64,000 nt of DNA from Nostoc sp. DedSLP01 (GTDB taxonomy: Bacteria > Cyanobacteriota > Cyanobacteriia > Cyanobacteriales > Nostocaceae): NCBI GenBank assembly GCA_034530875.2, contig JAVRCJ020000017.1:96001-160000 (forward strand). Direction: 5' to 3'. The notes below the pieces were generated by a model. That model was not told the origin of the DNA, searched no databases, and saw only the letters and a list, made by a program, of their open reading frames with translations. Position numbers and translations under genes: made by a program. The stretch's first letter is position 1; each line of letters opens with the position of its first letter. Positions 1 through 64,000 of the stretch are shown here, piece after piece.

Positions 1-3000
1 CATCAAAGGATTTAAATTCTTCAGAAAAACCTCTATTTGCAGCTTGAACGCAGGTGATACCGACGACGTTGGCATTATCTAAATATATACGCCTTAAATC
101 GTTGCTATCGCTTTCTGTTGGCTTTCTTAACTTTTCTATCCAATCTTGCACAAAATTTTGATATTTGCTGAGATAAGCCTCTTCTTTTTCGAGTTGTTGT
201 TGCCAAAATTCAAACTTCAGGCTTAAACTCTGTAAAAACTCTATATTCAACAAATTACCACTAGAGTTTTCTGCCTTAAATTTCTCAGGGATATTTTGCC
301 ATTCTGCCGACCACCACATTCGTTCTGCAATTAAAATTTCTGATGGCTGTGGTTGTAATTGTTGTTCAAATTCGCGGAGGCTAATTTGCAATTTTTGAAG
401 CTGCTGTAGAGAAGTTTCAGTTTCTTGTTTGAGTTTAGCTAAATGGTCGTTTAGAGAAGTTTTGATGACCTCCAGTACAGTAAAAGGTTCTAATAATGAA
501 ATTAAGTTTTCAAGCTGAGTGATACAATTTACCCAGGAATGTACTTGCTTAGTAAATTCTTGGGGTTGTTCCCAAATTTTTGATTGTGTTGTGAGATATT
601 GCTCGGCTAAAGTGCGTACTTGAGCAGGTATATTTGGTTTTTGGCTGAGTTCTTGCAAGATATTAATAACTTGTCCAAGTTGTAAATTAGCATCTTGCTG
701 GGCTTTTTCTAGTTGATATTGAGTAGCAGAAATTTCCTGTTGGCTGATTTCATTTTTTTGCAGTTCATTTAATTGTTGGCGTAGATGATGAAGTTGTTGT
801 TCTGCTTCAGTTTTGACTTTTAGAACGCATTGACGTGCATTTGCCAGGATAGTTTCTAGCAATTCTTGTGTAAGTCGGGTGAGAGTAGAATCGATATTAT
901 TCCATTCCCAGGATGCACCATAAGTTTTTTGGATTCTAATTAAGAAAAACTGGGTATTTTCAACCAGTAACTTTCGTTGCTTTGGATTGAGTAATTGATA
1001 GTTATTAAATTGTTGATAAGTCTCTTGCCATTGAGTGCGATCGCTTTGTGATAGCACCATTGGAATCTGACTAAAATTTTGTTGCAAAAAATAACTAAAA
1101 TTATGCTGTTTGCCTCGGCGATCGCTAAAATTTCCATCTATTTCATAAGCGATCGCTTTTGTCAATAAGTCCCAATCTGGCAGGTTAATTTTGTAACTTT
1201 TTGGTAATATTGGTAATTTTAATGTATTAGCAAACATCAATAAACCTAGTGGCAAGTCTACTAGATTATCTGTTAGTGGTAAACCCGATTGCTGACAATC
1301 TTTTAAAGTTTGGTAGAGATGAGAATGTGCTGTAGACTTCCATTCCTTAACTGCTGAGATAATATAATCAATTTCTCTTTGGCGGTTTTGCCATATCTGA
1401 ATTGTTTGCTGTAAATTTTGCTGCTTGGTCAAAAATTTTTGCTCATCTGCTTGTAACTGATTTAACAACTCAAAATTCTGTTTAACAGTCTGTGCTAATA
1501 CCCCAACTGCTGACATAGTTTCACTGGCATTTTGAGCATAATTTAAAGCAGTTTTAAATTCCAAAATTTCCTTTGCTACAGTTTCACGCAACCAAAGTGC
1601 TAAACCAAAAGCACCAAGCGCCGGACGCACAAAGCCAAGTTCATCAGTATATTTGATAGATTTACGAATATTTGCTAAAAATTCTTCTACTAAAGTATTG
1701 CCTTCTGCATAAGGCTTAATAAGAGGCATGAAATTTGTGATTTCTGGAGATTCCCAGTTAATATTAGCACCAGCTTTTAGTAAGTTATCTAAACCAGAAA
1801 CTAAATATTCAACCTCATTTTGCTGTGCTAATAAATCATTGAAAGATTTTTCTTTATTTTGAAAATCTGCCTCTATCTTTAATTTATTTTTCTGAAATTT
1901 GCTTTGTTGTTTATCGAATTCTTCTTCAGCTTGTAAATACGCTGCAAATCTTTCTGTTGATAAAAGTAATTTCCGAAATAATTGAATATTTTCAAGTCGT
2001 TGAGTGAGATTATTTTCGCAATCAGTTGCAGTATTTTCTAGCCATCTACCAATTACTTGGTCTTCTAAAAATGGCTGTCCTTCTTCACCAACTTTTTCAG
2101 CTTTTCCCTTGCGTACAGCCCGAATCGCTGGGTTGTGAACTAATCGACTCAAGGCATTGTCTACTGCTAAATTCGCTTGGGAAGCAATTAAAGTACGCCC
2201 ACCACGAAGGGCTATTTGATAGCAAATCTCAGCAATTACGGTAGTTTTGCCGGTACCTGGCGGCCCTTGAATCAAAACTAGATCCTTGGCAGCAAGTACT
2301 TTTTCTACTGCTGCTTTTTGACCGGGATTAGCAGCAGATAATAATAAATCCTGTGGTTGAAGTTCGACAATTGTTTTGATTGTTCTAGCTTGAGAAGCAT
2401 CGAATAAAAAATTACCCAAATATGGATTTTGGGTGTAACCATTATTCAAATCTTCCAAGGCTTTTTTCTTACGCTGAATTTGCTGAATATCTCCAACGGC
2501 TTCAAAACATAAAAACCCGGTAGCTGGTAACTTATAACGTTCTGTTGTTATATATTCAGCTAAGTCTCGTTCTAATCTGACACTGATAATGCAACGGTTG
2601 GGATCGACTTCTTCAACAGTCCCTAATTGGCGTCCACTCAGCCAATTTTTGCCGACAGGAGCAGTTTCAAAAAGTTTTAAATCTTCGTTTTTAGCTTGTC
2701 TTGCACGTTCCCAAAAGTTATCTAGTTCGAGTGAATTTTGATAAAAGCCATCAAGGGTTGCTGAAGTTATATCAACTTCAAAATTAATTCGCCTTTTGGA
2801 GTTATAGTTATGGCTGAGATAACGCACGCAAAATTGACGGGCTTTAGCGATTTTTTCCTCAATTTGTAAAAATGCTTTCCAAGCTTTCAACTGCTCTTCT
2901 GTAGGTACATACTCGCCACAAACTGGTGCGCCTGCTATGCGTTTCAATGTTGTCGGTGGAATATCGAGATGATGTTGATGATTAGGTAATAAACGCAAGC

Positions 3001-3586
3001 TACAAGCTACAGAATAGCTATCAGCATTACCACGCGATAATTGTAATAACTGAGCCGAAAGTATCTTTAAACCGTCGCGTCCATCTTTTTGTACGGCTGC
3101 GGTAAATCCTAATGTTTTTTTTAGCTTCTCAAGTCTTGTAGGTAATTTAAATTTATCGGAGTCTGTTGCTAGTGTTAAATCCCAAATTTCTTCTTTTGCC
3201 TCTTTTCCTGGGCCTTTACGACGTACATAAAATATACAAGGGCTTTTACCGACGCATTCAAACATTAACTCATTGGCACGTTCGCGTCGTTGCCGAAATT
3301 CAGGATATGATTCAAGGGCAGTTTCTCCTTCAAGGTTGCGGATTAATCTATCAATTGTTGAACCTACGAATGTATAACCCCAATCTTCAGATGCAGTTTT
3401 GATTTTTGAGGACTTTGCTGTTAGTTTATTTAACGCTGCACGAATGCGTTCTGCTTCAGATTCTGAGATTGAACTTGTATGACTTTTAACTGCAATGTTG
3501 AGTTTTTCGCAAATTGCTAATAGCTTCTTGCTATCCAAATTTAATTCTTTTGATAGTTCATAAATTCTTACTTTGACTTTGTTCAT
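1..3586 (-). CDS. Superfamily-1 (DNA2/NAM7/Upf1-like) helicase with N-terminal IF2_N-like domain; runs off the left edge (partial)
   Basis: Not in the ORF track (no stop in window). Manual translation from ATG 3586 gives [48 protein letters not shown]. Walker [14 protein letters not shown] (~2240-2280), motif Ia [12 protein letters not shown], and ANVVGITC...KSFD at the window edge are all in the same frame. Confidence 0.88.
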
Positions 3587-3741
3587 TCAATAGTGCCTTT
3601 CCTGAAAATGAATACAGATAATTTATCTCACGCAGAGACGCTCCAGGCGCAGAGAGAGATATGAGACTATACTCTTTAATTGTTAACTTAAATATTAATG
3701 TAAATATCAACTCTTACTTTTTGCGCCTCTGCGTGAAACAT

Positions 3742-4659
3742 TTAAAGTTTGTAGTGTTGATAAACTTGACTTGCGGCGCGATGCACTAAAGAGTGTCGCC
3801 AAACAAGAGATTTCATATCATCAGCATAACCGCCACCAATAACGCAAGCGACAGGATAGCCAGCACTCATACAAGTACTTAAAACCTGCATTTCTCGACG
3901 GAAAATGCCAGCATCTGTTAAGGCTAATTTTCCCAAGCGATCGCCTACATGAGGATCTACACCTGCATCATAAAATACTATATCTGGCTTGACTTGAGAT
4001 AATAAATCTGGTAAAGAACTCGCCAATGTTTGCAAATAAGCATCATCTTCCATCCCCATCGGTAAAGGAACATCTAAATCGCTGTTTTGTTTAGTACCTG
4101 GGAAATTGACTTCGCAGTGCATGGAGAAAGTAAAAACACTCTCATCATTTTGGAAGATAAAAGCGGTGCCGTCTCCTTGATGAACGTCCAAATCTACAAT
4201 GAGGATTTTTTGCACGAGTCCGAGTTTTTGTAAAACGCGACAAGCGATCGCTAAATCGTTGAAAATACAAAAACCAGATCCATAACTGGGAAAAGCATGA
4301 TGAGTTCCACCAGCCGTATTACAAGCTAAACCATGACTCAGCGCCAGCTTAGCAGTGAGTATTGTACCACCAACCGCTATACAGGTACGATTTGCCAAGG
4401 CTGGACTCCAAGGTAAACCAATACGACGCTGTGCTTTGGGTTCTAAGATGCCTTCACAATAAGCTTGAACGTAATTTGGCGTGTGGACTAACTCTATCAA
4501 CTCTCCGGGCGGGCGTTGCGGCGTATGAAATTGTTCTTGATTTGCTACACCGTCAGCTAATAGCAATTCGTAGAGTAGGCGGAATTTCGGCATCGGGAAG
4601 CGATGACCTTCAGGTAGTGGGGCTACGTAATTTGGGTGATAAATAATTGGCAAGTCCAT
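3742..4659 (-). CDS. Histone deacetylase family protein (HDAC11-like)
   Basis: HRFPM, GGTHHA, GFCIFND, DLDVHQGDG and GGGY motifs; likely start MDLPII at 4659. Confidence 0.93.
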   Translation of the reverse strand: MDLPIIYHPNYVAPLPEGHRFPMPKFRLLYELLLADGVANQEQFHTPQRPPGELIELVHTPNYVQAYCEGILEPKAQRRIGLPWSPALANRTCIAVGGTILTAKLALSHGLACNTAGGTHHAFPSYGSGFCIFNDLAIACRVLQKLGLVQKILIVDLDVHQGDGTAFIFQNDESVFTFSMHCEVNFPGTKQNSDLDVPLPMGMEDDAYLQTLASSLPDLLSQVKPDIVFYDAGVDPHVGDRLGKLALTDAGIFRREMQVLSTCMSAGYPVACVIGGGYADDMKSLVWRHSLVHRAASQVYQHYKL

Positions 4660-4990
4660 GTTATTTATTGTGAACCATAGTCTGCTGCTAAATACATCTA
4701 GAGATTGTCTGGTAATCAATCATCAGATTGTTTTTAGGTGACAAACTTCATGCAAAAGTGGTTCCAATGCAACCAAATAGCAATTACTCAGCACTTATGA
4801 AAATTGTCTGGCAACAGGATAACAGCAATCGAGAAAATCTCATTTACTTAGCTACCATCGGCCAATGGCGGGCAAATCTCAATCTCAAACAAATCATTTG
4901 CCAACACCAAATAATTTACCCAAACTGCGACTTTAAACAATTCGATTGTTAATTTTTTGTGTGTATACACATTTTTACTCAATTCCAAAA

Positions 4991-6049
4991 ATGGTTAACT
5001 TGAAAATTATTATGATGCAATGGATTCTGCCGATCGCTTTTATTTTAGCTGGTTTTTTAGCTGGTATAGTTGGCGAAAAACTTATATTCAAAAAACTTGA
5101 AAAATTCGTCACTAAAAGACGTATTGCTGGAGGGAATATTATATTTCATTCCTTGCATCGCATGACGTTTATTTGGTTTGTACTTGGCGGTTTTTTCTGG
5201 GCAGTTCTGAGTTCTCCATTAAGACCAGATATTGCCAACGTACTCCAAAAAATTCTCACCGTCGCATTTCTCTACTCAGTAACTTTAGTCTTGGCAAGAC
5301 TGACTGCTGGTTTTGTTAGATTATTGGTTCGCAGAACAGAAGGAGTTCCCACTTCGCTAGTTTCTAATGTTGCTAAAGCTGTTGTTTTAATTTTGGGAAC
5401 ATTAATTATATTACAAACTGCTGGCGTGCAAATTACGCCAATAGTTACAACTTTAGGAATTGGTGGTTTAGCAGTTGGTTTGGCGCTTCAAGACACACTA
5501 GCAAATTTATTTGCTGGTTTTTACTTAATTATTTCCAAGCAAGTCAGAACTGGAGACTACGTAAAATTAGATGCCGGACACGAAGGTTACGTTACAGACA
5601 TCACATGGCGCAATACGACAATTAAAGAAATTTCTAATAACGTTGTAATTGTACCAAATTCTAAATTAGCATCGGCAATTTTTACTAACTATCATTTACC
5701 TGCTAAGGAAATAAGTTTAACTATGAATGTTGGTGTCAGTTATGATAGCGATTTAGAAGAAGTTGAAAGAGTAACTGTAGAAGTTGCTAAAGAAGTTATG
5801 CAAGAAATTGCACCACAATTAATTGCTAATGAACCATATATCAGATTTCACACGTTTGGGGATTTTAGTATAGATTTTACGCTATATATGCGAGTCAGTG
5901 AATATTTTGACCAACGAATTGGCAAACATATATTTATTAAAAAATTACACAAACGCTATCAGGAAGCAGGGATTTCAATTCCCTTTCCTATCAAAGAAAT
6001 TTACGTGCAACATAATATGAATGGAAATTCGTCCTTAAATTCTGATTAA
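4991..6049 (+). CDS. mscS: Small-conductance mechanosensitive channel (MscS family)
   Basis: Several TM helices, GLAVGLALQDTLANLFAG, GDYV...IVPNS and GISIPFP; start 4991 or 5012. Confidence 0.92.
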   Translation: MVNLKIIMMQWILPIAFILAGFLAGIVGEKLIFKKLEKFVTKRRIAGGNIIFHSLHRMTFIWFVLGGFFWAVLSSPLRPDIANVLQKILTVAFLYSVTLVLARLTAGFVRLLVRRTEGVPTSLVSNVAKAVVLILGTLIILQTAGVQITPIVTTLGIGGLAVGLALQDTLANLFAGFYLIISKQVRTGDYVKLDAGHEGYVTDITWRNTTIKEISNNVVIVPNSKLASAIFTNYHLPAKEISLTMNVGVSYDSDLEEVERVTVEVAKEVMQEIAPQLIANEPYIRFHTFGDFSIDFTLYMRVSEYFDQRIGKHIFIKKLHKRYQEAGISIPFPIKEIYVQHNMNGNSSLNSD

Positions 6050-6210
6050 CTCTTGCAAATACATCAAAATTTTAATTCTTGAAAAATTACGTTAGTGAAT
6101 TCGACAGAAATCCAGAAGATGAGATTTTAAGTTTAAAAGTAACAATTAAGACGCCAACTCCTATTAGGAATTGGCGACGATTGCGTATTTATTTTTCTTG
6201 AGTCTGAGAC

Positions 6211-6990
6211 TTAAACTGATAATGCTCGCTTTTCTAATGGTATTTCAAAGCGATCGCCTGGTGTCGGTTCAATTACTCGCGTCGAAAGATTGTTTTTCTC
6301 TAATAGCGAACGAAATTCCGCAGCACTTCCTTTATCTTGAAGGAATTTCATGATTAACCCCTCGTACACTGCATTCCCTTCGATGGCTGTAGGCAGTATT
6401 ACTTGAGGTTGTAACCACTTTATTACTTCTAAAGCACTATTATTGCCTCTAATTATTGGCCCTATTAAAGGTAGCGTTAAGTCAGCAAACGGTGTAATCA
6501 CCACATCAACTGGTGCAATCTCCTGAAGTTGCGGAGAATGGTAACCGTGAGGCTCATAGTATAAACTTAACTGGCTCTCCAATTCCTTAATAAGATAACT
6601 ATTTTCCACCAGAGTCGGGCCAATGGGCGAACCAGGAAAAGCCTTGATTTCAATTTGATTATCTAAAGTGAAAGTTTCACCGTGAGCGAGGGTGGTTACT
6701 TTGGTGTAACCTAGTTCCTCTACTACCTTGGCTGCATTCGGAGAAGCTACAACCTTGATATCGCGGTCTAGCACTTTGAGCGTTGGTGTGTGAGTATGGT
6801 CTTCTAAACCCTGAGATAGCACAATTAAATCAATGTTCTCAGGTATGGGACGATCTTGCGATCGCCGCCCTTTAAATAGCCAATTCAAATTACTGAAAAT
6901 TAACGACCCAACTAGCCAAGGATCGATTAATATTCGTTTTCCGCCAATTTCCAGCAGCCAAGTATTAGCATCGAACCAAGTTAAGAACAT
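6211..6990 (-). CDS. Metallo-beta-lactamase-fold hydrolase
   Basis: ILIDPWL, SQGLEDHTH, YYEPHG. Confidence 0.85.
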   Translation of the reverse strand: MFLTWFDANTWLLEIGGKRILIDPWLVGSLIFSNLNWLFKGRRSQDRPIPENIDLIVLSQGLEDHTHTPTLKVLDRDIKVVASPNAAKVVEELGYTKVTTLAHGETFTLDNQIEIKAFPGSPIGPTLVENSYLIKELESQLSLYYEPHGYHSPQLQEIAPVDVVITPFADLTLPLIGPIIRGNNSALEVIKWLQPQVILPTAIEGNAVYEGLIMKFLQDKGSAAEFRSLLEKNNLSTRVIEPTPGDRFEIPLEKRALSV

Positions 6991-7163
6991 AAAATTTTGT
7001 AAAGATAACGCCTATCTTCATTATCAATCGTGGTAGCCTCCTTCGTGCCACTTTCCAGTGCGTTGCAGAACATTAGAATTTCTTCGTTTGCGCCTCAGGA
7101 AGCTGGAACGCTTAAAGCGAATGCCCGATCGAAATCTGCTTTATTTACCTAAAAATAGCTGTA

Positions 7164-7598
7164 ATGTCCGATCTTGGTTTCACTCACATTGCACTTGCAG
7201 TTAGTAATGTCAATGCAAGTATCGCATTTTATATCAAATACGCCCAAATGACCGTCATACACCGTCGCATCGATAAAGCGATTCAGTCAGATGTTGCTTG
7301 GATTAGCGACCTTACTAGACCTTTTGTAATTGTCCTAATCCAAACAGCTAAAGTAGAAGGCGTACTTTCACCACACTCCCATCTAGGAGTAGCTTATCAG
7401 AACCGGGAAGACATCGATCGCCTGTGCGATGAGGCACGCACAGAGGGAGTATTGTTGAGTGGGCCTAATGACTTTGGCCCCCCAGTTGGTTACTGGGCTT
7501 ATCTTCGAGACCCAGATGGCCATACACTGGAAATTTCTTACAGTCAGGTAGTTCAATTTACAGTGGAAGACGCGATTAATCGCGTCTCTACAAATTAA
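7164..7598 (+). CDS. VOC/glyoxalase family protein
   Basis: THIALAV...FY, HLGV, YLRDPDGHTLEI. Confidence 0.88.
   Translation: MSDLGFTHIALAVSNVNASIAFYIKYAQMTVIHRRIDKAIQSDVAWISDLTRPFVIVLIQTAKVEGVLSPHSHLGVAYQNREDIDRLCDEARTEGVLLSGPNDFGPPVGYWAYLRDPDGHTLEISYSQVVQFTVEDAINRVSTN
7568..7587. repeat. REP-like palindrome AGACGCGATTAATCGCGTCT (related copies at ~40898-40925 and ~50070-50095)
   Basis: Perfect palindrome; degenerate copies lie 3' of nadA and gshA. Confidence 0.7.
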
Positions 7599-7607
7599 TC
7601 AAATGTA

Positions 7608-9311
7608 TTATCTTTTACCAGGAGTACGTCCCTCTTCATCGTTACTACCGCCGTGGGGATGAGAATTTCCTGGGTCGCAGCCCTCAGCACCATTGCCAAT
7701 ACCTTGGTTGCAATGGCGACGTTCTGTATTGCGTTCTCTTAAACTTTCACTACGTTCCTCAACTGCAATATTCTGTTGTTGTCCTACAACGTATTCTGAG
7801 GAGATGTTTGCTAGCTCTCCAGTGCTATACAGTGCTTGATATAACAAAGCAGATACTTCAGCCCTAGTTGCTATCCTTTCAGCATTTAGTAAATTCACAT
7901 TGGGATAGTTAACCACTATATTGCGTTGTGTAAGTGCAGCGATGAGACTGCGATATTCGCCAGGAATATCAGTTGCATCGCTGTAAACAGATAAAATCGT
8001 ATCCGTGGAACTACTGCTTTGATAATTTAATCCCCGCGCTAAGGCTACTAAAATGTCAAGGCGAGAAAGGCTTTCATTGGGGTTGAAATCTTTACCAATC
8101 TCAGCGTTTAAAAAGCCCATTTGATAAACATCGCTAATGGCATTGTAAGCCCAGTGGTAATTTGAAACATCCTTAAAAGCGAGTGCTTGGCGAATTTTGC
8201 CCTTTTTAAAAGCTTTTTGCAGCATTGCCGCAAATTGGGCGCGAGTTACTGGTACTTCCGGACGGAAAGTTCCATCAGGAAAACCTTCAAGAATTTCCAT
8301 TGCTGCCAATTCGCTAATAAAATTTTTCGCCCAGTAGTCTGAGGAAATATCAGAAAATCCGGTTTGTAGGGTACGAGATACTCCAATTTGACGATAATTC
8401 ATTAGCAGTTGGCTGACATCGTAGCTAGAGTTATCGATGACTTCAGTTATCTGCACTAAACTTCCAGGAGTAGCTTGCAAAGCCTGTGCCAAGTCAGAAT
8501 TAAAGACGCTAAAGGAAGACTGGCGGACTAAAGCAAATTCCCCTTTAGTGAAAGACTCAGGATAAACACTAGTTGCTTTGAGTGTTGAGATACCTGCTAC
8601 TTGAAACTGATTCGCTTGGAAACTTTGAGAACCGCTGAGGAAATTAACTCTTTGCTTGCTAACTTGGGTGAAGTAGTCGTAAGTGGTGGTACTTGCATCA
8701 ATAGCACCGTCTTGGTCAGCATCGATACCATAAACAGTGCGAATGACTTGATATTCCCTTGGTTTAGGCGACAAAATCAGATTCACTGCGGTGTTTGCCG
8801 ATAAACATTCAAATTCACTGTAGCCAATAAAGCGCTTTTGCAGATCGTATAATCGCACAACAATGCGATCGCTAGCTTTTAACCCTTTAGTAAATTTTGC
8901 TTTTTGCTTAATCTTGTACTTGTAATCACCCAAAAACCGTTCTTTTAAATAGCCCTTGTTATATTTACTCTTAACAGAAACTCGGGCAATTACTTCTGGA
9001 AAATTACCAGATGCTTCCCAAATTGCCAGACTAAAACTTGTTTTTTGTCCTTTAGCTGCAACACCACTACTATTTACTTGAGTACGGCTTTCTGTGGTTA
9101 CAGTTTGTCTTTGGATGGTAGTACGACTTGTTTCTATTTCATTATCAGCCAGAATTTGTTGCTTGGTCGAACGATCGGGTCTTTGGGCGACGATGGTAGA
9201 AAACCCTGAAGTTGCGTAAGCAGAAACTATTGGCGAAAACATTGCCACAGAAGTTGCAGCAAGAACAAATTTGCTCAAATGACCAAAGTTACTTTGATTT
9301 CGGTATTTCAT
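7608..9311 (-). CDS. Secreted S-layer homology (SLH) domain protein
   Basis: Signal peptide; three SLH repeats (FSDISSDYWA...GFPDGTFRP...VTRAQFA; ATRAEVS). Confidence 0.88.
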   Translation of the reverse strand: MKYRNQSNFGHLSKFVLAATSVAMFSPIVSAYATSGFSTIVAQRPDRSTKQQILADNEIETSRTTIQRQTVTTESRTQVNSSGVAAKGQKTSFSLAIWEASGNFPEVIARVSVKSKYNKGYLKERFLGDYKYKIKQKAKFTKGLKASDRIVVRLYDLQKRFIGYSEFECLSANTAVNLILSPKPREYQVIRTVYGIDADQDGAIDASTTTYDYFTQVSKQRVNFLSGSQSFQANQFQVAGISTLKATSVYPESFTKGEFALVRQSSFSVFNSDLAQALQATPGSLVQITEVIDNSSYDVSQLLMNYRQIGVSRTLQTGFSDISSDYWAKNFISELAAMEILEGFPDGTFRPEVPVTRAQFAAMLQKAFKKGKIRQALAFKDVSNYHWAYNAISDVYQMGFLNAEIGKDFNPNESLSRLDILVALARGLNYQSSSSTDTILSVYSDATDIPGEYRSLIAALTQRNIVVNYPNVNLLNAERIATRAEVSALLYQALYSTGELANISSEYVVGQQQNIAVEERSESLRERNTERRHCNQGIGNGAEGCDPGNSHPHGGSNDEEGRTPGKR

Positions 9312-9630
9312 CTCACACTACCATTCGTCTAAAAAGTCAAGGGGGTATTAGGTATCCCTGATTTATTAATCCCTGGTAATAGATGAAACTAACATCTGAA
9401 TTTATTATTTAAAAATCTGCTTTGATTGGTTTAAGAGGTAATAAGCAACGCGAAAAAAGCTTTACAAAAATCAAAGTTAAGACTTTGATTTTATTTTTCA
9501 AAAAACTGTTTACAACTTAAAAAGACTGATTCACTATTGCCTAGCCGCTGCCTATCGCCCTTGTGCTAAGCTTCTCTGCGAGACGCTTCTCTACAAGAGG
9601 CTTAACGCACTCCACGTAAATAAGTTCAAA

Positions 9631-9752
9631 TATATAGGAATCCGGTTTGATTTGGAGAATTTATTTGTTTTAGACAGGGAATAGGGGGTAGGGCAGAAGC
9701 CTTGTCTGGATGTACTGATTTTTTCACGCAATCAAATGTGAGTCCTATATAT
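9631..9752. mobile_element. MITE-like element with imperfect terminal inverted repeats
   Basis: TATATAGGAATCCGGTTTGATT ... AATCAAATGTGAGTCCTATATA; intergenic, no ORF. Confidence 0.6.
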
Positions 9753-9842
9753 AAGTTTTAGAGTTGGAAATTCTATCTTTAGATGTCTGATATGACGCCA
9801 GAGGACATTACTATATGTAATAACGCTTTATGAATCTTCATA

Positions 9843-10736
9843 ATGACTGGAACTACACAACACCTACCAACAACTACTGCCTTAGAAAAATTCTTTTGGA
9901 CTTGGAAGGGCTATAAAATTCAATATACCGTCATGGGTACGGGACGCCCTTTAGTACTGGTTCATGGCTTTGGTGCTTCCATTGGACACTGGCGCAAAAA
10001 CATCCCAGTTTTAGCAAACGCTGGCTACCAAGTTTTTGCCTTGGATCTTTTGGGTTTTGGCGGTTCCGATAAAGCACCCATTGATTACAAGGTAGAAGTG
10101 TGGGTGGAACTGCTAAAAGATTTTTGCACCGCACATATCCAGCAACCAGCCATATTTATTGGTAACTCCATCGGCGCACTTTTGAGCTTGATAGTACTGG
10201 TAGAACATCCAGAAATTGCCGCTGGCGGTGTTTTAATTAACTCTGCGGGTGGGTTGAGTCATCGTCCCCACGAATTGAATCCGCCACTACGGATTGTAAT
10301 GGCAGCTTTTAATCGAGTAGTGCGATCGCCAATTACAGGCAAATTTGTTTACAATCGCATTCGCCAAAAAGCGCAGATTCGCCGGACTCTTTACCAAGTT
10401 TACCGCGATCGCCAAGCTGTCACTGATGAATTAGTCGATTTACTTTATACTCCCTCTTGCGAGCCAGGAGCGCAACAAGTTTTCGCCTCCATTCTCACAG
10501 CACCCCCCGGCCCGAGTCCAGAGGAACTATTGCCCAAAGTAGAACGTCCTTTATTGGTAATTTGGGGTGCTGACGATCCCTGGACGCCAATCACTGGGGC
10601 AAAGATTTACGAAAAGGCGCGTGAGAATGGCAAAGATATCAAAATAGTTCCCATTCCCAATGCCGGTCATTGCCCTCATGATGAAGTCCCAGATATTGTT
10701 AATGCTGAGATTGTCCATTGGTTAGGGCAAATTTAG
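9843..10736 (+). CDS. Alpha/beta fold hydrolase
   Basis: HGFG, DLLGFG, GNSIG nucleophile elbow, WGADD, GHCPHDE. Confidence 0.93.
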   Translation: MTGTTQHLPTTTALEKFFWTWKGYKIQYTVMGTGRPLVLVHGFGASIGHWRKNIPVLANAGYQVFALDLLGFGGSDKAPIDYKVEVWVELLKDFCTAHIQQPAIFIGNSIGALLSLIVLVEHPEIAAGGVLINSAGGLSHRPHELNPPLRIVMAAFNRVVRSPITGKFVYNRIRQKAQIRRTLYQVYRDRQAVTDELVDLLYTPSCEPGAQQVFASILTAPPGPSPEELLPKVERPLLVIWGADDPWTPITGAKIYEKARENGKDIKIVPIPNAGHCPHDEVPDIVNAEIVHWLGQI

Positions 10737-10889
10737 CAATTTCGCGCATAAACCAGCCAGTACCTTGCCAACTTTTCCACAGTGGAAGTAGCTGACATTA
10801 CCAAAACAAGGGTATGAGTTTGGGTTTATGCGCTATGGAACGAGTGAGGTAAAAATGCGAATAACAATCTGGGTGAGTCACTCTTAATT

Positions 10890-11975
10890 TTGAATTGCAC
10901 CTTGAAAAAATCAAACTCATATAGTGTGGATGTAATGGAGGTTGATGTGCGTAATGGAAAAGGGGTAATTCCCTTAAGTCACCATCCAGATTTTTCCCAA
11001 CAAGGTTATCAAATAATCGGCGAATTAGGACGCAACACAGAAGGAGGACGCGTTACTTACCTAGCTAATTCTCTCAACTTCAATCAACAAGTCGTAATTA
11101 AAGAGTTTTGTTTTGCTAGTGCCAGTACTGACTTATCGGATGTCAAAGCTTACGAGCGTGAAATGAAAATTTTGCAACAACTGAATCATTCGCGCATCCC
11201 TCGCTATATAGATTCATTTGAAATGCCCGGTTTCTTTTATCTGGTGCAGGAATATAAAAATGCTCCATCCTTAAGTTCAAAACGCAGCTTTCATCCAGAA
11301 CAAATTAAGCAAATTGCTCTATCAATTTTAGAAATTTTGGTTTATTTGCAAAAGCAAATTCCGCCGATTATTCATCGGGATATCAAACCAGAGAATATCT
11401 TGGTTGACGAGGAACTAAACGCTTACTTAGTTGATTTTGGTTTGGCTAGGATAGAAGGAGCAAAAATAGCTCTTAGCAGCTTTGTAAGTGGAACCCCAGG
11501 CTTCATGCCGCCAGAGGAACAGTTTGGCAAACCTCTCACAAAAGCTTCAGATTTATATAGTTTAGGAGCAACATTAATTTGCTTGCTTACTAATACCCGT
11601 TCTGTTGATATTGGTAAGTTAATTGACGATAAATTTCGCTTTCATTTCCAGAAATTAGTGCCTCAAATCAGTCCGCGTTTTGAGTTCTGGTTAATGAAAA
11701 TGGTAGAACGCGATCGCAAACGTCGCTATGCCAATGCAACAGTTGCATTAGAAGCACTCAAACCAATTAATGCTGTTGGTAGTGCCACTGGAATAGAAAA
11801 TTTAATCCAAAAAATTCAACCTCTAAAACGAGCTAGTTTATTGGGAATAGCAACTGCGATCGCACTAGCTACTTTAGGCATCAGTTTAATGAGTTGCCAA
11901 CCTGATAGTACAGTCAGGCAATTAATGGAAAGCAAAGAATGTCAAGATATTGATTTGAATGGAAGTTGTCAATAA
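10890..11975 (+). CDS. Serine/threonine protein kinase with C-terminal TM segment (possibly C-terminally truncated)
   Basis: VVIKE, HRDIKPEN, DFG, GTPGFMPPE, DLYSLG; start uncertain. Confidence 0.9.
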   Translation: MNCTLKKSNSYSVDVMEVDVRNGKGVIPLSHHPDFSQQGYQIIGELGRNTEGGRVTYLANSLNFNQQVVIKEFCFASASTDLSDVKAYEREMKILQQLNHSRIPRYIDSFEMPGFFYLVQEYKNAPSLSSKRSFHPEQIKQIALSILEILVYLQKQIPPIIHRDIKPENILVDEELNAYLVDFGLARIEGAKIALSSFVSGTPGFMPPEEQFGKPLTKASDLYSLGATLICLLTNTRSVDIGKLIDDKFRFHFQKLVPQISPRFEFWLMKMVERDRKRRYANATVALEALKPINAVGSATGIENLIQKIQPLKRASLLGIATAIALATLGISLMSCQPDSTVRQLMESKECQDIDLNGSCQ

Positions 11976-12001
11976 AAAACTGAAGACTAAGCTTATACAT
12001 C

Positions 12002-12421
12002 TTAAGTCCAATCTTCAAGACATAAATTAGGAACTTTGCTAAAATCTCTTTGATTGCGAGTAACTAAAATTGCTCCTGTAGCTAGAGCGATCGCAGCAAT
12101 TCTTAAATCTTGTGTACCAATATGGATTTTTTGCTGACGCAAACTTTGGTAGCAACTGTATGCTGCGTCATCGAACTCCAGCAAATTCATATTACAAAAG
12201 TAATGCTGGGTTATTCGTAAATTTCTATGAGCAACTGCTAAAAATTGTGGTTTATTAGCACATTTACTAATAGAGGCTAGTCTGCCTCTTAATTGTTCTT
12301 CGAGTGTAACTGTCGTAACAAATATGTTGGAACTGCCAACAACTTGAGCGCGTTGTAGAATTTTAGAATTACCATGTTGAGAAAGAGTAACATGATCGGT
12401 ATCGAGAATATATCGGCTCAA
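12002..12421 (-). CDS. vapC: PIN-domain toxin (VapC family)
   Basis: YILDTD, EEQLRG, DLRIAAIAL, LVTRNQRDF, EDW. Confidence 0.92.
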   Translation of the reverse strand: MSRYILDTDHVTLSQHGNSKILQRAQVVGSSNIFVTTVTLEEQLRGRLASISKCANKPQFLAVAHRNLRITQHYFCNMNLLEFDDAAYSCYQSLRQQKIHIGTQDLRIAAIALATGAILVTRNQRDFSKVPNLCLEDWT

Positions 12422-14364
12422 GTTGACTGATTCTCCTCCAAAGAAGCTTCATAAGCAGCAACTTCTGCATCTAATTCACGTCGATTTGCAGCCATATTTT
12501 CGACAAAATCATCAAAAAGCGGGTCATCTTTGAAAATCCCATCAAACTTAACCCAAGGATTAGATTCATCAACCTGTTGTTGCTGTTTTAAGATTGGTAA
12601 ACAACAAAGTCGTAATGTTATCCACCATAGATAAGACATGATAGGGCTGTTGAACTCACTATCATTAATTAAACCGTGAGCCATACGGTTTCTTAAATTT
12701 GAACCTGAACGCTCAATTAACAAACCTTGGAGGTCAAAAAGTGTGTCTTCATCAAAAATTGAGTTTATCTGTGGATAGTTGCGGGGGAAAAGAGTAGTAT
12801 TCAAATCACGCTCATCTTCAATTCCCTTATCAATATCAATTTTTGATGGTAGCGCACCGTGTTTTCGGAGTAGATAACGGATAGAATTCTCAATTTGAGG
12901 AATGAGAATATGGGTGGATGTGAAGAAGTCTCCGGTTAATCCAGCGTAAAGCCCTTTCGCAAACTGATATTCTCTCCCTGGTGGTACAAAGGGGTTGTTT
13001 GAAACTATTACAAATAAGTCTTTTAGTTGTACATTATGTTCTAGGTTTATTTGATCTCTGGCTGGCTCAATATAAGCTAGAGTGTGAAGTTTTTGATAGT
13101 AGATTGCATTTTTATACATCTCAAAACGAGTTAATTCTTCTACCTCCTCTGGATTATTGGATAAGGCTGACTCAGGTTTACGAGCTACAACTTTACCCAT
13201 TTCATTAATGATTGCAGATGGGAATAAATGATATATGGGATTTTCAACAGCTATTTCCAACACTTCTTGTCGAAGGTGAGAGGCTTTAGGTGGCGCTCCC
13301 AAAAATGCTAAATAAAAAAGCGCATCATAAAATTCTTTACCTTTGACGTGGGATCTGGCTATCTCTACCTGAACACTAATATCTGTTTCATGAGATATAG
13401 AAACTAACTCATTTAAAGATTGCTCCTGATACTGGCTAAGAAGCTTGCGAACCTCCTCAGCTTTTTCTTTTGCAGCCATAGTTTCTTCCTTAGTACCTCG
13501 GACATTCATAAAAGCTTCAAAAGCTTTCTCCATAAAATGTGACGCTCGCTGGTAGCTTGCATCTGTACCCTTAAGGCTATCTTCAGCTTCTTTTACATAG
13601 GTGTCAGCCGCCTGCATTTGCGCTGCACGTTCCTGTTCTACATCTTTTTCAAGACGATGCCATTGTGCTTTAATTTCCCAATAATTTCTTGCCCTACGCC
13701 AATCATTCGCTGATTCTGATAGGGTTGCGGCTTTCTCAGCTAGAGCAGCGTATTTATTAAAATTACCGCGTTTGTGTTCTTGCAAAAGCTCCATAAGCTC
13801 TGCTGATAAAAACTCTGTATCTTCTCCATTGCAGCGTTCAAGAACTTTCTCGATATGTGCAACAACATCTTCAAATTTATAATTAATTTTGCGTGCTAGC
13901 CAGAGCGCCCGTTCAATTCTAGCGAAACAAAAAATCCTGTGTTGAGGGTCTTCTAATTCTACGGCAGATTTTAAGTAATCTGTGACTGCTAACTGCGCCA
14001 TTTTATAATAGTCACGTCGTTTGCTAGTCCAGAGAATATCTGCAATTCGTGCTTGAAGTTCTGGGTCTGAGACTTCACCCACAATCTCAGCCAAAAAATC
14101 TAGATCTCCATCTGTCAAGCGCTCAATAAATTTAGCCAAAAACTTTTCATTTGAGCGCGGTTGGATTGCAGCATCAGTTACAATCTTCAAAATCTCAAAG
14201 ACAGACTGTTCTCTGACATTTCCTGCCTCTTTTGCTTCCTGCACCTTGTTCCAGAAGGCTCTGTTGTAAGCACTACATTCTTTTCTCTCGCTGCTATTAA
14301 TCACGTCCTGCCAGTGAGAGTTAATAAAATCTTGTTTAGTGAGAGGAGGATTTATTAATGGCAT
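12418..14364 (-). CDS. DUF4209-like (HEPN-type) protein with antitoxin-like C-terminal tail
   Basis: All-helical N-terminal part; LIPQIENSIR and GSNLRNRMAHGL (RxxxxH); tail NPWVKFDGIFKDDPLFDDFVENMAANRRELD; ATGA overlap with vapC. Confidence 0.75.
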   Translation of the reverse strand: MPLINPPLTKQDFINSHWQDVINSSERKECSAYNRAFWNKVQEAKEAGNVREQSVFEILKIVTDAAIQPRSNEKFLAKFIERLTDGDLDFLAEIVGEVSDPELQARIADILWTSKRRDYYKMAQLAVTDYLKSAVELEDPQHRIFCFARIERALWLARKINYKFEDVVAHIEKVLERCNGEDTEFLSAELMELLQEHKRGNFNKYAALAEKAATLSESANDWRRARNYWEIKAQWHRLEKDVEQERAAQMQAADTYVKEAEDSLKGTDASYQRASHFMEKAFEAFMNVRGTKEETMAAKEKAEEVRKLLSQYQEQSLNELVSISHETDISVQVEIARSHVKGKEFYDALFYLAFLGAPPKASHLRQEVLEIAVENPIYHLFPSAIINEMGKVVARKPESALSNNPEEVEELTRFEMYKNAIYYQKLHTLAYIEPARDQINLEHNVQLKDLFVIVSNNPFVPPGREYQFAKGLYAGLTGDFFTSTHILIPQIENSIRYLLRKHGALPSKIDIDKGIEDERDLNTTLFPRNYPQINSIFDEDTLFDLQGLLIERSGSNLRNRMAHGLINDSEFNSPIMSYLWWITLRLCCLPILKQQQQVDESNPWVKFDGIFKDDPLFDDFVENMAANRRELDAEVAAYEASLEENQST

Positions 14365-14498
14365 AGTCTAGAATTACTTGGCTATATATCTACTATGCCA
14401 AATCTGAAATAGATCGGGTTATTGTTAGGTCTAGCTGAATAATCCAAACAAAAGCTACAAATTAACATTCCCCAGCATAGCCAGGGAATGAGAAAATA

Positions 14499-15107
14499 CT
14501 AACTCGCAGCTAAATTTCCCCAACCGATGTAGGGTAATTTTGCCGCAGTGTCCCGAACTTGGTCTGCATTAGCTACTAACTGACCGCAAGCATCCCAAGT
14601 ACCAGCAATGAAGGCGCTTCTTGTACCTTCACTAATAAAAACTGGGGTAGTATAATCGCCAATTTCTACTTGCAAATTTTCTAGATTCACTGTTACATTT
14701 GCTTGGGGATTGGCAGCTACTAATTCTTGCAATTTTTTGACATTAGCAGCATCGGCGGTGACACAAGGTATACCCATTGCCACACAGTTACCGAAAAAGA
14801 TTTCAGCAAAACTTTCACCAATTAATGCTTGAATTCCCCATTTAGCGATCGCTTGGGGTGCGTGTTCCCGTGAGGAACCACAGCCAAAATTTCTATTAAC
14901 GATTAAAACCTTCGCTCCTTGGTATTGGGGTTGGTCAAAGGGATGTTCGCCGTTTAAAGCTTTGCGGTCATCAATAAACGCGCCTTCACCTAAACCATCA
15001 AAGGTAATCGCTTTCAAATAGCGGGCAGGAATAATGCGATCGGTATCTATATCATTACCCACTAAAGGTATACCGCGCCCTGAAACTGTTTTAACTTCAC
15101 TTACCAT
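14499..15107 (-). CDS. leuD: 3-isopropylmalate dehydratase small subunit
   Basis: [29 protein letters not shown]. Confidence 0.97.
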
Positions 15108-15255
15108 ATTAGGGATTGGGGATTGGGGATTGGGGACTGGGGATTGGGGAGATGGGGAGATGGGGAGATGGGGAGGTGGCCAGATGAGGAAGAAAGTAAT
15201 TCTTCTTTCCCCCTATCTCCCCATCCCCTTATCCCCCCATCCTCTTCCCTATGCC
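15108..15255. repeat. STRR heptamer/octamer tracts (GGGGATT/GGGGAGAT and complementary C-rich arm) between leuC and leuD
   Basis: Tandem G-rich repeats followed by inverted C-rich repeats. Confidence 0.8.
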
Positions 15256-15260
15256 CAAAA

Positions 15261-16664
15261 TTACAACAACTCGCGCACGTCAGATACTTCGCCCTTAATG
15301 GCAGCTGTAGCCACCATTGCCGGACTCATTAATAATGTGCGACCGGACGAGGAACCTTGCCTGCCTTTAAAGTTGCGATTTGAAGAGGAGGCGCTGATTT
15401 GTCTTCCTTGTAGTTTGTCTGGGTTCATCGCCAGACACATAGAACACCCAGGTTCGCGCCATTCAAATCCAGCTTCTTGGAAGATTTTGTCTAGTCCTTC
15501 AGCTTCCGCTTCTTGCTTCACCCGTTCGGAACCAGGGACTACAAAAGCCTTAACTCCCTCGGCAACGTGGCGACCTTTGGCGATTTTCGCAGCTTCCCGC
15601 AAATCGCTAATTCTGCCATTGGTGCAACTGCCGATAAAGCAGACATCGATTTTAGTACCTTTGATGGCTTGACCGGGGTATAAATCCATGTAGCGGTAAG
15701 CTTCTTCAGCAACAAAGCGGTCTTCTTCGGGCAATTCTTCCGGCTGGGGAACAAACTGGTTTACGCCGATACCTTGACCGGGAGTAATTCCCCAGGTAAC
15801 GGTGGGGGGAATTTCGGCAGCGTCAAAGACAACTACATCGTCATACTCAGCATCATCATCGCTTTTAATAGATTCCCACCAAGCCACTGCTTTGTCCCAA
15901 TCTGCACCTTTGGGGGCAAAATCTCTACCATTGAGGTAATCGTAGGTGACTGCATCGGGATTGACGTAGCCGCATCTGGCACCGCCTTCGATCGCCATAT
16001 TGCAGACTGTCATCCTCTCTTCCATATTCATTTGTTCAAAGGTGGTACCTGCAAATTCGTAGGCATAACCCACGCCACCTTTAACACCAAGGGTACGGAT
16101 GACGTGTAAAATCACATCTTTGGCGTAAACACCAGGGTTGAGAGTGCCGTTAACTTCTATTTTGCGGACTTTCAGTTTTGATAGTGCCAGCGTTTGGGAA
16201 GCTAGCACATCGCGGACTTGGCTAGTACCGATACCAAATGCGATCGCTCCAAATGCACCATGACTCGATGTGTGGCTATCTCCACAAGCGATCGTCATTC
16301 CCGGCTGGGTCAGTCCTTGTTCCGGTGCGATGACATGAACTATACCTTGGCTGCCAGAACCAATATTGTAAAAAGTTATGTTATTTTCTTGACAGTTCTG
16401 CTCTAGCGCCTGAATCATCTCCTCTGCCAAAGGATCGATAAAAGGACGCGCCTGGTTTTCTGTAGGTACAATGTGGTCTACCGTGGCGACAGTACGCTGT
16501 GGAAATAGTACTTTTAAATTTCTCTCGCGTAACATAGCAAAGGCTTGGGGACTAGTGACTTCATGAATGAGATGAAGCCCGATGAATAGTTGCGTCAGCC
16601 CTGAGGGAAGTGTACCAACAGTGTGTAAGTCCCAAACTTTATCGAATAAGGTACCTTTGCTCAT
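15261..16664 (-). CDS. leuC: 3-isopropylmalate dehydratase large subunit
   Basis: [35 protein letters not shown]. Confidence 0.98.
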
Positions 16665-16826
16665 ACGTCAATCGGTGTTTAATGAGTCAGAGTTTTCATG
16701 GTATCAAAAAAAAGTCTGACTTTTTCTATACGATTTATTGATTGAGGGGACTGGTGACTGGGGACTGGTGGCTGGGGACTGGGGATTGGGAAGATGGGGA
16801 AATGAGAGTGAAACTTTTGAACCTCA

Positions 16827-17057
16827 GAGGTTCGTCGTTGAATATTTGAGGTTTGTCGTTGAATATTTGAGGTTCGTCGTTGAATATTTGAGGTTCGCCG
16901 TTGAATATCTGAGGTTTGTCGTTGAATATTTGAGGTTCGTCGCTGAATATCTGAGGTTCGCCGTTGAATATCTGAGGTTCGTCGCTGAATATCTGAGGTT
17001 CGTCGTCGAATATTTGAGGTTCGTCGTCGAATATTTGAAGCTTGTCACTGAATATCT
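16827..17057. repeat. 21-bp tandem repeat x11 (GAGGTTCGTCGTTGAATATTT consensus)
   Basis: Eleven adjacent units with no spacers; the last unit is degenerate. Confidence 0.95.
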
Positions 17058-17114
17058 GAGCTTTAAACTTCTAGTTTTAACACTCCCTCATCTTCCCATG
17101 CCCAATGCCCTTAG

Positions 17115-19160
17115 TTATTTAATAAAAATGACACTTGCCAAAACTTGTAATTTTTTGAGTTCGCGGACAAGACCTTGAGCTTGATGTTTATAAAGTGGTG
17201 TTGGGACAACGCTGGGTAAATTATTCATTAATTGGTTAGCAGCAGCCAAACTGCATCCTGTAATCAAAGCAATTTTTTGTGCAGCATCAGCAAGTGCAGT
17301 TTTCATGAGAGCATTTTCAATTTTTACTTGCCAAAGACGAGGTAGCATTTCACCCCATTCAATGCGCTGTAAGCTGCTGGTAGCGGCTAAAACAATCAAG
17401 CGATCGCCAGCACAAAGGTTAACATCTTTCCAAGGCATTAATAAATAATTGTCTTGTCCAGCTTTCTGATACAAAATCGGTACAACCCCGTAGCCATGAG
17501 CGATTTCCGATAACAGCAAGCCATTAAGGGTATCGCCTGCTTCGATGTTGTATTCTGTGACCATGACTATTTGAGCGTTCAAATGAAACAAGCTCAAAAC
17601 GTTTTCGCCAAAGGCAGCACAAGCAAAAACTTCTGCTGACAAAGCCGCGCCACACACAACTTGAGCGTAGGGAAACAGAGAGGCGATATTGTCGCTAAAT
17701 TGGCGGTCTTGAGAGCGAATAATTAAGCGACTCGTAGGGTTGATGGCATGAGCCATTAAACCAATTTCTAGATTTTCCATGCGATCGTCGCCGGCTAAAA
17801 TGATACTTTTAGCATGGGGAAGATTTACCAAAGCCAATGCTTCGGTAGGATTGTCGATAATTAAAGGCATCTTGGGTAAAAGGCGATCGTCGAGAGTGGT
17901 AGTATGAACTCCCACGAATGGCTGGTTGAGTTCTTGCAAAACAGCAGCCACTTTCTGTCCCAAACGATTTAAGCCAATGAGTACCACATGGTTTTGTTGT
18001 GGCACAGGAAGATGTCTTTTGAAAAACTCAAACTTTGATGTAACAAGAGCATCGGTCAGCAATGCATACAATATTCCCACGAAAGCTTGACCTGTTAATG
18101 TCAGTCCCAAGCTGAATAACCGCAACCACCACGACATATTATCTGAGGGTTCTGGTTGCGATGCAAACTTAACCCCACCAAATAAATCTCCGTATCCTCC
18201 CAAGAGCAAAACAGCTGTGGCATAGAATGCTTCGTGGACGGTGATGTGAGGATAATATAAGCAAAAAAGAATGATGCCAATCAGCCAAAGCACGAGGACG
18301 GTAATTGCATAAATCGTTGCAATTCGCCTGATTTGATTTTGGCTTTGGTAGTAAGATTGCCAAAATCGCACAATTTTTCGCTTGAGATTCTTCGGTGCAA
18401 TGCATTGAAGAAAGTCTTGCCATTGCCACCAAAACTCCTGAGATTCCTCGATATATTGCTCAGATAAAGCTAAATCTTGTGCAACTTCAATGTAAACGAG
18501 TGTATCTCCAGTCTGCACAATTGCCTCTGGATTCCACTCGTAGAACTGTTTCGGTGCTTGAGATGAAAAAGGTATGTGACTTAAGACGCGGCGAGTTGTC
18601 AAATTGAGCCTATGTACTGGTTTGCCATTGCACCAACTATCCTTTTGTTGTACTTGATGCTCAATTACTCGCAACAGATGCCCCTCTAAAGTAAAATATC
18701 CGATCGCTTCAGAACCCAAAGCTTTGAGCGCAAAGGCATAAGCTGATAGATGCGTAGGTTCAAAGGCGACAAAATTACCGAGATTTTGATACAACAGTTC
18801 GTTAAAATTTTGTTTATCAGAACGTACAATCAAACGAACTTGTGGATTTAAACGGCGTGCGGCAAAAGCAGCTTCTATATTCAATCGTTCATTTCTGGTG
18901 ACTATTAATATTGAACGACAATGGCGGATGTCTGCCTGCTCTAAAACATTTGGCTGACGGCAGTCTCCGATAATTAACTTTTCTAATAAGCTTGGTACTT
19001 CTGGGATTTCCCAATATTTAGGCTCTACATCGTCAATCGCGCTGACTTTAACATCGTATTCTTTAAGAACTTCAACACAATGCTGACCTAAACTTGTCAG
19101 CCCGCATACTAAGAAAAGGTCTTGCTTTTTATCTGGACTAGTGGCGCTAGAGGTATTCAC
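17115..19160 (-). CDS. Potassium channel with TrkA-N/RCK domains
   Basis: Two Rossmann-type RCK domains; pore region with GGYGD filter between TM helices. Confidence 0.85.
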   Translation of the reverse strand: MNTSSATSPDKKQDLFLVCGLTSLGQHCVEVLKEYDVKVSAIDDVEPKYWEIPEVPSLLEKLIIGDCRQPNVLEQADIRHCRSILIVTRNERLNIEAAFAARRLNPQVRLIVRSDKQNFNELLYQNLGNFVAFEPTHLSAYAFALKALGSEAIGYFTLEGHLLRVIEHQVQQKDSWCNGKPVHRLNLTTRRVLSHIPFSSQAPKQFYEWNPEAIVQTGDTLVYIEVAQDLALSEQYIEESQEFWWQWQDFLQCIAPKNLKRKIVRFWQSYYQSQNQIRRIATIYAITVLVLWLIGIILFCLYYPHITVHEAFYATAVLLLGGYGDLFGGVKFASQPEPSDNMSWWLRLFSLGLTLTGQAFVGILYALLTDALVTSKFEFFKRHLPVPQQNHVVLIGLNRLGQKVAAVLQELNQPFVGVHTTTLDDRLLPKMPLIIDNPTEALALVNLPHAKSIILAGDDRMENLEIGLMAHAINPTSRLIIRSQDRQFSDNIASLFPYAQVVCGAALSAEVFACAAFGENVLSLFHLNAQIVMVTEYNIEAGDTLNGLLLSEIAHGYGVVPILYQKAGQDNYLLMPWKDVNLCAGDRLIVLAATSSLQRIEWGEMLPRLWQVKIENALMKTALADAAQKIALITGCSLAAANQLMNNLPSVVPTPLYKHQAQGLVRELKKLQVLASVIFIK

Positions 19161-19305
19161 TTTCTATAGCAGTACTCGATACTGCTTGCCGCATTGTAGC
19201 CAGTCTCAGGTTTAATTTTACGCTGCTGCTAGTTGAAGAAGAATAGAAATTCAGAAATGAAGTGGAAATTAGGAACTGGGAGGGTTTTTGATATCGGTTT
19301 TATCC

Positions 19306-19629
19306 TCAAGTCTGCTCGCTTCCATTAGAATTTCGCCTGGCTAGGTAATCCAATACACTACTGATGCGGTCAAGAGCAGTGCTAGCTGTTCGTTGAAATT
19401 CTTGTAATTGGGTAAGATCAGCGCGCTGCTGTCTAATTTCACGAGCTAAAATCTCAAGTCCTTGCTGGTGAATGTTCGCAGTTTCCACTAACGCACCGAT
19501 CGACTGCCTTAGTTCCGCTGTAGATTGCCTCAGTTCCGCATTTACCACAACTTGATTATCAAGTTGCTGTGCTACTCGGTCTAATGTCGCTTCTATTCGA
19601 TCTAGCCTATCTGGTTGGTTTTGTGTCAT
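19306..19629 (-). CDS. Small coiled-coil hypothetical protein
   Basis: MTQNQPDRLDRIEATLDR..., a heptad-rich cyanobacterial type; likely start 19629. Confidence 0.7.
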   Translation of the reverse strand: MTQNQPDRLDRIEATLDRVAQQLDNQVVVNAELRQSTAELRQSIGALVETANIHQQGLEILAREIRQQRADLTQLQEFQRTASTALDRISSVLDYLARRNSNGSEQT

Positions 19630-19696
19630 AAAAAATCCTCTTGCAAATGCGATCGCTTTCAATCTCACTAAGTTTTACAACTGCAATTTGCTTCCA

Positions 19697-19730
19697 ATAA
19701 AAAAGCCGCCTTGTAGGGCGGCTTTTTTAT
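19697..19730. terminator. Intrinsic terminator downstream of tRNA-Val
   Basis: AAAAAAGCCGCC-loop-GGCGGCTTTTTT. Confidence 0.85.
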
Positions 19731-19733
19731 CTA

Positions 19734-19806
<73 letters not shown>

Positions 19807-19983
19807 TTTTGTCTCACGATTATATAATATAGCAAAAGATTTTCTATCGCGCTAGTGTTTTGCAAAAATATTTTTTTAACGTAGATGCCAATTCGCCACT
19901 CCCTACTCCCCTTTTTAATCTAGAGATGCTTACCCAACATTATTAGCTTATAATCTCTCAGTATTCAGCACTCAGTACTCAGG

Positions 19984-20589
19984 ATGCCCTCTGGTCGGAC
20001 GCACGATCGCATTACTTTATATGCTCTGCCGTTCGTGGCGGGTATAACTTTGTGGCAGACTCGCAGTAGCAATGCGACTTTGTTGGTTGCAGGCGGATTT
20101 CTCTTTGGCGGCCTGATGTTTGGCCCGGATTTAGATATTTATTCTGTCCAATTCCAACGCTGGGGTTTCTTGCGTTGGATTTGGTTACCTTATCAAAAAA
20201 GCCTCCGCCATCGTTCTTTTTTATCCCACGGGCCGATTATTGGTACGACGCTGCGGGTAATTTATCTCGGATGCTTATTAGCTATTTTGGCAATTTTCGC
20301 CTTGGCAATTGCCCAAAAGTTCTGGAGTGTTAGTTTCACGTGGCAGGATTTGGGCAAAAATGTGGGGCGATCGCTTGTTGATTACAATACTGAATATATT
20401 GCTCTTTTTTTGGGTTTAGAACTCGGCGCTATGAGTCATTCTCTTAGCGATTGGAGTGGTTCGGCATATAAGCGGTTTCAAAAACAGGGGATTCGTGGTT
20501 TGGTTCCTAGTGGTAAAATCAAGAAGCGTCAAGTGACAAGTCGTGGTAAACGTCGCCCTAAACCCAGAAATAGTAAAACTAGGTCTTAA
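19984..20589 (+). CDS. Putative metal-binding membrane protein (DUF2227-like)
   Basis: MPSGRTHD, GPDLD, HRSFLSH, SHSLSD. Confidence 0.85.
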   Translation: MPSGRTHDRITLYALPFVAGITLWQTRSSNATLLVAGGFLFGGLMFGPDLDIYSVQFQRWGFLRWIWLPYQKSLRHRSFLSHGPIIGTTLRVIYLGCLLAILAIFALAIAQKFWSVSFTWQDLGKNVGRSLVDYNTEYIALFLGLELGAMSHSLSDWSGSAYKRFQKQGIRGLVPSGKIKKRQVTSRGKRRPKPRNSKTRS

Positions 20590-22301
20590 TTAGGTTTAGC
20601 CCAAATTGGAATCTGAATTACAAACTCAGTTCCCTGTGTGAGAGTAGAAAAGTACTCTATTTTGCCACCATGTTTTTCTGTGATAATTTGGTAACTGGTG
20701 TAAAGTCCCATACCCGTACCTTTGCCTATGGGCTTGGTTGTGAAAAACGGGTCAAACAGAGATTTATGTGCAGCTTCTGGTATTCCAAGTCCATTGTCGG
20801 CGATGCCTTCGGCGGGCTTCGCCAACGCAATTTGCACCCACTCGCAAGCAATTACCGAGGTGCGAATGGTGATGCGACCGGGGTTGTGTTGTACCTGACA
20901 ATCGTTGGTGTGGTTATATGCTTCTTCAACAGCGTCAATTGCATTTGCTAAAACATTGAGCAAAGCTTGGTTAAGTTGTCCGGGATAGCATTGTACTAGA
21001 GGTAAATCACCGTAGTCTCGAATTACTTCAATCCTCGGCATTTGTAGTTTAGGCTGGAGTCGATGTTGCAAAATTAACAGAGTACTGTCAATACCTTCGT
21101 GGATATTAACGGCTTTAAATTCAGCTTCATCTATGCGCGAGAAATTGCGAAGTGACAGCACAATTTGGCGAATACGTTGAGTTCCCATTGTTAGGGAATT
21201 CAGGATTTTGCTTAAGTCTTGCTGCAAAAACCCTAAATCAATTTTCTCTACTTCTTGTCTAATTTCGTTCGCAGGATTTGGGTAGTGATGCTGGTAGAGT
21301 TGCACTAAATTGCTCAGAGATTGAGCATATTCTTGTACGTGAAACAGATTGGCGTGAATAAAGTTAACAGGGTTGTTGATTTCGTGAGCGATTCCTGCTA
21401 CTAATTGACCCAAACTCGACATTTTTTCCGATTGAATCAATTGGGCTTGGGTTTTTTGTAGAGATTTGAGAGTTTGTTGAAGTTCTGCTTCTGCTTGGTG
21501 GCGTTCGTTAATTTCACTTTGCAATTGTTTGTTGATACTAAGTAAACTATCCCTGGACTGTTGCAAATCGTCTGCCATTTTGTTGAAGCAAGCCGCTAAC
21601 TCGCCAATTTCGTCTTGCGAGTGAATGTCAACTCTGGTATCAAACTGGTCTTTGGCTAAATTCAGCAGGGCTTGCTGAAGTTTCTCGATCGGTTTGCAGA
21701 TACTTAGAGATATAAAATAGCCTCCTGCTAATGCAAGTACACCGCACAGCAAGCTCATCCCTAATGTAGCAAAAATGCTTTTTCGAGCTGTTGCCATTGC
21801 AGCTTCGTAAAGTGGAGTATATTCCAGAATTACTGCACCAATTGTTCGATTGTTGCTAGCTTTGAAAGGAACAGCAATCAGTTGAATTCCATTTGGATAT
21901 TCAGAACTAGTTTCAATATATGTTCTTGGGATACCATCCTGGATAGTCTTGCCGACTTCATTATTGGGGTCATGATTTAATCGAGTACCAATGTCTTCGG
22001 GAACGACATCTGCCAGAATTATCTTATTGCGATCGACAATCTCCAAATCGCGCTGACGTTGCTTGTGTAGGGCTTCCACATGGCGTTGCAAATGAGTTGC
22101 CATTTCTTTTGGGGATTTAAATTTATGGATTTCCAACTCATGATTGGTAAAATATCCAACTAATCCAGCGACTTCTTGAGCTTCTTGTCGAGCAAGATAT
22201 TTGGCTGTCTGTGATTGTTGATGAGATGCAATCGCACCAATACCTCCTGTAAGACTAGCAATTCCCAGAAACCCCAAAATTAATTTTTGACTAATTTTCA
22301 T
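20586..22301 (-). CDS. HAMP-domain sensor histidine kinase
   Basis: Two TMs, HAMP (DEIGELA), H-box AHEINNP, N/G1/F/G2 boxes; carries a 7-aa in-frame insertion before DNGLG. Confidence 0.93.
   Translation of the reverse strand: MKISQKLILGFLGIASLTGGIGAIASHQQSQTAKYLARQEAQEVAGLVGYFTNHELEIHKFKSPKEMATHLQRHVEALHKQRQRDLEIVDRNKIILADVVPEDIGTRLNHDPNNEVGKTIQDGIPRTYIETSSEYPNGIQLIAVPFKASNNRTIGAVILEYTPLYEAAMATARKSIFATLGMSLLCGVLALAGGYFISLSICKPIEKLQQALLNLAKDQFDTRVDIHSQDEIGELAACFNKMADDLQQSRDSLLSINKQLQSEINERHQAEAELQQTLKSLQKTQAQLIQSEKMSSLGQLVAGIAHEINNPVNFIHANLFHVQEYAQSLSNLVQLYQHHYPNPANEIRQEVEKIDLGFLQQDLSKILNSLTMGTQRIRQIVLSLRNFSRIDEAEFKAVNIHEGIDSTLLILQHRLQPKLQMPRIEVIRDYGDLPLVQCYPGQLNQALLNVLANAIDAVEEAYNHTNDCQVQHNPGRITIRTSVIACEWVQIALAKPAEGIADNGLGIPEAAHKSLFDPFFTTKPIGKGTGMGLYTSYQIITEKHGGKIEYFSTLTQGTEFVIQIPIWAKPN
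20805..20825. mobile_element. 21-nt small dispersed repeat inserted in a HIP1 site
   Basis: GCGAT-[GCCTTCGGCGGGCTTCGCCAA]-CGC; removing it restores GCGATCGC. Confidence 0.8.
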
Positions 22302-22580
22302 CCCTTCTTCCAAAAATCGCGTGCTGGTTAGTATATTTTTTTGTGAGTAATTACTTACTCTTAAAATTCCCAGTCATTAGTCTCTCAGCTACAAAGTAAT
22401 TAGTTTTTTTAGTAAAGACGATCGCTGTTACATAATAAAAAGATGAATTTCGCTGGTGTAGTTTCAGCCTACGAAGATGAGAAACCTCTAGACTGTAGTA
22501 AATAAATGTAATTGCAATCAAGGAGACTTGAATTGCATATTTAATTATTTATGTCAATAAGATTTTTGAGAATTTAACTT

Positions 22581-23414
22581 ATGAAATTAGATCGAAATCA
22601 TAGCGATACTTTGGTAGCGTTGCAGGAATTAATAGAAGTAGTAGCGAAATTGCGATCGCCTGATGGTGGTTGTCCGTGGGATTTGGCACAAACGCCGGAA
22701 ACGCTGATACCATTCGTCATCGAAGAGGCTTATGAAGTGGTGGACGCGATTAAGAATGGAGATAAGGAAGCGATCGCTGAAGAGTTGGGCGATTTATTAT
22801 TACAAGTAGTATTGCAAGCTCAAATTGCTAGCGAGTCCGGGCAATTTTCCCTTAAAGAAATTACTCAAGGCATTTCCCAGAAGTTAATTCGCCGCCATCC
22901 CCACGTGTTTGGTGATATATCTGTACAAAGTGTAGATGAAGTGCGGCAAAACTGGGAACAAATCAAAGCTGCCGAAAAAGGCGAATCCTCTCCAGAAAAT
23001 CAAAAACTCAGTGCGAAACTCAGTCGTTATGGACGTACCCTTCCCCCGTTAACTGGGGCAATGAAGATTTCCCAAAAAGCTGCGGCTGTAGGGTTTGAAT
23101 GGGAAAACATCGAAGGAGTTTGGGACAAATTTCATGAAGAGTTGGCAGAATTTCAACAAGCTTTAGCCCAGGAAACCCCAGCACGGCAACAAGCAGAATT
23201 AGGAGATTTGCTATTTGCTGTGATTCAGCTGGCGCGTTGGCATAACCTTGACCCCAGTGCCGCTTTGCAAGGCACAAACCAGCGATTTGTCCAGCGGTTA
23301 CAAAAAATGGAGGCAGTTGTTGACCGTCCTTTAAGCGATTACAGTTTGGATGAGTTAGAAAAATTGTGGCAACAGGCAAAAGTCCGACTTGCCGAAGAGG
23401 GGAGTGGGGAATGA
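22581..23414 (+). CDS. mazG: Nucleoside triphosphate pyrophosphohydrolase MazG
   Basis: LRSPDGGCPWD, EEAYE, EELGDLL, KLIRRHPHVF, second ELGD. Confidence 0.96.
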   Translation: MKLDRNHSDTLVALQELIEVVAKLRSPDGGCPWDLAQTPETLIPFVIEEAYEVVDAIKNGDKEAIAEELGDLLLQVVLQAQIASESGQFSLKEITQGISQKLIRRHPHVFGDISVQSVDEVRQNWEQIKAAEKGESSPENQKLSAKLSRYGRTLPPLTGAMKISQKAAAVGFEWENIEGVWDKFHEELAEFQQALAQETPARQQAELGDLLFAVIQLARWHNLDPSAALQGTNQRFVQRLQKMEAVVDRPLSDYSLDELEKLWQQAKVRLAEEGSGE

Positions 23415-23508
23415 GGGGTAGGGGGCAAGGGGGAAAGTAAAGATCCCTCCTTTTCCCTTTTACCTTTTCCCTTTTCCCTACCCGAAGGGTTTTCCCCCAT
23501 ACCCTGCC

Positions 23509-24771
23509 TCAAGATTCTTTAACACCGAACCACTTATCATATAAAGATTGATAAGTGCCATTTTCTTTAAGATTCAGCAAGGCTTGATTAATTGGTTTGC
23601 GGTAAGGGCTGTTATTGGGTAGAACGATAGCGTAACTTTCTTCACGCAAGATGCTACCGACAATCTGTACTTTGTTTTTGCCTTCATTAGCGGCATAAAA
23701 AAGCAGTACAGGTGCATCAAAGACAACGGCATCAGCTTTTTTTCTGATTAAAGCATTGTAAGCTTCCTCTATTTTAGGAACTTCTAAAACTGAAATATGA
23801 TGTTCTCGCAGGAATGCGGCGGCTGTACTACCCGCAGTTGTCGCCACTACTTTACCAGGTAAATCGTCGATACCGTTAATGTCACCTTGGAGTTGCTGCA
23901 CTGTTAATGAGGTGGTAGCGGTGGCTGTAAAGTAGGCAGCGAAAAGCACTCCGATGAACATCCAGACAATACCTACTAAGCGTCCTAGCACTCCTTTGGG
24001 CATTTCATCTGCTTGGGTTGCTAATGTGGCAGCTGCCCACCAACAAGCTTTAAAAATGCCGGGAAAGTATGATTTAGGAACTAACCCTTCTTTATGATGG
24101 CGCTCAGATAACCAAATAATGTGGGCTGCTATGGCAATTAGTACTAAGGCAATGCCGATTACTTGCAAGAGACTAGCAGAAAAAAAGATTTGCAAAATAT
24201 TTGAAAAACCACTGTTGCTGCTCTCTTGGTTTCTTACCAGAATTTGCAGCCCTCCAGCCAAAATCGGTAACGAAAAGTCAAAATTCTGCTGGCGTTCGGC
24301 TGTAATTGAGATAGCCGCAATTCCTAAGTCGGCTTTGTTTTGCTTAATGCCACCAAGCAGTTCCGATACAGTGGGATATTGAATAAATTTCGACTCTACA
24401 CCGATTTCCTTAGCAATGCTGCGCCAGAGGTCGATACTGAATCCCGATAACTGGTCTTTTTCTTGTGTGACAAAGGGTGGTATGACTCGTGTAGCTACTA
24501 ATAAGGGTTGTTGAGTTTGTTGAGTTTGTTGAGTTTGTGGTGTTTGGGTGAATCCTGGGGATGCTATTAAAAACAATGACACAATTGCACCTACTAATCC
24601 AATGCAGGTATAAAGTGCTAAAGAACGTCTGGTTTGGTTTTTACGGTTATGTCCGTGAAAATGGGCAGTCTGGCTTTTCCTCCCAGCCATCGCTTGGCGA
24701 AATTTAGTGGCGATCGCATTTATCATCAGGTTTTCTTTGGGTTGTGTGCTATGTCTATTTATCATGCCCAC
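23509..24771 (-). CDS. Periplasmic amino-acid-binding protein with ion-channel insert (GluR0/iGluR-like topology)
   Basis: SBP family-3 halves (GFSIDLW, ISITAER...DFS; FDAP, YDKWFG) split by TM1-pore-TM2; start uncertain. Confidence 0.85.
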   Translation of the reverse strand: MGMINRHSTQPKENLMINAIATKFRQAMAGRKSQTAHFHGHNRKNQTRRSLALYTCIGLVGAIVSLFLIASPGFTQTPQTQQTQQTQQPLLVATRVIPPFVTQEKDQLSGFSIDLWRSIAKEIGVESKFIQYPTVSELLGGIKQNKADLGIAAISITAERQQNFDFSLPILAGGLQILVRNQESSNSGFSNILQIFFSASLLQVIGIALVLIAIAAHIIWLSERHHKEGLVPKSYFPGIFKACWWAAATLATQADEMPKGVLGRLVGIVWMFIGVLFAAYFTATATTSLTVQQLQGDINGIDDLPGKVVATTAGSTAAAFLREHHISVLEVPKIEEAYNALIRKKADAVVFDAPVLLFYAANEGKNKVQIVGSILREESYAIVLPNNSPYRKPINQALLNLKENGTYQSLYDKWFGVKES

Positions 24772-24966
24772 CCCATAACAAAAATCGCCTTATTCACCTC
24801 CGAAATCTTGATGTTTCAGATTTCAAGGGTGAATAAGGCTTTTTGAGAATATGCGATCGCTGTATCCATGCCAGCATCAGCAAAGACAATATTGAGACTC
24901 TTACCACCCAATTTCATACTGTCTACCCATTCATTGTTAATCAGCAGTTTGGTCAGGCTAATTTTG

Positions 24967-25052
24967 ATACCAATTCACTAAATTACTGATACAAATCGCT
25001 TCCTCTGCCCCTCTATTTGCCTATACGTATCATTTTTAAAGTGAAATGGTAT
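24967..25052. repeat. Small inverted-repeat (MITE-like) element
   Basis: ATACCAATTCACT ... AGTGAAATGGTAT termini. Confidence 0.45.
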
Positions 25053-25386
25053 GACCTGTTGTCCTGTTACTGTTGCTGGAACCATCAGGTTTCCTTAAGC
25101 TTTTAGGAAAATTTGCTTAAATCTACTTCTTATGTTTGTTGCTATACAGTTAAGTTTCTGTATTTCTTTATAAAATCTTCACTTTTGCTTTACAATAACA
25201 TTGATATTCAAGTGTTATCTTTCTATCTTAAAACTCAAATTTTAGATAGTAAATAATAGAAAAAATCTTCCCAAAAGATTTTTCTATCGATCTGCTGTGT
25301 TCTATCGGTGGCTAGTTTCAGTTGTTTATTCTTTTTCAGCAATGACGAACTTACTTTAGTGAGAATTTATCCGGGGAATACGCTAG

Positions 25387-27642
25387 ATGTCTGACCCTAC
25401 CTTTTTGGATGCCAAATCCTTAAGCTTCTTGCCTAATGAATTTGCTGTTAACTCTCATATTGCCACCTCTCTTGGCTTGCCAGATCTAGCACCATTATCT
25501 GTTTTGACAAAGCCACAAGCCGAACTTTCTTTAAATTATGGCTTCGATGTTGATACCATTAGCCGAGAAATAACTGGCCTGAGTTCTCAAGATACATCTG
25601 GACAAATAGGCCAAGCAATAGAAGGAATAGATTGTTTAACTGGACTTCCAGAAGACTATGTTAGTGCTGCGAGTATTAGTAGTTTAAGCACAGATGCTTT
25701 TTCTTCTTCTATTACTTCAGAAAATTATGCTTCTGCTGCCAGCAATTTTACAAGTGGGCGATGGGCGACCGAACAAGGCGAATTTTTAAACGACCAAAAA
25801 TGGCTAGTTGGTGACTTTAATGGTGATGGGAAACATGATTTAGCAAAGGTATTTAATGATACTGAGCAAGCCAGTATTGATGTTTATTTCTCCAACGGTA
25901 GCAGCTTTACTATTGAGCGTTGGGCAACTCAACAAGGTGGATTTTGGAATAGCCAAAAATGGTTAGTTGGCGATTTCAATGGCGATGGACGAGATGATTT
26001 AGCAAAAGTCTTTAATGAGGACGGTCAAGCCAGTATTGATGTGCATCTCTCCAGCGGTAGCAGCTTTAATATGGAGCGATGGGCAACTCAACAAGGTGGA
26101 TTTTGGAATAGCCAAAAATGGCTAGCTGGTGACTTTAATGGCGATGGGAGAGATGATTTCGCAAAAGCCTTCGATGAGAACGGTCAAGCTAGCATTGATG
26201 TTCTTCTCTCCAACGGTAGCAGTTTTACCACTCAGCGGTGGGCAACTCAACAAGGTGGATTTTGGAATAGCCAAAAATGGCTAGCTGGTGACTTTAATGG
26301 CGATGGAGGAGATGATTTAGCTAAAGTCTTCGATGACGTCGGTCAAGCCAGTATTGACGTTTATCTCTCCAGCGGCAGCAGTTTTACAATTCAGCGCTGG
26401 GTAACTCAACAAGGTGGATTTTCGGACGACCAAAAATGGCTTGCAGGTGACTTTAATAATGATGGAGATGAGGATTTAGCCAATATCTTCAATGAGGATA
26501 ACCGAGCTAGTATTGATGTTCATCTGTCAAAGAGGAATAGCTTTATTATCGGGCGATGGACAACTGCACAAGGCGGATTTTCCATCGAGCAAAAATGGTT
26601 AGCGGGTGACTTTAATGCCGATGGTCAAAATGATTTGGCTAATGTCTTCAATGAGTCTAACCAAGCGAGTATTGATGTTTATGCTGCTGGCAGTCCGGAA
26701 AGTTATAGCTCTATCAATGGCTATGGTTTAGTCAATGCTGCTGCTGCTGTTGCTAAAGCTATCGGTCAACCTGCCTTTTCAGGTGTTCCTGATTTAGGCG
26801 GCCAAAACTGGGGTGCAGATTTAATCAAAGCTCCAGAAGTCTGGGTAAAAGGCTATACGGGTCAAGGACTAGTTGTTGCTGTATTAGATACTGGTGTTGA
26901 CCGTAACCACCCAGATTTAAGCGCCAATATCTGGACAAATAGCCGAGAAATAGCTGGCAACGGTGTTGATGATGATAACAATGGATACATTGATGATTAC
27001 TATGGCTGGAACTTTATTGAAGGCAATAACAATACTTTAGATGTCTACGGCCACGGTAGTCATGTAGCTGGTACGATCGCAGCAGTTAATAATGATTTTG
27101 GCATTACAGGTATTGCTTATAATGCCAAAATCATGCCTGTGAAGGTTCTGAATGACAGTAATAAAGGCAATTTTGCTGCTATTGCCCAAGGAGTTTATTA
27201 CGCCGTCAATAACGGGGCCAAAATCATTAACATGAGTTTAGCTGGCAGCACTCCTGACAGCGGCATAGAAGCAGCCATTCAATATGCCGCCAGTAAAGGT
27301 GCGATTGTCGTCATAGCAGCAGGAAATTCAGGAGGTTCAACTCCCCAATATCCTGCTTATTATGCTACTAACTGGGGTTTAGCTGTTGGAGCCGTTGATA
27401 GTAACAAAAACATTGCTAATTTCTCTAACCGAGCCGGCAGTGATTCCAGAATGGCTTATGTAACTGGCCCAGGAGTTAACATTTACTCTACCCTGCCGAA
27501 TGGAAGGTATGGCTATTATAATGGCTCTTCTATGGCTGCTCCCTATGTATCAGGACTAGCAGCCTTAATGCTCAGTGCTAATCCAAATTTAAGCGCTGAC
27601 GAAGTGCGGCAAATTATCACTCAAACTGCGGTAAATGTTTAG
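25387..27642 (+). CDS. Subtilisin-like (S8) serine peptidase with six 53-aa FG-GAP/VCBS-like repeats
   Basis: VAVLDTG, HGSHVAG and GSSMAAP catalytic triad; repeats with GDFNGDG at 159-bp period. Confidence 0.92.
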   Translation: MSDPTFLDAKSLSFLPNEFAVNSHIATSLGLPDLAPLSVLTKPQAELSLNYGFDVDTISREITGLSSQDTSGQIGQAIEGIDCLTGLPEDYVSAASISSLSTDAFSSSITSENYASAASNFTSGRWATEQGEFLNDQKWLVGDFNGDGKHDLAKVFNDTEQASIDVYFSNGSSFTIERWATQQGGFWNSQKWLVGDFNGDGRDDLAKVFNEDGQASIDVHLSSGSSFNMERWATQQGGFWNSQKWLAGDFNGDGRDDFAKAFDENGQASIDVLLSNGSSFTTQRWATQQGGFWNSQKWLAGDFNGDGGDDLAKVFDDVGQASIDVYLSSGSSFTIQRWVTQQGGFSDDQKWLAGDFNNDGDEDLANIFNEDNRASIDVHLSKRNSFIIGRWTTAQGGFSIEQKWLAGDFNADGQNDLANVFNESNQASIDVYAAGSPESYSSINGYGLVNAAAAVAKAIGQPAFSGVPDLGGQNWGADLIKAPEVWVKGYTGQGLVVAVLDTGVDRNHPDLSANIWTNSREIAGNGVDDDNNGYIDDYYGWNFIEGNNNTLDVYGHGSHVAGTIAAVNNDFGITGIAYNAKIMPVKVLNDSNKGNFAAIAQGVYYAVNNGAKIINMSLAGSTPDSGIEAAIQYAASKGAIVVIAAGNSGGSTPQYPAYYATNWGLAVGAVDSNKNIANFSNRAGSDSRMAYVTGPGVNIYSTLPNGRYGYYNGSSMAAPYVSGLAALMLSANPNLSADEVRQIITQTAVNV

Positions 27643-27804
27643 GGCATAGGGCATTGGGCATAGGGTATGGAGATTGAGGTTCTTAACTCCATTAATCAGG
27701 CTTTGAGATGGATGAACGAGTCTCTAATTTTCCTTGTTTGTCAATGTCCAATGCCCAATTCCCATTCTTGATAGGATGAGGAATAGGTAAAATTCTTTTG
27801 TAAT

Positions 27805-29112
27805 ATGACTACTTTTCAACTTGCTTCTCCCCTAATTACGATCGCAGCACAAACTCGCCAAGCTGCAAGTAAGCTGGCGATTCTCTCGACTGAGGCCAAA
27901 AATCAAGCGATTGAAGCGATCGCCCAAGCTTTAGAATCAGCTAAAGATGAAATTCTGGCAGCAAATATTGCTGATTGTGAAGCTGCAACCGCGGACGGAA
28001 TTGCTAAACCGCTTTATAAGCGCTTGCAATTGGACGAACATAAATTAAGAGATGCGATCGCTGGCGTGCGAGATGTTGGTAAGCTAGCAGATCCAGTAGG
28101 TAAAGTGCAAATTCACCGCGAACTCGACACTGGTTTAATTCTCAAACGTATTACTTGTCCTTTGGGTGTTTTAGGGATTATTTTTGAAGCGCGTCCCGAA
28201 GCAGCGATTCAAATTGTCTCTTTAGCAATTAAATCTGGAAACGGCGTCATCCTTAAAGGTGGTAGGGAAGCTGTACGTTCTTGTGAAGCAATAGTTAAGG
28301 CGATTAAAAAAGGATTATCTCAGACTGCTGTGAATCCTGATGCCGTGCACTTGCTTACAACTAGAGAGGAAACTCTAGCACTTTTGAAGTTAGATAAATA
28401 TGTAGATTTAATTATTCCTAGAGGTTCTAATTCTTTTGTCAGATTTGTGCAGGAAAATACACGCATTCCCGTACTCGGTCACGCCGATGGAATTTGTCAT
28501 TTATATATAGATAAAGCAGCTGATATTTCACTTGCTGTTCCAATTACAGTCGATGCCAAAGCCCAATATCCGGCTGTTTGTAATGCGATTGAAACATTGT
28601 TAGTCCACTCATCAATTGCTAAAGAATTTTTACCGAAAGTTGCTGATGCTTTAGCAGAACGCCATGTGGAATTAAGAGGCGATGAAAATACCTTAGAAAT
28701 TTTACCTGATATCAATACTGCAACAGAAATTGACTGGGAAACAGAATACAGCGATTATATTTTGTCGATTAAGATTGTAGACTCGATTGAAGATGCGATC
28801 GCTCATATCAACGAATATGGTTCCCGTCACACTGATGCAATTATTTCTGAAGATTCTGCGGCTGTAGAAACTTTCTTTGGATTGGTGAATTCAGCCAATA
28901 TCTTCCATAATTGTTCTACTCGTTTTGCTGATGGCTTCCGCTATGGCTTCGGCGCAGAAGTTGGAATTAGCACTCAACAAATGCCTCCCCGCGGCCCTGT
29001 TGGCTTAGAAGGATTAGTAACATACAAATATCAAATGACAGGTAACGGTCATATTGTCGCCACCTACACTGGTGCTAATGCAAAACCCTTTACTCATCGG
29101 GATTTAGTTTAA
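27805..29112 (+). CDS. proA: Gamma-glutamyl phosphate reductase
   Basis: [30 protein letters not shown]...GAEVGISTQ. Confidence 0.97.
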
Positions 29113-29200
29113 CGAAGGCAGGAGGCACGAGGCCGTTTTTGTTACGAATAAAATTTACTGTTTTGCTACTGAATTCTGAATTCTGAATTCTGCTATAGCT

Positions 29201-30613
29201 TTAAACCAATGCCTTCAACAAAGCCTGAAGTTTAAGTTGTACTTCTGCAAATTCCCTGTCGGGATCGGAACCGGCGACAATACCAGCACCAGCATACAAC
29301 CTGGCGCGATCGCCATTTATTAATGCCGAACGAATTCCCACAATAAATTCACAATTCCCATTAGCATCTATCCAACCTAAAGGCGCAGCATATAAACCCC
29401 TTTCAAAGCTTTCATAACGACGAATTTCAGCACAAGCAACATCTCGCGCTGCACCGGCAACGGCTGGTGTCGGATGCAACTGGGCAACGATATTTAATGG
29501 ATGAATATTAGCAGGAACTACAGCACTAATTGGCGTCCACAAATGCTGGATGTTGGATAATTGTCGCAGACGGGGTGCTAATATTTGGGGTAACAAACCT
29601 AGCTGGCATAAGCGTTGAGTTATGAAATTAAGTACCAGCGAATGTTCGTGTCTTTCTTTTTCACTATTGAGTAAGCGGTTGGCGTTAGCTGCATCTTCAG
29701 CCGGAGTTTTACCTCGTGGTGCAGAACCCGCCAACGCATCAGTAATTAACTGCTGATTATTAATACTAATTAATCGTTCTGGACTGGCACCAATAAAGTT
29801 TTGCCCTTTCCCATTACTTGTAGAAAAAATATAACAATTAGGATGTATTTGTCTGAGATTATTTAACGATTTAACTAAGTCAAAATGATTGCTTGACTTA
29901 ACATCTAATATATCTGCTAAAACAATCTTTCTTAAATGATTAGACTGAATTTTTTCCAATACAGAAGCTACTGAATATTTAAATAGATTGCCATTAGTGA
30001 TAGATTTTTGGTAAAACTTTGCTGAGAAATCAATATTTGGAGAATAATCTTCTAAAGATTGGATAAATTCAATTTTTGTTTGTAGGACTTGCAATAGTTT
30101 TTGAATATCGACGTCAGCATTTATAGTTAAATTTGTTACTAATATACAGCACTGATTTTTAACAGCTACTTGCCAACGGGGCAGAAAAATGGTAGCAGCG
30201 GGAAATGGATAATCTACTTGGGTATTTTGGTCGAAAAAGCTGAAGTAACAAAAAAAATGAGGTCCAGAAAAAGGCTGGTTAGAGTTACCAAAATTAATTA
30301 TATTTTTTAGACAAGATTTGATAAAATATTCAGCTTTAGTAAAACGTTCTCTGCCGTCAACTTGTAATTTTTCTACAGCATCAATTGCGGCGATCGCTTC
30401 TCCTTTGCCTTTGTCTTCAAAGTAAAAATTTATTTCATTTGCTTGTGTAAATCGATCCAATACAAGTAAAGGGTCAACTAAATCGATCTCTTGGGAGATA
30501 CTGACAATTTGCCTAGAATTATTTTTGATGCACTTTTTTTGCACTGCTAAGAGAAATTGATATAAATCTTTGTGCTGTACAAACAAGTTGCTACGACATG
30601 GTGAAACTGTCAT
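29201..30613 (-). CDS. menF: Isochorismate synthase
   Basis: KIVLA, GASPERL, LAGSAPRG, KERHEH, LHPTPAV, AGAGIV; men cluster context. Confidence 0.93.
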   Translation of the reverse strand: MTVSPCRSNLFVQHKDLYQFLLAVQKKCIKNNSRQIVSISQEIDLVDPLLVLDRFTQANEINFYFEDKGKGEAIAAIDAVEKLQVDGRERFTKAEYFIKSCLKNIINFGNSNQPFSGPHFFCYFSFFDQNTQVDYPFPAATIFLPRWQVAVKNQCCILVTNLTINADVDIQKLLQVLQTKIEFIQSLEDYSPNIDFSAKFYQKSITNGNLFKYSVASVLEKIQSNHLRKIVLADILDVKSSNHFDLVKSLNNLRQIHPNCYIFSTSNGKGQNFIGASPERLISINNQQLITDALAGSAPRGKTPAEDAANANRLLNSEKERHEHSLVLNFITQRLCQLGLLPQILAPRLRQLSNIQHLWTPISAVVPANIHPLNIVAQLHPTPAVAGAARDVACAEIRRYESFERGLYAAPLGWIDANGNCEFIVGIRSALINGDRARLYAGAGIVAGSDPDREFAEVQLKLQALLKALV

Positions 30614-30977
30614 GGATCTTATCGATAGTAAATTTTTTTTAAGTTAACTTCCTAAAGTGTAATTAATCGTGGTCGTATTTTTACAGGTAACATATTAAGT
30701 TGCCATTTCACCAGCGTAAGATTTGCCTTATTAGTGGTGTTCTGAGAACCTGAGAAGCAAGTTGTAGCCTAGACTGCAACTTCAGTATCGGAGTTTGTAA
30801 TAGAACCTCATAACCAAAAGGTAAAAATTGTGCATTCAATAGCCAGAAGTCAGAATTGATAACGAATCTAGTATGATTGGTATATTCATTCATGAAATAT
30901 TATCGTGAATCGGAGAATTCTGACACGAAAAATCTTTTGTGCAAGCAATATTGTGGGAATTTAATTAATCTCGACTG

Positions 30978-31874
30978 ATGACTACCAAGCAGATTTTATA
31001 TCCTAATACTAAGTTATGGATGGCAGCTATTAAACCGCCAATGTACAGCGTTGCCATCATGCCGATTTGGGTAGGAACAGCAGTAGCTTATGCTGAAACA
31101 AAAATTTTCAATGGAGCAATATTTTCTACTTTTATAGGTGCGGCAATTTTAATTCTTGCCTGGGAAAATATCAGTAATGATGTTTTTGATTCCGAAACAG
31201 GTATCGATCGAAACAAACACCATTCTCTGGTGAATTTAACTGGTAATAAAAAATTAATATTCTGGTTAGGAAATTTGTGTTTAGGTTTGGGGTTGCTGGG
31301 GATAGTAGCGATCGCTTTTTGGCAACAAGACCTAACTGTTATCGGCATAATACTGCTGTGCTGTGGTTTGGGCTATATGTACCAAGGGCCTCCCTTTCGC
31401 TTAGGATATCAGGGTTTAGGCGAAATTCTTTGCTTTTTTGCCTTTGGCCCCTTAGCAGTAGAGGCAGCATACTACAGCCAAACTCAAACTTGGTCGATGA
31501 CGAGTTTAGCAGCCTCAGTGATTCTCGGCATTGCCACAACTTTGATTTTATTTTGTTCGCACTTTCACCAAGTTAAGGATGACATAGCCGCAGGCAAGCG
31601 ATCGCCCATCGTCCGTCTCGGAACCGAAAAAGGTGCCCAACTGCTATTTTGGTTCACTGGCAGCATTTATCCTCTGACTTTGCTGTTTGTGCTGTCGGGA
31701 ATTTTTCCAGTCTGGACACTGCTAAGTTGGTTGAGTTTACCCTTTGCCGTCAAATTATGCCGTCATGTCCAAGAAAATCATCATAAACCAGACAAAGTTA
31801 GTAACTGTAAATTCATCGCCGTCGCCGTGCATTTTTGGAGTTGCTTGCTGTTGGGATTGGGATTTATGTTTTAG
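30978..31874 (+). CDS. menA: DHNA phytyltransferase
   Basis: UbiA family: NDVFD..TGID, DDIAAGKRS; multi-TM. Confidence 0.94.
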   Translation: MTTKQILYPNTKLWMAAIKPPMYSVAIMPIWVGTAVAYAETKIFNGAIFSTFIGAAILILAWENISNDVFDSETGIDRNKHHSLVNLTGNKKLIFWLGNLCLGLGLLGIVAIAFWQQDLTVIGIILLCCGLGYMYQGPPFRLGYQGLGEILCFFAFGPLAVEAAYYSQTQTWSMTSLAASVILGIATTLILFCSHFHQVKDDIAAGKRSPIVRLGTEKGAQLLFWFTGSIYPLTLLFVLSGIFPVWTLLSWLSLPFAVKLCRHVQENHHKPDKVSNCKFIAVAVHFWSCLLLGLGFMF

Positions 31875-31927
31875 ATTGGGCATGGGGCATTGGACAAATG
31901 ACTAATGACTAATGACAAGTCAAGATA

Positions 31928-32950
31928 GTGATTTACAGATTTAAATTTCGTCCTTATCGGCGAAGATTTGTGCGAACAGTTAGTACAAGTCATGGTAAAT
32001 GGGATATTCGGGATGGAATTATTCTCCGTCTTACTGACGAATTAGGAAGAGTTGGCTGGGGAGAAATCGCCCCCATTAGCTGGTTCGGTTCAGAAACTAT
32101 GGAACAAGCATTAGATTTTTGTCGCCAACTCCCAGCAGAAATCACAGACGAAACAATTTTCTCCATCCCAGATGAGTTACCCGCTTGTCAATTTGGCTTC
32201 GAGTCAGCGCAGGAGTGCGTGGGGAGATGGGGAGATAGGGAGATGGGGGGATGGGGGGATGGGGAGAATAACTCCTCACTCCTAACTCCTTACTCCTCAC
32301 TCTTCCCATACAGCGCCTTACTCTCTGCTGGGGAAGCGGCTTTAAGTCAATGGGAAAGTTTATGGCAGCAGGGATATCGCACATTTAAATGGAAAATTGG
32401 TGTAAATGCGATCGCTAATGAACTTAAAATTTTTGAATCATTAACACAGACTTTACCAGTTTCTAGCAAACTGCGATTAGATGCTAACGGTGGACTCAGC
32501 TATGAACAAGCTAATTTATGGCTGTGGACTTGCGACAATCTCCAGGCAAATCGGAAACAAGCCCCAGAAATTGAATTTCTCGAACAACCGCTACCCGTTG
32601 AACAATTTCAGGGAATGTTGGAATTGAGTATGTGTTATGGAACAGCGATCGCTTTAGATGAATCTGTCGCTACACTAGCGCAATTTATACATTGTTATCA
32701 ACAAGGTTGGCGAGAAATTTTTGTCATTAAACCTGGGATAATTGGATCGCCATCTCGGTTGAGAAAGTTTTGCGAACAGCATGAAATTGATGCTGTATTT
32801 TCGTCAGTATTTGAAACTGCGATCGGAAGACAAGCAGCACTCCAACTAGCAGCAGAGTTATCCCGAAATCACAGAGCAGTTGGTTTTGGCATCGACCATT
32901 TTTTTGAACAAGAAGAAACCTGGCTTCAAAGTCTATGGAAAGACCTTTAG
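31928..32950 (+). CDS. menC: o-succinylbenzoate synthase
   Basis: FKWKIG, LRLDANG, EQP, ALDES; in-frame STRR insertion at ~32220-32300. Confidence 0.93.
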   Translation: MIYRFKFRPYRRRFVRTVSTSHGKWDIRDGIILRLTDELGRVGWGEIAPISWFGSETMEQALDFCRQLPAEITDETIFSIPDELPACQFGFESAQECVGRWGDREMGGWGDGENNSSLLTPYSSLFPYSALLSAGEAALSQWESLWQQGYRTFKWKIGVNAIANELKIFESLTQTLPVSSKLRLDANGGLSYEQANLWLWTCDNLQANRKQAPEIEFLEQPLPVEQFQGMLELSMCYGTAIALDESVATLAQFIHCYQQGWREIFVIKPGIIGSPSRLRKFCEQHEIDAVFSSVFETAIGRQAALQLAAELSRNHRAVGFGIDHFFEQEETWLQSLWKDL

Positions 32951-34335
32951 ACTATTTAAATAACCTGCCCGCAAATGATTGGTTGATTGGTTACAACAAC
33001 CGTCAATTTAATCAACTAGCTCAAGAATTATATTTACAACTAACACAATTATCAACATTTAAAACTCCACCCAAAATTATCATAACCGAACGCGAACCAT
33101 TAAAATTTTTAGCAAGCTTTATTGCCGCTTGTGCAGCTAATTGCCCAGTTTTTCTGTGTAACCCCGACTGGGGAACCCAAGAATGGCAACAAGTCTTAGA
33201 TTTAGTACAACCAGATATTATTTTAGGAGTAGGGAATAGGGAATGGGGAATAGGGAATAGGGATTGTTCATCTCCCCACTCACCACTCCCCACTCCCCAC
33301 TCGCCACTAATCATGATTCCCACAGGTGGTTCATCAGGACAGATTAAATTTGTCATCCATACTTGGGAAACTCTCATCGCATCTGTCAGAGGATTTACAC
33401 AATACTTTCAGCTAAATAAAGTCAATTCTTTTTGTATATTGCCGCTATATCACGTTAGCGGTTTAATGCAATTTATCCGTTCTTTCACCACCGGAGGTAA
33501 ACTTGCTATTCTGCCATTCAAAGTCTTGGAATCTGGCCAAACCTTGAATATTAAACAATCAGAATTTTTTATTTCTTTAGTACCAACTCAATTACAAAGA
33601 CTCTTAGAAAATCCCGAACTAACAGAATGGCTAACCCAATTTAACACCGTCCTTTTAGGAGGTGCGCCAGCATGGAGCGAACTATTAGAAAAAGCGAGAT
33701 TTCATCGCATTCGGTTAGCACCAACTTATGGCATGACAGAAACCGCTTCTCAAATAGCAACCCTCAAACCAGATGATTTTCTCAATGGTAAAATCAGTAG
33801 CGGTCAAATTCTTCCCCATGCCCAAGTAACTATTCGCAATCAGCAAGGTGAAAATTTAAATTTTAATCAAATAGGAAATATCACCATCCAAGCTCAATCT
33901 CTAGCGCTTGGTTACTATCCCATGAACAAAGAAAGAGAGGATACTTTCCAAGTAGATGATTTAGGCTTTTTAGACGACCAAGGTTATTTAAATATAGTAG
34001 GACGTAGCAGTGAAAAAATCATTACAGGCGGAGAAAATATTTACCCAGCAGAAATTGAGTCAGCCATACGAGCAACTCAAATGGTTACCGATATTTGCGT
34101 TATAGGTATTCCAGATAAACACTGGGGACAAGCCTTAACAGCAATTTATATTCCTAAAAAATCAACTGTGTGTGCCTTAAAAATCCAAACCCTACTCAAA
34201 GAAAAACTCACCAAATTTAAAATCCCAAAATATTGGATTCCCCAGCAAAACTTACCCCGTAACTCCCAAGGTAAAATTAACCGCCAACAGCTAGAAAAAA
34301 TAGCGATGGAATACCTACAAAACTCGCTCAAATAA
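32935..34335 (+). CDS. menE: o-succinylbenzoate-CoA ligase
   Basis: [30 protein letters not shown]; in-frame STRR insertion at ~33226-33300. Confidence 0.92.
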
Positions 34336-34774
34336 CCTCTCTCGCCCTTCTTCTTTCTGCACCTTCCGCTTCTCTGCGGTTCGTTTCCAACCATTGAATT
34401 ATTTCATCAGGTAATTCCTGCTTAACTCTACTACTCGCATTAATACAAACATGCCGAGTAACAGCCTTAGCAACTATCACCTCACCTACATTTATTTCAT
34501 AAGTAATTTCAAACTTATCAACACCCAATTTTTGGGGAATTAAACTAATCAATAACTTGTCCCCTACAAACATAGGACGCAAAAAATCCACACTCGCGTG
34601 AACGATGGGAAAAGCCACAGGTGGATTATTAAAAAAATCTTTGAGATTAATACTTGATGCTTCTAGAGATTCTTCATAAGCTTCATGACAAATACCCAAA
34701 ACATTGGCAAAATAAACTACCCCAGCAGCATCAGTATCTTGAAAGCGAACCGTGCGGTTATAAGTAAAAGCCAT
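34328..34774 (-). CDS. Hotdog-fold thioesterase (probable DHNA-CoA hydrolase)
   Basis: [16 protein letters not shown]; adjacent to the men genes. Confidence 0.85.
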
Positions 34775-34843
34775 GTTTGATAATTTGATATTCAAAAAGA
34801 ATAATAACTGTTAAATTGGCGATCGCTTCTATATTAACCGCAA

Positions 34844-35287
34844 CTATGTAACCTGAAAATCATTAAACGAGCAAAAATTATAAGACGAAGTACTCAAAGC
34901 TTTCACCAGCTTACCATCAAGAGTTAGCAAAGTCGCACCTACCTGCTGTGAAAGCGCAAGATAAGAACCATCGTAGGCAGAGATTTTATAAGTCAAGGCA
35001 ATACTAACTGCATCCGCCATCAAATCAGCCGTCGAGACAACACGTAAAGGGAAGCTTTTGAGAGTTGCTAAATCTGTCTGTACTTCAGCAGCAGTGTACA
35101 TCCTTGCACGGATGTACTTCAATAAAACGTTAGTACACTCGATATAAAAAAGGTCTGGTACGTAAATTTCAGTCTGTGGATTGCCAAGATGATCCAAGAG
35201 TTGATTAACTTTAGTAGTTAGTGGGTCAGCAATAAAATACTTGATGCACACACTGGTATCAATAACGCATCTGAGAGGATTACTCAT
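34844..35287 (-). CDS. vapC: PIN-domain toxin (VapC family)
   Basis: VIDTSV, PDLFYIEC.N, SAYDGSYLAL, LLTLD. Confidence 0.9.
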   Translation of the reverse strand: MSNPLRCVIDTSVCIKYFIADPLTTKVNQLLDHLGNPQTEIYVPDLFYIECTNVLLKYIRARMYTAAEVQTDLATLKSFPLRVVSTADLMADAVSIALTYKISAYDGSYLALSQQVGATLLTLDGKLVKALSTSSYNFCSFNDFQVT

Positions 35288-35553
35288 CTATCGCGGTCTT
35301 CTCGAATTAATTCAGTACTATCAGGTAATCCAAAGTCTGCTGGATTCAAGCGACGGCGACGCTGACTACTTTCTTCTAAAAGCTTGAGTACATTTTTTCG
35401 CCTTTCCTCTTCCGTAGACTGCATTTTTGCCTGCAAAGCATTCTGCAAAATTGTAATAACTTGAGCATCAATTGAATTATTTTCAGCTTTAGCTAACTCT
35501 TGCAGTTGTGCGTATAACTCATCAGGTATATTTAGCGCATGAAGGGTAGCCAT
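35284..35553 (-). CDS. FitA/VapB-like RHH antitoxin
   Basis: MATLHALNIPDELYAQL...NSIDAQV; C-terminal DSTELIREDRDR; ATGA overlap with vapC. Confidence 0.85.
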   Translation of the reverse strand: MATLHALNIPDELYAQLQELAKAENNSIDAQVITILQNALQAKMQSTEEERRKNVLKLLEESSQRRRRLNPADFGLPDSTELIREDRDR

Positions 35554-35657
35554 TGATTGACCTCCCAAAAGAGTTTATTGCTAATGTTAGCACGATGCAA
35601 GCAGCGAGCGACTTTAGAGGAACTGTTGACTGTTAACCGTCAACAGTCAACACTCAT

Positions 35658-36038
35658 CTATTTATTGAGTATTTCAATTGCTTCTTGAATCAATTGCTTA
35701 CTCTTGTGAAGATTTAGCAGTCTAGTTTGGTCGTAGCGTTCAGGCAGAGGCAGTAACTTACCCTCTAGCGTTGCGCGAATCAGCGCAGCTTGTTCGTCAG
35801 TAGGTTCTCCCATTTCACAAAGCATCGTGCCAAGCGCTTCAGTACTTCTCCAACTAGGATTCCTTAAACCTGTTTTGTGGTCTTGGAACTGCCTAATAGC
35901 TTGTACAGCAAAAGCCAATAACGGAGTAATCCAGCTTGTTTTATACCCTGGATTCCCTACAGGCTTGACTCCATACCGCGCAGCTAAATCTTTCAATTCT
36001 TTAAGGGTTTTGCTTTCAAGTTCAGAACGTGTAAACAT
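35658..36038 (-). CDS. Hypothetical protein with N-terminal Rho_N/SAP-like helix-extension-helix
   Basis: ELESKTLKELKDLAARYGV...K..WI pattern. Confidence 0.65.
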   Translation of the reverse strand: MFTRSELESKTLKELKDLAARYGVKPVGNPGYKTSWITPLLAFAVQAIRQFQDHKTGLRNPSWRSTEALGTMLCEMGEPTDEQAALIRATLEGKLLPLPERYDQTRLLNLHKSKQLIQEAIEILNK

Positions 36039-36158
36039 AGAAATGCCTAATTTTGTAATTGGGTTTGGCAGCTACTCTAACTTGCTAGGTCTGGCTAGCT
36101 GCCAATTATAATATCGCATGAAGTCTTGCGATAAGTCAATATATAAGCCAATATTTTT

Positions 36159-36368
36159 ATGCCTAATTACGAAGAAAAACCTTATTTAAAAAAGCATCAA
36201 TTTACCACTAACAGGGAAGAACCATTGACTGCAAAAATAACTCTCAGACTTCCCCCATCAATGCTGGAAAAATTAAAAGGTCTAGATAACTACCCAGAAT
36301 TTATCAGGCAAGCAATTTCTGATGCATTAAATAAGCTAGAAAATTCAAAAGACACTACAGGAGATTAA
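36159..36368 (+). CDS. Small RHH/CopG-like DNA-binding protein
   Basis: KITLRLPPSMLEKLK...EFIRQAISDAL. Confidence 0.7.
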   Translation: MPNYEEKPYLKKHQFTTNREEPLTAKITLRLPPSMLEKLKGLDNYPEFIRQAISDALNKLENSKDTTGD

Positions 36369-36458
36369 TTTTTTAATGCGGCATTGTGTTGGGTTTCTTT
36401 CCTCAACCCAACCTACACAGATGAAGATTTTTAGGATTAACACGAAACTTAATATAAG

Positions 36459-36986
36459 TTACTTACCCTTTTTTCTCTTTCCTTTGGGTTGATACTCAAC
36501 ACCTCGTAGAAAGTCACCTAAATCCGAATTCTTGCTAATATCATAATTACCGTCACCAAACTGCTCTTTTAATTGCTGTTTATATTTATCAATCTCTTGC
36601 GGTGCAGAACTATTAGATTTAATATATACTTTTGGAATAAAGTTTAGCGATGTTCCACACTGTTTCAAGAATTTGAGGAAATATTTATATGTAGTTATAA
36701 CTTGCTCTGTAGCTGTTTTTATGTGACCACCTTTTAATTCTACAAAGCAGATTATTCTTATATTCTCTTTTGCATAGAAGACGATTAAATCACAGATTTT
36801 CATTCCTTCTCTATCTAATCCTAATAGTTGACGCAAATTACAATTAGGGTTGGATTGATTATCTATACAAAAAAAGAGAATTGTTTCACCACTAGATGGT
36901 TTGATATTTATCTCTACTCCCTTTTCTGTATAACTTGTTTTTCCTGGTAGCAAACAACTCGATAATAATAAATTATTTAAAGGCAT
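36459..36986 (-). CDS. Hypothetical protein, PD-(D/E)xK-like nuclease candidate
   Basis: ICDLIVF...ICFVELKG...A.EQV pattern; directly downstream of the ATPase. Confidence 0.6.
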   Translation of the reverse strand: MPLNNLLLSSCLLPGKTSYTEKGVEINIKPSSGETILFFCIDNQSNPNCNLRQLLGLDREGMKICDLIVFYAKENIRIICFVELKGGHIKTATEQVITTYKYFLKFLKQCGTSLNFIPKVYIKSNSSAPQEIDKYKQQLKEQFGDGNYDISKNSDLGDFLRGVEYQPKGKRKKGK

Positions 36987-37015
36987 TCTTAAATCACTCC
37001 TAATATTAAGAGTGA

Positions 37016-38467
37016 TTATGGGAATATATGGGAAATATCATCAGATACATTACCAAATGTACGCCAATCTATACGCCCTTCTTCATTTAAGATACTCTTA
37101 GCTGTACCATTTTCAAACACATATACAGAAACTTTTTCTTGAGGGATAAAAGCTTCTGTTTGTTCTAGATAAAATCTCTCTTTTATGCTCTCTTTATCTT
37201 GATATTTAGCCGCTTGCATCAAATTTTCCAGATGATCGACAATATAAGGGCTATGAGTTGTAATTATCACATTCAAACCTGCTTGAACTAACATTGCTAA
37301 AAATTCACTTATTTCTACTTGGGCTGCTGGATGTAGATTCATTTCTGGCTCATCAATAATTAACAACTCATCTGGTTCAGCTAGGTAGCGCAAGCAAAGA
37401 ACCAAAGGAGCTAGTTCTTTAATCATCGAAGAAGCGACTGTCATCTCCAATTTTATATTTTCTACTGGCTGAAAAATTATTTCATTTCCTAATCCAGACT
37501 CATTAAAATCTATTTCACCTTGTAAAATTTTTTTTTCTAATATTTCAGCTAATTTAATATAAACTGAAATTTCGGGTGTTCTTTCTATTTCTTCCTCTCT
37601 TTCAGTTGATGTTTTTAGATACACACTAGCTAATGTTTCGATTAAACTTTGAACTGCTGCACTTTTATTTTTGAGCTTTTGTTCTGATATAATTTTATCT
37701 ATATTATTTTTTTTTTGATTTTTTTCTACTTCATCTATTTGTTCTAATTTTTTTATTTCTTTATTAAGCGAAAAGGGAAATGTTATAAAAGTATTTCTCT
37801 CTGTAGGAAAGATATAAACATAAGAATAAAAAGCTTTATGAATTATTTTAAAAATTTCTTCAACCAAAAATCTCTTAAAAGCTATCTTAGGTAATTTTTC
37901 GACAAAAGCGCTTTCAGAAATAACATAAAAATGAATATTTTCTTCGCCTACTTCTTTGAGTATATGTAAAAAATCTTTACCTTTATAACCAAAAGAAATT
38001 CTTTTTTCTAAAGCAGATTTTCTGATATTTTCAAAAATTTTATCTTTGGTTTCAGCTAAATTAAACCTTACATTCATTTTTTCAAATTTTCCAAGCTCAG
38101 TACCGAGAAAGTTTTTCATCCAGCTATGAGATGAAAGAGAAACATCATTAATATATTTTTCAGCATACTCTTTGGCAAAATTAATTAAATTAATGCGAAC
38201 ATTTCCTTCTTTCCAAAAATCTTCAATAGCCTTGTCTATGACTGGATATTTTTGATGAGTCTTTCCATCAATATAAATCTTTAAGTATTTTTCAAATCCA
38301 TGTTTTCCTAAAATAGAGGCTAAAGTGTATGCTGTCCAAGTTTTACCTGTGCCGTTGCCACCAATAAAGATGGTAAGAGGTTTAAAGTCAATCTCAGCTT
38401 TTTCAATAACGCCTAAGTTAAAAATTTCTACTTTCATGCTACATTCACTTGGATTACTTATAATCAA
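37016..38467 (-). CDS. ABC-type AAA ATPase (AAA_15/AAA_21-like)
   Basis: GGNGTGKT, signature-like ASSMIKE, LIIDEPEMNLHP, TTHS; no TM; likely start 38437. Confidence 0.9.
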   Translation of the reverse strand: MIISNPSECSMKVEIFNLGVIEKAEIDFKPLTIFIGGNGTGKTWTAYTLASILGKHGFEKYLKIYIDGKTHQKYPVIDKAIEDFWKEGNVRINLINFAKEYAEKYINDVSLSSHSWMKNFLGTELGKFEKMNVRFNLAETKDKIFENIRKSALEKRISFGYKGKDFLHILKEVGEENIHFYVISESAFVEKLPKIAFKRFLVEEIFKIIHKAFYSYVYIFPTERNTFITFPFSLNKEIKKLEQIDEVEKNQKKNNIDKIISEQKLKNKSAAVQSLIETLASVYLKTSTEREEEIERTPEISVYIKLAEILEKKILQGEIDFNESGLGNEIIFQPVENIKLEMTVASSMIKELAPLVLCLRYLAEPDELLIIDEPEMNLHPAAQVEISEFLAMLVQAGLNVIITTHSPYIVDHLENLMQAAKYQDKESIKERFYLEQTEAFIPQEKVSVYVFENGTAKSILNEEGRIDWRTFGNVSDDISHIFP

Positions 38468-38656
38468 ATATATATTTAATCAAATCTTACAGTTGGCTGG
38501 ATTACATATTTGAACGGTTATACTTGCAATGATAGCAAGGCTCACTCTTTCCTTAAAATTAAATGCAAAATAAATAAATTTGACTAACCCTCAGTTAGTT
38601 CAACAATATGAATCTCTGAGAGTAGAAGCTCAATGCTATATTTAGAACTTTTTCAA

Positions 38657-38741
38657 CGGAGAAGGGGAGATTCGAACTCCCGGAACCTTTCGGTTCATCC
38701 GATTTCAAGTCGGACGCAATCGACCACTCTGCCACCTCTCC
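38657..38741 (-). tRNA. trnS: tRNA-Ser(TGA)
   Basis: Reverse complement GGAGAGGTGGCAGAGTGGTCG...GACTTGAAATC, long variable arm, TTCGAATC. Confidence 0.96.
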
Positions 38742-38818
38742 AAATAAACTGTCGAGCTAATGGCTACGCGCATTTGTCGGTTAGCGCCAAAGCTGACAGA
38801 TCATACTATATCTTATCA

Positions 38819-39748
38819 CTACGCAGGTTGCACTACTGGATGCGATCGCTCATAAAAAATTTCCTCTGACACCACCTGAAAGTCATTCCCCACCCACACT
38901 AAGGAGGCTTGCTCAACCACACCCGCCTTCAAAGAAACCAAGGAAAAATTACGCAGCTTCTCGCCGTCATTTTCTACTATCCTGGGCACAGTTGCCGCAT
39001 TCAAGTAAATTGTTCCCTCTGGACTTCTAAAAACGGGTTTTCGCAGTTCTTTCTTTGTGTGCCGTAAAGTTCGGTGCATGTGACCAAATGTCACCAGGGG
39101 AATGGTCTTACCAGCAGTAACAGCCTGAGAAATCGCCTCAGCAAAATCTGGATCGCCAAAGTCGCCACCAATAGGATGCCAGTCTTTGCCGCAGGGGTCT
39201 TCTGGCCGATCGCCTAAACCACTAGGCCCGTTATGACCGAGAAAAATAATCGTTTGGTAAGCCGCGCTTTTCACAGCTTTGACGATGCGATCGGCAGATT
39301 CTTCCAAATCTGTGACACCGTAACGTTCGCGACAGATATCAGCAAATTTCCATTCCGGGCCGCCCCAAGTAAAGGGACGACCTCCGACTACAGTTAATTC
39401 CCAAGCCGGAAAATCTAATTTTCCGTAACCGACATGGGCAGGGCCTAATAAATCGAGTTGTTCCTCTACCCAGTCTTCCTTGGAACGGTCGTAGGGGCAC
39501 TTTTTGCGCCCCCATTCTGTAGCTGTGAACCAAGCATCGTGGTTGCCCATAACTGCTGCTTTGGGAATGTCAACAGAAGCGATCGCTTTTACCACTTCCA
39601 CCGACTCGTTACCAAAATCCCCAACAAACAGCACTAGATCGACACCCAGATGCTTGAGTGCAATGCCATCTTCTACTTCCCATTGGTCGTGAACATCTCC
39701 AACTACAGCAATTTTGAGGGTTATCGAATGAGTTTTCTGACTGGTCAT
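38819..39748 (-). CDS. devT: Metallophosphoesterase, TIGR04168/DevT-like
   Basis: GDVHD, VGDFG, GNHD, GHNG, GHMH; divergent from nadA. Confidence 0.8.
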   Translation of the reverse strand: MTSQKTHSITLKIAVVGDVHDQWEVEDGIALKHLGVDLVLFVGDFGNESVEVVKAIASVDIPKAAVMGNHDAWFTATEWGRKKCPYDRSKEDWVEEQLDLLGPAHVGYGKLDFPAWELTVVGGRPFTWGGPEWKFADICRERYGVTDLEESADRIVKAVKSAAYQTIIFLGHNGPSGLGDRPEDPCGKDWHPIGGDFGDPDFAEAISQAVTAGKTIPLVTFGHMHRTLRHTKKELRKPVFRSPEGTIYLNAATVPRIVENDGEKLRNFSLVSLKAGVVEQASLVWVGNDFQVVSEEIFYERSHPVVQPA

Positions 39749-39900
39749 GCCACTTTCCTTGCCGTCTATCTCCAGGATAGGAAACTCAGGCTGATTTGGA
39801 CATTATCTTGTCGGAAATCAACCCCCCCACTATTTTTGGTAAAAACTACTATAATTAATGTAACAAGACTACAAATTGCAACTAAGAGCAACCCATAACT

Positions 39901-40875
39901 GTGTTTACGACTGCACTAGCTCAACGAGAACAAACCCAACCGGGCGAACTACCATTAGATTTATTTAGCGCCATTGAAAGCCTCAAAAAAGAACTTAACG
40001 CGGTGATTCTGGCGCATTACTATCAAGAACCGGATATTCAAGATATTGCAGACTTTATTGGCGATTCCTTACAGCTGGCAAAAGCAGCACAAAATACCAG
40101 TGCAGATGTAATCGTCTTTGCTGGCGTTCACTTCATGGCAGAAACGGCAAAGATACTCAATCCCGATAAATTAGTACTTTTACCAGATTTGAATGCAGGT
40201 TGCTCTTTAGCAGATAGTTGTCCGCCAAAGGAATTTGCCGCTTTTAAAGCAGCGCATCCAAATCACCTAGTAGTGTCTTATATCAACTGCTCTGCTGACA
40301 TTAAGGCAATGAGCGATATTATTTGTACTAGTTCCAATGCTGTCAAAATCGTACAGCAAATACCTAAAGAGCAGCCGATTATTTTTGCCCCAGACAGAAA
40401 TTTAGGGCGCTACGTCATGGAACAAACTGGACGAGACTTGGTGCTGTGGCAAGGTAGCTGTGTCGTTCATGAAACCTTTTCCGAAAAGAAAATTGTCGAA
40501 TTAAAGATTGCCCACCCCCAAGCAGAGGCGATCGCCCACCCAGAATGTGAAACTAGTGTATTGCGCCACGCCAGCTTTATTGGTTCCACAGCAGCTTTAC
40601 TCAAACATTGTCAAAACAGTTCCTCCCAGGAATTTATCGTGGCAACGGAACCGGGAATCATTCACCAAATGCAAAAACTAGCTCCCGAAAAGCGCTTCAT
40701 TCCCGCGCCGCCAATGAATAACTGCGCTTGTAACGAATGTCCCTTTATGCGCTTAAACACCCTAGAAAAGCTCTACTGGGCGATGAAAAATCGCACTCCG
40801 GAAATCACCATGTCAGAAGACATCCGCCTTGCAGCTCTGCGGCCAATGCAACGAATGCTAGAGATGAGTGTGTAG
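39901..40875 (+). CDS. nadA: Quinolinate synthase A
   Basis: ILAHYYQ, GVHFMAE, GCSLA, YINCS, AHPEC, CPFM. Confidence 0.97.
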
Positions 40876-40950
40876 TTAGCATCAGTTGTTGCAAATTGTA
40901 GAGACGTGATTTTATTGCGTCTCTAGCAAAAATTTATTTTTATTATCTAC

Positions 40951-40979
40951 TTGAAATTTCTAAAAGCCAGTGCTATGAT
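40951..40979 (+). promoter_or_regulatory. Sigma70-type promoter of the tRNA-Tyr/Thr operon
   Basis: TTGAAA-17 bp-TATGAT with TGn extension. Confidence 0.7.
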
Positions 40980-40999
40980 GTTAAATCGTGAGACAAATC

Positions 41000-41082
41000 G
41001 GGTCGGTGTCCGAGTGGTTAATGGAGACGGACTGTAAATCCGTTGGCTAGCGCCTACGCTGGTTCAAATCCAGCCCGGCCCA
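41000..41082 (+). tRNA. trnY: tRNA-Tyr(GTA)
   Basis: GGGTCGGTGTCCGAGTGGTTAA...CTGTAAATC...TTCAAATCC...GGCCCA. Confidence 0.96.
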
Positions 41083-41162
41083 CCTCTCACGATTTAATAA
41101 AGCTATAATGCAGGGTAATATTGAAAAAGCCCAAAAATATAGCTGAAAAAAAGCTGTTTTCC

Positions 41163-41234
41163 GCCCGTGTGGCTCAGTGGTAGAGCACACCCTTGGTAAG
41201 GGTGAGGTCACGAGTTCAATCCTCGTCACGGGCT
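41163..41234 (+). tRNA. trnT: tRNA-Thr(GGT); integration target
   Basis: GCCCGTGTGGCTCAGTGGTAGAGC...CTTGGTAAG...TTCAATCC...CACGGGCT. Confidence 0.96.
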
Positions 41235-41236
41235 TG
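41187..41236 (+). repeat. attL core (50 bp, 3' part of tRNA-Thr)
   Basis: Identical to 48142-48191. Confidence 0.95.
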
Positions 41237-41621
41237 TCCTAGAGAAATCTAGTAGTCCTAAAGCACCTTAACTTGTCCTAAGGCTGTCCTAAGCTTAAGA
41301 CAGTTTAAGCCGCTTGGCAATATTGGCTCCTAGAGGTACTAGAGTACCAATGCGGTTAAGTGCAACTAAATAGCCCTTAAAATCCGCAGGATGCTTACAG
41401 GGTGGGACTTTACACCTACAACATCCACGTTCACCTCAGTTGTCCTCTGGCGATCGCACAGAGTCACTATAAGGGTTACAAGAGACTACAGGGATATCAA
41501 AAATCCCCTAGATGGTTTGTTATCTCTAAGGGATTTTAGGGGTAATCTGGGGGATTCTGGAAGATTCTGAGGGGATTACTTGATCATGGGGTAGATTTCC
41601 CTCATCATTCCCGTAGTGCGC

Positions 41622-42092
41622 CTAGTTGTCCCCGGTATCATCAGGAAGCCCCATTGATTCCTCTAGGCTTCCAATATTGAAGGTTACATGCGTCACAGGG
41701 TCAGGCTGGTTGTACTGTAGTTGATACTTCAGAAGCCCCGATGCAGTCTCAATCATTTCTCGTAGTGCCCTGGCGGTGCTTAGGTCGCCAGTGGTCTTAA
41801 AGGAATCACTCAGGACATCTACAGTATACAAGGTGGTCTTCAGTAGCCCCTTGAGCTTATCTGAGTCCGATAAGTCATCATAGCTATTGGGGTCTACAGG
41901 GGTATTTAGGGTAGCCTTGGGTAATGTCTTGTCCTTATAGCCATAAATCTGCCTAGCTGTTACCTTATGGCCTCTGGCTACTAGCCATTTAGCGATCGCT
42001 GGTGCTGGGATGCTTTTAGCTAGCTGTGCGTCTACAGCTTCCCTGATGTCATCTGGTAGTAGCTCGACTACACAGGATTTCTTATTAGCCAT
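41622..42092 (-). CDS. Phage Mu gp27/DUF3486-like protein (terminase-small-subunit-like candidate)
   Basis: N-terminus KSCVVELLPDDIREAVDAQL...IAKWLVARGHKVTARQIYGY resembles the DUF3486 HTH; helical C-terminus. Confidence 0.55.
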   Translation of the reverse strand: MANKKSCVVELLPDDIREAVDAQLAKSIPAPAIAKWLVARGHKVTARQIYGYKDKTLPKATLNTPVDPNSYDDLSDSDKLKGLLKTTLYTVDVLSDSFKTTGDLSTARALREMIETASGLLKYQLQYNQPDPVTHVTFNIGSLEESMGLPDDTGDN

Positions 42093-42343
42093 TATTTACC
42101 CCTTAGATTTCTAATCTGTGCCCAGTACATACTGCGCTGATCACAGGCTTTAATCCTAGATGCAGCTTGGCTTTCCTTAGTATCTTTAGATGCGTCTTGG
42201 CGCTCCTTAAAATCCCCAGATGAGGCTTGCTTGCGCCCCAATATCTCTAGTAGCCTCCGTCTTTGCTCAGGGGTTAGTTGGCGGTATAGGGATTTCTGTT
42301 TAGGATTTAGGGTTTTTAAAATAGCTAGTTGCTTAGGGGTCAT
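42092..42343 (-). CDS. Hypothetical protein (basic, 83 aa)
   Basis: ORF with upstream AGGA; stop overlaps the next start (TAATG). Confidence 0.65.
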   Translation of the reverse strand: MTPKQLAILKTLNPKQKSLYRQLTPEQRRRLLEILGRKQASSGDFKERQDASKDTKESQAASRIKACDQRSMYWAQIRNLRGK

Positions 42344-42464
42344 CGGGGTATCCTTTGGTCTTTGGCGTTGTCTGTATACTTATTTAGTCCTGGGTGATTG
42401 GTATCCTTGACCTCAGTTATTTACCAGAATAGACTGAGATGAGTAATATTAGATACCAGTAAAG

Positions 42465-42965
42465 TTGATGCTAAATAACCTCATAAAGTTGATTAAGAAG
42501 AACCCTAGAGAAGCGGTAGTTATATTAATAATCTTATTGATTCTGTATTCAGGGGCACATCAGCCCCCCAACCAGTCACAGGGACAAGCCCAAACTCAAG
42601 CCCAGGTCAGTGATCCGACCGATTATGTGGATGATGAACCCTTTGATAGTAGCGAGTGTAAGGTTTATTATGCTGGTGTGTTATTGGGCGCTAATGTATT
42701 CCGATTCCGTCATGGCTCCAGTGGGACATACCTAATGTTTACAGATAGCGATCAGTTGGTAAATAAGGCTCAAAACAGAGGTATAGATATTTGGCTGGCT
42801 AGATCGGATTTCCTAAATATGCTAGGTAGTGACCTAATGCAGCAGATGGAGCCAGAAGTTAGGGAGGTATTTGCTAGAAGACTAGATGGCGCTAGTTATG
42901 TGGCTGTAGTGGATGATAGCTTGATTACTAGAGCGAGTGGTGCTGCTAATGATTGTGTAAGGTAG
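42465..42965 (+). CDS. Hypothetical membrane-anchored protein (element cargo)
   Basis: Single N-terminal hydrophobic helix, Q-rich linker, globular domain with two Cys. Confidence 0.7.
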   Translation: MMLNNLIKLIKKNPREAVVILIILLILYSGAHQPPNQSQGQAQTQAQVSDPTDYVDDEPFDSSECKVYYAGVLLGANVFRFRHGSSGTYLMFTDSDQLVNKAQNRGIDIWLARSDFLNMLGSDLMQQMEPEVREVFARRLDGASYVAVVDDSLITRASGAANDCVR

Positions 42966-43047
42966 GGCTTTACAGATTAAGCCCTCGGTGATTATCTAGA
43001 GGGATGCCGGACGCAGAGGGGCTATCTAGCCCCATCCTGATTATCTG

Positions 43048-43935
43048 TTAGGCAACTCCGGTGGATATAGCCGCATAATCTATCTTTCTGAAGTATCCTG
43101 TTTGATTCCAAATGCTATTATCCTGCTTGATAAAGTGTGTCCATACTCCCTCAATACAGATGTCTAGTACTGTTCGGTTAACCAGATCTTTGTAATCTAT
43201 GCCAAAGGTTTTATGTAGGTACTCTGAGGTAATGCCCGGTGTCCAATCTTCTACTAACTCTTCATCTTCGCCGTTTCGGTACTTATAGGGATCTTTACCT
43301 CTACCATTGTTAGCCTTAACTTCCTCTTCCTCTGTGTCCCAGGTTTCCGGGTCATACCCATAGGTTGTACCCAGTGGACTCATAAAGTAACCCTCTGGGC
43401 TAAGTGTTAAATCCCCTAGATCCGTCTCGATAATCCAGAAGGACATTCTACCTGTCTTTGTTTTACCCTCTTTGGTTATGATACCTAGATCAGGGTGGTA
43501 TCTATACTTATCTTTTCGCTTGTTATCATCTTTACTCCAGTATTGCTCAATACACTTACTGGTTAATAATATTGAGTACCTAACAGTTGACTGCTTAGTT
43601 ACCTCTTGCCCTGGCTTAAACTGATGCTCTGGCTCATCTTTTTTCTTGGTTAGTTCTTCCCTGATGGCTCTGTTTTCTTCGCTAAGTTTATGGATCTGAG
43701 CCTGTAGCATATCCAGTGCGTTCTGGGTATCCAAGGCTACCTCTGTGATTGGTCTGTTGCCCTCTAGTTGTTCTTTGACTTGCTGTGCAGCATCTAAGGA
43801 CTGGTAAACCTTGCCAGATAATGAATCCCTAATCGCATCTATGATGAACTGGTGCTTACTTGTGCCAGTTGTTTGTATAACGGCCTTGATCTGTTGTTCT
43901 AGTTCTTCAGTTAATCTAAGAGTCATGTTAGCCAT
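43048..43935 (-). CDS. RHH + coiled-coil + unknown-domain protein
   Basis: MTLRLTEELEQQIK...SKHQFIIDAIRDSL; likely ATG at 43935. Confidence 0.75.
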   Translation of the reverse strand: MANMTLRLTEELEQQIKAVIQTTGTSKHQFIIDAIRDSLSGKVYQSLDAAQQVKEQLEGNRPITEVALDTQNALDMLQAQIHKLSEENRAIREELTKKKDEPEHQFKPGQEVTKQSTVRYSILLTSKCIEQYWSKDDNKRKDKYRYHPDLGIITKEGKTKTGRMSFWIIETDLGDLTLSPEGYFMSPLGTTYGYDPETWDTEEEEVKANNGRGKDPYKYRNGEDEELVEDWTPGITSEYLHKTFGIDYKDLVNRTVLDICIEGVWTHFIKQDNSIWNQTGYFRKIDYAAISTGVA

Positions 43936-43942
43936 TTTCTTC

Positions 43943-44764
43943 CTATCCCCCACTTATATTTAGTATGATACCATGATACCATGTTATATATAATCTGTCA
44001 GATTTGGGGCGATCGCTAAGATTGGCTGTGAAACCCTTACCACGCTTAGGTTTTTACTTTTATCCCCCTCTCTTAGGTGGTATGATACCAGATACCACTT
44101 AGAAATAAGCCATAGAAATATTCTATGATTGCTATAGACTTTTACCTATGGATTCTTAGTACTTTACTGGATCCTTATTCTATCCCCCTCTTATCTGTGG
44201 TATGATACCAGATACCATAACCTAGATACCGCAGGATAAAAAATGACATTTTATAGATATAGTAATATAATGATATATAGTTATATAGTTAAATGGTTAT
44301 GAAAAAGTACACAACATTACTCAGACTTCCAGAAGATGTTAAGGGGCTACTAGAAGCCGCCAAAGCTATTACAGGTAAGTCTCAGCATCAACTAATCCTA
44401 GAGGCTATTCAAGAGGCTCTAGGGGGCTATCCAGCCGCCCAGCTTACCATTTTAGACAGACTAGATAAAATAGAGGCTCAACTATCCGCATCAAAGTAGC
44501 CCATAATACCTATCCTATCTCACTTATTCCCAGGTATTACCTGGGTTTTCTATTTGGTATCATATCTTGTGGTATCTGGTATGATACCATTAATAAGAGA
44601 GAGATAGAATATTATTAGATATTTTAAAGGTATTATAATATTTTTAATGGTATCTGGTATCATACCGTTAGAGAGAGGGGGGTAGTACAAGTATTCTGGA
44701 TTGTCCCTATCTTGATACTAAAATAGTGGTATCTGGTATGACACCACTAAAGAGAGGGGGATAG
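43943..44764. repeat. Six ~38-bp repeats, three facing left and three facing right (TGGTATCTGGTATSATACCA...AGAGGGGGATAG)
   Basis: Minus-strand copies 43943-43981, 44060-44097, 44180-44217; plus-strand copies 44570-44607, 44648-44685, 44727-44764. Confidence 0.88.
44293..44499 (+). CDS. Small RHH-like DNA-binding protein
   Basis: TTLLRLPEDVKGLLE...GKSQHQLILEAIQEAL; hairpin CCCAGGTATTACCTGGG plus T-run downstream. Confidence 0.75.
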   Translation: MVMKKYTTLLRLPEDVKGLLEAAKAITGKSQHQLILEAIQEALGGYPAAQLTILDRLDKIEAQLSASK

Positions 44765-44932
44765 TATAGAAGTTTGACTGATTAGGGTTATTAAGGGTCA
44801 TTATTTAGTTCCTTTGGTTATTTGAAAGCCATTATTTGAATCCTTGGGCACTTAGCCCGGTTGTTTGTGTACTTTTAATACTTCTTTGGTCTTTGGGGCA
44901 ACTAGCTGGTTACTAGTTGCCCTATTTGATGT

Positions 44933-45082
44933 CTAGTCCTCATCCTGAATGCTCAGGTAAAGCCCGATCGCATCTCTGATAATCTCTGAGACAGGCTTCT
45001 GTTTTTTATTGCTTACCCGTAGTAGCTTTGTCTGTACATCGGTGGATAATCTAAGTGTCTGTTGTGCGTCTTGTCTTTTCAT
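44933..45082 (-). CDS. 49-aa CopG/RHH-like protein (below ORF-track cutoff)
   Basis: MKRQDAQQTLRLSTDVQTKLLRVSNKKQKPVSEIIRDAIGLYLSIQDED*; hairpin GGGCAACTAG...CTAGTTGCCC follows. Confidence 0.7.
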   Translation of the reverse strand: MKRQDAQQTLRLSTDVQTKLLRVSNKKQKPVSEIIRDAIGLYLSIQDED

Positions 45083-45303
45083 TGGTGTATTTCTTTTGCA
45101 TCGCTTATCTTTACTTTGTCAGATCCAATATTCAACAGTAGAATCAGGGTTCTAGCCTCTGGGTGTCTCTGATTTCCCCTGTTAAACCTTAAGAGAATCT
45201 AAAGATAATCCTAAGTCTGCCTTGATCGCCTGGGGTAGTAGAACCCACTAAGAAGCCCCAGGAAGTTATTAGACTTCCTGGGGTTACTTGTGCGTTTTAA
45301 GAC

Positions 45304-45534
45304 TTAACCGATATACCAGATGTAGATTTTTCTTGCGTTCTTTCTTCTAGGGGTTAGTTCCCACCAATCCATCATTTTAGCTTCGCGGCAGAAGTCATCA
45401 ACCATATTAAGTGTTCCGTCCCAATCCCAACCTGTCGATTCCATAGCTTCTAGTATTCTGTCGAGAACTTTTTCAACTACAGCCACATCATATCTAGTGG
45501 TGTTTACAGGGATTTGTGCAGTTAGATTAGACAT
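45304..45534 (-). CDS. Hypothetical protein (76 aa, Trp-rich)
   Basis: ORF with AGGA upstream and CCCCAGGAAG...CTTCCTGGGG hairpin downstream. Confidence 0.6.
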   Translation of the reverse strand: MSNLTAQIPVNTTRYDVAVVEKVLDRILEAMESTGWDWDGTLNMVDDFCREAKMMDWWELTPRRKNARKIYIWYIG

Positions 45535-45620
45535 GATAAAATGTTCCTAAGATTTAAATGTTTTGATTACCAGGAGGAGCCGTTAACTTCTCTTGGTTTT
45601 TTACTTTGGGAAATCAACTT

Positions 45621-45767
45621 TTAGGTCAAGTTGGTATTTGGAAGAATCTTTACTTTGATGTATGCGTTGAGTGAGACAGTCTGACCTTGGGTGTTACTGT
45701 ATGCCAACTGAGCTTCTAGCAATCTTTGGTATTCCTCATCCGTCAGTCGAACCGTTATGTGTTTCAT
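45621..45767 (-). CDS. 48-aa RHH/MobC-like protein (below ORF-track cutoff)
   Basis: MKHITVRLTDEEYQRLLEAQLAYSNTQGQTVSLNAYIKVKILPNTNLT*; strong RBS GGAGGT. Confidence 0.7.
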   Translation of the reverse strand: MKHITVRLTDEEYQRLLEAQLAYSNTQGQTVSLNAYIKVKILPNTNLT

Positions 45768-45949
45768 TTACCTCCCTGAACTCTATACATCCATAGTAGT
45801 CAGTTTAGTTTATGACTACATTAGTAACATTACTGTACTTTTAGATATTTTATTTACCTAAATAACTCTCAGCATTCTATTGAAAAACCCCCAGAAGTCC
45901 TAGTGAACACTGGGGTAGTATTTAAGGAAATATTAGATACTCTTTGACT

Positions 45950-46624
45950 CTATAAATCTCTACCTAGCACACTGTTGATATAAAACATATCTTCAGTGGT
46001 CAAATCAGAAGCGTCTGGTACACCTAAAGGATTTACTCTGGATAGCTCAACTAGTCTGACCAAATCCTGTACTCTTCTGGAGAAACCAGCATGAGAGTAA
46101 TCATCTGACCAAAAACCACCTTCCTTCAGAACAGAATCGAGCACAACCTCGAACCACTCGAAACCGCCAATAGGGTCAAAGTTATTCCCGTCTTCACCAT
46201 GTAGCAAAGTAAGAACTCCTTTGTACAACTCTTGGGGGCTACTGTAGGTCTGTCCGCGCCATGTAAGCCCCCCATTACCTATTCTGAAGGTAGAACTTTC
46301 TACCCCGGTGTACTCATGGGATAACAGACCAATCACAGTTCTAATAAACAAATCTTGACCTTTGGCTTGCCCTAAATCTTTCACTGTGCGTTCATAGACT
46401 TTCGGATAGTTTGTAGAGTCCAATAAGCCATACTTGATACCTTTTTCGATGACATTATTGTTAAACTCATGAACTCGATTTTGGCTCATTTGTCCCTTAA
46501 TCTTTTCAGCCATAAGCTGTTGTTCCTTGGCTTTGGCTTGAGCCGCCTTAGCATCTAAAATGGCTTGTGCCTCGGCCATTTCAGCTTTCAAATCTGCCAA
46601 CCATTTTTCATTATTGATTTCCAT
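45950..46624 (-). CDS. Hypothetical protein (N-terminal coiled coil)
   Basis: 224-aa ORF with AAGGA RBS, co-directional with the integrase. Confidence 0.75.
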   Translation of the reverse strand: MEINNEKWLADLKAEMAEAQAILDAKAAQAKAKEQQLMAEKIKGQMSQNRVHEFNNNVIEKGIKYGLLDSTNYPKVYERTVKDLGQAKGQDLFIRTVIGLLSHEYTGVESSTFRIGNGGLTWRGQTYSSPQELYKGVLTLLHGEDGNNFDPIGGFEWFEVVLDSVLKEGGFWSDDYSHAGFSRRVQDLVRLVELSRVNPLGVPDASDLTTEDMFYINSVLGRDL

Positions 46625-46638
46625 TTTTTCGTAGTTCC

Positions 46639-46872
46639 TTAGTATTTTTCAGAGTTAATCAAATGTTGAGCGAGGAAGTTCAAAACTTGGGTATTTTCTG
46701 CCAGTTGTACCTCAATGCGTTCAAGAGTTTCCTGGGTTTTATCTTGGCGATCGCTGAGGTCTTTAATGTCCTTCCGAAGTTGCGTTGGCGATAAGGTAAC
46801 GGATTTGGGCTGCCATAGAGATCCCATTAGTTGTAGAAAGGGATTTAAGTTTGTTGTAGATATGTTCATCAA
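46639..46872 (-). CDS. Small coiled-coil hypothetical protein
   Basis: 77-aa ORF between the integrase and the 224-aa gene. Confidence 0.6.
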   Translation of the reverse strand: MMNISTTNLNPFLQLMGSLWQPKSVTLSPTQLRKDIKDLSDRQDKTQETLERIEVQLAENTQVLNFLAQHLINSEKY

Positions 46873-46954
46873 GGGTTATAGGTAGTTTTTTGTTAGCCAT
46901 AAAATGTTCCGTGTATCTAAATAATGTCAAGTTAGATATCCTAAGTTAGTCAAC

Positions 46955-48064
46955 CTAGCCAAGAGTTATATTCGGTAACTCTGGGCGGTTAACCAGATGA
47001 GCGTAAGTTTGCATAACCATTCGGGTGTCTTTATGTCCGAGTAAATATGCCACCCCGGTGATCGGCGTACCTTGGTCTATGGCATGACTAGCAGTCGTGT
47101 GCCGAGTAGTATACGGTCTTCGGTAATCTACACCGACTCTAGTTAATACCTTAATCCAGTATCTTTCTCTGAAGTTACCGTCATCTATTGGTTTTCCTTT
47201 GACTGTAGTAAATACTAAGGAATCCTGGTCAGGTTTAGGAGGTTTGATTGACCACAAGAGTAGGCGTAACTCATCAGTCATTGCTAGATGTCTGCTGCTA
47301 CCCGTTTTAGTCTCCTTTCTGACCCTCTGATAACCATTACCAGCCCAGTCTCTAGAGAGACTTTCATGGATAGTTACAAGCCCTTGGTCAAAGTCCACAT
47401 GACGCCAACATAACCCAATAGCTTCAGATGTCCTAACACCTGTAGCCAGTAAAAACTTAACAAAAGGCGCGTAGTGCATGGCTGACTCTTCAAAGCCCTG
47501 AATGATTGCTTTAATCTCTCTGGAGGTAAAGGGTTTGATCGGTTTAGCGTACACCCTGCGGGTTTTTAGCCCGTCATAGGGGTTACTAGTAACCAAGTTT
47601 TTGGATACAGCCCAGCGATAGCATCTTTTCAAATAACCCAGGCGTTGATTAAAAGTTGAGGCTCCTAAGTTGGATTGGGTCAGCCATGTGGTATCTATCA
47701 AGTCTGGGTTAGCTTTAACAATCTGCTGCCTAATGGCTTTGTAGTGATGCTGTCTGGTAGCTCTTGAAAGGTTGAGGCTGTCTACCCAGTTATCCCACAG
47801 TTCTAGCAGCATTTGAGGTTTTGACACCTGGCTACTGGATTGTATAGATTGCTTTGGGGCTAACCGATAACGGTTTAGCGTCGGGTCAAAGTTCTTAGCT
47901 AGGATGTCATTTTGTATTTGGCTGGCGATCGCTTGTGCTGTTTTTAAGTCCCTGTTGTTGGTAAACTGCCCCCCAGGTATAGGGTTAAAGCTGTACCGTT
48001 TACCACCCACAGAAAACTTTAGTTGAATAGACCCGTTATTATTAACTGGCTTGATTTCCCTCAC
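46955..48064 (-). CDS. Tyrosine recombinase/integrase with N-terminal arm-binding domain
   Basis: NNNGSIQLKFSVGGKRY arm domain; TGVRTSE, TKTG, YTTRHT, LLGH, QTYAH catalytic motifs. Confidence 0.95.
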   Translation of the reverse strand: MREIKPVNNNGSIQLKFSVGGKRYSFNPIPGGQFTNNRDLKTAQAIASQIQNDILAKNFDPTLNRYRLAPKQSIQSSSQVSKPQMLLELWDNWVDSLNLSRATRQHHYKAIRQQIVKANPDLIDTTWLTQSNLGASTFNQRLGYLKRCYRWAVSKNLVTSNPYDGLKTRRVYAKPIKPFTSREIKAIIQGFEESAMHYAPFVKFLLATGVRTSEAIGLCWRHVDFDQGLVTIHESLSRDWAGNGYQRVRKETKTGSSRHLAMTDELRLLLWSIKPPKPDQDSLVFTTVKGKPIDDGNFRERYWIKVLTRVGVDYRRPYTTRHTTASHAIDQGTPITGVAYLLGHKDTRMVMQTYAHLVNRPELPNITLG

Positions 48065-48141
48065 TGTCCTAACCCTGTCTTAAAGGTTGTGCTAGGACTT
48101 GGTAAGGTGCTTATAGGTAAAGCTTTTTGAGTTACAAGGCT

Positions 48142-48191
48142 ACACCCTTGGTAAGGGTGAGGTCACGAGTTCAATCCTCGTCACGGGCTTG
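48142..48191 (+). repeat. attR core (duplicated 3' part of tRNA-Thr)
   Basis: ACACCCTTGGTAAGGGTGAGGTCACGAGTTCAATCCTCGTCACGGGCTTG; lacks the tRNA 5' half. Confidence 0.95.
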
Positions 48192-48289
48192 CTCTATAAG
48201 TTTATAAATCAACATCAAATGCTTTCACTCACATTAGTTAAAGAGACGAAAGCTAACTTTTGAACTTACATCATTAATAACTTGTTCCG

Positions 48290-48360
48290 CATTTAAGTTG
48301 CATAATTAGGGCGGGCTTCCCGGCGTATCCCACAATAATTTGATTATGCAATTTAGATGT
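48290..48360. repeat. Dispersed MITE/REP-like element, copy 1 (copy 2 at 61155-61234)
   Basis: CATTTAAGTTGCATAATTAGGGCGG ... TTTGATTATGCAATTTAGATGT is shared; ends are inverted repeats. Confidence 0.8.
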
Positions 48361-48870
48361 TTTTCAGCCGCTCGAAAAGCCTCCAGCCTGAATAGTCAAG
48401 ACTCATATCAACAAACTATGTAATATTTGATATTGAATTTTAGTTTGATTAGAGAAAATTTCAAGATAAATACTTTAATTTCAGCAGGGTATTTGCTGCT
48501 TTATGAAGTATAAATACCTTATTTACTATAAAACTAAATTGCCATCTATCTAAAGATATATATTTATTGATTGGTGTTGATGTTTAATAAAAAACTCCGG
48601 AAGAGAAAGTGTTTAATGTCAGTTAATGATTTTAAGCATTGTAATTTAATCAACATAGGTTATATGAAGCTATGCAGTGCGTAGATTGAGGAAGATATTT
48701 TTAATACTACAATAGTAAAAACCTCACAGTACAACCTCACAAATATGTCGTCCTGATTTGGGATGAATTAGCGATTCAATGATTCTTAACCTTCGATTCA
48801 ATTAAAGATAGATCCAGAGAATCGTCTAATTCGATACAATTTATAGGCTGAGAGAGCCAAGGAGAACAAG

Positions 48871-50010
48871 GTGGTCTTATTAAAAGGCTTTGAGATTGAG
48901 ATGTATACTGGCACGCCTCAAGGTGAAATCGTTGGTCTCTCCGACAAAATTGTTGCAGCTTTAGATGGATTTGTTCGGGAACCAGATAGCCGCAACGTGG
49001 AATATACGACCCAGCCATCGGCGAGTTACGAGAAGTTATTGTGTGCGCTACTGCATCCCAGACGGACGTTGCGAAACTACCTCAATCGTTTGGGCAATTA
49101 CACCCTCATACCAGGGAGTACCTTGTCTTTAGGTGGAAGCGATCGCTTTGTGCGTTCCGATCCCACTAACCCCTATCATGACTACATCGAGCAAACCTAC
49201 GGTACAAAAGTAGTCACCGCTAGCGTACATATAAATATCGGCATTAGCGACCCAGAAACATTAATGCGGGCGTGTCGGGTGATTCGAACAGAAGCGCCTT
49301 TATTTTTAGCCCTGAGTGCTTCGTCTCCCTTCTTAGATGGCAAAGCAACCGGCTATCATTCGACTCGTTGGGGTCTGTTCCCCCAAACGCCTAGCCAAGT
49401 TCCGTTATTTACCAGCCATGCGCATCATATTCAGTGGGTAGAGAATCAACTGGCTGCTGGAACAATGCAAAATGTGCGCCATTTATGGTCATCAGTACGA
49501 CCAAATGGCGATCGCCGTCCCTACGATCTAAATCGATTAGAACTGCGAATTTGCGATTTAGTCACAGACCCCATTGCCTTACTAGCGATTAGTGCTTTAT
49601 TAGAAGCGCGTCTGTTACAAGTAATCGAAAATCCTGGCATCGACCCATTAATCCAAAGTCAGTTTTCTCCCGCAGAACTCGTAGCTTTGACTGCTGAAAA
49701 CGAAACCGCTGCTGCTGCTACTAGTCTTGATGCTCAACTAACCCATTGGCGAGATGGCAGAAGCATCACAGCTAGAGATTGGATTGCCGAAATTTACCAC
49801 GATGTTTGGGCGATCGCCAAACAAGAGGGCTTTAGCTGTTTCCTTTCACCTTTGCACAAAATCCTCCGCGAAGGCAATGAAGCTCAACAGTGGTTGCAGT
49901 TACACGCAGTAGGTGTTGACAGCCACCGCGTCATCAATCAAGCTATTATTGCCACTCAAGAACGCGAAATCGAACTCGAAGATAAATTGTGTTCTTCGCT
50001 GCTAGCGTAA
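48871..50010 (+). CDS. gshA: Glutamate--cysteine ligase (cyanobacterial type)
   Basis: KGFEIE, EPDSRNVEY, TASVHINIG, LSASSPF, RLELRICD. Confidence 0.92.
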   Translation: MVLLKGFEIEMYTGTPQGEIVGLSDKIVAALDGFVREPDSRNVEYTTQPSASYEKLLCALLHPRRTLRNYLNRLGNYTLIPGSTLSLGGSDRFVRSDPTNPYHDYIEQTYGTKVVTASVHINIGISDPETLMRACRVIRTEAPLFLALSASSPFLDGKATGYHSTRWGLFPQTPSQVPLFTSHAHHIQWVENQLAAGTMQNVRHLWSSVRPNGDRRPYDLNRLELRICDLVTDPIALLAISALLEARLLQVIENPGIDPLIQSQFSPAELVALTAENETAAAATSLDAQLTHWRDGRSITARDWIAEIYHDVWAIAKQEGFSCFLSPLHKILREGNEAQQWLQLHAVGVDSHRVINQAIIATQEREIELEDKLCSSLLA

Positions 50011-50386
50011 TTGAAGGGACTAGGGAAGAGGCATAGGAGCACAGGAGAAAATAATAACTCCTTACTCTTGTAAAGACGCGATGAATCGCGTCTCTGCCAA
50101 TGCCCAATTTCCAATTGCCTTCAAACCAATGGTAGATTTTGGGCAAACGATACTCAGCTTAATAGATACAAGTAACTGCTTCATCTATAAAAAACTTAAT
50201 ATTTTCTGATTTCAGCCAAAAATCCTCTCAGGCAATGTTCTGAGAAGATTTTGGGTTTCGTTTTAAAAATCTAATAGATGGGTAATGCTTGATTATTATT
50301 AACAAAACCTATGAATAGCTTCTGTCTTTTGGTAGATTTTACATTGACAAGAAATTATTTTATACAATACGTAAATTGTACGGATA

Positions 50387-50848
50387 ATGCCTCAGGTAGT
50401 TTTAGTTAACCCGCAAATTCCTCCTAATACAGGTAACATTGCTCGTACCTGTGCAGCTACGGATACGGAGTTACATTTAGTGGGGCCTTTAGGGTTTGAA
50501 ATTAGCGATCGCTACCTCAAAAGAGCTGGCTTGGATTACTGGCCTTATGTCAAGCTGCACTATCACGAATCTATAGAAGCCTTTCAAAGCTTACACCACA
50601 AGCGCGGAGGTAGGTGGCTTGGTTATAGTGTCGCCGGAAGTATTAACTATGTTAGTTTTCAGTTTCAAGCTGATGATTGGTTATTATTTGGTAGTGAAAC
50701 TACTGGGTTACCACCAACGGTTTTGTCACATTGTGATGCAACCTTATATATTCCTATGAGCCAACCTGGGGTTCGGAGTCTGAACCTCTCAGTGAGTGTA
50801 GCAATTGGTTTGTTTGAAAGCCGTCGTCAGCTAGGCTATTTACAATAG
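50387..50848 (+). CDS. trmL: tRNA (cytidine(34)-2'-O)-methyltransferase
   Basis: PQIPPNTGNIAR, RAGLDYW, FGSET, RSLNLS (SPOUT fold). Confidence 0.95.
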   Translation: MPQVVLVNPQIPPNTGNIARTCAATDTELHLVGPLGFEISDRYLKRAGLDYWPYVKLHYHESIEAFQSLHHKRGGRWLGYSVAGSINYVSFQFQADDWLLFGSETTGLPPTVLSHCDATLYIPMSQPGVRSLNLSVSVAIGLFESRRQLGYLQ

Positions 50849-51645
50849 TGATTTACTTAGATTAGTATAAGTACATATACTTAAGTTTTTTCCAGATCCT
50901 AATCGGGAGATTTATTTGTAGCAGCAAAATTGTTTATTGTTACTGCAAAAGCATTGTCAAAAAATACACCTGAAATGTGATTTTTTAGTAAACTGTAGTG
51001 GAAGATACTTACAAGGAAAGGAAGGTTATTATAAGAAATTTGTATATTAAATTCGGGATAATGCCAAATTTCAATGATAGATTTTGATGAATTTGCAGCA
51101 TTCCAGATGGGGGAACAAAAGCACTAAAACAGACTCAGAAAGCGCATTTGAGGTAGTTTGGCTCGGATGACCCTCAGATTGCATCCCAAAAGTAGCCGAT
51201 AGTTAGTACGGTTGTTTTTTAGGGAATAATCAACGTAAAGTCTCGTGTTGGGAAGACTGATTGTGTAGAAATATCTTGAAGATATCTACAAGCAGGGGCA
51301 TCGCTTTTCCAGAAGTCGCAGCAATTTATTTTTCGGCAGCGACTATGGACTTGACAAACTATTTGCAAAGTTCCCGTGATTGACGCAAGACAAGCGCGGA
51401 TAACAGCAAAGAGGAAAACGTCCTAAATGGTGTGAAGAGTGGTTCGGACAAGCAAACACAGCAATATTTGAAGTTTTGCTAACACATGTGAACTTGTCTA
51501 AATCAGAGAAGCAGGTTAATCTTGCGTAAGCATCTCTGGTGAATGCGATCTCGATTCATCGTTCATTGCGATCTAAATCATTGACTAGTATCCAATTGAA
51601 AAATCGAGGTCAGTTAAGCGCTAGCGATCGTTAAGGAGGTCGTCT

Positions 51646-53943
51646 TTGAAACGAGCATTGAAAAAGAGAGTAAAAGCTGTGTTGAACAATAACCCCAGCA
51701 GCGATGATGCCCCGGTAGAACAGCTAAATGTAGTGAATCCAAAAGTTGACCGTCGGGTGCGGACAAAAGCCGCCATGATTGGCCTGGCAATCTCTATGGG
51801 AGCAACCAGTCTTTTGGTGACTCGACAAAGCGATCAAGCCCAAGCAGCAGTCCCCGTAGGCAGCCAAAAGGCAACCTCAATCATTCCTGCTGTTCGTGAC
51901 ACTGAGGTGAAAATCGCCTCCACCAAGCTGGAGTCCCAAGCAGTCTCATTAACGAGCGTGCCAGAAAATCCCGCGATCGTGGAACCAACAGCAGTCTCAC
52001 AATTGCCTGGGCTTGAAGCTAAGTGGCAAGTTGCGGCCAGCGGAATGTCTTTGCAAGTTCCTGCATCAGAAAACTTTTCCGAAGCAACACCAGCTGATAA
52101 AAAGCTTGCTGATTCAAAGTCACAAGCGGCAGGGTTGAACAATACCCTAGCTGAGACTAGTTTTCCAACAGTCAACAAGCTGTCTAACTATAGTGCTGAT
52201 GGTGTGGTTGTCGTACCACAAACAGTGGCAACAGCTGGGACAGCCAGCAGTGAAATAAATGCACAACTTAAGGCGCAACAAGAATTTGCGCTCAATCGCT
52301 TACAAGAAAAATCAAACCGTTTAAGAAAGAGTCTGGCACAATTGCGGTCTGGAGAGACCGAAAATTTATCACAAACTGGTATTGGAAATACTGTAGTTGA
52401 GAAGACTCTATTAGCAAAGTCAGAGCCTTCTGGCGATACCAGCAAAGCTAAACTGATATCGAGATTAAAACAGAAGTCAGAGATTAGCGAACTGGGATCG
52501 GCTACAGCAGCAACACCAACATTAATCGCCTCCTCGACTAGAACGGCGTATGAAGTCAAGCCTGGAGATACGCTCGCTGCGATCGCCGGCAGATACAATA
52601 CATCAGTATCAGAACTAGTTAAGGCAAATAACCTCAGTAACCCAAATCAACTGCAAATCAGTCAAAAACTGATTATTCCAGTTGCTCGACTTGAGGCACC
52701 ATTAGCAACTAAACCCACTTTTGTAGAGCCTGTAAAATCTGTAGAGCCTACTAATATTGCCCAAGCCACCTCGCCTGTGAGCATTGGTAGTGCTAACTCG
52801 TATTTACCCAGCTCTCCTTTACCCAGTTCACCATCGCCAATTATTGCTGACAACAGTAGCGTTACTGTCCCAACACCAGTAACAGCCAACGATCCGATTC
52901 AGTCAGATAATGCAAGCGATTTGCAAACAACTCCCATCGTTCCTAGAGCTTATGGTGTCGGTGGTGAAACCCCAATACCAAAAGTCTTCGTCGAAATCCA
53001 GCAGCCCGAAAAAGCAAGCAATAGGGTGGCAAGGGGTGATTATAACAATAATGACCGTTTGCGGGGCTTACAAGCAGAAATCCAGAGGTTACAGCAGAAA
53101 TATCGCGCTCAACAGTCTGGGAATTTAGTAGTGCCAGCCGCAGCTAATGAAATTAATACTGCTGCAACATTTACTCCTGTTTCGACGCCCAAGAATTTCC
53201 CTGTACCTAACTCCGTGTCTCAACCGAATAACGTAGCGATACCAATTCCGGTTCCGACACCTATTCGAGCTAACTACGCTCAACCAATTAAGCCCCAATT
53301 CCGTGCCACCGTACCCGCTAACGAGCCAATAAATCCTGAGTTCTTACCCAATCTAGGATCTGCTGGTCAGTGGACTCCCCCTCGCAAACCATCTGTCACC
53401 AGAGTTGCAACGCCTTCTAGAGGAGTAAATGCTTCGGATTCTTTAGGAAAGTTACGGGGAACCACAGTTTCTCCACAAACAGTACCGCCTTTGGCAGCAG
53501 TAGATCAATATCTGCCCAGAGCGATTGATGAAACAACACCTCCTCCTTCTGCTTCATCCGTAGCTTACCAGTGGCCAGCAAAAGGCACTCTCACATCTGG
53601 CTTTGGCTGGCGTTGGGGAAGAATGCACAAAGGAATCGACATTGCTAATTCCACTGGTACGCCCGTTTACTCGTCCGCCGACGGGATCGTGGAAAAAGCC
53701 GGCTGGAACAATGGCGGTTACGGTAACCTAGTTGAAATTCGCCATCCTGACGGCAGCACCACTCGCTATGCTCATAACAGCAAGATTCTGGTGCAAGCTG
53801 GTCAGCAGGTAACTCAGGGAGAAACAATTGCTCTCATGGGTAGCACTGGCCACAGTACCGGGCCACACACCCACTTTGAAATTCATCCATCAGGCAAAGG
53901 TGCTGTTAATCCAATAGCTATGTTACCAACAGCACGCCTGTAA
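51646..53943 (+). CDS. LysM + M23 peptidase (NlpD-like)
   Basis: YEVKPGDTL LysM; HKGIDIA, YAH and GPHTHFE M23 motifs. Confidence 0.93.
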   Translation: MKRALKKRVKAVLNNNPSSDDAPVEQLNVVNPKVDRRVRTKAAMIGLAISMGATSLLVTRQSDQAQAAVPVGSQKATSIIPAVRDTEVKIASTKLESQAVSLTSVPENPAIVEPTAVSQLPGLEAKWQVAASGMSLQVPASENFSEATPADKKLADSKSQAAGLNNTLAETSFPTVNKLSNYSADGVVVVPQTVATAGTASSEINAQLKAQQEFALNRLQEKSNRLRKSLAQLRSGETENLSQTGIGNTVVEKTLLAKSEPSGDTSKAKLISRLKQKSEISELGSATAATPTLIASSTRTAYEVKPGDTLAAIAGRYNTSVSELVKANNLSNPNQLQISQKLIIPVARLEAPLATKPTFVEPVKSVEPTNIAQATSPVSIGSANSYLPSSPLPSSPSPIIADNSSVTVPTPVTANDPIQSDNASDLQTTPIVPRAYGVGGETPIPKVFVEIQQPEKASNRVARGDYNNNDRLRGLQAEIQRLQQKYRAQQSGNLVVPAAANEINTAATFTPVSTPKNFPVPNSVSQPNNVAIPIPVPTPIRANYAQPIKPQFRATVPANEPINPEFLPNLGSAGQWTPPRKPSVTRVATPSRGVNASDSLGKLRGTTVSPQTVPPLAAVDQYLPRAIDETTPPPSASSVAYQWPAKGTLTSGFGWRWGRMHKGIDIANSTGTPVYSSADGIVEKAGWNNGGYGNLVEIRHPDGSTTRYAHNSKILVQAGQQVTQGETIALMGSTGHSTGPHTHFEIHPSGKGAVNPIAMLPTARL

Positions 53944-53982
53944 TCGTTGCTTATTTGTAACTAAATCATTGCCTTGTTAATT

Positions 53983-54005
53983 GAGGGAGTTTATCTCCCT
54001 CTTTT
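53983..54005 (+). terminator. Intrinsic terminator
   Basis: GAGGGAG-loop-CTCCCTC-TTTT. Confidence 0.7.
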
Positions 54006-54447
54006 GCTTTTTATGGTGCTTGGCAATTGTATGAAGTACAGACAATCAGATATTACTACATTGATATTATCAAGCAATTAATACTAATTTGAAAAAAGAA
54101 TCAGATAGATTGGGTAGGGGTGCAAGGCTTTGTGTCCCTACAGCTTTTTGATGTGTTGCAAAGATTTTTTAAATTTGCACAAATAAAAAAATTTGAGATT
54201 TTGCATAAAAGAAAAATATATTACTGATTAATAGCTATAGCAGAAAACAAGCAACGGCTTAAAACCCTTCTGATAAAAGGGTTTGACGGACAGTTTGTAT
54301 TATCAAGTAGCTGATAAATGCTATATCAGCTAAAAACTATCAGTTTTATAGTTGATAGACAAAATCTAGTAGTTTAATACTTCTTTTGAAAATGAACTAT
54401 TAGTAACTCATTATTCTCTTAAACATTAAGAATTCGGAGTATTGATA

Positions 54448-56025
54448 ATGGCAATCAATTGGATTCCCGGTCTAGGACCCACTAATGGAGCAGATAAAGG
54501 TATTGGTGATGACGCTGCTAATAGCCTCAATGGTCTTGCTGGAAATGACACTCTCGAAGGCGGTGCTGGAAATGACACCCTTTATGGGGGAAATGGTAAT
54601 GATTTGATACGAGGTGGTGATGGTATCGACTATTTATATGGCGAAAATGGCAACGATACCCTAGTAGGCGATCGCGGTAACGACATCTTCAGTGGTGGAA
54701 ACGGCGACGACCGATTGATTTGGAACAACGGTGACGGTAGCGACAGAATCAGCGGTAATTCTGGCTATGACGTTGTTGAAGTCAACGGTGCGGCAGCGGC
54801 TGGCGACAGCTTCCGCCTGCAAAAGGATGCCTCCGGAAAAGCAATTTTTGACCGTCTCAACCTCGTTCCATTTACCCTGACCGTAGACAGTGCCGAGAGA
54901 TTTGAAATCAATGGTGGCGGTGGTGATGACACCATCGATGTCAACGACCTCACAGGCACAGGAGTCAGCGCAGTCTGGTTGACTGGCGGTGCTGGTAATG
55001 ACTTGCTTGATGGTAGTGGCACAGCTACACCCTTAACAAGCTCTGGTGGTGAGGGAAATGACACCGTAATTGGTGGCACTGGAAGCGACAGCCTTTATGG
55101 TGATGCTGGTAATGACCTGCTACAAGGTGGCGATGGTATCGATTATTTATCTGGTGGCAACGGTAACGATACCGTAGTTGGCAATCGCGGTAACGACATC
55201 TTCAGCGGTGGAAACGGCGACGACCGATTGATTTGGAACAACGGTGACGGTAGCGATAGAATCAGCGGCAATTCTGGCTATGACGTCGTTGAAGTTAATG
55301 GCGCGGGGGCGGCTGGTGACAGTTTCCGCCTGCAAAAGGATGCCTCTGGTAAAGCAATCTTTGACCGCCTCAACCTTGTTCCGTTCACTCTGACTGTAGA
55401 CAGTGCTGAGAAATTTGAAATTAATGGTGGCGGTGGTGATGACATCATTGATGTCAATGACCTCACAGGAACCGGAGTCAGTGCAGTACGACTGACTGGC
55501 GGTGCTGGCAACGACTTGCTTGATGGTAGTGGCACATGGACACCATTAACTGCTTTTGGTGATGAGGGGAATGACACTCTCTACGGTGGAAGAGGTGATG
55601 ATAGCCTCTATGGTGGAGCTGGAAATGACCTGTTAACAGGTGGTAAAGGTAATGACATCTTGACAGGCGGTGGTGGTAGCGATCGCTTTTTGTTCAACTC
55701 AGGCGCTGCCTACAAGAGTGCTGATTTGGGTGTAGATTATATCACCGACTTTACCCGCGGTCAGGACAAAATTGTGTTGGATAAGACAACTTTCGTCGGA
55801 CTCAACAATTGGTCTGGGATTGCGATCGTAGCTAATGATGCAGCAGCAGCCACTAGCAATGGACTAGTTATTTACAGTCTAGGAACTGGTAACTTGTTCT
55901 ACAACCAAAACTTAGCATCGACAGGCTTTGGTTCGGGTGGTCTGTTTGCCAACATTGATAACGATAACAAGTCATGGACAGCAGCACCAGCATTGACAAC
56001 TAGCGACTTTGAGATAGTTGCGTAA
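54448..56025 (+). CDS. RTX/hemolysin-type calcium-binding protein with 513-bp internal duplication
   Basis: Many GGxGxDxL nonapeptides; C-terminal DYITDF..GQDKIVL; units 54568-55080 and 55081-55593. Confidence 0.9.
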   Translation: MAINWIPGLGPTNGADKGIGDDAANSLNGLAGNDTLEGGAGNDTLYGGNGNDLIRGGDGIDYLYGENGNDTLVGDRGNDIFSGGNGDDRLIWNNGDGSDRISGNSGYDVVEVNGAAAAGDSFRLQKDASGKAIFDRLNLVPFTLTVDSAERFEINGGGGDDTIDVNDLTGTGVSAVWLTGGAGNDLLDGSGTATPLTSSGGEGNDTVIGGTGSDSLYGDAGNDLLQGGDGIDYLSGGNGNDTVVGNRGNDIFSGGNGDDRLIWNNGDGSDRISGNSGYDVVEVNGAGAAGDSFRLQKDASGKAIFDRLNLVPFTLTVDSAEKFEINGGGGDDIIDVNDLTGTGVSAVRLTGGAGNDLLDGSGTWTPLTAFGDEGNDTLYGGRGDDSLYGGAGNDLLTGGKGNDILTGGGGSDRFLFNSGAAYKSADLGVDYITDFTRGQDKIVLDKTTFVGLNNWSGIAIVANDAAAATSNGLVIYSLGTGNLFYNQNLASTGFGSGGLFANIDNDNKSWTAAPALTTSDFEIVA

Positions 56026-56056
56026 TACTACCCAAAACATCGTATAAGTAGTTATT

Positions 56057-56095
56057 TTAAATCCTCCTCCTAGTTGAAATACGAGGAGGATTTAA
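56057..56095. terminator. Hairpin/terminator after the RTX gene
   Basis: TTAAATCCTCCTC ... GAGGAGGATTTAA. Confidence 0.65.
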
Positions 56096-56292
56096 TCTAT
56101 TTACTTGAATTAAGAATTATTGTCTTATAAGAATTGAAGATTCAAATCATAGTACACAACAGGCTTGATGTCAGGATTTTAGATAGGTTGATGTCCTAAA
56201 CTATAGACTTTCACTTCTAAAAAAATCTACATCAGGTACAAAGCTTACTGTATTATTTTTGTATTCAAAAAAGATTGTGAAGAGGAGTTTGT

Positions 56293-56796
56293 ATGAAATT
56301 GAAGTCAGCTTGCGTATGTATTGGTTTAGGTCTTCTGAGTTTTTCAGTAAGTTCATTGCCACGTTTAGGAAATCCCGCACAAGTTCTTGCTCAAGAAGTT
56401 AGCGCTTCATGCCCTCTACCAGCTGATATTGCCATTACCTTCTTCAATTCAGAATGTAAAGAAGTCAAACTAGAGCAACCCCAAACTTTTTATCGTTACT
56501 ATAGTAACAGTAGCAACAAATATGGTAGATATTTAACAACTAACCAATATAAAACTAACGTAGAAGTAATCAAGAATCTAGCTCTCAATCAACAATGGGG
56601 CAACCAAGCCACTTTAAAGCTAACAGTAACTTTGCCAGCAGGAACAGTAACTTATCAAGGCATTGTAGCCCCTCAAACTCCTAAAGAATGCTATCCAGGT
56701 GGTGGTCAACAGACATTCATTAAAGATTCAAAAGATCCAAATATCAAGTGGTCTGAGGGAGAAAATATTGTTGTAGAAAATTTTAGCTGTCCGTAA
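56293..56796 (+). CDS. Signal-peptide protein with Tse6/TNT-like NAD(P)+ glycohydrolase toxin domain (putative)
   Basis: Sec-type signal (..AQVLA|QE); FYRYY...GRYLT...LALNQQWGNQA...LPAGT..YQGIVAPQ...PGGGQQ motif series. Confidence 0.65.
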   Translation: MKLKSACVCIGLGLLSFSVSSLPRLGNPAQVLAQEVSASCPLPADIAITFFNSECKEVKLEQPQTFYRYYSNSSNKYGRYLTTNQYKTNVEVIKNLALNQQWGNQATLKLTVTLPAGTVTYQGIVAPQTPKECYPGGGQQTFIKDSKDPNIKWSEGENIVVENFSCP

Positions 56797-56801
56797 AATT
56801 T

Positions 56802-57086
56802 ATGGAAACGAAAACACAAGAATTTATCAAACTGATTGACCGAGCTTCTGAAATCACTGAACAGATGCTCAAAGACAAACAAGCTGAGTTTTCTCCACGT
56901 TTAAATAACGTGATAGCTGCTTTACAATCTATTAAGAATAAAGCGCTCAATGGTCAACTCGAACCATCAGGAGGAAACTCGACTCTTGGTCTGGCTAGTC
57001 AAGTGGCGGATTGGATTGAACCGTTAGATTCGCCATTATTAAAAGCCGTAGGTGGGATAGAGGAGTATTACCAAAAACACCTCTAA
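56802..57086 (+). CDS. Tsi6-like helical immunity protein (putative)
   Basis: 94 aa, no signal, 5 bp after the toxin-like gene; IDRA...LQSIK...TLG...D.PLLKA pattern. Confidence 0.55.
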   Translation: METKTQEFIKLIDRASEITEQMLKDKQAEFSPRLNNVIAALQSIKNKALNGQLEPSGGNSTLGLASQVADWIEPLDSPLLKAVGGIEEYYQKHL

Positions 57087-57275
57087 ATTAACTATCTAGC
57101 CTACTTACTGGAACATTACTATTACGAAAACAGTGCTGAGTATTAAGTCAGAATTTTGATTTGGAACTCAGCAATGTTTTTCTAAAAGTAATTATCTAAG
57201 AGAGAAAATAGAAGATGCAGCAATTTAGTTATGCTCGAGTTTTTTTCAAATGATATTTAGCTTGTCAGCATGAAC

Positions 57276-58646
57276 TTAAATTTTTCTTTTTTCAACTTCC
57301 AACTTCACACCCCGAATCGAATAATCCAATAACTCCATTGGATGAATAACTGAAATATTCTTACCCTGCAATTGCAAATGCTTAGTAATTTGCAAAGTAC
57401 AACCTGGATTAGGAGAAGCAATTAAATCGGCACCAGTGTTTAATAAATTTTGTACTTTTTGTTGACCTAATTCTTCAGAAATCTCTGGTTGCAACATATT
57501 ATAAACTCCGGCGCTGCCACAACATAAAGCCGCATCTAGTGGTTCTTTCAACTTCACCCCTGGAATTTGCCGCAATAATTGACGCGGTTGCACGCTAATC
57601 TTTTGTCCGTGCAATAAATGGCAAGCATCTTGATAAACTAAATTCAAAGTTTTATCGGTCAATGGTGATAGTTTCGCTGTTAATCCAATAGTTGCTAAAA
57701 ATTCTTGAGCATCTCTAACTTTAGCTGCAAAGTCCTTTGCTTTTTCCCGATATTCTGGGTCATCTTCTAATATATGCCCATACTCTTTTAAAGTATGACC
57801 GCAACCAGCAGCATTAATAATTACAAAATCTACATCGCTCTTAGCAAAACTATCAATCATCTGTCTTGCTAAAGCCTTCGCCTGTTCTGTTTGTCCTTGG
57901 TGTTCGGGAAGTGCCGCGCAACAACCTTGAGATTTAGGAATTACAACTTCACAACCATTCGCTGTTAAAACTCGCACCGTCGCTTCATTTACTGGAGAGA
58001 AAAACAATCGCTGCACGCATCCTAAAATTACTCCGACGCGGTAACGCTTTTCACCTTTAGCAGGAATCACACTAGGAAAATTATCTTGAAAAGATTTAAG
58101 AGTAATTTCTGGCAGAATAGATTCCATTGCTGCCAAACGAGGAGAGATTTTATTAAGTAAACCTGTAGCGCGAACTAACTTCCTAAAACCTAACTTTTGA
58201 TAAACAAACAGGGGAATTAATAAACCACGTAAAAGTTGAGGATAAGGAAACAAAGAAAATATCAACTGACGAAATAATTTATCTGGTAAACTGCGAGGAT
58301 AATTGCGTTCGACTTGGTGACGAGTTGCAGAAATTAACTTGTCGTACTGTACGCCAGAAGGACAAGTAGTTACACAAGCAAGACAGCCTAAACAAGAATC
58401 AAAATGTTCTACTGTTGCGTTATTAAGAGGAATTTTCTCTTCATTGATTGCATCCATTAAATAGATACGTCCTCTCGGAGAATCCATCTCTTTACCCAGC
58501 ACCCTATAACTCGGACACGTCGAGAGACAAAATCCACAATGGACGCAACTATCAATTAATTTTGGCTCAGGCGGATGATTAATATCAAATCCCTGCAAAT
58601 TTTTTAAACTAGCAGTTTTATTAACAGAATTTTCTTCAACTTGCAT
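57276..58646 (-). CDS. glcF: Glycolate oxidase iron-sulfur subunit
   Basis: CVHCGFCLSTCP, SPRGRI, CLGCLACVTTCP, two CCG domains. Confidence 0.92.
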   Translation of the reverse strand: MQVEENSVNKTASLKNLQGFDINHPPEPKLIDSCVHCGFCLSTCPSYRVLGKEMDSPRGRIYLMDAINEEKIPLNNATVEHFDSCLGCLACVTTCPSGVQYDKLISATRHQVERNYPRSLPDKLFRQLIFSLFPYPQLLRGLLIPLFVYQKLGFRKLVRATGLLNKISPRLAAMESILPEITLKSFQDNFPSVIPAKGEKRYRVGVILGCVQRLFFSPVNEATVRVLTANGCEVVIPKSQGCCAALPEHQGQTEQAKALARQMIDSFAKSDVDFVIINAAGCGHTLKEYGHILEDDPEYREKAKDFAAKVRDAQEFLATIGLTAKLSPLTDKTLNLVYQDACHLLHGQKISVQPRQLLRQIPGVKLKEPLDAALCCGSAGVYNMLQPEISEELGQQKVQNLLNTGADLIASPNPGCTLQITKHLQLQGKNISVIHPMELLDYSIRGVKLEVEKRKI

Positions 58647-58699
58647 AATTATTTTTTCTCCCCTCTTGCTTGGCCTTTTTGTGGTTAGTTTGCTTGCAA

Positions 58700-60037
58700 T
58701 TAAATTCCACCTACAAACCGACCAGGACTTAAAATATTTTTACTATCAAACTGTTCTTTAATGCGGCGCATCAGCGGCAAAGCATTACCGATATAACCCC
58801 AAATATCTATTTGTTCTTTAACTGCTACTGGGGCTTCCAGAATTGTTAAAAAACCGCTAGAAGCTTGAGTGCGATTGCCTCCAACAGAGCTTAGCCTATC
58901 GCGCATTTGCAAAACTTGGTTTTTACCGTTTAATTGTAACAAACCCAAGCCACTATTATTATGAATTAAACCAAACTCCACCTGAGACAAAATTTCCACA
59001 GCAGCAGTAGGTAATACTCCTATTTTGCAGGTAATTACAGATTCTTTAATGGGAGAATGTATTTGCTCTTGCAATCTTGACCATAGATGAACTTCATCAT
59101 CCTCAAGATAAATTGCTCCATCTAGACCCAACTTTTCTCCTAGTTCCAAAACTCTGTTTGACTGTTCTCTAACACTCTCACTAATACTTTGAAAGCGAGC
59201 AATTAATCCCAGTCCTTCACCTAAACCTAAGCTAGATACCAATTTAGTTGAAAGTAAATCAGCCTGGACTGGTGTTAACCCCGAACCCCTCAGAGTATTA
59301 GCCGCTTGGGATACAGCCTCAGCTTTACCAGTTAGTACTACTGTTGTTGATGCCTCTTGTAACGGGTACAGTCGAAAAGTTACTTGACTAATAACTCCTA
59401 ATGTGCCGTAAGACCCAGTAAACAACTTCATCAAATCGTATCCGGCAACATTTTTGACTACTCTTCCCCCAGCTTTGGCGATTTGTCCGTCAGCACGCAC
59501 AAAAGTAATGCCTAGTAATTGGTCGCGCACGCTACCATAGCGTTGTCGCAGAGAACCTGTATCGCCAGTAGCGACAATACCACCAATAGTTGCTGACTGT
59601 GGCGCTGTTGGGTCAAGGGCGAGAAATTGCCGTGAGTTTGCCAAAAGTGCTTGCAGAAGAGAAAATTTCATCCCAGCTTCTACTGTGACAGTCAAATCGC
59701 CAACGGCGTGTTGAATCAGTTGGTTGATGCGTTCTGTGCTGACTACGACATCAACGCCTTTGGCTAAACCACCCCAAGAGAGTTTGCTACCGCCACCGCA
59801 CGGAAGAACGCGCCAGTTATTTGTGTAAGCTTTGGCGAGAACTGCGGCTAGCTGTTCTTGGGTGCGGGGATAGACAATACAACTGGGGAGGTTTCCAGGA
59901 GCTATAGCCTGTTGAATACGTTTTTGCTGGTTTAGTTCGACATTTTCCCAAAAGCAAACAGCATTTTCTTCACCGACAATAGATGCAAGTTCAGAAGCGC
60001 AGACGCCTTGCGGCTTGTCGTTAGACATCGCTTTCAT
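58700..60037 (-). CDS. glcE: Glycolate oxidase FAD-binding subunit
   Basis: ATIGG, GGRVVKNVAGYDL.KL..GS.GTLG, IKEQFDSKNILSPG; the real start is probably MKA at 60037, since the upstream extension is STRR/repeat DNA. Confidence 0.88.
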   Translation of the reverse strand: MKAMSNDKPQGVCASELASIVGEENAVCFWENVELNQQKRIQQAIAPGNLPSCIVYPRTQEQLAAVLAKAYTNNWRVLPCGGGSKLSWGGLAKGVDVVVSTERINQLIQHAVGDLTVTVEAGMKFSLLQALLANSRQFLALDPTAPQSATIGGIVATGDTGSLRQRYGSVRDQLLGITFVRADGQIAKAGGRVVKNVAGYDLMKLFTGSYGTLGVISQVTFRLYPLQEASTTVVLTGKAEAVSQAANTLRGSGLTPVQADLLSTKLVSSLGLGEGLGLIARFQSISESVREQSNRVLELGEKLGLDGAIYLEDDEVHLWSRLQEQIHSPIKESVITCKIGVLPTAAVEILSQVEFGLIHNNSGLGLLQLNGKNQVLQMRDRLSSVGGNRTQASSGFLTILEAPVAVKEQIDIWGYIGNALPLMRRIKEQFDSKNILSPGRFVGGI

Positions 60038-60446
60038 TAAGTTTATTTTTTTACGCCCTACATCTAATTTACTGGCTAATCTGACTAAAAAAGCACATTG
60101 GTAATGTTTGGGAGTAGGGAGTAGGGAGTAGGGAAATAGGGAAGAGGAGTTGCAGTAGCCTTTTACCTTTGGCATATATTTAGACTTCTTGCAGAAGTGG
60201 GGGAAAGGGGAAAGAGATAAGAAAAAACCCTTTCTTTTTTGTCCCCTCTTGTAAAAAGAGTTTTGCACTCTTACTCCATGAGTTGCCCTCACAAGGAACA
60301 ATGAAAATTTCTTTTCCCTATTCCCCATGCCCCTAATCCCCACTTCGTGGGGCCCCGAGTTCCCCATTTCCTACTCCCTATTTTCAAGGCAGATGAATAG
60401 AGGTTACCCTTCTGCTACAAATCAATGGAGGTATAAACTTGATTAA

Positions 60447-61013
60447 TTAGTTGGCATGAACCAATTCTTGAGGGGCTTGTGCATCATACTCTACAGCTTT
60501 GACAAATTCCTTAATCACGTCTTTGAGTCTTTGATCGATTTCCTCATCTAAGACGACACTATTATCAGCTTGTCGTTGAACTTGTTTATCTACTGCATAA
60601 ACAGTAGCTAAAATATGCCGCGCTCCTAGTTCAGATAATACAGGTTTGAGGGCATATTCTATTGCTAATAAATGAGCGATTGTGCCACCTAGAGCTATTG
60701 GTAATACAGGTTTACCTGTTAATGATTTTTGCGGTAGCAAATCTAAAAATGTTTTGAGTACTCCTGTGTAAGCAGCTTTGTAAATTGGGGTGGCAATAAT
60801 CACACCATCTGCTTTACTAAGTAAAGCTTTTGGGGCTTCTAAAGCTGGGCTGTCATATCTTCCAAAAACTAAATCTTCAGCAGGTAAATCCCTAGCTGAA
60901 ATAATGTCTACATGCAAATCTGCTTGTTGTAAAATTTTAGCGGTGTATTCAACAACACCGTAAGTTCGAGAAGGATGGGTTGGACTACCAGCGATCGCTA
61001 AAACGTTTGCCAT
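60447..61013 (-). CDS. ssuE: NADPH-dependent FMN reductase
   Basis: AGSP..PSRT, ATPIYKAAYTGVLK, GGTIAHLLAIEYALKPVL. Confidence 0.92.
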   Translation of the reverse strand: MANVLAIAGSPTHPSRTYGVVEYTAKILQQADLHVDIISARDLPAEDLVFGRYDSPALEAPKALLSKADGVIIATPIYKAAYTGVLKTFLDLLPQKSLTGKPVLPIALGGTIAHLLAIEYALKPVLSELGARHILATVYAVDKQVQRQADNSVVLDEEIDQRLKDVIKEFVKAVEYDAQAPQELVHAN

Positions 61014-61154
61014 CTAATTAAACTCCTAATGTATTAATGGCCAGTGGAGACTAGGAAGCAGAGGAGCAAAGGGGCAAGAATGGTGCAACTTTTCACTCAT
61101 CTGTTCCTACTTCTGGCTTCAGGTCTTTCACAGCAAAATAATTAAGTTGTTCGA

Positions 61155-61234
61155 CATTTAAGTTGCATAATTAGGGCGGTTAAGATGTCCACCCCACAAG
61201 AGTTTCATTGAATTTGATTATGCAATTTAGATGT
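61155..61234. repeat. Dispersed MITE/REP-like element, copy 2
   Basis: Matches 48290-48360 at both ends. Confidence 0.8.
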
Positions 61235-61275
61235 CTGTCAGCTAACTAGATGCTGCTTTGCTGTCACGCGCCTTG

Positions 61276-61440
61276 AGAGGATATTTGAGAAATCTTTTTG
61301 TGGATAGCAAAACAATCTATATCCCCTTAAATCTCCCCTAAAAAGGGAGACTTTGATTCTGGTTCCACCCTTTATAACGGTGGTAAGTGAGGATATAAAA
61401 GTGACTAAAATTACAGGTAAAGACTTTTCAAACAACCTCT
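61276..61440. mobile_element. MITE-like element (~165 bp)
   Basis: AGAGGATATTTGAGAAATCT ... AGACTTTTCAAACAACCTCT imperfect TIRs. Confidence 0.6.
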
Positions 61441-61652
61441 GAGAAAATATTGATATAAACTGCCAAATGAAGTCAAGTAGATCGGATTCCCGTACAATAT
61501 TTTGTTGACAAAAATAATTTGTTAGTTCTTAGGTAATTTTAATCAGATTATCATGGCTAATTCAGAGCCATCGGCAATCCTAATAATTTAAGCAGGGAAT
61601 ACCGTACTGGAGCGATCGCCCATGTTAACCAGAAATAGAAAATAATAGATGT

Positions 61653-62147
61653 ATGGACAAACGGTATTTTTTACAAGCTAGTGCGGTAATAGTCGGCACA
61701 GCATTGCTATCAAGGTATATCAATTGGGGGTCAGAAGACATGACAACTTCTAACGATAGATTTGAAATTGCCAAATCTGAGGAAGAGTGGCGTACTATTT
61801 TAACGCCAGAACAGTTTCGTGTATTGCGTAAACATGGCACCGAACCCGCTTACACCAGCCCATTGGACAAAAAATACGATCCAGGCACTTATTACTGTGC
61901 GGCGTGCGAACAACCATTGTTTAAATCTGATACCAAATTTAACAGCGGTACTGGCTGGCCTAGCTTTTTTAAACCTATTGATGGTGCGATCGCTACTACT
62001 GTAGACAAATCATTTTTCATGACCAGAACTGAAGTGCATTGTAGTCGCTGTGGCAGCCATCTGGGTCATGTGTTTGATGATGGCCCCGTACCTACAGGTC
62101 AGCGCTACTGCATGAACGGTGTTTCGCTGAAGTTCGTTCCTGCGTAA
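61653..62147 (+). CDS. msrB: Peptide-methionine (R)-S-oxide reductase with export-signal-like N-terminus
   Basis: LTPEQFRVLR, GTE, CAAC, SGTGWPSF, HLGHVFDDGP, RYCMN. Confidence 0.96.
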   Translation: MDKRYFLQASAVIVGTALLSRYINWGSEDMTTSNDRFEIAKSEEEWRTILTPEQFRVLRKHGTEPAYTSPLDKKYDPGTYYCAACEQPLFKSDTKFNSGTGWPSFFKPIDGAIATTVDKSFFMTRTEVHCSRCGSHLGHVFDDGPVPTGQRYCMNGVSLKFVPA

Positions 62148-62196
62148 TGAACAAGGGGAATAATAACTCCTTAGTTCTAAATCATTTATGAAAAGC

Positions 62197-62232
62197 AAGA
62201 TCCCCGACTTCTTTGAAGAAGTCGGGGATCTT
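62197..62232. terminator. Perfect 17-bp inverted repeat between convergent genes
   Basis: AAGATCCCCGACTTCTT-TG-AAGAAGTCGGGGATCTT. Confidence 0.75.
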
Positions 62233-62295
62233 TGACTTTTAATTTTATATATTCGTATATAAAATTACTGTTCCATGTGTAATTACACTAACCAT

Positions 62296-62895
62296 TTACA
62301 ACGTTGCCACAAGTTCCTTTAAGCGATCGCGTCCATCCCGGAAAACAGGCCAACCATCCCCCACTAGTACGGCTTCTACCTGACTTAGTTCTGCCAATCT
62401 CTGCACCGAAGCAACAGCTTGTTCTCGATTCAGTAGCTTGTCATCAGGTAATATTGTTAAACTACCTGCTTTACGCGCTCGGACTAAATCTCCTGTAATC
62501 AAAGTCGTCTCCTCCAGTAATAGAGCTAGTTCGCCTGGCGTTTTTGAGCCTTGGAGTTCAATCACCTTTAATCCCGGTACAAATTCCTCACCATCAGACA
62601 GCCAGCGATCGCAATGTATCGGAAAAGTATCTTTTTCCGCTATGGGGCCGGCTATCTTAGCATAAGTCTGATCGGCAATTTCTTTACTCGATCTGACATG
62701 TTCGGAATTCGTTAACACAATCCAAACCACACCACCAAGAGATTGCAAATGATTCCAATCATGGTTTGATAGAGCTACCGGGTCAATCAAGATATTACCT
62801 TCTGGGCGAATCCAGGCAATCCCATTGAAATCAATATTTCTTGCCGGGTTGAAACTAGACCAGCCATACAAATCGGGACGGTGCAAAGATTTCAT
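62296..62895 (-). CDS. MBL-fold protein
   Basis: ILIDP, LTNSEH.R, KTPGE, ITGD, LVGDG. Confidence 0.8.
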   Translation of the reverse strand: MKSLHRPDLYGWSSFNPARNIDFNGIAWIRPEGNILIDPVALSNHDWNHLQSLGGVVWIVLTNSEHVRSSKEIADQTYAKIAGPIAEKDTFPIHCDRWLSDGEEFVPGLKVIELQGSKTPGELALLLEETTLITGDLVRARKAGSLTILPDDKLLNREQAVASVQRLAELSQVEAVLVGDGWPVFRDGRDRLKELVATL

Positions 62896-62968
62896 GATGA
62901 TTCTGGATTATTACCTTCAATAATTGACTATTACTCTCAATAATTCAGTATATAGGGGACTGGGGAGA

Positions 62969-63075
62969 TGGAGAGGTGTGGGGGGTGTGGGAGGTGTGGG
63001 GGGTGTGGGAGGTGTGGGAGGTGTGGGAGGTGTGGGGGGTGTGGGAAGTGTGGGGGGTGTGGGAGGTGTGGGAAG
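62969..63075. repeat. 9-bp tandem repeat (GGAGGTGTG/GGGGGTGTG) with a partial complementary arm downstream
   Basis: About 11 adjacent units. Confidence 0.85.
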
Positions 63076-63290
63076 AAATCCTTTCCCCCCTCTCTCCCCA
63101 CACTCCTCACACTCCCCCATCTCCCCAATCACTAGTCACCACTCCCTAGTTCCCAATCCCCCACTCCTTCCTTTAGATTTGGAATTTGAGTATACTACGA
63201 TAAATCTATCGATATTATGGTTTTAATCGGGTTTACAGAAACTCTTGCATAACCTTAATGGAGAACGACACAGGCAAAGGAGTGAGTGAG

Positions 63291-64000
63291 ATGCAGCGCC
63301 AAAAAATATCAGCCAAGGCAAGCCAGTTTACAGAATCGGTAATTCGGGAAATGACAAGAGTAGCACTGCAACATAGTGCAGTGAACTTAGCCCAAGGATT
63401 TCCCGATTTTCCCTGTCCGATTGAGTTAAAACAGGCAGCTTATGAAGCAATAGAGGCGGATGTTAACCAGTATGCTATCACTTGGGGCGATGGCCCATTT
63501 CGGGAAGCGATCGCCAAAAAAGTCGCCTGGTATCTTGGCTTAGATATCAACCCGGAAACCCAAATCACTGTTACTTGTGGTTCTACAGAAGCAATGGCAG
63601 CTGTGATGCTAGCAACAGTCAATCCTGGGGACGAAGTAATTGTATTTGAGCCTTATTACGAAAACTATGGCCCCGATGCGATTCTAGCTGGCGCTACACC
63701 CCGCTATGTGACATTGCATCCCCCCCATTGGACATTTGATGAAACGCAGTTGCGTCAAGCTTTCAATGCCAATACCAAAGCGATTATTATCAACACACCC
63801 CACAACCCGACTGGTAAAGTTTTCACTCGTGAAGAACTCAGCCTAATTGCCGAACTTTGCCAAAAGTGGGATGTCCTCGCCTTCACTGACGAAATCTACG
63901 AACACATTCTTTATGATGGCGCTCAACATATCGCTTTAGCGACCCTTCCGGGAATGGAAGAACGCACCATTACCATTAACGGTTTATCTAAAACTTACAG
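63291..64000 (+). CDS. PLP-dependent class I/II aminotransferase (partial, runs off the right edge)
   Basis: Manual translation MQRQKISAKASQFTESVIREMT...AVNLAQGFPDF, EPYYENY, NTPHNPTGK, DEIYE, INGLSKTY. Confidence 0.92.
   Translation, partial: MQRQKISAKASQFTESVIREMTRVALQHSAVNLAQGFPDFPCPIELKQAAYEAIEADVNQYAITWGDGPFREAIAKKVAWYLGLDINPETQITVTCGSTEAMAAVMLATVNPGDEVIVFEPYYENYGPDAILAGATPRYVTLHPPHWTFDETQLRQAFNANTKAIIINTPHNPTGKVFTREELSLIAELCQKWDVLAFTDEIYEHILYDGAQHIALATLPGMEERTITINGLSKTY

Follow-up and report, generated by a model that had tools for sequence, protein, structure and literature searches.

A predicted Sec-exported NAD(P)+ glycohydrolase of the Tne2 type and its putative cytoplasmic inhibitor in Nostoc and other cyanobacteria

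Introduction

NAD(P)+ glycohydrolases of the Tne type are described in the papers cited here as the tips of injected or contact-delivered proteins. In the Tne2-Tni2 system of Pseudomonas protegens (PDB 6B12), a toxin gene is followed by a small partner gene, and Tne2 is described in PMC10539506 as a T6SS effector on a PAAR carrier. Tse6 (Tne1) and Tsi6 of Pseudomonas aeruginosa (PDB 4ZV0, 4ZUY) form a second pair of this kind. The TNT-type palm fold also occurs in fungal surface NADases, such as AfNADase, and in mycobacterial TNT-IFT. According to PMC7955114, AfNADase functions extracellularly and possesses disulfides as well as a signal peptide, so the fungal enzymes provide a precedent for this fold as a signal-bearing, disulfide-bonded surface enzyme. 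Secreted hydrolases with an inhibitor that guards the producer are exemplified by Anabaena NucA-NuiA and Bacillus barnase-barstar, and NucA is described as aiding competition too (PMC13522737).

Here we analyze a gene pair, ORF1-ORF2, in a 64,000-nucleotide stretch of Nostoc DNA (the whole stretch analyzed, hereafter the window). The pair resembles Tne2-Tni2 in gene order and in having Tne2 as the best fold match of ORF1, and Tse6-Tsi6 in the enzyme fold and a Tsi6-like partner. Unlike Tne2, however, ORF1 carries only a predicted signal peptide and four cysteines, and ORF2 resembles Tsi6, with Tni2 absent from its listed matches. Unlike Tse6-Tsi6, the pair has no Pfam Ntox46 or Tsi6 match and no PAAR or transmembrane carrier. 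In the predicted structures, a Tne2-like enzyme is thus combined with a Tsi6-like partner. With NucA-NuiA and barnase-barstar the pair shares the arrangement, recognized here from sequence, of a predicted signal-bearing hydrolase with a putative signal-less cytoplasmic inhibitor, but those systems are nucleases of unrelated folds. Fungal NADases differ from ORF1 in having a thumb domain and no immunity gene. Our literature search returned no description of the pair family, and the word cyanobacteria does not occur in the available portion of PMC13285283; tables of Tne2 homologues may already list cyanobacterial members.

Results

A two-gene unit next to an unrelated RTX gene

The locus comprises two same-strand genes separated by 5 bp, and their extents and ATG starts are those given in the earlier note (Table 1). 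The motif series from which that note had read a toxin domain is present in full and in order: Y67-R68, G78-R-Y80-L-T, A97-L98, W102-G-N104, P115-A-G-T, Y121-Q-G123, A126-P-Q128 and G136-G-G-Q-Q140.

Table 1. Features of the ORF1-ORF2 locus (window positions) and anchored relatives elsewhere (positions within each locus)
Feature	Position	Strand	Remarks
RTX-repeat gene, upstream of ORF1	54442-56025		sequence
Strong hairpin past the RTX stop; boundary feature	56057..56095	+	-24.9 kcal/mol, z -5.5
GAGGAG ribosome-binding-like site	56282..56287	+	5 nt ahead of ORF1 ATG; sequence
ORF1, signal peptide followed by a predicted NAD(P)+ glycohydrolase domain of Tne2 fold	56293..56796	+	167 aa, ATG start
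ORF1 signal peptide (predicted Sec), residues 1-33	56293..56391	+	likely cut after V-L-A33; sequence and rule-based test
ORF1 mature domain	56392..56793	+	134 aa; sequence conservation
ORF1 Tyr80 codon, aligned with Tne2 Phe330	56530..56532	+	profile alignment; numbering offset inferred
ORF1 Gln140 codon, aligned with Tne2 Gln387	56710..56712	+	profile alignment
ORF2, predicted cytoplasmic inhibitor of ORF1; four-helix bundle	56802..57086	+	94 aa, ATG start; without signal or Cys
PEP-CTERM-type anchored relatives beside nadR-pnuC or pnuC, without ORF2	L108 1902-2567; L109 4715-5482; L110 4861-5592; L174 4869-5594		

The pair is flanked by an RTX-repeat gene and a convergent gene encoding an Fe-S/CCG-domain protein. 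The position just downstream of the RTX gene, remarked on in the earlier note, is correct, but the association is incidental. Three or more RTX nonapeptides were found in only 1 of 80 related loci, and a hairpin, matched in stability by none of 200 shuffled sequences, lies between the RTX gene and the pair, although a terminator scan made no call there. This hairpin likely sets the RTX gene apart from the pair, and we reject the RTX gene as a partner or carrier; it lies outside the ORF1-ORF2 unit. Any third gene family is shared by at most 15 of the 80 paired loci. A promoter scan gave no plus-strand site upstream of the pair, and a Pho-like pattern was found in none of the loci. An NtcA-like pattern lies upstream in 15 of the 80 loci and is absent from the window; a common regulator box was rejected. 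The RTX protein itself contains an internal near-duplicate of about 170 aa, and the loci of the closest relatives have a gene of about 400 aa on the opposite strand in place of the RTX gene.

ORF1 is predicted to adopt the Tne2 fold

A model of ORF1 built from a 116-sequence alignment reached a pLDDT of at least 90 for 126 of 167 residues. Foldseek placed Tne2 first (E 4.6e-6, TM 0.76 by target), followed by Serratia Rhs1-CT, Tse6 and fungal NADases; all listed matches with a probability of at least 0.97 are NADases, with a sharp drop to unrelated proteins thereafter. In a VIA-align comparison with 48,161 chains, Tne2 again ranked first (Z 13.5, rmsd 2.1, 109 aligned residues, 16% identity), ahead of Rhs1-CT (11.5), Tse6 (8.9), fungal NADases (6.9 and 6.7) and TNT (5.9). 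The top six entries are all NADases, and ADP-ribosyltransferases appear at Z of 5.1 or below.

A broad family profile, built on 66 sequences by adding to ORF1 65 of the 149 other listed representatives, matched Tne2 alone among 177,635 PDB sequences (E 0.0024, over 65 residues). Searches of the PDB sequences with ORF1, ORF2 and their close profiles gave nothing significant; ORF1 by itself and its close profile both missed Tne2. Neither protein has a family in Pfam or NCBIfam; Pfam Ntox46 (PF15538) matched neither ORF1 at E of 1 or below nor anything in the genome at E of 10 or below, and the TNT model PF14021 did not match ORF1. An Atlas feature match of ORF1 to a TNT cluster, at 0.86, serves as a lead only. 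The NADase-toxin fold proposed in the earlier note is thus supported by Foldseek and VIA-align, but the nearest solved relative is Tne2 and not Tse6/Ntox46 or TNT, whose Pfam models found nothing. The CD38-fold ARC toxin and Tne5 were also considered as relatives, and the fold lists give them no support.

The broad-profile alignment puts Y80 and Q140 of ORF1 on Tne2 F330 and Q387, with a Tne2 numbering offset of 273 that we infer because it fits both residues. Identity to Tne2 is only 16-17%. In PMC6398120, Phe330 and Gln387 are the shared aromatic and glutamine, and PMC10539506 calls the glutamine strictly conserved. Across the 149 representatives, an aromatic residue (Y, F or W) occupies position 80 in 146 of the 147 that align there, and all 143 aligned at position 140 have Q. 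Within the 80 closer loci, F50, R68, G78, N104 and Q140 are invariant and Y80 is always Y or F. Fold and active-site residues together predict that ORF1 is a Tne2-type NAD(P)+ glycohydrolase. The window's ORF1 has Phe51 at a position occupied by Leu in 70 of the 80 related loci.

A predicted export signal and two putative disulfides

The Sec-type signal and four mature cysteines reported from the first inspection are both present and conserved. A rule combining charge and hydrophobicity was passed by 112 of 116 ORF1 relatives and by none of 70 ORF2 relatives. The likely cut site is retained, with Ala33 in 105 and Gln34 in 101 of the 116, and residues 1-35 have low model confidence, as for a disordered N-terminus. 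Tat and lipoprotein export were rejected on motif counts (twin-Arg motif in 1/116, lipobox in 0/116). ORF1 is therefore likely exported through Sec.

Besides two cysteines within the signal, ORF1 contains C40, C55, C133 and C166, found in 111, 116, 114 and 115 of the 116 relatives, respectively. Across the 149 distant representatives, all four are absent in 115, six have only the first two, and two have only the last two. The retention of 40/55 and 133/166 as separate couples suggests disulfides between C40 and C55 and between C133 and C166.

ORF2 resembles Tsi6 in its predicted fold

ORF2 is modeled as four helices (pLDDT 82). The top three Foldseek entries are Tsi6 structures (E 0.029-0.055, TM 0.65, 21-23% identity), followed by SfeP; in VIA-align, SfeP leads (Z 12.5, 20% identity) and Tsi6 comes fourth (Z 10.0), although Z values of 10-12.5 can be generic for helical bundles and 10.0 is not specific. 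Tsi6 and YeeD (PF27174) clusters are among those nearest to ORF2 in the Atlas, with YeeD the nearest feature cluster, and Tni2 is not among the listed fold matches, in which Tsi6 and SfeP rank first. The resemblance to Tsi6 claimed in the earlier note hence holds for the fold but not at the level of Pfam. The Tsi6 family (PF18660) matched none of 60 further ORF2 relatives and nothing in the genome, and it is absent from the families listed for the 70 ORF2 relatives (25 of 39 families). The UniRef entry of one ORF2 relative carries the name "Tsi6 domain-containing".

Tsi6 places a basic residue, K62, in the active site of the toxin. The ORF2 family has two near-invariant basic positions, 45 (Lys45) and 66, and position 66 is a candidate active-site plug; it is Arg or His in 79 of 80 related loci and Ser in the window's own ORF2 (56997-56999). 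Taking fold, the missing signal and gene pairing together, ORF2 likely stays inside the cell and inhibits ORF1.

SfeP (YPK_0411; PDB 7DMS), published as a T6SS effector encoded at the end of a T6SS cluster, has the closest fold to ORF2 and lies near Tsi6. PMC13079257 presents it as an effector that binds Fe(II) and, in the available part, makes no mention of Tsi6. ORF2, in contrast to this reportedly secreted Fe(II) binder, lacks a signal and occurs linked to ORF1. From the fold comparison, SfeP may belong to the same immunity-protein group as ORF2 and Tsi6.

The pair is conserved, patchy and under purifying selection

Searches at E of 0.001 or below returned 134 relatives of ORF1 and 70 of ORF2, the closest named ones being Nostoc and Desmonostoc proteins with 84-87% identity that are annotated as hypothetical. 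Each gene is single-copy in the 8.57 Mb genome. Of 101 confirmed GTDB matches, 80 loci were kept, and in every one an ORF2 relative directly follows ORF1 on the same strand, at exactly 5 bp in 33 loci and within 30 bp in 69. Co-occurrence of the two genes, which the earlier note had singled out as informative, is thus complete in this sample. For 34 of the 80 fetched loci (L003-L036), median dN/dS was 0.22 for mature ORF1 and 0.17 for ORF2; the pair is under purifying selection.

Carriers include Nostoc, Anabaena and Calothrix as well as planktonic Microcystis, Planktothrix and Cyanobium, yet the family is patchy. It was found in 22 of 401 genomes sampled across the phylum (two being weak matches in long proteins) and in three of eight other genomes of the same genus. 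In an order-level sample, 32 of 401 genomes had a domain-level ORF1 match, with seven candidates scored per genome and a further 58 matching genomes set aside as weak, nearly all of them matching on the anchor tail. The flanks of the pair differ between lineages, and the family moves between sites. ORF2 matches occurred in 27 of the 401 order genomes, 24 beside ORF1 and three partial; two of these three remnants have internal stops, and none has an ORF1 remnant within about 1.5 kb. An intact orphan ORF2 was found in none of the 401. Phage, plasmid and viral collections gave no match, and a metagenome scan with a single protein yielded two loci.

Distant relatives are toxin tips

The mature ORF1 domain retrieved 602 representatives at E of 0.001 or below. 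In the 149 listed, it lies at most 30 residues from the C-terminus in 141 and behind at least 100 residues in 93. Among 109 distant representatives scanned with Pfam, 20 contained Rhs, VENN, DUF637, haemagglutinin, TPS, HINT or LXG domains, and most had no family. The kinship with C-terminal toxin domains of CdiA and Rhs proteins suspected from the motifs is accordingly found in distant Rhs, CdiA and LXG proteins that end in this domain. In a 60-row tree, signal-bearing cyanobacterial proteins form one 38-row group (support 98/94) apart from the CdiA, LXG and HINT rows. Two long-branch, carrier-type rows nevertheless fall inside this group and the tree is midpoint-rooted, so descent from toxin tips is the inferred direction.

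The absence of a secretion-system adaptor, also noted earlier, was confirmed: mature ORF1 is a bare domain without a carrier, and neither VipB (T6SS sheath) nor PAAR has a match in the 99.8% complete genome. Polymorphic toxins are recognized by carriers with exchangeable tips and by orphan immunity genes; here we found no carrier, a single copy and no intact orphan. In the one plasmid locus inspected for the partner of a carrier-bound relative, the gene behind a degraded Rhs tip is unrelated and encodes 82 aa.

Several further carrier-type versions exist. A cyanobacterial open frame of 5,790 aa (L179 4361-19000, G465:C37) ends in such a version of the ORF1 domain and is followed by a repetitive tract, with no ORF2-family gene behind it. 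Two members of the phylum with genomes of 1.8 Mb (L103 and L104; G188 and G290) encode proteins of about 1,680 aa that end in a distant version and are followed by a gene of about 115 aa and a very Cys-rich repeat protein, again with no ORF2-family gene. In P0198 (351 aa), an ORF1-type domain stands behind lectin-like repeats (DUF346/CV39L-type, below the NCBIfam cut-off).

An anchored sister clade without ORF2

In several ORF1 relatives the C-terminus combines a [VI]PEP[SN] motif with a hydrophobic segment and a tail of basic residues. The PEP-CTERM model was passed at its cut-off by one anchored relative and missed by two others, so the anchor label rests mostly on the motif. The anchored relatives form one sister clade (support 96/96), and an ORF2-family gene was found near none of its nine loci with DNA context, of which two end within 600 bp downstream and one has a broken gene. 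Genome-wide searches detected no ORF2 in six of seven anchored-clade genomes, and the seventh has it only at a separate paired locus.

Three of the nine anchored loci lie tail to tail with nadR-pnuC, one directly behind pnuC and five beside neither; the pnuC-linked loci cover all three sub-branches with known context. Beside the paired loci, nadR or pnuC was found in 0 of 80. The close pnuC clade is rare, occurring in six of 401 phylum genomes, five of which, including the window's own, carry the NADase family. Conversely, with the close pnuC as query, 15 of 20 family-bearing genomes of the phylum sample lack it, and in the order sample four of 11 genomes with close pnuC carry the family and seven have no clear member. 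A Fisher test of pnuC co-occurrence (p 0.048) carries no weight here, since its table mixes two overlapping samples and kin are not independent. Some of the anchored clade is genuinely linked to nadR-pnuC; taken as a whole, the linkage is loose.

In the window's genome, the nadR-like and pnuC genes of this rare cyanobacterial clade (L114, G000:C10:130411-132085) are unlinked to the pair and sit among several PEP-CTERM-type genes; no broken anchored paralogue was found beside them. The substrate of PnuC is nicotinamide riboside, but the products of a glycohydrolase are nicotinamide and ADP-ribose, so a salvage link would not be a direct feed.

Discussion

That ORF1 and ORF2 are an enzyme and its inhibitor appears very probable. 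We propose that ORF1 would leave the cytoplasm via Sec, acquire two disulfides on folding as a Tne2-type NAD(P)+ glycohydrolase and, by analogy with Tne2 and Tse6, cleave NAD(P)+ outside the cytoplasm to nicotinamide and ADP-ribose. ORF2 would remain inside and block any enzyme that folds there, possibly by plugging the active site. The purpose may be to break down NAD(P)+ that has escaped to the periplasm, the sheath or the colony, with the benefit lying in salvage, or in denying NAD(P)+ to neighbors, rather than in entering rival cells. We consider this reading, in which ORF1 is exported and serves as an NADase outside the cell while ORF2 guards the cytoplasm, about as likely as not.

Among the roles that the earlier note left open, the comparative evidence leans towards extracellular NAD handling over killing. 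A role outside the cell is suggested by the bare domain, the lack of VipB and PAAR, the single copy, a dN/dS of about 0.2 and the absence of an intact orphan ORF2, and in addition by the anchored sister clade beside nadR-pnuC, the same gene pair being present on another contig of the window's genome. A diffusible or vesicle-borne antibacterial toxin, Sec-exported and draining NAD(P)+ in neighbors or siblings, with ORF2 as true immunity, would be the main, though less probable, alternative. It draws on the ancestry among toxin tips, on the Tsi6-like partner and on a patchy, mobile two-gene cassette that behaves as conflict genes do. Moreover, anchored relatives cross the same cytoplasm without ORF2, so a guard needed before export does not by itself explain ORF2 in the free forms. 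Its presence at 80/80 free-form and 0/9 anchored loci, that is, exactly where the enzyme can diffuse, fits re-entry of a diffusible toxin. On the other hand, the 134-aa mature protein has no receptor-binding or translocation part, the genome has no T6SS sheath or PAAR gene, immunity genes without a toxin are limited to three decayed copies in 401 genomes, the single-copy pair has no diversifying signal, and phage and plasmid collections are without a match.

We consider it improbable that the fold has been kept for another reaction or target, such as another nicotinamide nucleotide for NadR-PnuC, a signaling product, or the removal of extracellular NAD sensed by a eukaryotic partner or grazer. 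Such a shift would suit the link between anchored relatives and nadR-pnuC, a module with a substrate other than a glycohydrolase product, as well as 16% identity to the nearest assayed enzyme and the action of fungal surface NADases at a host interface. However, the aromatic residue and glutamine common to Tne2, Tse6 and TNT are retained, the presence of a dedicated partner in the cytoplasm points to damage to a core metabolite, and the pair also occurs in planktonic Microcystis, Planktothrix and Cyanobium. Least probable is that the genes form a selfish cassette of the toxin-antitoxin type or a decaying orphan toxin tip without any outside role, or that ORF2 is an SfeP-like metal binder and not an inhibitor. 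Changing neighbors between lineages and the top VIA-align rank of SfeP, reported to bind Fe(II) (PMC13079257), speak for it, but signal peptide and cysteines are kept across genera, purifying selection acts on the pair, and intact ORF2 was never found without ORF1 in 401 genomes.

Building on the exported-NADase reading, we tentatively suggest, at less than even chances, that a polymorphic-toxin tip was domesticated into cyanobacterial ecto-enzymes that are either free and guarded by a borrowed Tsi6-type inhibitor or PEP-CTERM-anchored, having lost the inhibitor, and travelling with NadR-PnuC. Together these would constitute an undescribed route of extracellular NAD(P) turnover in colonies and blooms. 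The predicted Sec export of a carrier-free ORF1 sets it apart from the delivered Tne-type tips, and the pair represents either a new delivery of such a toxin or a weapon reused as an outside enzyme. The contrast between free forms with an inhibitor and anchored forms without one allows tests of why secreted toxic enzymes keep immunity genes. The analysis also suggests a likely role for two families of hypothetical proteins from cyanobacteria that form blooms or live in symbiosis.

Three further features lie apart from these arguments. At 46955-48064 on the minus strand, about 8 kb upstream of the pair, the window holds an ORF that we take, by its sequence alone, to be site-specific integrase-like. 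A short tandem repeat tract at about 62940-63080 would translate to (PTP)n from one strand and to (GVG)n from its complement. Finally, one ORF1 relative (L107 4723-5340, G050:C100) has a signal only, with neither ORF2 nor an anchor, and is followed by genes for 863-aa and 533-aa proteins that have no Pfam match.
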